Both the position numbers and the translations under genes were made by a program. A model generated the notes under the pieces. That model was not told the origin of the DNA and made no database searches. It saw only the letters and a list, made by a program, of their open reading frames with translations. Shown one piece after another: positions 1 to 16,062 of a stretch of DNA of 16,062 nucleotides (within the stretch, counting starts at the first letter, position 1; every line of letters starts with the position of its first letter). Source of the DNA: Candidatus Heimdallarchaeota archaeon (GTDB lineage Archaea; Asgardarchaeota; Heimdallarchaeia; Heimdallarchaeales; Heimdallarchaeaceae); assembly GCA_016840095.1 (NCBI GenBank), contig JAEOSZ010000123.1, positions 1-16,062 on the forward strand, in the 5' to 3' direction.

Positions 1-578
1 AAAGAAGAAGCTGTTTCTGTATCAGCAGTAACTCCAGCTTGTCCTTTCATCTTAGCTAGTATAGTTCGAATCTTTTCTGTATATTCTGCAACATTCATGA
101 TTCCTACAATTCTTTGTTCAGGATGAGCTTGTTGGGGACCTTGTCCTGCTGTTTCGATGATAATAGCTCCAAAATTATCTCCACCAATCATCCTGTGGAG
201 TAAACCTCTTCTCATCACAAAATTTGTAACATTCCGATAAGGAACAATTTTAGTCTTTTTAGTTATGAACCCTCTATTTACTATTATTTCCTGGGTTGTC
301 AAACTATAGTTTAATGCGTTGAAATATGGAAAGGTAAATATGATTAGAATAATACAGATTGGTAGACTACCACCGATCACTGTCAAGCTATATTCTAGCC
401 ATCCAAATTTAGTAGACATAGGAATAGCGATTAAACTTGCCCAGAGAGTTATCAAGCTAGCTAGAAATATAAGCACAACCTGAGTTATTAAAATGGTTTT
501 ATATTTCTTATGAGGTTTGAAAGTTTCTAACACTTTTTGATCCCCAATCTTAATAGGTTTTAATTTTTCTTTTGACAT
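1..578 (-). CDS. bPH_2/YdbS-like membrane protein (2 TM + bacterial PH domain), 3' end runs off the window; absent from the ORF track
   Basis: Manual translation from ATG at 578 (GGAGA RBS upstream): MSKEKLKPIKIGDQKVLETFKPHKKYKTILITQVVLIFLASLITLWASLIAIP...LNYSLTTQEIIVNRGFITKKTKIVPYRNVTNFVMRRGLLHRMIGGDNFGAIIIETAGQG... Open to position 1. The motif pattern is typical of bPH_2 and matches the C-terminal half of 712..1656. Confidence 0.88.
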   Translation of the reverse strand, partial: MSKEKLKPIKIGDQKVLETFKPHKKYKTILITQVVLIFLASLITLWASLIAIPMSTKFGWLEYSLTVIGGSLPICIILIIFTFPYFNALNYSLTTQEIIVNRGFITKKTKIVPYRNVTNFVMRRGLLHRMIGGDNFGAIIIETAGQGPQQAHPEQRIVGIMNVAEYTEKIRTILAKMKGQAGVTADTETASS

Positions 579-609
579 CTCTTTTCTCCAAGGAGATATT
601 AGTATCCTA

Positions 610-655
610 TTTAATAAACAATTTTGAAAAGAAAAATTGTCAAAGTATTCATAAG
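610..655. promoter_or_regulatory. Back-to-back TATA-like elements flanking an 8-bp inverted repeat (candidate operator)
   Basis: Minus-strand TTTATTAAA at 618-610. ACAATTTT-N7-AAAATTGT at 618-640. Weaker plus-strand CAAAG-TATTCATAAG at 641-655. Confidence 0.45.
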
Positions 656-711
656 CATCTTATCCCCAAATATTAATGAAGGGCAAATTCATTTGATTAT
701 GAGGAAGAAAG

Positions 712-1656
712 ATGTTAGTCTCTGATTTAACTATAGAATCTGAGTGGGTATTGAAAGCAGTTTCCCACAAACTTCGTAGAAGAATTCTCAATCTAGTTTA
801 TGATTATACATTTCTTAGTTATACTGATTTATTGAGAGAACTAAGCCTAACTACAGGTAAATTGAATTTCCATCTTAAACAATTAACTGGTTTAATTGAC
901 AAACATGATGATGGAGCTTATAGATTAACTCCAATAGGCAATAAAGCTCTAGAAATTCTTAACCAAGTAAATACTATAAGTGAAGATGAAGAACAAGTTA
1001 ATTATTTTCAGTCCTTACAACTAGGATTATCTCTAAAGGAATTTCAACCAGGTGTAGAAGCAAAAAGAGCCAATTATTTAGCTCTTTCAATTTATCTTAC
1101 TTTCTTCTTGTGGTTGCCAACTGTTATTGTAACTGGAATAGTAGATTTTTCTTTATTCGGACTTCTAGCAAGTAATCCTGCAGTCTATCTTCGCAAAATC
1201 CTCAATACAAGTATCTTCACAGTTTTGTTTTTGATATTATTAGTTTTTACTTTCTTTTTTGTGAAGAAATACATCGAATCAATTAACTACGAAATTCTTG
1301 ATACAGAATTTATCATACAGAAGGGTATTATTACCAAAAAAAGAATAGTTATACCCTATCGTACGATTACGAATCTTGTAATCAAAAGGAACCCCTTTGA
1401 TCGTTTATTTGGTATTTCAAAAGTATTAATTCAAACTGCTGGAGAATCTGGAACCAATAATCCTGAAGGTCGAGTAATAGGTGTATACTACCCCCATGAT
1501 TTACTTGAAGAAATACTAAATTTGGTACGTCTTCTAGATCCTCCAATCTATCTAAGAGAGAAAATACCAATATCAGTAACTCCTGCAGCTATTAGAAATC
1601 TCTATTCCAAAATACTAAATCAACTCAAACAAATTGATGAGAAACTTAGCGAATAG
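712..1656 (+). CDS. ArsR-like winged-helix regulator fused to 2 TM helices and a bPH_2/YdbS domain
   Basis: N-terminus has LKAVSHKLRRRILNLV...LSYTDLLRELSLTTGKLNFHLKQLTGLI...YRLTPIG (wHTH). Two hydrophobic segments follow. C-terminus has YEILDTEFIIQKGIITKKRIVIPYRTITNLVIKRNPFDRLFGISKVLIQTAG (bPH_2). GAGGA RBS upstream. Confidence 0.88.
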   Translation: MLVSDLTIESEWVLKAVSHKLRRRILNLVYDYTFLSYTDLLRELSLTTGKLNFHLKQLTGLIDKHDDGAYRLTPIGNKALEILNQVNTISEDEEQVNYFQSLQLGLSLKEFQPGVEAKRANYLALSIYLTFFLWLPTVIVTGIVDFSLFGLLASNPAVYLRKILNTSIFTVLFLILLVFTFFFVKKYIESINYEILDTEFIIQKGIITKKRIVIPYRTITNLVIKRNPFDRLFGISKVLIQTAGESGTNNPEGRVIGVYYPHDLLEEILNLVRLLDPPIYLREKIPISVTPAAIRNLYSKILNQLKQIDEKLSE

Positions 1657-1807
1657 TTTTCCATTAATTCAGTATGAAGAACTAATAGACATATCTACTT
1701 TAATGATAGTATTTCTAGATTTTTGTTCAAGTTTTTAATTTCATACAAAATGCAAAGTTTGCTATCTCCCCAATAAGTATAATAACTCAGAGTATAATCA
1801 TTACTAC

Positions 1808-2038
1808 ATGAATACGGAAGAAAAACCCACAACAGTAATTATAGAAAAAGATGAGCATGGTCATGATGTAGAAAAAACCGTTGGATTGCCAGATTCATTT
1901 GATACAAGAGTGATTATAGGGAAGTTGGATAGAATTCATTACAAACTTCAGAGTTTCAAGAATCTCTTTAACTTAATGGCTATAATGATTTTCATTATTA
2001 TGGTAATGCTTGGAGTTTTTGTTTCACAAGTGCTTTGA
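1808..2038 (+). CDS. Small tail-anchored membrane protein of unknown function (76 aa)
   Basis: Fills the intergenic gap. Hydrophilic N-terminus, amphipathic helix IIGKLDRIHYKLQSFKNLF and a single C-terminal TM segment. Confidence 0.7.
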   Translation: MNTEEKPTTVIIEKDEHGHDVEKTVGLPDSFDTRVIIGKLDRIHYKLQSFKNLFNLMAIMIFIIMVMLGVFVSQVL

Positions 2039-2060
2039 AGAAATTTTGAAGAAATTTTGA
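2034..2060 (+). repeat. 11-bp tandem duplication TTTGAAGAAAT x2.5
   Basis: TTTGAAGAAAT TTTGAAGAAAT TTTGA, overlapping the stop codon at 2036-2038. Confidence 0.8.
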
Positions 2061-2115
2061 GAAAACAATGCAAAAGACTTACTAATCTCAAGTACCTAGA
2101 ATTCTTAGAGCATTT

Positions 2116-3633
2116 ATGGGGAAACCAAAAATAATCATCATCGGAGCTGGATTAGGTGGATTATCTACTGGGATCTATGCACAATTGAACGGTTATGAAA
2201 CAGTAATTTATGAGAAAAATCCTGTTCCTGGAGGTCTCGCTGCCTGTTGGAAAAGAAAGGATTACCTTATTGATGGTGGAATTCATTTTTTGACAGGACA
2301 TAAGCCTGGTCTTAATCTTTATCGTGTTTTCGAAGAGGTAGGTGTTCATAAGGCAGAATATGTTGATATAGAAACATATGCACGATATATTGATGAGAGG
2401 AGCGGAATTAAGGTTGATATCTCAGCAGATTTAGATAAGTTTCATTCTGATCTTCTTAGACTCTTTCCAGATGATCAAAGGATTATAAATAAATTCATTA
2501 AATCAACTCGAGGTATGAGTAAAACTGATATCAGTGAGTTTGGTTTTAAAGAACCCATGGAACTTATGAAAACCAAAGATTGGATAAAGGAATTCTGGCA
2601 AAACAGAAAAGCACTCAAGTATTTCATTGGCAAATCAATGAAACCAGTTAGTGAATATGTCAAGAAAGTGAAGAATCCTATACTAAAAGAACTATTTCTT
2701 TACATGTTTCTACCAACAGTTCCTGTTGCTTTTCTCTGGATGGTTCTTAGCTTTGTAGCTCAAAACCAGATGGGACTACTGGCAAAGGGTTCTATTGATT
2801 TCGCCCAAAAAATGGAAGACAGATATCTAGAACTTGGGGGAAAAATAGAGTATAAATCCAAGGTTACAGATATACTTGTAGAAGATGATACAGCTGTTGG
2901 AATAAAACTAGAAGATAGTATAGTTCATAACTCTGATTTTGTAGTTTCAGCAATAGATGGAAGAACAGTAATCTATGATATCTTAGACGGAGTTTATACT
3001 AATGAAAAAATCAACAAAATCTATAGTGAATGGAAAACAGTTGATCCTTTTGTGAGTGTTAGTTTGGGAGTTGATATGGAGTTTAAAGATGAAGTCTGGA
3101 TGACTTTTTTCAAATCAACTGATTCAGTTACAATTGCTGAAGAAGAAATAGATAATATTATGATCCGTTTCTTCAATTACAGTCCACATTTTGCACCTAA
3201 AGGTAAAACAGTCATTCAAGTTGATTTCGAAACAGAATGGGAGTACTGGTTTGTTTTAAGAGACGACATGAAGGAGTATAATAGTGTTAAGAAGAAACTT
3301 GCAGAAGAGACAATAGAATGGTTAGAGAAAAGATATCCCGGAATAAATAACAATATAGAGGTTATAGATGTAGCTACACCTTATACATACTGGAGATATA
3401 CATTAAATGAGAGAGGTGCATATATGGGGTTCTTACCTACATCTGATGCATTTACCACAACTGTTGAAAAGAGATTGCCTGGGTTAAAAAACTTCTACAT
3501 GGCTGGTCAATGGTCAATGTCTATGGGTGGAGTGCAACCAGTAATTTATTCAGGAAAACATGTGATACAGCTGTTGTGTCATGATGAAGGCAAAGAATTT
3601 GTAACAAATAATAGGGTTCGAAGAAGTAATTAA
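2116..3633 (+). CDS. FAD-dependent oxidoreductase, phytoene dehydrogenase-like (COG1233) family
   Basis: Rossmann motif IIIIGAGLGGL...YEKNPVPGG, IDGGIH, VIDVATPYTYWRYTLNERGAYMG and NFYMAGQW...GGV...SG; 505 aa. Confidence 0.9.
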   Translation: MGKPKIIIIGAGLGGLSTGIYAQLNGYETVIYEKNPVPGGLAACWKRKDYLIDGGIHFLTGHKPGLNLYRVFEEVGVHKAEYVDIETYARYIDERSGIKVDISADLDKFHSDLLRLFPDDQRIINKFIKSTRGMSKTDISEFGFKEPMELMKTKDWIKEFWQNRKALKYFIGKSMKPVSEYVKKVKNPILKELFLYMFLPTVPVAFLWMVLSFVAQNQMGLLAKGSIDFAQKMEDRYLELGGKIEYKSKVTDILVEDDTAVGIKLEDSIVHNSDFVVSAIDGRTVIYDILDGVYTNEKINKIYSEWKTVDPFVSVSLGVDMEFKDEVWMTFFKSTDSVTIAEEEIDNIMIRFFNYSPHFAPKGKTVIQVDFETEWEYWFVLRDDMKEYNSVKKKLAEETIEWLEKRYPGINNNIEVIDVATPYTYWRYTLNERGAYMGFLPTSDAFTTTVEKRLPGLKNFYMAGQWSMSMGGVQPVIYSGKHVIQLLCHDEGKEFVTNNRVRRSN

Positions 3634-4046
3634 TAATCTAAACTTCTCCCACAATTGGTACATATCTTAACTTCTTCCTGAGAAGCTCCACAATAACTAC
3701 AAAAAACAGTTTTCTGTTTAAGTTTTTTAGCTGGAACAAAGTCTTTTCCCTCTTCTAGAAGACCTGTTTCAAAATATTCTCTATTATGTTGGTCCGTTCT
3801 ATATTCGAATGTCCTTGAAGTTTTCTGAATTCGTGTTCTGGGTAAAAAGAAAACTCCCGCAATAAACAAGAGGACAATACCTCCTATAACTGCTATTATT
3901 ATCCATATGGATGAGTCAGTTATTGTACCATATCTGTACCAAAGGAAAAAACCAATACCTAAGAGTAATATCAACCCTGCAGAAATACCCTTGATTACAT
4001 TCAATCTTCTATTACTTTCCATCTTAGAAAATAAGACTTGGGACAT
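3630..4046 (-). CDS. Two-TM membrane protein with C-terminal zinc ribbon
   Basis: Two hydrophobic helices, a soluble linker and CSYCG-x7-CTNCG at the C-terminus. Its stop overlaps the convergent stop of 2116..3633. Confidence 0.82.
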   Translation of the reverse strand: MSQVLFSKMESNRRLNVIKGISAGLILLLGIGFFLWYRYGTITDSSIWIIIAVIGGIVLLFIAGVFFLPRTRIQKTSRTFEYRTDQHNREYFETGLLEEGKDFVPAKKLKQKTVFCSYCGASQEEVKICTNCGRSLDY

Positions 4047-4094
4047 TAATAAAATATACTAAAAAAATAGTAAAAAAAATTAGATTGAATAATT

Positions 4095-4277
4095 CTACTT
4101 CTCAGAAGCTGGTATTCCACCTACTCCCCATCGATCTTTTGGATATTCTTGAATTAGTACTCTAACAGTTTCGGGTTTGGAACCTTGATTAACAAAAACT
4201 TCAGTAATTCCTTTGATTATATCTTTTATTTGTTCTTCTGTTCTACCTTTCCACATTTTTACTTCTACTACTGGCAT
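4095..4277 (-). CDS. 4-oxalocrotonate tautomerase family protein
   Basis: Catalytic Pro-1 after Met, GRTEEQ, VRVLIQE and WGVGG; 60 aa. GAGG RBS 7 nt upstream. Confidence 0.93.
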   Translation of the reverse strand: MPVVEVKMWKGRTEEQIKDIIKGITEVFVNQGSKPETVRVLIQEYPKDRWGVGGIPASEK

Positions 4278-4292
4278 GAATTTTCCTCATTT

Positions 4293-4796
4293 TCAATATT
4301 TTTCATAATGAACTAAATCTTCTAGTTCTTTTCTTCCTCTAGTTGGTTCTTCGTTAGCATATCCTGTAGCTACTAAACCTAAAACATTGAGATGATCTGG
4401 AACACCAAGGAGTTCTTTAATTTCTGGTTCTAAAGATGCACCTATAACTCCAGCCCAACATGTACCTAAGCCCAAACTATGAGCTTCTATCATATACTGC
4501 ATTGTTGCTAATGCTGTATCAGACATGTGGTATTTTTGATGTACTTCAGGATTAGTTAGAGGGACGAAAACTACTGGACTTTCAGAAACAAACTTAGCAT
4601 AAGGATGAATCTCTGAAAGTTTCATTCTTGTTTTCTCATCAGTAACAATCAAAAACTCCCATGGTTGTTTGTTTGAGGCTGATGGCGCCCATCTAGCAGC
4701 TTCTAAACACTTTTGAATCTTTTCCTCTTCTACAGGTTTGTTCTTGTATTTCCTAATACTTCTTCGAGATTTTAATAAATCTAAAGCGTCATTCAT
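4293..4796 (-). CDS. Nitroreductase family (FMN) protein
   Basis: RRSIRKY, APSASNKQPWEF, AHSLGLGTCW and GY motifs. TTTTTAAA TATA-like box about 30 nt upstream. Probably co-transcribed with the tautomerase (15-nt gap). Confidence 0.95.
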   Translation of the reverse strand: MNDALDLLKSRRSIRKYKNKPVEEEKIQKCLEAARWAPSASNKQPWEFLIVTDEKTRMKLSEIHPYAKFVSESPVVFVPLTNPEVHQKYHMSDTALATMQYMIEAHSLGLGTCWAGVIGASLEPEIKELLGVPDHLNVLGLVATGYANEEPTRGRKELEDLVHYEKY

Positions 4797-4971
4797 ATAA
4801 ATTCAGAATAAAGAAAGAAGTGTATTTTAAAAAGGTATTTCATTTCACAATACTTATTCACAAAAATATCAAGAAACTATAAATATCCCTTCAAACATAA
4901 AACAACTATTCAAATTTTATAAAATTCATTTTTTTTCGATTGAGTTAAAGAATTGAAAAAAGGTTTGAAAC

Positions 4972-6708
4972 ATGAAAAGCAAAAAATTATTTTATATGTT
5001 TAATATTCTTATTCTATATTGTTTGATAAGTGCTCTTACCACCTTTAATGCAGATGCTCTCAAGGATGAGAATCAAAAGAATTACAATATCAGTACAATA
5101 GACAGATCTTCTTGGGCTTGGACAGGACCTCAAATAATTTCCTCTGAAAGTGATATGGGTTCATTTAAACCTCAAATAGTAAATGATGAAGAAGGCAATC
5201 TCTATTGTGTTTGGGATGACAATTCAGGTATTCTAGGTTCAGGCAATGATTGGGATATTCTGTTTAAGCGATGGGATGCTGATACTTTTGAATGGAGTCT
5301 TACAGAAGTAATATCAACAGAAAGTGTAAATGATTCTACTAACCCCTTCATAACAATAGACTCAATTGGAAACATCTATTGTGTATGGGAAGACGATTCA
5401 GATTACTTAGGAGCTGAAGAAGATGATGACATATTCTTCAAGTTCTGGAATTCCACAATCTCTTCATGGACAACTACAGAAGTAGTTTCTACTGAAAGTA
5501 CAGCTAATTCTCAAAATCCAGTATTAGGTTTCGATAAATATGGTATATTCTATATAGCATGGCACGATAACACTCCTATTCTAAGTTCTAATACAGATGC
5601 TGATATATTCTTAAAACGATGGACATCTTTAAATGGAACTTTCGGTCCAACTGAACTTGTTTCCACAGAAAGCAATGGTTTTTCCTTTAAACCCTATATT
5701 ATTGTAGATCCTGAAGGTCACTTCTTTTTAACTTGGCAGGACAATACTAATTATTTAAGCGCAGGTACCGATTACGATATATTCTTCAAAGCTTGGAATT
5801 ATACTGGTTATACCTGGTCATCAGCAATAGTGATATCAACTCAAAGTACTCTTGATGCTTGGACTCCTACTATGGTACAGGATTCGAATTATGATATTCA
5901 CTTTGCATGGAGTGATACTACAGACTATTATGGTACAGCTGGATCTGATAGAGATATCTGCTACAGAAAGATGATTTATGAAACCTCATTTCTGACAAGT
6001 ACTGAAGTCATATCAGTCGTCAGTACTGATATATCAGAAGCTCCTTCTTTGACAATAGATAGTGAAAACAATCTGTATTTAGCCTGGAGTGACCCCACAG
6101 ATTATGATTCAGCTGGAACAGATGTTGATATTTTCTACTGTTATAAAGATGCAACATATGGACTTTGGAGTACAATTGAAGTAATCTCTTCAGAAAGCAC
6201 AATTCACTCACAACAACCTATTTTGCTATTAGATCCCAGTGGAGTTATCCAACTAGTATGGAGTGATGGAACAAATCTATATTCTTCAGGGAGTGATTAT
6301 GATATATTTTACAAATACTTTTCTGGTCCACCTGAAGAGCCAGAGTTAGCTTATATTGTTCCTAACCCTACTGACTCTAATTCCATAATCCTAGATTGGA
6401 GTAATGTTTCTTGGTCATTTGAATACTTTGTCTATAGATCCGACTCTTACATCTGGACTGTTGAAGACCTTACTCCTATTGCTACTTTAACTACTAGTTA
6501 CTATGTTGACACTCTCTCTGCTGAAGGCTACTTCTACTATGTAATTGTAGCTGGAAACGCAGCTGGAAACAGTTCTCGGTCTAACTGTGAATATGTGGAA
6601 TACAGACTCTCACATGTGGGTGAATATACAATTGTAACAAGTATACTACTTGCTACTTTGATTACATCAATCGTATTTTTCAGAATCAAGAAAAGAAAAC
6701 TTGACTAG
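4972..6708 (+). CDS. Membrane-anchored surface (glyco)protein: signal peptide, seven ~58-aa repeats (predicted beta-propeller), FN3-like domain, C-terminal TM
   Basis: Seven copies of (T)EV(I/V)STES...P.h..D..G.hY..W.D........D.DIF.K. FN3-like segment IILDWS...EYFVYRS...YYVD...YYVIVAGNAAGNSSRSN. TM followed by KKRK. Seven N-X-S/T sequons. Confidence 0.85.
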   Translation: MKSKKLFYMFNILILYCLISALTTFNADALKDENQKNYNISTIDRSSWAWTGPQIISSESDMGSFKPQIVNDEEGNLYCVWDDNSGILGSGNDWDILFKRWDADTFEWSLTEVISTESVNDSTNPFITIDSIGNIYCVWEDDSDYLGAEEDDDIFFKFWNSTISSWTTTEVVSTESTANSQNPVLGFDKYGIFYIAWHDNTPILSSNTDADIFLKRWTSLNGTFGPTELVSTESNGFSFKPYIIVDPEGHFFLTWQDNTNYLSAGTDYDIFFKAWNYTGYTWSSAIVISTQSTLDAWTPTMVQDSNYDIHFAWSDTTDYYGTAGSDRDICYRKMIYETSFLTSTEVISVVSTDISEAPSLTIDSENNLYLAWSDPTDYDSAGTDVDIFYCYKDATYGLWSTIEVISSESTIHSQQPILLLDPSGVIQLVWSDGTNLYSSGSDYDIFYKYFSGPPEEPELAYIVPNPTDSNSIILDWSNVSWSFEYFVYRSDSYIWTVEDLTPIATLTTSYYVDTLSAEGYFYYVIVAGNAAGNSSRSNCEYVEYRLSHVGEYTIVTSILLATLITSIVFFRIKKRKLD

Positions 6709-6734
6709 TCTCAGGACTAGTTCTTTTTTTTTTT
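6703..6734 (+). terminator. Hairpin plus long T-tract terminator
   Basis: ACTAGTC-TCAG-GACTAGT (6704-6721) overlapping the TAG stop, followed by an 11-T run (6724-6734). Confidence 0.7.
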
Positions 6735-6797
6735 CAAAACTAAAGTGTTCTTAGATAAGCTCTTATTTTTATGATGACAACCAACATATTACTGTTT

Positions 6798-7106
6798 CTA
6801 GTTTTTCTCTGATCTAACTTGTTTGAGACAAATTTTACAATAAACAGGTCTAATTCCATCAGGTTTGAAAGGAACTCTTATGGTTTTTTCACATCTTGAA
6901 CATTCAGCTGTGTGGAAGTAAGTAGGTTTTTTTCTTGATCTATCATAATTGGGTCTTTTTTGTCCAGTCCTAACATTATTTCTTGTATATGGTTTACTTT
7001 CACTCCTTTGATGAGGTTTTGTATTTGTATTTTGATAACTCCTTCTTGAGTCATTTGATCTCTCATTTTGAGTTCTTTTTGTGGTTTCTCTTTTTACTTC
7101 TGTCGT
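6798..7106 (-). CDS. CxxC-x17-CxxC zinc-finger protein with disordered Arg/Lys-rich N-terminus (102 aa), putative ACG start; absent from the ORF track
   Basis: Manual translation: (M)TEVKRETTKRTQNERSNDSRRSYQNTNTKPHQRSESKPYTRNNVRTGQKRPNYDRSRKKPTYFHTAECSRCEKTIRVPFKPDGIRPVYCKICLKQVRSEKN*. Exactly 17 residues separate the CxxC pairs, with the family signature VPFKP..RPVYC. There is no in-frame ATG/GTG/TTG after the upstream TGA at 7115-7113. Confidence 0.88.
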   Translation of the reverse strand, partial: TTEVKRETTKRTQNERSNDSRRSYQNTNTKPHQRSESKPYTRNNVRTGQKRPNYDRSRKKPTYFHTAECSRCEKTIRVPFKPDGIRPVYCKICLKQVRSEKN

Positions 7107-7174
7107 GTGTTTTCACCTTTTATAATTTTTAAATTAAAAAAAATAAAGATTGAAAGGAATTCGGAATTGGTTTG

Positions 7175-7192
7175 AAAGACTAATTAGTCTTT
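7175..7192. repeat. Perfect 18-bp palindrome
   Basis: AAAGACTAATTAGTCTTT, spanning the stop codon of the 23-aa ORF. Confidence 0.85.
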
Positions 7193-7251
7193 TTCTTTGT
7201 TGGAGCTTTAGTTGTTGAAGTTTTCTTCTTTGTTGACTTCTTCTTTGCCAT
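7180..7251 (-). CDS. 23-aa lysine-rich micropeptide MAKKKSTKKKTSTTKAPTKKKTN
   Basis: ATG at 7251 preceded by GAGGA-ATAAAT (RBS at good spacing). 10 Lys and no acidic residues. Collinear with both neighbouring small ORFs. Confidence 0.68.
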   Translation of the reverse strand: MAKKKSTKKKTSTTKAPTKKKTN

Positions 7252-7289
7252 ATTTATTCCTCAAATCAATCTTTTATCTTCCAGTCGAC

Positions 7290-7436
7290 TTATGATGCTT
7301 CCTCAGGATAATCGTCATAATATGAATCTTCTTCAAAATCTTCATATTCTTCAAATTCATCATATTCTTCGTCATCCCATTTTTCGTCATACCATTCTTC
7401 TTTTTCGACTAGCTTATTTTTATCTCTTGGATCCAT
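7290..7436 (-). CDS. 48-aa hyper-acidic, aromatic-rich microprotein
   Basis: MDPRDKNKLVEKEEWYDEKWDDEEYDEFEEYEDFEEDSYYDDYPEEAS*: 24/48 D/E and 10 W/Y/F. GAGGT RBS 9 nt upstream. Strong GAN codon periodicity. Confidence 0.75.
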   Translation of the reverse strand: MDPRDKNKLVEKEEWYDEKWDDEEYDEFEEYEDFEEDSYYDDYPEEAS

Positions 7437-7544
7437 AGTATCATTACCTCGAGTTTTTTCTGCTTACTCTCCTCAATCCCCTAAAGCAGCAATTTAACAT
7501 CATCAGGATGAGATGATTGGGCAAAAACTGGAACGCGAATTTAG

Positions 7545-7569
7545 CTTAAAAACTTTCTCATTAGAGAAA
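7545..7569 (-). promoter_or_regulatory. Archaeal BRE/TATA promoter for the microprotein cluster, with an overlapping inverted repeat
   Basis: Minus strand GAAAG-TTTTTAAG (7557-7545). TTTCTC-ATTA-GAGAAA at 7554-7569 overlaps the BRE. Predicted TSS near 7520. Confidence 0.55.
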
Positions 7570-7665
7570 AAAACACCTTAATTACAGACTGCTTCTTCGC
7601 TATCTCTAGGATAGATTCGGTTTGATTTTATATACATGGAAATTTAGGTAATTTTAGCACAAAAT

Positions 7666-7679
7666 GAAAAGTTTAAATG
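7666..7679 (+). promoter_or_regulatory. Archaeal BRE/TATA promoter for the zf-PARP gene
   Basis: GAAAAG-TTTAAATG, 25 nt upstream of the GTG at 7705. Confidence 0.6.
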
Positions 7680-7704
7680 CAAAAAGATAGTAAAAGCGTC
7701 GCTG

Positions 7705-8409
7705 GTGAAAATCTTGAAAATCAAGTTAAGTAAACCAAATGAATGGGGAAATTTCATCCATCCTGAAACACTAGAGATTAAGGAAATTGTAGGAGAAATA
7801 CCTGAAAAAGCCATTGTAATAATTCGAAAAAAAGAATATCGTTCTGAGCTAAGTAGATCTGTTGTATCTACCAGATATGGGGTGGTTTCTAAAGGAACTT
7901 TGTTATATTTAACAAAAAAAGATATATCAAAGAAACTAGCTAAACTATTTGTGAATTATACACACAAGCATGAGAAGATTCCTCCCAAAGTAACTATCTC
8001 AGAGAAGAGAGTTGATAACAAACCTGTTGAAATAACATATAATTACAGTACCAATGAATCTTTTCAATTTCTACTAAGTGAAGAGTTGTTAGCAGGTGAA
8101 AATCCAAAAAAATTCATTGAAAAAATAATAACTACTTCAGATAATTTATTTTCGAAAAAGGAATCCTCAAAACAATGGAGAGTAGATAATGCTCCTCATG
8201 GGAGATCATTGTGTAAAAAATGTAAACGGCAAATTAGAGTAAGCGAATTAAATTTAAGAGAAATTAAGGAAAAGGACGATCCTTCTACAACGGAATTCTA
8301 TCACTTTAGCTGTTTTCCTTTTACTAAATATGATCAGTTTTCCATCCATGGAATTAAGAGTTTATCAGAAGAGGATCAAAGGAAAGTAAGAAAAAAAATA
8401 GAAAAATAA
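7705..8409 (+). CDS. Protein with unknown N-terminal domain and C-terminal PARP-type zinc finger (zf-PARP)
   Basis: WRVDNAPHGRSLCKKCKRQI..SEL...FYHFSCF...IHGIKSLSEEDQRKVRK matches the CxxC...HxxC zf-PARP pattern, including the G..L..EDQ..(I/V)R tail. The start may be TTG at 7714 (GGTGA RBS at 7704-7708). Confidence 0.8.
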   Translation: MKILKIKLSKPNEWGNFIHPETLEIKEIVGEIPEKAIVIIRKKEYRSELSRSVVSTRYGVVSKGTLLYLTKKDISKKLAKLFVNYTHKHEKIPPKVTISEKRVDNKPVEITYNYSTNESFQFLLSEELLAGENPKKFIEKIITTSDNLFSKKESSKQWRVDNAPHGRSLCKKCKRQIRVSELNLREIKEKDDPSTTEFYHFSCFPFTKYDQFSIHGIKSLSEEDQRKVRKKIEK

Positions 8410-8479
8410 GGTTATCAGTTATTTCTCTGGTTTGAGAATGAACTGCTTTTTCTATCATTGCTTTGTTTTGAAGATTTTT

Positions 8480-9418
8480 TTACATATCTAAAACTGCAGG
8501 TATTATTTCTTCCTCAAAAATCTTCAGTGGTTCTTGACTAGCTAAAGGATGTTTCATGTTGAAAATTGCATGATCTATTCCTAAATCACTTTGCCATTTA
8601 AGATTCTCAATTATATCATCTGCTGTTTTTAGATTCTTTATACCTGTTTTTTCTTGTTTATCTGATATAGAAGGTTGATCCAGAAAAACACTACCTAGAC
8701 TTGTTTTTTCTATCTCATCATAAGGTCGATTTTCATTCTCACAGTGTTTCTTGAGTACTTTGATTGCTTCTTCAAAACGTTCCTTTCCATATCCTATAAA
8801 TAAGTTACATGCGTCTGAGTATTTTGCTACAAACTTTAGAGTCTTTTTTGGACCCATTCCACCGATAAGTATTGGAGGATATTTTTGAATTGGTTGAGGA
8901 TGGCATAAAGTTTCTTTTAGATGATAGTGTTTTCCTTTATACTCTTCTCCGTTTCTTTCAGACCACATTAGTTTGGTTATTTGGAGTGCTTCTTCTAACA
9001 TCTCAAAACGAGTTGTCCAGTCATAGAAAGGTATTCCTAGGCCTACTGATTCTCGTTCAAACCATCCAGCTCCAATACCAAGATAAGCTCTACCATTTGA
9101 AAGAACATCAAGAGTACTAGCTGCTTTAATCAACATTCCAGGATGTCTGTAAATGTTACCAGTAACCATTGTTCCTAGTTTGATTTCTTTTGTCAAAGCA
9201 GCTAAATAATTTAAAACTGAATATCCTTCGTACATATCTTCTTCTGCGGGACCTAATAACCAACTTTCTTCACTTCCAATTTGGAAGAAATGATCCATAA
9301 CCCATAAACTATGAAATCCAGCCTTATCTGCTTGAATTGCAATATCCTTTATATCTTCAGCAAATGAATCCTTTCCACCAGGAAAAGTAAAATTAGGTAC
9401 TTGTAATCCGATTTTCAT
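8480..9418 (-). CDS. LLM-class, probably F420-dependent oxidoreductase (Rv1855c-like)
   Basis: GFHSLWVMDHFFQI, LGTMVTGNIYRHPGMLIK, LDVLSNGRAYLGIGAGWFERE and PPILIGGMGPKKTLKFVAKYSDACN motifs. Confidence 0.92.
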   Translation of the reverse strand: MKIGLQVPNFTFPGGKDSFAEDIKDIAIQADKAGFHSLWVMDHFFQIGSEESWLLGPAEEDMYEGYSVLNYLAALTKEIKLGTMVTGNIYRHPGMLIKAASTLDVLSNGRAYLGIGAGWFERESVGLGIPFYDWTTRFEMLEEALQITKLMWSERNGEEYKGKHYHLKETLCHPQPIQKYPPILIGGMGPKKTLKFVAKYSDACNLFIGYGKERFEEAIKVLKKHCENENRPYDEIEKTSLGSVFLDQPSISDKQEKTGIKNLKTADDIIENLKWQSDLGIDHAIFNMKHPLASQEPLKIFEEEIIPAVLDM

Positions 9419-9467
9419 GAGAGTTTTCTAGATGTTTTTATTTTTAAAACTTCGTTTCTCTCAAAAC

Positions 9468-10550
9468 TCAGATTAATTCTTTAGTACTCAAATACTGTTC
9501 TAGTTTTTTTAATGATACCTGTGCTTCAATTGATTCTCTATGAAACTTAAAACCTAATCTATTGTTTATGGAAAGCATAGGCGCATTTGTTGTAACATTT
9601 TCTGTTCTAACAGTTGTAACCTCTGGAAATAGTTCTCGAATTTTCATCAGCATTGTAGCTTTCAACCACTTCCCTAATCCTCTTCCCCTATGCTCATCTT
9701 TTACTCCTGTTAATCCTTGAGTTATCATAGTTTTGATTCCTAGATTATATTGCATTTCAGTAAGTCCAGAAATTTCTCCATCTTCTTCTATAGTTAACAT
9801 AATTATGTTTTTCATACCGGTTTCTTCATATGAAAGTCTTCTATGTTCAAAATACTCAGGAGTAAATGAAATGGAAACATCTTCTACTCCATCAACAGGT
9901 TGTTGGTTGTAAGTTTCAGTATACAATTTACTGAATTGTTTGACATACTCATCAGAAATGCGATCCAAACAGACTAACTTTGTTGATGGTGATTTTTCTT
10001 TTCCTTTTTTCTCCCATAATTCAATCATCTTCCAGTCTACTTCTTCTAAGTTCAATCTATTTTCTGTACCAATTTCTAATTCAGCACCTATTTTTTGCAA
10101 AAATGATTTACCACTTGAATAATAAGTATCAGTAGCTAGGAGAGTTTTCTCATGTTCAACTGCTACTTCATAAACTTTTGATAGTGCAAAAGTACCAATC
10201 CCTTGTCTGTGATAGTCCTCTAGAATATTGATATAGAACTCCATATACTCCTTACTTTCATTGTAGGTTTCAGTTCCTTTTCGAGGAATAACACATTGAA
10301 TAAATCCCACCTGTTTGTGAGCTGATCTATCCATCATAGTAAACATTAAACCTAGAACTTCTGGATGTTGAGCATAGAGCTTCAATCCTTTTTCAACTGC
10401 ATCATCAGAAGTAGATGTGGGGTTATCTGGATTTCTTTGAACACTTAGAGTTTTGCGATATTCGTGGTGTTTAATCCATCTTTTTTCTGGCAAAGTAAGA
10501 GGATCAAAATCAAGGATTTTAATATGCTCAAGAGAGGAGTGATCAGACAT
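9468..10550 (-). CDS. Tandem (double-domain) GNAT N-acetyltransferase, paralogue 1
   Basis: Two acetyl-CoA motif-A loops (YHRQGIGT and HRGRGLGKWLK) plus NAPMLSINNRLGF. ATG at 10550 preferred over GTG at 10559; start uncertain. Confidence 0.88.
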   Translation of the reverse strand: MSDHSSLEHIKILDFDPLTLPEKRWIKHHEYRKTLSVQRNPDNPTSTSDDAVEKGLKLYAQHPEVLGLMFTMMDRSAHKQVGFIQCVIPRKGTETYNESKEYMEFYINILEDYHRQGIGTFALSKVYEVAVEHEKTLLATDTYYSSGKSFLQKIGAELEIGTENRLNLEEVDWKMIELWEKKGKEKSPSTKLVCLDRISDEYVKQFSKLYTETYNQQPVDGVEDVSISFTPEYFEHRRLSYEETGMKNIIMLTIEEDGEISGLTEMQYNLGIKTMITQGLTGVKDEHRGRGLGKWLKATMLMKIRELFPEVTTVRTENVTTNAPMLSINNRLGFKFHRESIEAQVSLKKLEQYLSTKELI

Positions 10551-10638
10551 TTTACTCACTTATTAGTCAAAAAAATGATAAAAGGCATTTATTACATTAT
10601 CTTTCATGAACACAAGTTTCCAAAACGTAAAAACTATC

Positions 10639-11355
10639 CTAAACACCTAAATCCCGTTCATTTGATTGGTTTAGATACTTTATTACTCCTATTCCCAAGC
10701 CGATATATGCAACCGCAATTACATACTGCAACAACGAATTCCCCATTCTATGAATAATCTGTTCAGTGATTATGTCGAATGTTGAAGCAATTCCAACTAA
10801 GATTGAATATAACACAGATAATGATGCCAAAGCAAGAAACGAATATTTGGCAATGTTTGGTGTGTCACTTAGTATAAAGAGAACAACAGTATAGCAGATT
10901 ATTGCAATTACTAATAATATAGGATTAATCACAACAACAGTCATGTGAAATTTCCTTGTTCTATGAAGTAAGAAGATTACATAGTTGAGAGGTCCTACAA
11001 AAATCAAAAATGATGATCCAACAAGACTTAGATATCTTGTTGTCCTTCTTTCTTGGAATAATTTGTAGAAAACTGAGAAGAACAATGTTACACCAATAGT
11101 TTGAACAGTTGTAGTTATTAGTAATAGTGCCCTTGAGATAATATTTGGTTCTCCATTCAAGGCAACTGCAGGGCATAAATCGCAAATTGCGTTATACAGA
11201 AGACTATATCCCTCATGAGAAGTGTTCCACTCATGTCCTCCTGGATAATAAGCCATAGTTAAAACAAAAGTAACTATAGAAATAGCTGCTGTAATCATAA
11301 AAACAATAGTAATTACCTTGAAATTTTTACCATTGTTTCTAAGATTGACAAACAT
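10639..11355 (-). CDS. Multi-pass (about 6 TM) membrane protein, possibly DUF998-like
   Basis: Six hydrophobic segments and a loop YYPGG...GYS...NAICDL after TM1. Family assignment is tentative. Confidence 0.7.
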   Translation of the reverse strand: MFVNLRNNGKNFKVITIVFMITAAISIVTFVLTMAYYPGGHEWNTSHEGYSLLYNAICDLCPAVALNGEPNIISRALLLITTTVQTIGVTLFFSVFYKLFQERRTTRYLSLVGSSFLIFVGPLNYVIFLLHRTRKFHMTVVVINPILLVIAIICYTVVLFILSDTPNIAKYSFLALASLSVLYSILVGIASTFDIITEQIIHRMGNSLLQYVIAVAYIGLGIGVIKYLNQSNERDLGV

Positions 11356-11394
11356 GCGGGTTAGTGTTCTTTTACTATGAAAAGGATTATGGTG

Positions 11395-12714
11395 TCAGAA
11401 ATTTTGTCTCCTTCTTATCACATTCTTCAAGATAAAATATAAACCTGTACCCATCAAAGCTGCACTTGATAGCCCTATAAGGTAATAGAAGTATAATGGT
11501 AAATGCCCTAGATAAAAGTCACTTCCAATTGGGTCTGTTTCTCCATCAATTGCTTGACGCATAATAGAAAATGTATCTATGTGATGTTCAGCTGTTAATA
11601 TTTGATCTGTATATGGCCCCATGCCAGCTAGTATTACTTCTGTATCTGTATGTCCCCCTGTACCCCAACCTACATCTACTTCTTGAGCTCTAGCTGTCCT
11701 TTTATCTAACTTCTCAGTATAAGAATCAGTTTCAAGAGGTATTTCAGTTATGAATGAATAATCTTTCACAGAAAAACCTCCGGTTTCATGATCAGCAGTA
11801 ACTAGCAACTGCCAATCGGAGTTTTGTTCTGCTAGATTTTTAACATATCTTACCGCTTTTTCAAATTCAATAATCTGATGAGCAAGATATATTTCATCAT
11901 TATCATGTCCAGCCCAATCAATTTGTGAACCTTCAACCATCAAGAAAAATGGTTGCCCAGTAGAGTTAAGTAAGTCTATAGCTTTGATTGTCATTTCACT
12001 TAAAGTTGGAATAGTTGAATTCTCCAGCATTGTTTGGAGAGGAGGTAATGACCCACCTGTAAATAACCCTAGAACTGGAACATCTGTTACACTTGCTAAA
12101 GCTGTTTCATTTGTAACATACTCATATCCTAAGGTTTCAAAATCTGAGATATAATTACCTATATATTTCTCTTCAAATCCTCCACCTAGCATGACAGATA
12201 CATTTGCTTGGGAGAAATCTTCAGCAATTTCTTGATAATTTCCTCTACTCGGATCATGAGCTGCAAAGGATGCTGGTGTTGCATGTGTTAAGTGGCTTGT
12301 TGCTACAAGACCAGTAGCATATCCATTCTGTTTAGCTATCTCAAGAATAGTGGTTAGATCCATTTTGGCATTCCAATTAGTTGCTATCCGACCATTTTTT
12401 GTTTTTACTCCTGTACTTATAGCAGTTGCAGAAGCTGCAGAATCAGTAGTAGTTCCATCAACATTGGCTGTTGAAACAGTAGTGTTGTAAGGAAAAGAAA
12501 GAATACTAGAAGTATTTGATAATCCATATTCAACCAATTGTCCAAAGTAAATTTGTTCCAAACCCATTCCATCTCCTATAAATAGAATGATGTTGGAAGG
12601 ATAAGTATCTAAAGCTGATGTAGTAATCGAAAACTTCTGATGTAAACTAAGCCCAGTAACTATAACCACAAGAATTGCTAGAGTAAAATATGTAGATTTT
12701 GATTGGAATTTCAT
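11395..12714 (-). CDS. phoA: Alkaline phosphatase (PhoA family), secreted and C-terminally membrane-anchored
   Basis: IGDGMG, TDSAASATA (catalytic Ser), THATPA, VEGSQIDWAGH, VTADHETGG and GHT motifs. N-terminal signal/TM and a C-terminal TM followed by RRR. Confidence 0.95.
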   Translation of the reverse strand: MKFQSKSTYFTLAILVVIVTGLSLHQKFSITTSALDTYPSNIILFIGDGMGLEQIYFGQLVEYGLSNTSSILSFPYNTTVSTANVDGTTTDSAASATAISTGVKTKNGRIATNWNAKMDLTTILEIAKQNGYATGLVATSHLTHATPASFAAHDPSRGNYQEIAEDFSQANVSVMLGGGFEEKYIGNYISDFETLGYEYVTNETALASVTDVPVLGLFTGGSLPPLQTMLENSTIPTLSEMTIKAIDLLNSTGQPFFLMVEGSQIDWAGHDNDEIYLAHQIIEFEKAVRYVKNLAEQNSDWQLLVTADHETGGFSVKDYSFITEIPLETDSYTEKLDKRTARAQEVDVGWGTGGHTDTEVILAGMGPYTDQILTAEHHIDTFSIMRQAIDGETDPIGSDFYLGHLPLYFYYLIGLSSAALMGTGLYFILKNVIRRRQNF

Positions 12715-12829
12715 ACAAACACACTTCTTTTCTTAATTAGATATGATATATGCTCTTTAAAAAAGATAATTCTTCTCCCAAACTCATTTTTCAAATTACT
12801 TATTAGTGTGCAAAAGCATAGGAGCTATT

Positions 12830-13870
12830 ATGAAGTTCAGATTTGAGGAATACAATGCCAAAGAAGTATCAGAAGAATTCTGGGACAGATTATATGAGTA
12901 TGAGACAGCTTATTATAAGTTTCATAATCCTAATGATCCTCCACCAAACAAGGAAGCATTGATTCAGCGTATAAAAGCTGATCGTTCTCATTGTTACTTT
13001 ATGCATTCTATTGCTCTTACTTCTGAGGATAAGATTGTTGGTAATTGTTGGTTTTGGGCACCTTCAGAGACATCACCTGAATATGAACAGAATAAGCACA
13101 TATGTTGGGCTGGTGTTTATGTTCTACCAGATTATTGTAGACAAGGAATTGGAACTTCTTTGCTAGAAAAAGTAGTTAAAAAAGCTCAAGCACATGACAG
13201 AACTACAATTCAGATGGGAACCAATCATGATTCTGGAAGAGCTTTTCTCAAAAAGTATGGGGCTACATTTACAATTGCTGGTGCAGAAAATCGACTAGAA
13301 ATGGAAAACGTTGATTGGGACTTAATGCAATCTTGGGTTGATGAGGGTAAAAAAAGAAATGAAGGTGTTACTCTTGAATCCTTTATTGAGTGCCCAGAGG
13401 AAATCTTAGAAGAATTTTGTGAAATGTTCACAGAAGCAGTTAATATGGCACCTCAGGGTGAATCTGAATTTAGAACTAATATTGATGGAAATTTAAGAAG
13501 AGTCTATGAAAAGCAGAATAAAGAAGAAGGATGGATTCATCAAACCCTAATATCTCGAGAAAGCGATGAGAGAATTTCCGGAATGACTGAAATTTATTAT
13601 GATCCTAGAGAGGGATATAAACTCCGTCAGGAACTTACAGGTGTTCGTCCCGAATTTAGGGGAAGGGGATTGGGGAAGTGGTTAAAAGCACACAATATCA
13701 TTTACATTCGAGAAACTTATCCTGAAGTCAAAAGAATAATCACTGGTAACGCTGAAGTTAATGCTCCTATGCTCTCAATTAATAATCGAATGGGATATAA
13801 AAAATACAAAGCTGGAGAAGGCTACAAATTCAAGTTGGATGATCTAACAAAGAGATTGGAAATGAAATAA
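12830..13870 (+). CDS. Tandem GNAT N-acetyltransferase, paralogue 2
   Basis: CRQGIGT and FRGRGLGKWLKA motifs. Start moved to ATG 12830 because of the AGGAG RBS and because MKFRFEE aligns with MKFRIKE of the next gene; both are then 346 aa. Confidence 0.9.
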   Translation: MKFRFEEYNAKEVSEEFWDRLYEYETAYYKFHNPNDPPPNKEALIQRIKADRSHCYFMHSIALTSEDKIVGNCWFWAPSETSPEYEQNKHICWAGVYVLPDYCRQGIGTSLLEKVVKKAQAHDRTTIQMGTNHDSGRAFLKKYGATFTIAGAENRLEMENVDWDLMQSWVDEGKKRNEGVTLESFIECPEEILEEFCEMFTEAVNMAPQGESEFRTNIDGNLRRVYEKQNKEEGWIHQTLISRESDERISGMTEIYYDPREGYKLRQELTGVRPEFRGRGLGKWLKAHNIIYIRETYPEVKRIITGNAEVNAPMLSINNRMGYKKYKAGEGYKFKLDDLTKRLEMK

Positions 13871-13922
13871 TATTTCTCTTTTTACCATTTTCTTATAAAG
13901 GTTTGATGCTAGAAGAACTATC

Positions 13923-14963
13923 ATGAAATTTAGAATCAAGGAATTCAAACCAAGAGAAGTTCCAGATGAATTCTGGGAAGGATATTTCGAATTTATAGAG
14001 TCTAACCACAGAGAGATGAATCCCGATGATCCTCTACCTAGTAGAGAGGGTATTATCCAACGCCAAAAAGCAGATTATCCTGATTATACTGTTAAACGTT
14101 GGTTAGCTTACACTCCAGAAAATAAAATTATTGGATGGGTAGGGTTTGGTGCTTCTAAAGAAACAGCTTCTGATCACGAAGAAAACAAGCATATTGCTCA
14201 AATTAATGTTAGGGTTCTCAAAAACTATCGAAGAAAAGGATTAGGAACAGAATTACTCAAAACTGCACTCAAAGAAGCTATAGCTTTGGATCGAACAACC
14301 ATAGAAACTGGTACAGATCATGAAGCAGGTGCAGCTTTCCTTAAACATTATGGAGCTCAACTAACTATTGAGGGGGCAGAAAATAGATTAGAAATGGAAG
14401 ACGTTGATTGGGATCTTATGCAATCTTGGATTGATGAAGGGGCAAAAAGAGCTCCAGGAGTAACCATTGAAGAGTTTGACAATATATGTCCTGAAGTAAT
14501 CATAGATGAATACGTAGAGATGTTTACTGAAGCACTTAATATGCAACCTCTTGGAGAAACCGAAGGTAGAGCAAACATAGATGCGGAAGCTTGGAGAAAA
14601 AATGAGCAAAGAAGGGGAGAAACTGGTCAAAAAAATTACGCAATGTATACTAAAGAACCAGATGGAAGAATTTCAGGTTTGACTGATATCTACTTTGATC
14701 CACGAGATGGAGATAGAATACATCAAGGGCTAACAGGAGTTCGTCCAAAATTCAGAGGAAAAGGATTAGGAAAGTGGTTGAAAGCAAAGATGATTTTTCA
14801 TATTAAAGAGAACTACCCTGACGTACAAAGAATACTCACTGGAAATGCTGAAACTAATGAAGCTATGCTCTCTATAAACAAGAGAATGGGATTCAAGAGA
14901 TACAAAGGTGAAGATGGTTACAAATTCAAAACAGAGGAGCTTGCAAAGAAATTAGGTTTGTAA
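13923..14963 (+). CDS. Tandem GNAT N-acetyltransferase, paralogue 3 (tandem duplicate)
   Basis: YRRKGLGT and FRGKGLGKWLKA motifs. Shares GAENRLEME.VDWDLMQSW.DEG with paralogue 2. Has its own CTTATAAA TATA-like box about 24 nt upstream (leaderless). Confidence 0.92.
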   Translation: MKFRIKEFKPREVPDEFWEGYFEFIESNHREMNPDDPLPSREGIIQRQKADYPDYTVKRWLAYTPENKIIGWVGFGASKETASDHEENKHIAQINVRVLKNYRRKGLGTELLKTALKEAIALDRTTIETGTDHEAGAAFLKHYGAQLTIEGAENRLEMEDVDWDLMQSWIDEGAKRAPGVTIEEFDNICPEVIIDEYVEMFTEALNMQPLGETEGRANIDAEAWRKNEQRRGETGQKNYAMYTKEPDGRISGLTDIYFDPRDGDRIHQGLTGVRPKFRGKGLGKWLKAKMIFHIKENYPDVQRILTGNAETNEAMLSINKRMGFKRYKGEDGYKFKTEELAKKLGL

Positions 14964-15001
14964 GCCAAATCAAACGCTATAGTCTAGAAAAAAGAGTAAG
15001 A

Positions 15002-15406
15002 TTACTCCAACTGATTTCCACAGTTTGAACAGAATCTTACTTTTTGTTGAATTTTCATGCCACAATAGGTACAGAAGATAGGCTCATTAATAGGTTGAAA
15101 AACTACTTTAGGTTGTTTTTCAAGTTCCTGTTTCTCTTTTTCGAAGAAAGGATTCTTTGTTGGGACATAAGGTTCTTTTGTCCTTTGTTCAACATGATAT
15201 CTAGTTCTATGTTCTACTCTTCTCCTTCTTGAGTTTGAAGAAGCAGATAAAATAATGATGAAAACCCCTACACCAATAAGGATGAATGGCCAATTCCAAA
15301 ATCTTAGAAAGCCTGTATAGAATCCCAAGAATATTAGTACGCCTAACACTAGGAACATTACAGATGCAAATGGTCCTGTTCTATATCTATGTCTATGTGT
15401 TTGCAT
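15002..15406 (-). CDS. Two-TM membrane protein with C-terminal zinc ribbon
   Basis: CTYCG-x9-CSNCG at the C-terminus and two TMs. Start moved to ATG 15406 (MQTHRHRY), which removes the overlap with the flavodoxin gene and places TTTATTAA 25 nt upstream. Confidence 0.82.
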   Translation of the reverse strand: MQTHRHRYRTGPFASVMFLVLGVLIFLGFYTGFLRFWNWPFILIGVGVFIIILSASSNSRRRRVEHRTRYHVEQRTKEPYVPTKNPFFEKEKQELEKQPKVVFQPINEPIFCTYCGMKIQQKVRFCSNCGNQLE

Positions 15407-15473
15407 TTCTAAGTAAAATTGTACACACGAATTAATAAAGCAAACCAAATGAAAAGGAAAAATAGAAGATAAA

Positions 15474-16016
15474 TTAGATTGTTTGTACTTCTTCAATAAC
15501 CTTATTTTCTAGTACAGTTCCAAGTTGCTTTGCCCATTCTTCAATTCTGTCAATTGTTCTATTATCAGTTGTAAAATTGGGAAGTTTATTGGCTACATGC
15601 ATTACCCACTGTTCAGGATATTCTCTCTGTGGAACTCTTCCTCCAAAAGCTTCCATAGATATAGGTTTAATATGTCTATGCTTCTCCAAAATTGTTTCAA
15701 GATAAGCAAGGTAAGCTTTTTTATAGAGAGAATTTTCTCCGGCGAACATAGAACAAACAAAAAGAGCTACATTCTTTCCTTCAAATTTTCTTGTAAGAAA
15801 TTCATCTGCATGACATGCCCAAGAACCATTATAAATACAACTACCTACAATGATGTTGTCATAATTTTCAGTTTCAGGACTTTCTTGATTTTTTCCAATA
15901 TTATGTAAGGTTACATCATGATTGAAATCTTCAGCTAGAATTTTAGCAATTCTGATCGCTGCTTGTTTGGTTGATCCGAAATAAGTTTCGTATATAATTA
16001 GAGTGTTTTGCCCCAC
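15474..16016 (-). CDS. Flavodoxin-domain protein (Flavodoxin_5/HemG-like)
   Basis: LIIYETYFGSTKQAA (FMN phosphate loop), YDNIIVGSCIYNG, VALFVCS, AFGG and DNR...IEEWA motifs. GTG start with GGAGG RBS. Confidence 0.88.
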   Translation of the reverse strand: MGQNTLIIYETYFGSTKQAAIRIAKILAEDFNHDVTLHNIGKNQESPETENYDNIIVGSCIYNGSWACHADEFLTRKFEGKNVALFVCSMFAGENSLYKKAYLAYLETILEKHRHIKPISMEAFGGRVPQREYPEQWVMHVANKLPNFTTDNRTIDRIEEWAKQLGTVLENKVIEEVQTI

Positions 16017-16018
16017 AG

Positions 16019-16062
16019 TTATTCCTCCAATTCTTTGTCTGGCAACAAATTCTCATTATCTG
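16019..16062 (-). CDS. Probable 3' end of an upstream gene entering from outside the window
   Basis: Open frame ...DNENLLPDKELEE* ends 2 nt before the flavodoxin GTG, with that gene's RBS embedded, which suggests translational coupling. Only 44 nt are visible. Confidence 0.45.
   Translation of the reverse strand, partial: DNENLLPDKELEE

What the first reader, a model, noticed from the sequence alone, without database searches (positions are those of the whole stretch)
6798..7569. Hidden three-microprotein cluster: polyanion, polycation and zinc finger
Seen: the apparent ~1 kb gap has, on the minus strand, a BRE/TATA, an ~85-nt leader and three collinear ORFs, each with its own RBS (GAGGT, GAGGA, AGGTGA). 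They are a 48-aa protein with 24 D/E, a 23-aa peptide with 10 K, and a 102-aa basic disordered CxxC-x17-CxxC protein. None is in the ORF track. Established: oppositely charged disordered proteins can form functional chaperone/client pairs (prothymosin-alpha with linker histone H1), and CxxC-x17-CxxC domains are predicted Zn fingers of unknown function. Inference: this may be an undescribed chromatin/RNA-packaging or stress module in which the acidic protein buffers or chaperones the two basic nucleic-acid binders, possibly through coacervation.
Basis: partly seen in the sequence, partly recalled or inferred. Interest (0 to 1): 0.88.

Follow-up and report, generated by a model that had tools for sequence, protein, structure and literature searches.

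The report
Conserved Asgard microprotein operon, ACG start
The "empty" kilobase holds a real, transcribed operon, known only from a few Asgard archaeal species, that encodes a very acidic protein, a lysine-rich peptide and a zinc-finger protein that seems to start at the non-standard codon ACG; its function is still unknown.

Summary
On the minus strand lie a BRE/TATA promoter, an 86-nt leader and three ORFs, each behind a Shine-Dalgarno motif at this genome's usual spacing. The same layout recurs at eight loci in six genomes of one Asgard genus, one metagenome contig and five further strain contigs. It was not found in the other 58 genomes of the class, and 1.8 billion representative proteins gave only the module's own copies.

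Codon-position bias, dN/dS of 0.07-0.3, and in-frame indels inside the acidic ORF support coding. RNA-library contigs of close relatives cover leader, acidic ORF and lysine ORF.

The zinc-finger frame (TIGR04272/PF23477) has no ATG, GTG or TTG. It opens just after a TGA and begins at ACG. That codon is ACG in five lineages and ATG in one, always 5-6 nt after GGTGA. All 24 paralogues checked have an in-frame ATG or TTG.

The module nearly always sits divergent from one PARP-type zinc-finger gene. The leader is better conserved than the ORFs.

The charge-chaperone or coacervate idea is plausible but untested. DSS1/Sem1 homology and an H3-tail mimic were tested and rejected. The lineage largely lacks histone-fold genes.

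The scan's sibling notes on this window flagged the ACG start too. Another note reports an ACG-start zinc-ribbon gene in a Thermoplasmata genome.

The parts
7545..7559 (-). BRE-like purine stretch plus TATA box (TTTTTAAG 7552-7545)
   Evidence: Read. A TTTATA(A/T) element stands at the same place in all seven leader-bearing loci.
7437..7522 (-). Conserved 5' leader. The first 19 nt (GCCYAATCATCTCWTCYTG) are nearly invariant. A possible long-range helix pairs it with GGGGATTGAGGAG.
   Evidence: Alignments. The core is unique in the genome at up to 3 mismatches. The helix is 91% paired against about 50% when slid, but covariation is not significant and MFE z is +0.67. RNA-library contigs of relatives end at 7512 and 7510-7514.
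7446..7450 (-). Shine-Dalgarno GAGGT of the acidic ORF, 9 nt before the ATG
7290..7436 (-). Acidic, aromatic microprotein gene, 48 aa, net charge -19, N-terminus MDPRDK
   Evidence: dN/dS is 0.07-0.38 within clades, with third-position bias, e.g. 0/2/9 differences. Indels in relatives' contigs inside the ORF are 9, 3 and 3 nt.
7258..7262 (-). Shine-Dalgarno GAGGA of the lysine-rich ORF, 6 nt before the ATG
7180..7251 (-). Lysine-rich peptide gene, 23 aa, net charge +10, no acidic or aromatic residue
   Evidence: Intact in 7 of 8 loci, dN/dS 0.09-0.3. In the compact clade the acidic ORF's stop overlaps its SD (TGAGGTATAAAAATG).
7136..7143 (-). T8 run inside a T-rich spacer, a possible archaeal terminator or attenuator between ORF2 and ORF3
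   Evidence: Present in the window, G016 and G020 loci; absent in the compact clade, where only 20 nt separate ORF2 and ORF3.
7113..7118 (-). AGGTGA Shine-Dalgarno of the zinc-finger gene. Its TGA closes the upstream part of the zinc-finger frame.
   Evidence: The GGTGA-to-start spacing optimum in this genome is 4-7 nt.
7104..7106 (-). ACG, the inferred start codon of the zinc-finger gene
   Evidence: The homologous codon is ATG in G015 and ACG in the window, G020, G016 with its strains, G003 and the metagenome contig. It is the only SD+ACG+long ORF without a canonical start in the genome.
6798..7106 (-). Zinc-finger protein gene, 102 codons plus stop. Disordered basic N-terminal half, net charge +17.
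   Evidence: dN/dS is 0.21 for G015 against the metagenome contig, and the finger part differs at 0/1/7 codon positions.
6813..6917 (-). CxxC-x17-CxxC treble-clef zinc-finger domain
   Evidence: PF23477 scores 45.4 bits (cut-off 27) and TIGR04272 scores 46 bits (cut-off 36). AF2 pLDDT is 90-95, beta-hairpin plus helix.
7705..8409 (+). Divergent neighbour: 234-aa protein with a C-terminal PARP-type zinc finger. Conserved partner locus of the module.
   Evidence: PF00645 scores 44.6 bits. Fold match to PARP-1 Zn1 has Z 10.8, rmsd 3.2, 80 aligned. It lies upstream of 7 of 8 module loci, and every member of this orthologue group found carries the module or its remnant.

Best explanation
This is a real operon restricted to one Asgard archaeal genus.

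Shown:
- One promoter and a strongly conserved 86-nt leader drive an acidic, aromatic disordered microprotein, then a lysine-rich peptide, and in most copies a TIGR04272/PF23477 zinc-finger protein with a basic disordered N-terminus.
- All three frames evolve as coding sequence.
- RNA-library contigs from close relatives of the organism cover the leader and the first two ORFs.

Inferred, about 0.65: the zinc-finger gene is translated from ACG, placed 5-6 nt after a GGTGA Shine-Dalgarno. ACG is a deliberately weak start that keeps its output below that of the two upstream peptides.

Inferred, about 0.3:
- The acidic protein (net -14 to -22) is the counter-ion partner of the co-translated basic products (+10 to +15 and +8 to +17).
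- It holds them off nucleic acid or delivers them to it.
- The module works together with the divergently encoded PARP-type zinc-finger protein, a likely sensor of DNA ends or nicks.
- The leader is the regulatory input, either an operator or a 5'-UTR element.
For: Recurrence:
- The module occurs at 8 loci in 6 of 25 genomes of the genus, plus one metagenome contig and 5 strain contigs.

Coding signal:
- dN/dS is 0.07-0.38 within clades, with an excess of third-position changes.
- Indels inside the acidic ORF are 9, 3 and 3 nt, while the 1-nt indel falls in the spacer.
- Extreme composition is unique in the genome.
- SD motifs sit at the genome's preferred spacing.

Coupling:
- The stop of the acidic ORF overlaps the SD of the lysine ORF. 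Only 20 nt separate the lysine ORF from the zinc-finger start in the compact clade.

Transcription:
- Contigs of about 93-95% identical relatives from a wetland metatranscriptome cover 7180-7329 and 7351-7512.
- A depth-59 contig from a second library labelled metatranscriptomic covers 7267-7514 and ends in Illumina adapter. DNA contigs run on past that point.

ACG start:
- The frame has no canonical start, in the window.
- The in-frame TGA just upstream recurs in an independent MAG.
- A second DNA sample shows no indel.
- The homologous codon is ATG in G015.
- The residues after the start, (M/T)-T, are conserved in this frame.

Link to the PARP-type finger gene.

Charges.
Against: - No experiment or prediction shows any binding among the products.
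- ACG is not an established archaeal start codon. A review lists only AUG, GUG and UUG, and reports that aIF1 rejects AUU (PMC4705826).
- All 24 stand-alone paralogues checked have an in-frame ATG or TTG at the conserved N-terminus.
- No RNA-library contig covers the zinc-finger N-terminal half.
- A T8 run precedes the zinc-finger gene in the window.
- In four lineages a GTG inside AGGTGA is in frame and could be the start there.
- The trio is not obligate: the lysine ORF is degraded in the G016 lineage, and the zinc-finger gene is absent at G020:C24 and G023.
- The module is present in only 6 of 25 genomes of the genus, so it is dispensable.
- The RNA evidence is assembled contigs of relatives, one library being flagged "probably DNA", not raw reads of this organism.
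Confidence: 0.55

Rival explanations
1. Only the leader, acidic and lysine genes are the working unit. The zinc-finger gene behind the T-run is a silenced or dying copy whose ATG decayed to ACG. Where it is expressed (G016, compact clade), it starts at the in-frame GTG or ATG.
For: - ACG is not a recognised archaeal start.
- Paralogues have an in-frame ATG or TTG.
- The zinc-finger gene is missing at two loci.
- A T8 run lies upstream of it in the window.
- No RNA-library contig covers its N-terminal half.
Against: - In the window and in an independent MAG the GTG is out of frame, yet about 100 codons stay open. The chance of that in 33% GC sequence is about 2e-4 by my estimate.
- ACG has persisted across lineages whose synonymous sites are saturated.
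- Purifying selection acts on the frame (dN/dS 0.21; finger differs at 0/1/7 positions).
- SD spacing to ACG is kept at 5-6 nt at all six loci.
Confidence: 0.15
2. The three products are real but do not act on each other. They would be independent small hydrophilic proteins, for example stress-protective disordered proteins or separate nucleic-acid binders, that merely share a promoter.
For: - Parts are lost independently.
- The module is patchy: 6 of 25 genomes.
Against: - The two most extreme, oppositely charged small ORFs of the genome lie 38 nt apart.
- They are translationally coupled in the compact clade.
- Net charges are of similar size at every locus.
Confidence: 0.2
3. The lysine-rich ORF is a leader peptide that senses lysyl-tRNA supply and controls read-through of the T-run into the zinc-finger gene, i.e. 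attenuation.
For: A 10-lysine ORF ends 37 nt before a T8 run in the window. Similar T-runs occur in G016 and G020.
Against: - The compact clade has no T-run.
- G020:C24 and G023 keep the peptide with no zinc-finger gene behind it.
- Folding shows only a small hairpin over the stop codon and no alternative pairings (z -1.6).
- The idea does not explain the acidic ORF.
Confidence: 0.04
4. The acidic microprotein is an archaeal homologue of eukaryotic DSS1/Sem1.
For: - The compact-clade proteins carry KKQP(V/I)D near the N-terminus, as human DSS1 does. The human sequence was verified against PDB chains.
- Both have acidic, aromatic W...WDD-like stretches.
- Smith-Waterman z is 2-4.3 for the four proteins carrying the motif (the compact clade and G023).
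Against: - Pfam DSS1_SEM1 finds none of the acidic ORFs in 25 genomes at E<=10 or by hmmscan.
- A profile search of PDB sequences gave no hit at E<=10.
- Composition-corrected z is -0.1 for the window protein and 0.7-0.9 for its nearest relatives.
- From my own knowledge, that N-terminal motif is not conserved in fungal or plant DSS1/Sem1.
Confidence: 0.03
5. The stretch is non-coding, for example a purine-rich regulatory RNA, and the small ORFs are chance.
For: - The leader is better conserved than the ORFs.
- No protein family matches ORF1 or ORF2.
Against: - Codon-position bias and low dN/dS.
- In-frame indels.
- Conserved start codons and SDs.
- A Pfam and NCBIfam domain above cut-off in ORF3.
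- No Rfam family.
Confidence: 0.03

Closest known systems
Small CxxC-x17-CxxC zinc-binding proteins of Methanosarcina mazei (TIGR04272; Pfam PF23477 zf_Tbcl_2)
   Same: ORF3 scores above both curated cut-offs and has the four cysteines at the defining spacing, with a confident beta-hairpin-plus-helix model. The M. mazei members are abundant small proteins shown to bind zinc; their function is unknown (PMC12704099).
   Different: ORF3 carries a 65-residue disordered basic N-terminal extension and has no canonical start codon. It sits behind two charged microprotein genes. The 24 stand-alone paralogues in this clade have an in-frame ATG or TTG and MSYR/MGYRRYDD N-termini.
Prothymosin-alpha with linker histone H1 (eukaryotic disordered polyelectrolyte pair)
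   Same: Two low-complexity products have large opposite net charge (-19 against +10 and +17). The lysine peptide has an H1-tail-like K/A/P/T composition, most clearly the PAKKAT repeats of the G020 copy.
   Different: There is no sequence relationship. The products are far smaller (23-48 aa), are encoded in one prokaryotic operon, and the acidic one is rich in aromatics. Binding is not shown. This is a functional analogy recalled from the literature, not a tested membership.
DSS1/Sem1 (Pfam PF05160)
   Same: Small acidic, aromatic disordered protein. It shares a KKQP(V/I)D motif with human DSS1 in one clade.
   Different: The family model does not match. After correcting for composition there is no similarity for the window protein.
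Acidic stretches with aromatic anchors in histone chaperones (DEF/Y-type motifs; recalled from memory)
   Same: Runs of D/E are punctuated by F/Y/W every 3-6 residues.
   Different: No histone-fold gene was found in this genome (89% complete), and few were found in its order. The obvious client is therefore missing.
infC-type use of a weak non-canonical start codon (AUU) for translational control in bacteria (recalled from memory)
   Same: A conserved near-cognate start behind a good SD in a single gene of the genome suggests regulated, low-level initiation.
   Different: Different domain of life, codon and factor set. No autoregulatory loop is known here.

Membership tests
TIGR04272 / PF23477 CxxC-x17-CxxC zinc finger | Profile score above the curated cut-off | tested here: met
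   TIGR04272 46 bits against 36; PF23477 45.4 bits against 27
TIGR04272 / PF23477 CxxC-x17-CxxC zinc finger | Four cysteines as CxxC, 17 residues, CxxC, with the VPFKPDG..RPVYC core | tested here: met
   Read. Invariant in five orthologues.
TIGR04272 / PF23477 CxxC-x17-CxxC zinc finger | Compact treble-clef-like fold | tested here: met
   AF2 pLDDT 90-95 over residues 61-100, two strands plus helix. Prediction only.
TIGR04272 / PF23477 CxxC-x17-CxxC zinc finger | Binds zinc | not testable with these tools
   Shown by ICP-MS for two M. mazei members (PMC12704099), not for this protein.
DSS1/Sem1 (PF05160) | Match to the family profile | tested here: not met
   No hit on any acidic ORF at E<=10 in 25 genomes. 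hmmscan gave none. A PDB profile search gave none.
DSS1/Sem1 (PF05160) | Similarity beyond shared composition | tested here: not met
   Smith-Waterman against 2000 shuffles gives z -0.1 for the window protein. Only the compact clade and G023 reach z 2-4.3, through one hexapeptide.
Histone H3 N-terminal tail mimic | Register of K4, K9, K14 and K18 kept among orthologues | tested here: not met
   8 of 22 identities in the window peptide (shuffle P 0.006) but only 2-5 of 22 in six orthologues (P 0.23-0.88).
Disordered polyanion-polycation pair (prothymosin-alpha/H1 type) | Large opposite net charges and co-expression | tested here: met
   -14 to -22 against +10 to +15 and +8 to +17 at every locus. 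One operon, coupled stop and SD.
Disordered polyanion-polycation pair (prothymosin-alpha/H1 type) | High-affinity complex of the two products | not testable with these tools
   Needs ITC, NMR or FRET with synthetic peptides.
Leader-peptide attenuator | Terminator directly after the peptide ORF, at every locus, with a regulated gene behind it | tested here: not met
   No T-run in the compact clade. No downstream zinc-finger gene at G020:C24 and G023.
Anti-phage defence or phage gene families | Match to PADLOC or PHROGs models | tested here: not met
   No family at E<=0.01 for the three products or the neighbour.
PARP-type zinc finger (PF00645), neighbour gene | Profile above cut-off and fold match | tested here: met
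   44.6 bits against 39.3. Foldseek E 1.7e-5, and VIA Z 10.8 to PARP-1 Zn1.

The most novel reading that the evidence does not exclude
Asgard archaeal ribosomes use an SD-guided ACG as a conserved, deliberately weak start codon. The operon encodes a minimal polyelectrolyte system: an acidic, aromatic microprotein escorts a histone-tail-like lysine peptide and an RGG-like zinc-finger protein on and off nucleic acid. It acts with a PARP-type DNA-break-sensing protein in a lineage that has largely lost histones.
Probability: 0.15. Interest if true: 0.85.

Novelty: new variant of a known kind. Interest (0 to 1): 0.62.

Why it matters
Three points make this worth attention.

1. It is a clean, comparative-genomics-backed case of hidden microprotein genes in Asgard archaea, the closest known relatives of eukaryotes. 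Two of the genes have no relatives among 1.8 billion representative proteins.

2. The zinc-finger gene is a strong candidate for ACG initiation in an archaeon. The codon is conserved over saturated divergence, has an ATG counterpart in one species, and is the only such case in the genome. If confirmed, it would extend the known start-codon repertoire of archaea. It would also give a handle on start-codon stringency in the lineage whose initiation factors gave rise to the eukaryotic ones.

3. A co-translated pair of oppositely charged disordered peptides, tied to a PARP-type finger protein in a histone-poor lineage, is a simple testable model. Synthetic peptides could show how charge-driven chaperoning of nucleic-acid binders works outside eukaryotes.

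Against this, the module is dispensable and confined to a few uncultured species.

Tried and rejected
- Rfam gathering scan and tRNA scan of the window: nothing.
- Pfam and NCBIfam for ORF1 and ORF2 and six orthologues, even at E<=10: nothing meaningful.
- PDB sequence profile search with the acidic alignment: no hit.
- Word-indexed and exhaustive protein searches with the acidic alignment: only the module's own copies.
- ESM Atlas look-alikes for the acidic and lysine products: best scores 0.81 and 0.77, below the informative range.
- Search for longer fused forms of the zinc finger: no candidates, which is weak evidence.
- Complex prediction of the acidic protein with the zinc-finger protein and the PARP-type neighbour: no answer (ipSAE 0.42, 0.01, 0.00). 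This is neither for nor against binding.
- DSS1/Sem1 homology: rejected.
- H3-tail register: rejected.
- C/D-box reading of CTGATGATG in the leader: the boxes are not conserved among orthologues.
- Leader as a stable structured RNA: MFE is no better than shuffles (z +0.67). One helix is plausible but covariation is not significant.
- Leader as a multi-copy operator: unique in the genome at up to 3 mismatches.
- Programmed +1 frameshift from the GTG-initiated mini-ORF into the zinc-finger frame: the mini-ORF differs in length (17 against 7 codons), has no known slippery site, and the residues conserved after the start belong to the ACG frame.
- Internal promoter or leaderless start for the zinc-finger gene: a TATA-like AT stretch exists only in the window, not in G016 or G020.
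- Genome-wide use of ACG starts: none other found.
- RNA-library contigs do not cover 6904-7175. This is no evidence of silence.
- The 16S 3' end was not found in this assembly, so anti-SD pairing was judged from motif enrichment instead.
- Literature search for ACG start codons in archaea: nothing relevant.
Full report
WHAT IS THERE

- A purine-rich BRE-like stretch and a TATA box (TTTTTAAG, 7552-7545) come first. The leader runs to the ATG at 7436.
- ORF1 (7436-7290) encodes 48 residues with 24 D/E and 10 aromatics.
- ORF2 (7251-7180) encodes 23 residues with 10 K.
- A third frame (7106-6798) carries CxxC-x17-CxxC.
- Each is preceded by a purine motif: GAGGT 9 nt, GAGGA 6 nt and GGTGA 6 nt before its first codon.

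Two facts were not in the finding.
- The third frame contains no ATG, GTG or TTG at all.
- A T8 run (7143-7136) separates ORF2 from ORF3.

IS IT MORE THAN CHANCE?

- In the organism's own 3.44-Mb assembly (33% GC) I listed all 16,238 ATG ORFs of 20-60 residues in six frames. ORF1 is the only one with at least 45% D+E. ORF2 is one of five with at least 40% K. The two lie 38 nt apart.
- GGTGA, GAGGT and GAGGA are 2.5-6-fold enriched in the 25 nt before long ORFs. GGTGA-to-ATG spacing peaks at 4-7 nt, GAGGT at 6-9 nt and GAGGA at 6 nt. All three motifs therefore sit where this genome's ribosome-binding sites sit.
- A contig from a second DNA sample covers 6835-7334 with one mismatch and no gap. 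The lack of a start codon is not an assembly frameshift.

CONSERVATION

Genome and collection searches find the module at the following places.
- The window.
- G016:C51, plus five near-identical strain contigs from ENA assemblies.
- G020:C82 and G020:C24.
- G015:C207 (record titled Ca. Heimdallarchaeota YT1_048).
- G003:C9 (record titled Ca. Thorarchaeota QM1B.68).
- G023:C128.
- Metagenome contig Ga0209635_10031150.

All the genomes belong to one genus, 6 of its 25 sampled. The acidic profile found nothing in the other 58 genomes of the class. In 1.8 billion representative proteins it found only the module's own copies. The organisms are Asgard archaea from sediments.

The parts vary among loci.
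- The lysine ORF is reduced to a 9-10-codon stub in the G016 lineage.
- The zinc-finger gene is absent at G020:C24 and G023.
- G023 has lost the leader and the acidic start.
- G008 keeps only a leader remnant.

Within clades the three frames show the signature of coding sequence.
- Acidic ORF: differences by codon position are 0/2/9, 2/1/8 and 5/5/18, with dN/dS 0.07-0.38.
- Lysine ORF: 3/4/9 and 5/1/9, with dN/dS 0.09-0.3.
- Zinc-finger ORF: dN/dS 0.21, and the finger part differs at 0/1/7 positions.

In the compact clade (G015, G003, metagenome contig) the acidic stop overlaps the next SD (TGAGGTATAAAAATG). Only 20 nt separate the lysine stop from the zinc-finger start. That is a tightly coupled operon.

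TRANSCRIPTION

Only assembled contigs were available.
- A wetland metatranscriptome holds two contigs of a relative. One covers 7180-7329 with 7 mismatches and 1 gap. The other covers 7351-7512.
- A second library, labelled metatranscriptomic and flagged as possibly DNA, holds a 268-nt contig at depth 59. It covers 7267-7514 and ends in Illumina adapter sequence. DNA contigs run on past that point.
- Both ends lie 8-12 nt inside the start site predicted from the TATA box (G7522). This is a weak hint of a defined 5' end.
- In these relatives the indels inside the acidic ORF are 9, 3 and 3 nt. The single 1-nt indel falls in the spacer. The leader shows one substitution in 75 nt against about six in the 147-nt ORF.
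- No RNA-library contig covers the N-terminal half of the zinc-finger gene. That is not evidence of silence.

THE ACG START

The third frame is a bona fide member of TIGR04272/PF23477 (46 and 45.4 bits, above cut-offs). AF2 models a confident finger (pLDDT 90-95) behind a disordered basic N-terminal half.

The orthologous starts line up as follows.
- Window: AGGTGA-AAACAC-ACG-ACA.
- G020: AGGTGA-AACATA-ACG-ACA.
- G016: AGGTGA-ATGTT-ACG-AAT.
- G003 and the metagenome contig: AGGTGA-CATTT-ACG-ACA.
- G015: AGGTGA-CAGTT-ATG-ACA.

The codon 5-6 nt after GGTGA is therefore in frame everywhere: ATG once and ACG five times. The following residues, (M/T)-T, are conserved in that frame.

A GTG inside AGGTGA is in frame in four lineages. 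It is out of frame, with TGA in frame, in the window and in the independently assembled G020 MAG. About 100 codons nevertheless remain open in both.

ACG has persisted between clades whose synonymous sites are saturated. It is not a fresh inactivating mutation.

Two controls make the case specific.
- All 24 stand-alone paralogues in this clade have an in-frame ATG or TTG at the conserved N-terminus.
- A genome-wide screen for SD plus ACG plus a long frame without a canonical start returns only this gene.

A review of start-codon selection lists only AUG, GUG and UUG for archaea and notes that aIF1 rejects AUU (PMC4705826). The paper library holds nothing on archaeal ACG starts.

I put ACG initiation at about 0.65. 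The main rival is that the gene is silent in the window-type lineages.

LEADER AND NEIGHBOUR

The first 19 nt after the predicted start site are nearly invariant in all seven leader-bearing loci, more so than any ORF. They are unique in the genome.

A helix between this stretch and a downstream GGGGATTGAGGAG is kept in 91% of cells, against about 50% when slid. It has only one covarying pair, and its folding energy is no better than shuffles. I leave it as a conserved promoter-proximal or 5'-UTR element of unknown action.

Upstream and divergent in 7 of 8 loci lies one orthologue group of a 234-residue protein.
- Its C-terminus is a PARP-type zinc finger: PF00645 at 44.6 bits; fold Z 10.8, rmsd 3.2 over 80 residues to PARP-1 Zn1.
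- Every member of that orthologue group found carries the module or its remnant. The paralogues at about 28% identity do not.

FUNCTION

What is shown ends with three conserved coding genes, two of them covered by RNA-library contigs, tied to a PARP-type finger gene.

The charges are the best clue. The acidic product is -14 to -22. The lysine peptide is +10 to +15. The zinc-finger protein is +8 to +17 at every locus. The acidic ORF is the constant partner of whichever basic gene remains.

The ACG start would keep the third product scarce.

Specific identities were tested and failed.
- DSS1/Sem1: no profile match, and composition-corrected z of -0.1 for the window protein. The shared KKQP(V/I)D motif occurs only in the compact clade and G023.
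- H3-tail mimic: 8 of 22 identities in the window peptide, but 2-5 of 22 in six orthologues.
- Defence or phage families: none.
- Histone-chaperone reading: it loses its client. No histone-fold gene was found in this genome (89% complete) with PF00808 or PF00125. Only 7 of 46 genomes of the order have one, against 36 of 36 in the other families of the class.

Complex prediction gave no answer.

VERDICT

The zinc-finger gene is a new member of a known family with an unusual start. The two charged microproteins are orphans of one genus.

Interest is moderate to high for archaeal translation and small-protein biology. It is limited by the narrow, dispensable distribution and by the lack of a cultured host.

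Noticed in passing
whole genome G000 and 82 genomes of its class: Histone-fold genes (PF00808) are missing from most of the window's order. They were found in 7 of 46 genomes, 2 of 24 in the genus, and in neither of the two single-contig genomes G045 and G046. They are present in 36 of 36 genomes of the other families of the class, often in 5-12 copies. PF00125 also finds none in G000. This looks like a largely histone-less Asgard order.
   Followed up: partly
window 7705-8409 (+): A 234-aa protein has a confident PARP-1 Zn1-like C-terminal finger. Its ~150-residue N-terminal domain of beta-strands and two helices has no clear structural match (best Z 6.5 over 59 residues). One orthologue group of it is strictly linked to the microprotein module.
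   Followed up: partly
G000:C48:14661-15536 and many loci in the genus: The CxxC-x17-CxxC domain is greatly expanded in this genus. Up to 9 matches occur per genome, including open frames of about 190 to 445 residues, several with 4-6 tandem matches. The small stand-alone forms have RGG-like N-termini (MSYRNNRNRSGG...).
   Followed up: partly
L046 (G008:C100) and L047 (G023:C128), upstream of their PARP-type finger genes: These loci show decay stages of the module. G008 keeps only a recognisable TATA plus leader remnant with no ORFs behind it. G023 has lost the leader and the acidic start but keeps an intact lysine ORF with its SD.
   Followed up: yes
window 4972-6708 (+): A 578-aa secreted or membrane-anchored repeat protein has about nine repeats ending in D(I/V)(F/C)(F/Y)K and a weak DUF7786 hit. 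It sits between the zinc-finger gene and a nitroreductase. At G020:C24 that nitroreductase directly follows the module, so the repeat gene looks like an insertion.
   Followed up: no
window 7172-7190 (-): A 7-bp hairpin (AAGACUA/UAGUCUU) is centred on the stop codon of the lysine ORF, about 35 nt before the T8 run.
   Followed up: no
L038:1848-1964, L034, L037, L047: The compact-clade acidic proteins (and the start-less copy at L047) share the hexapeptide KKQP(V/I)D with the N-terminus of human DSS1. Their cores are built of EDWYE repeats. The match does not extend to the family profile.
   Followed up: yes
L018:2278-2859, L036, L038:2477-2968: A DUF308/HdeD-like multi-pass membrane protein follows the module at three loci (G016, G020:C82 and the metagenome contig) but not in the window.
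   Followed up: no

Follow-up and report, generated by a model that had tools for sequence, protein, structure and literature searches.

Initiation at ACG, a near-cognate codon, is known in eukaryotes and viruses, for example in AAV VP2 and the Sendai virus C′ protein. Bacteria have rare start codons of their own behind a Shine–Dalgarno (SD) box, such as the AUU of infC, which encodes IF3, and the AUU of pcnB, and these AUU starts are believed to restrict or regulate output. RNA editing in the chloroplasts and mitochondria of plants changes start codons from ACG to AUG. We know of no C-to-U mRNA editing that has been described in archaea and, to our knowledge, ACG is not listed as a start codon in NCBI table 11. 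AUG, GUG and UUG are regarded as the start codons of archaeal genes, and gene finders recognise no others. A review covers ACG as a near-cognate start in eukaryotes and in the viruses that infect them (PMC4705826), and ACG start codons in chloroplast genes are mentioned in a separate study (PMC4626046). Ribosome profiling of Haloferax volcanii classed about 30% of the putative alternative initiation sites as near-cognate, and the authors put these sites aside because they might be false positives (PMC7261190). For small proteins of Methanosarcina mazei with the CxxC-x17-CxxC domain (TIGR04272), translation has been shown, as has zinc binding for two members by ICP-MS (PMC12704099). Our searches of the full-text literature did not bring up any paper on archaeal genes that start at ACG.

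Here we describe a gene for a protein with this domain in the genome of a Candidatus Heimdallarchaeota archaeon (G000; a 3.44 Mb assembly of 165 contigs, with 33% GC and 89% complete), which is known from a single assembly. The window, by which we mean the whole stretch of DNA analysed, is contig C138 of this genome and is 16,062 nucleotides long. Judging from its sequence and that of its relatives, the ACG at positions 7106-7104 is probably the initiation codon of this gene, which we call the CxxC gene.

Frame and start region of the CxxC gene

On the minus strand, sequence and translation give a frame that leads from a TGA stop (7115-7113) through AAA, CAC, ACG (7106-7104), ACA and GAA to a TAG stop at 6800-6798. 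An earlier note on this DNA had held that the frame contains no ATG, GTG or TTG and is closed upstream by that TGA. The ORF listing and our codon scripts agree, as none of these three codons occurs among the 104 codons that lie between the two stops. The same note had placed an archaeal-type SD box, AGGTGA, 6 nt before the ACG, and this is indeed what the sequence contains: the start context reads AAAAGGTGA-AAACAC-ACG, with AGGTGA at 7118-7113 (7113..7118, minus strand) and a spacer of 6 nt. The box is complementary to the 16S 3′ end of a genome of the same genus, and its own TGA is the in-frame stop that closes the CxxC frame upstream. Counted from the ACG, the proposed coding sequence occupies 6798..7106 on the minus strand and comprises 102 codons plus the TAG stop, as delimited by translation, domain matches and orthologous ORFs. 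The start region is unfolded and A-rich (z -0.47). From base composition, we estimate the chance of a stop-free run of 104 codons at 33% GC to be roughly 3e-4; the ORF is conserved in relatives as well, so the frame did not arise by chance.

Other routes into the frame were considered and rejected. Read-through of the TGA would lead back through the codons AGG AAA TAT AAT AAA TTT to a TAA at 7136-7134, with no start between. A 62-codon ORF that begins with ATG overlaps the CxxC gene out of frame (6878..7066, minus strand) and was judged spurious: it contains no domain, its composition is unlike that of the family, and its counterpart in the genome G016 of the same genus is 28 codons long and dissimilar. 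We also rejected a start at its ATG (7066) followed by a later frameshift, because the zinc-finger frame is already family-like in composition upstream of that ATG; the arrangement shows no conservation in relatives.

The encoded protein consists of a basic, low-complexity N-terminal part followed by a CxxC-x17-CxxC treble-clef-type zinc-finger domain at residues 64-98 (6813..6917, minus strand; C138:6813-6917 in the genome search). These C-terminal 35 residues match TIGR04272 with 46.1 bits against a cut-off of 36 (E 3e-12) and PF23477 (zf_Tbcl_2) with 45.5 bits against a cut-off of 27 (E 6e-12). The two CxxC pairs read CSRC-x17-CKIC, with VPFKPDGIRPVYC, the family core VPFKPDG.RPVYC is present, and the CxxC pairs and core columns are invariant in the orthologue alignment. 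The gene product is a genuine member of the CxxC-x17-CxxC domain family. G000 also encodes a 49-residue paralogue on contig C145, which has the same SD box and starts with ATG. Across the genus, the same domain is also repeated in tandem, with 4-5 copies per protein, in proteins that are 325-445 residues long (for example G000:C48:14670-15389 on the minus strand, G011:C69 and G006:C177), several of which have an apparent GTG or TTG start.

The CxxC gene is the last member of a conserved cassette. It is preceded by an acidic 48-codon ORF (MDPRD..., 7290..7436, minus strand), with counterparts in G016, G020 and the metagenome locus L183, and by a Lys-rich 23-codon ORF (MAKKK..., 7180..7251, minus strand), with counterparts in G020:C24 and L183. 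A divergently oriented gene whose product has a PARP-type zinc finger at its C terminus (7705..8409, plus strand; PF00645, 44.6 bits) serves as a synteny marker. The cassette also occurs in G016, L183 and the metagenome locus L227, and the PARP-type neighbour is found in the same three. Across the cassette, the micro-ORF products measure about 45 residues (acidic) and about 25 residues (Lys-rich). G020:C24 carries both micro-ORFs without a CxxC gene, and the copy of G020 that has the ACG lies on contig C82.

Conservation of the ACG codon in orthologues

Because gene callers cannot call the CxxC gene, we searched for orthologues by six-frame translation of DNA and on the contigs of the few proteins that had been called. 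The window protein is missing from the protein collection that we searched, because gene finders accept only AUG, GUG and UUG, and it found a single match there, because callers miss such genes. A profile search of 1.8 billion representatives returned three further full-length members (P0015, P0016 and P0024), and a sequence search with P0129 added another (P0151). The start-codon tally given below covers the members for which DNA was at hand; P0015, P0016 and P0151 lie outside it. Scans of metagenome and genome contigs returned mostly paralogues from Patescibacteria and methanogens, with the metagenome locus L030 as the sole new orthologue, and searches across the class (83 genomes) and the phylum (400 genomes) found the subfamily only within genus g1.

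A GGTGA motif followed by 5-6 nt and an in-frame ACG was found in seven distinct orthologues, the window included, which come from three genomes of the genus (G000, G016 and G020) and four sets of metagenome contigs. The spacer is 6 nt long in the window and in L030, where the frame contains no canonical start (in L030, none in 105 codons), in L089 of G020, where the first canonical start is a GTG at codon 51, in L027 (= L028), where it is an ATG at codon 8, and in L227 (= L228 = L229), where it is an ATG at codon 11. With this spacing, the TGA of the SD box is an in-frame stop. In L008, the locus of G016 that is syntenic with the window, and in L183 (= L184), the spacer is 5 nt long and the GTG inside the SD box is in frame. 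The same ACG recurs in contigs from independent samples, namely in L027 and L028, in L183 and L184, and in L227, L228 and L229. The orthologous proteins are 31-49% identical to that of the window, and the end branches of the family tree measure 0.4-1.2 changes per site, so that silent sites are saturated. The public gene call at L027 (623-961) translates a TAG as Gln and so arrives at 112 residues; in the standard code, this TAG terminates the ORF directly after the zinc-finger domain, where the ORFs of the other members end too.

A further relative, G015 (L084), encodes a protein that is 75% identical to that of L183. Its start site reads GGTGA-CAGTT-ATG-ACA-ACA-CGT, compared with GGTGA-CATTT-ACG-ACA-ACA-CGT in L183, so ATG and ACG interchange at one homologous, SD-spaced site. 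The proteins are short and the deep forks of the family tree are unresolved, and we make no claim as to whether the ATG of G015 is derived. The earlier note, which had proposed the ACG start behind the SD box, had also considered that all close orthologues might have ATG, or that the ACG might be a recent ATG-to-ACG mutation or an assembly error. The orthologue comparison gave the opposite picture: ACG is kept in all seven members besides G015, which has ATG at the same site. This result supports the ACG start, and the conservation of ACG in orthologues excludes the explanations by recent mutation or faulty assembly.

Codon usage indicates constraint on the ACG at the level of the nucleotide triplet. 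ACG accounts for 3.6% of the Thr codons in the long ORFs of G000, and ACA and ACT together for 87%. Each of the five orthologous ORFs that we counted contains a single ACG, which stands behind the SD box, and ACA, ACT or ACC is used for the other 35 Thr codons. The chance that ACG would be retained as an ordinary Thr codon in even four independent lineages is about 2e-6. ACG is therefore conserved beyond synonymous expectation, and this at a site where the relative G015 has ATG. Because AT-rich mutation pressure favours C-to-T changes, which here would create ATG, the C retained at 7105 argues for selection. The bases that follow the codon are conserved as well (ACGA, then mostly CA).

Conservation of the residues behind the ACG helps to locate the start. 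The first ten codons of L227 (TTNNSSEEDY) match those of L089 (TTKISSEEDY) and lie ahead of the first ATG of L227 at codon 11; BLAST aligns the two proteins only over their C-terminal 56 residues, and their middles no longer align. Ahead of the ATG of L027, T-T-E-x-x-x-E is common to L027 and the window, with synonymous GAA/GAG differences. Such conserved residues ahead of the first ATG are evidence that translation would begin at or before the ACG. Because the closure of the frame lies two or three codons ahead of the ACG, the start must fall in a short interval, and ACG is the sole conserved codon in the interval that reaches from this closure to the ACG.

Start codons and initiation machinery in the genome

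We did not find the 16S gene in the G000 assembly, which is 89% complete, and used that of relatives instead. In G001, which belongs to the same genus, the 16S 3′ end reads GGATCACCTCCT, with the anti-SD CACCTCC, so AGGTGA can pair with it over six bases. We then tallied the codons of G000 that stand 3-9 nt behind AGGTGA and begin an ORF that is 80 codons long or longer and has no canonical start further upstream. ATG was found 128 times, with a spacing peak at 4-6 nt, TTG 21 times, ATT 8 times (five of them at the spacing where ATG peaks) and GTG 7 times; ATA, CTG and ACG were found once each, the ACG being that of the CxxC gene itself. In this position, ATT is as common as GTG, and a count with a five-base SD gave the same picture.

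Pfam confirms four of the ATA and ATT starts, which open genes whose domains reach upstream of any canonical start. These are the genes for the PolD large subunit DP2 (ATA; C3:28293-31865, plus strand, L239; domain from residue 14, first canonical codon 75), NMD3 (ATT; C14:9951-11045, minus strand, L233; domain from residue 8, first canonical codon 71), F420-0:gamma-glutamyl ligase (ATA; C102:49828-50574, plus strand, L231; domain from residue 9, first canonical codon 57) and a nucleotidyl transferase (ATT; C11:28625-29707, plus strand, L232; domain from residue 7, first canonical codon 17). All four starts sit 5 nt behind (A)GGTGA, and the domains precede the first canonical codon by 10-60 codons. 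G000 thus appears to start core genes at near-cognate ATT and ATA codons behind an SD box, which makes an ACG start mechanistically plausible. The ACG start itself is exceptional in G000: it is specific to the CxxC family and lies outside the common start repertoire.

A tRNA scan of the incomplete G000 assembly did not recognise an initiator tRNA; only one tRNA with a CAU anticodon was detected, and it does not look initiator-like, so that the initiator gene either is absent from the assembly or escaped recognition. The tRNA-Thr(CGU), the decoder of ACG, contains an intron and otherwise looks ordinary (G000:C122 near 107949-108040). Between helix 45 (...CTGCGGA) and the anti-SD (TGGATCACCTCCT), two related genera carry an inserted hairpin of about 30 nt in their 16S rRNA, located at about 1470-1515 minus in L182 (G001, same genus) and about 1470-1512 minus in L181 (G041). 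The two stems differ by compensatory changes, and a third genus of the family is without the insertion (L180, G045, 2955-2980). It is conceivable that this expansion adjoining the anti-SD, which we saw in the 16S of relatives, might bear on start-site selection.

Proposed mechanism and alternatives

We consider it likely that the ACG serves in near-cognate initiation by the initiator tRNA and is held in place by selection. Pairing of AGGTGA with the 16S 3′ end would position the small ribosomal subunit with ACG in the P site, where the initiator Met-tRNA would read the codon with a C·A mismatch at the middle base, giving the N terminus M-T-E-V-K-R. The A-rich, unstructured start region would favour ribosome access, and output would be lower than from ATG. 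We infer from these features that the CxxC gene is translated, that the initiator tRNA decodes ACG as Met and that Met is the first residue. Members of the family may differ in detail. In G016 and L183, the in-frame GTG inside the SD box could serve as the start instead. The codon directly before the ACG, which is CAC in the window, is ATC, ATA or ATT in L030, L089 and L227, where it could share or take the initiator role.

That ACG has been held for so long suggests selection for a weak start with low or conditional output, presumably for a regulatory purpose. Weak or stringency-dependent expression would fit with ACG having been kept despite mutation pressure towards AT. It is rather doubtful that the codon goes further and acts as a selected sensor of initiation stringency, with output rising only when proofreading by aIF1 and aIF2 relaxes. 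The earlier note had pointed to autoregulation of the infC type. The rare start is conserved among orthologues, as in infC; the analogy has no support from the product, whose sole domain is a zinc finger and which is not the discriminating factor, or any initiation factor. The aIF1/SUI1 gene lies elsewhere, on contig C163, and has a canonical start.

We find it improbable that C-to-U editing of the mRNA at 7105 turns ACG into AUG, as happens in plant organelles. Editing would account for a genomic ACG exactly where a close relative has ATG and for the conservation of all three bases, each of which would be needed for editing to yield AUG. However, the ATT and ATA starts of core genes in G000 are not convertible to AUG by C-to-U changes, whereas near-cognate decoding covers the ACG, ATT and ATA cases with a single mechanism.

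Still less probable is a start elsewhere in the frame, for example at an internal AGG and independently of the SD box, which would yield a shorter protein and leave ACG to be kept for another reason, for example as part of an RNA- or DNA-binding motif (ACGA). The conserved bases around the codon do leave room for such a nucleic-acid motif. Of the first 68 codons in the window ORF, however, only the ACG and three AGG lie one base away from ATG. In addition, the peptide directly after the ACG is conserved at the protein level through synonymous GAA/GAG changes, and G015 has ATG in place of the ACG.

Initiation at the GTG inside the SD box (7116-7114), on a leaderless or short-leader mRNA and with a +1 slip on the A run into the zinc-finger frame, is very unlikely. 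This reading draws on the in-frame GTG of G016, L183 and G015, on the 4-5 A's that follow GTG in the window, L027 and L030, and on a T-rich, TATA-like stretch that the window, G016 and G020 have some 22-31 nt ahead of GTG. Yet an in-frame GTG simply follows from a spacer of 5 nt instead of 6 nt, five of the seven members have this GTG in a different frame, and G015 has ATG at the ACG site. Moreover, there is no slippery run in L089 (GTGAAAC) or in L227 (GTGATAAAT, with TGA and TAA in the ORF frame), which nevertheless keep both the out-of-frame GTG and the in-frame ACG. In L183, the SD box lies 8 nt after the stop of the Lys-rich ORF, so the mRNA of L183 is not leaderless. A homopolymer error in the A run after GTG, which was suspected because GTG is in frame in G016, was rejected: the four A's recur in L027, an A run is lacking in L089 and L227, and the ACG is in frame throughout.

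We give least credence to a decaying or silent relic, in which an ATG-to-ACG change killed the start, or to a sequencing or assembly error at the ACG: standard callers call no gene here, the protein is absent from the collection and G000 is represented by one assembly only, but all seven ACG lineages retain an intact ORF (83-108 codons) that encodes a high-scoring domain, for three of these lineages there are assemblies from two or three independent samples each, and a dead gene at 33% GC would gain stops quickly.

Discussion

Near-cognate initiation itself is known, and what would be new here is its SD-guided, archaeal and conserved form. The deeply conserved ACG of the CxxC family, together with the ATA and ATT starts of PolD and NMD3, suggests a broader choice of start codons than has been assumed in these relatives of eukaryotes, in which SD placement of the bacterial type would be combined with near-cognate decoding like that of eukaryotes. 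The locus is also a practical warning for the annotation of Asgard genomes, in which relatives of the window gene are mis-started at the GTG inside the SD box or truncated to a downstream ATG, and it offers a concrete and easily tested case. If the ACG did act as a sensor of initiation stringency, the family would be a natural reporter of start-codon selection on the line towards eukaryotes, because it belongs to an Asgard lineage with AUU and AUA starts in core genes and, in the same genus, a 16S hairpin by the anti-SD.

Among the described systems, the M. mazei CxxC proteins (PMC12704099) have the TIGR04272 domain in common with the Asgard protein, and the study of them reports no unusual starts. 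The Asgard protein differs by its long, basic, low-complexity N-terminal part and by its place in a cassette with acidic and Lys-rich micro-ORFs. The near-cognate sites of H. volcanii hint that such codons can initiate translation in archaea; they are not conserved main gene starts, whereas the ACG of the window is the only available start and is conserved. Editing in plant organelles resembles our case in that a genomic ACG stands where homologues have ATG, but it needs dedicated factors and cannot explain the ATT and ATA starts of G000.

The closest bacterial parallels, infC and pcnB, share with the CxxC gene a non-canonical start that is conserved in orthologues and normally spaced from its SD box. 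They differ in that the codon here is ACG and that the encoded zinc-finger protein is not linked to the fidelity of initiation. With ACG initiation in eukaryotes and their viruses, the likeness would lie in the use of the initiator tRNA, the mismatch at the middle base, an output below that of AUG and selection in particular genes. There, the ribosome finds the codon by scanning and Kozak context, whereas in the gene of the Asgard archaeon SD placement would take that part. Were the ACG to sense initiation stringency, it would be the archaeal counterpart of the AUU of infC or of autoregulation through poor start context in eukaryotes.

Follow-up and report, generated by a model that had tools for sequence, protein, structure and literature searches.

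A lysine-rich micro-gene of one Heimdallarchaeia genus appears to conserve an H1-tail-like composition rather than the histone H3 register

On the minus strand of the window, by which we mean the whole 16,062-nt stretch of Heimdallarchaeal DNA analysed here, an unannotated open reading frame at positions 7180–7251 specifies a 23-residue lysine-rich peptide. We put at about 0.5 the probability that this frame is a genus-restricted micro-gene for a charge-driven nucleic-acid-binding polycation, which would be buffered by a co-transcribed polyanion. The original prediction had presented the peptide as standing in exact register with the N-terminal tail of histone H3. This claim was not borne out by the relatives of the gene: two of the 11 intact homologues keep the register, and the rest keep lysine richness. 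Judged from their alignment, the likeness to the H3 tail is a low-complexity coincidence that most relatives do not share.

The lysine-rich frame is conserved in the manner of a protein-coding gene

The frame (7251 to 7180) consists of an ATG, 22 further codons and a TAG, leaving 22 residues after loss of the initiator methionine. Lysine occupies 10 of the 23 residues, the net charge is +10, and the sole x-P-x-K motif is A-P-T-K. Upstream lies a Shine-Dalgarno sequence, GAGGA (7258–7262), whose GAGG is invariant in eight aligned loci. The TAG after residue 23 ends the peptide, with no histone fold continuous with it and a zinc-finger gene next; the predicted stand-alone peptide is upheld by the frame, the Shine-Dalgarno sequence and the substitution pattern together. 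Using the leader, the acidic ORF and the divergent zf-PARP gene described below as anchors, we gathered ten further intact homologues, all within one Heimdallarchaeia genus or on unplaced metagenome contigs. With the window copy, this gives six peptides from five genomes of the genus and five on metagenome contigs, 21–34 residues long. Across eight pairs of homologues pN/pS ranged from 0.11 to 0.41, the nearest pair (0.11) differing by 10 synonymous and 4 non-synonymous changes. As a Shine-Dalgarno sequence and an ATG are present in every intact copy and pN/pS is this low, the comparison shows that the frame is a genuine gene selected at the protein level.

It is highly improbable that the frame arose by chance in A-rich intergenic DNA and goes untranslated or has no function. 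A-rich strands easily give lysine-rich frames, and lysine-rich extensions arise readily from AT-rich DNA (PMC10919886); one lineage, moreover, carries a nonsense codon. Against this, pN/pS lies far below 1, indels in the gene are all frame-preserving, and the Shine-Dalgarno sequence and ATG are invariant. The nonsense codon is an in-frame TAA at codon 10, which cuts the peptide in the G016 lineage and two like metagenome contigs; these loci (L002:1338-1400, which is G016:C51, and L059 and L061) carry the one nonsense codon plus several replacements, the same in three assemblies, with the Shine-Dalgarno sequence, flanking arms, acidic gene and ACG-started zinc-finger gene all intact. The peptide is missing from the L112 locus.

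No scanned member of the peptide family matched Pfam or NCBIfam, and no family for the peptide, its acidic partner or the locus was found in PDB, Pfam, NCBIfam or Rfam. A profile of the peptide family missed even its own gene and is uninformative on absence. In the same slot on the P0009 contig a 32-aa gene has been called. A 268-nt contig of a relative covers 7267–7514 and runs into a Shine-Dalgarno sequence and an ATG; it comes from one run of uncertain kind, probably DNA, and is not expression evidence.

The H3 register of the window copy is lost in most homologues

Aligned without gaps to H3(1-22), a reference that we verified against PDB H3 peptides, the window peptide is identical at 8 of 18 positions (A1, K4, T6, K9, K14, A15, P16 and K18). 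These identities, the substitutions at positions 2, 8, 10 and 11, and the in-register placement of K4, K9, K14, K18 and the KAP motif in this copy are as originally described. Composition-preserving shuffles of the peptide gave p = 0.005 for identity and 0.0009 for BLOSUM62 score, 0.017 and 0.003 with A1 fixed, 0.005 when any offset was allowed, 0.014 and 0.008 with the KKK and KAP blocks left intact, and 0.03–0.04 for all four H3 lysines falling in register, all of these being post hoc values for a single target picked after the peptide was seen. The match is unlikely by chance as a single test (p 0.001–0.017), and modest given the post hoc choice of target. In a HMMER search against PDB H3 peptides the peptide had no match at E values up to 10 and H3(1-22) had 141, with the proviso that composition filters may suppress a lysine-rich query.

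Besides the window copy, only the homologue at L104:2515-2583 (minus strand) keeps all eight matches, which it does despite 10 synonymous changes; for the other nine homologues the shuffle p-values against H3 were 0.23–0.90. K4 is present in 11 of the 11 and K9 in 8, K14, A15 and K18 are each present in 4 and P16 in 2, while R2, T3, Q5, S10, G12, G13 and R17 of H3 occur in none. The motifs around the modified lysines are broken accordingly: A1-R2-T3-K4-Q5, the reader motif, lacks R2, T3 and Q5 throughout; A-R-K9-S10 finds A7 and S10 in no homologue and R8 in one; and G-G-K14-A-P lacks both glycines everywhere, with K14-A15-P16 together in two. The synteny-based orthologue check proposed for K4, K9, K14-A-P and K18 as conserved columns thus found a register that is not conserved. 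Four close homologues carry one extra codon ahead of the second lysine run, so that K/R-(T/N/A)-P is shifted one position later, and the remaining homologues outside the register are repeat-like; register loss in the nine is mostly due to a one-codon indel. Since K4, K9 and K18 fall within KKK runs spaced about five apart, they are shift-tolerant, and a match to H3 at these positions comes almost for free. In a tree built on the neighbouring zf-PARP protein, one relevant fork of which is weakly supported, the two copies in H3 register are not sisters and two changes are needed, which implies that the indel moves repeatedly.

Controls point the same way. In the proteome of the same genome, 15 proteins contain a segment that agrees with the peptide at 8/18 positions or more, with a maximum of 13/18. 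The N-terminus of one Asgard RadA agrees with the peptide at 11/18 positions and with H3 at 7/18, and two genuine Asgard histone tails are 2/18 and 4/18 identical to H3. Unrelated K/T-rich tails thus match the peptide better than H3 does, and the caveat about low complexity and convergence that had accompanied the original prediction proved well founded. Asgard tails have been described as compositionally similar, and not obviously homologous, to eukaryotic tails (PMC10919886), and no tail-reader domains were found in Asgards (10.64898/2026.07.02.735847). A true H3-tail homologue or mimic, in which the K4/K9/K14-A-P/K18 register would be selected and read or written by H3-type enzymes, could draw on the single-test p-values, the second eight-position match and the retention of K4 and K9. 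The homologue alignment nonetheless largely refutes it, and together with the non-sister position of the two register carriers and the control tails it makes this reading extremely unlikely.

Homologues share a basic, H1-tail-like composition

What the homologues have in common is an H1-tail-like composition and not the H3 register. Lysine, threonine, alanine, serine and proline (46%, 17%, 12%, 9% and 9%) make up 92% of the 270 residues of the family, which contains no acidic residue. Each peptide begins M-(A/S)-K, contains 37–48% lysine and has a net charge of +10 to +15. An x-P-x-K motif occurs in 10 of the 11 homologues and S/T-P-x-K in three, the window copy not among them; a paralogue (L051:2172-2267, plus strand) is composed of tandem PAKK-type repeats. 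Of the suggestion that the gene encodes a free histone-tail- or H1-like DNA-condensing peptide, the H1-like basic composition stands, supported by the pure PAKK-type repeats of the paralogue, and the free H3 tail falls with the register.

K/T/P-rich tails seem to be a habit of this lineage. Long disordered tails of this kind sit on unrelated proteins of the same genome (G000:C4, with an 891-aa and a RadA-like gene, and C122, C128 and C159), and one of these ORFs is 130 aa long and largely AKKTTT repeats. In another Asgard family, RadA-like proteins (L153:1513-2634 and L152) start with long five-residue lysine repeats that resemble histone tails. Four genomes of one other Asgard genus carry stand-alone 37-aa micro-genes of KKKAP/AKKA repeats (L155:1414-1527, minus strand, and L159-L161), which are 6/18 identical to H3 and have no acidic neighbour in the one locus mapped. 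Because no homologue of the acidic partner was detected outside the genus, these 37-aa peptides are probably analogues, or too diverged to link.

The peptide is encoded behind an acidic micro-gene in a small, patchy module

The peptide gene belongs to a module with the order leader, acidic peptide, lysine-rich peptide and, often, an ACG-started zinc-finger gene, divergent from a gene for a PARP-type zinc-finger protein. On the minus strand of the window, a BRE/TATA-like promoter (7545–7559), conserved in all module loci, lies 30 nt upstream of the putative transcription start at 7522, a distance judged against archaeal promoter spacing. The conserved 5' leader of about 85 nt (7437–7522), with a weak consensus hairpin, is followed by the acidic micro-gene (7290–7436), which has its own Shine-Dalgarno sequence and an MDP(R/K) start and encodes 48 residues studded with Trp, Tyr and Phe (net charge −19). 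In 10 of the 11 intact loci an acidic ORF immediately precedes the peptide gene, its Trp/Tyr-containing product ranging from 37 to 59 residues across loci. In four compact loci the Shine-Dalgarno sequence of the peptide overlaps the acidic stop codon, which suggests translational coupling. A pyrimidine-rich 3' arm with a U-tract (7136–7160, minus strand) probably terminates or attenuates transcription ahead of the zinc-finger gene, and a hairpin with T-runs between convergent genes (6703–6722) probably marks the transcript end.

Within the genus, 5 of 25 genomes matched a profile of the acidic partner; a search covering 375 other Asgard genomes yielded no match, and the module is therefore not core chromatin. 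Its parts are also separable. The acidic ORF stays where the peptide is cut (G016) or absent (L112), the acidic start and leader are lost and the peptide is kept in G023, and G008 retains a promoter remnant only. Past the acidic ORF, the L112 contig (L112:1-222) changes to a glutaredoxin-like gene of different style, by replacement or as a chimeric contig. We found no paper describing this module.

The leader is more conserved than the peptides, its first 20 nt being nearly invariant in 11 loci, and it may act as a regulatory RNA in cis or as a site bound by the divergent zf-PARP protein. It has no Rfam family. Its consensus structure has 15 pairs, only 2 of them with double changes, and single-strand z-scores were not significant. 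Hammerhead and k-turn readings were rejected, as the CUGAUGA word is not conserved.

The RNA around the peptide gene raises the alternative of a cis-acting leader or coupling peptide, in which translation of the lysine runs would open a stem or the U-tract and so tune the weak ACG-started zinc-finger gene, the peptide as such being of minor importance. A purine-rich spacer (7263–7281, minus strand) can, together with the Shine-Dalgarno sequence, pair with the 3' UTR in a possible long-range stem around the ORF; this stem has a z-score of −2.65 in the window copy, in the top 1.2% of genes with a Shine-Dalgarno sequence in the genome, and the pairing reaches p below 0.02 in three loci. In only 1 of 12 loci did the locus's own partner pair best, pairings between loci are no less stable than own pairings, and the stem is absent in compact loci; it is largely compositional and we do not claim it. 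The conserved non-canonical start of the downstream gene would suit such a mechanism, but the peptide persists without a co-directional zinc-finger gene downstream, and truncation of the peptide leaves the ACG gene in place. We regard this alternative as unlikely.

Zinc-finger genes lie on either side of the peptide pair

The gene downstream of the peptide (6798–7106, minus strand) encodes a CxxC-x17-CxxC zinc finger (PF23477, TIGR04272) with a basic disordered N-terminus. Its Shine-Dalgarno-defined start is ACG (7106–7104 in the window) in five of the seven loci that are complete, and the other two have ATG there, which constitutes good comparative support for what appears to be a conserved non-canonical ACG start. 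ACG also occurs at one cut locus (the loci compared include L104, L053, L051, L060 and L069), and two unlinked copies of the zinc-finger family in the genus start with ATG. The gene follows the peptide at 8 of 12 loci. This association favours a stress peptide that would partner the zinc finger on RNA or the ribosome instead of binding DNA. In Methanosarcina, small CxxC zinc-finger proteins are both expressed and able to bind zinc (PMC12704099). K/T-rich tails are also found on ribosomal-protein-like genes of the genome. The zinc-finger gene is, however, absent at four loci with an intact peptide, and the patchy distribution speaks against a ribosomal subunit. We consider such an RNA-directed role possible, if on the unlikely side.

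On the other side, a divergent gene (7705–8409, plus strand) encodes an unknown domain of about 160 residues and a PARP-type zinc finger (PF00645). It is syntenic at 11 of 12 peptide loci, and genes of this type occur in 22 of 30 genomes of the family. Paralogues elsewhere adjoin other genes; in several genomes one has a conserved 160-aa gene as its divergent neighbour and an acyl-CoA-ligase-like gene as its convergent one. A tblastn-seeded scan of genome contigs with the zf-PARP gene gave no match. PARP-type zinc fingers sense DNA breaks.

A truncated histone is the only histone found in the genome

Searches with PF00808, PF00125 and histone queries found no canonical nucleosomal histone in this 89%-complete genome. 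The only histone found is of the alpha3-truncated (face-to-face) type, cut by a contig end (G000:C10:15398-15537), and a PF00808 search of two single-contig genomes of the family likewise found only the alpha3-truncated histone. This agrees with a report of one Heimdallarchaeia member without nucleosomal histones (10.64898/2026.07.02.735847). The sole genome of the genus with canonical histone matches is G003 (L117), titled Ca. Thorarchaeota, placed in this Heimdallarchaeia genus and possibly mislabelled or mixed.

These findings bear on a further alternative, in which the peptide would be a free Asgard-type histone tail acting in trans to tail-less alpha3-truncated histones and switched by GNAT/Sir2 acetylation. 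Its length and lysine content lie within the range of the HLoB/HMpB tails (>30% Lys, 16–32 aa), a paralogue shares 10/18 positions with a genuine Asgard histone tail, and the genome has three Sir2 genes beside the truncated histone. The GNAT LoHAT2 accepts lysine-rich tails broadly (10.64898/2026.07.02.735847), so that acetylation of the peptide would be plausible with no need for an H3 register. Yet MAKKK-type starts also occur on RadA and seven ordinary proteins of the genome, no histone gene was present at any module locus examined, the truncated histone is found in most genomes of the family and the module in only 6, and Sir2 genes are common, 10 of 14 control genomes having them. On balance a tail acting in trans is doubtful.

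The GNATs of the window are two-domain proteins of about 350 residues that match models of the mycothiol-synthase and RimI types only weakly. The genome has five related two-domain GNATs, three of them clustered at 9468–14963 in the window. Within the limited flanks available, GNATs of this type lie near 2 of 12 other loci, and we rejected the local GNATs as dedicated writers of the peptide.

Discussion

The preferred reading is that the lysine-rich peptide is the second cistron of a small transcript carrying the leader, the acidic peptide, the lysine-rich peptide and often the ACG-started zinc finger. It would be a disordered polycation whose function lies in its charge density and its KKK and x-P-x-K repeats, not in an H3-specific register. 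Like the C-terminal tails of H1, it would attach to the backbone of DNA or RNA irrespective of sequence. The acidic aromatic chain made from the same transcript may bind and buffer it, in the way that prothymosin-alpha does H1. The module would be an accessory system for coating nucleic acids, probably related to stress and open to loss in individual lineages. That both conserved neighbours are zinc-finger genes, one of them PARP-type, is consistent with a role at nucleic acids. Against the polycation reading, the peptide (22 residues, +10) falls well short of H1 tails and of bacterial H1-like proteins in length, and the rarity of true S/T-P-x-K, the separable partners and the patchiness of the module also count.

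A bolder version would make the module a micro-operon that pairs a free acetylatable histone-tail- or H1-tail-like peptide with its own acidic chaperone under the control of the divergent PARP-type zinc-finger protein. It would then be a minimal prokaryotic analogue of the H1/prothymosin/PARP1 chromatin-loosening circuit at DNA breaks, set in a Heimdallarchaeia lineage that seemingly has no tailed nucleosomal histones. We think this very unlikely. The analysis disposes of a tempting but mistaken eukaryogenesis claim: the apparent free H3 tail of an Asgard archaeon is a coincidence of low complexity. The locus itself is left as a small, unannotated operon whose micro-proteins carry opposite charges and whose conserved zinc-finger gene appears to start at ACG. 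If the pair acts like an H1 tail and prothymosin, disordered polycation/polyanion control of chromatin would exist as stand-alone micro-genes in archaea closely related to eukaryotes; the patchy genus-level distribution limits the bearing of this on eukaryote origins.

Set beside known systems, the peptide shares with the H3 tail (1-18) A1, K4, T6, K9, K14-A15-P16 and K18 in the window copy and one homologue; unlike that tail it is without R2-T3, Q5, K9-S10 and G12-G13, has lost the register in nine of 11 homologues and stands alone. Asgard HLoB/HMpB histone tails resemble it in their MAKKK-type start, lysine content and length, and the 10/18 identity of one paralogue to a real tail belongs here, but at all 11 loci the peptide is without a fused histone fold and its likeness to these tails is no better than to RadA tails.

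Closer in kind are the C-terminal tail of H1 and the K/A/P tails of bacterial H1-like proteins, of which HupB, AlgP and chlamydial Hc2 are examples. They share the disordered K/T/A/S/P-only composition, x-P-x-K and, with one paralogue, tandem PAKK-type repeats; motifs of H1 tails touch the DNA minor groove (PMC6615755). The peptides differ in being 21–34 residues long, in having no winged-helix or HU domain and no Pfam or NCBIfam match, and in being encoded behind an acidic micro-gene. That arrangement recalls the pair of prothymosin-alpha and H1, which form a disordered polyelectrolyte complex (PMC7661507) and have been linked to PARP1 recruitment (PMC12139302). The parallel is one of analogy, with no homology expected and much shorter chains here. 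In both cases the partners are oppositely charged low-complexity chains, −19 and +10 here; in the archaeon they are adjacent cistrons behind one promoter, an arrangement that points to co-expression, in a module divergent from a gene for a PARP-type zinc finger.
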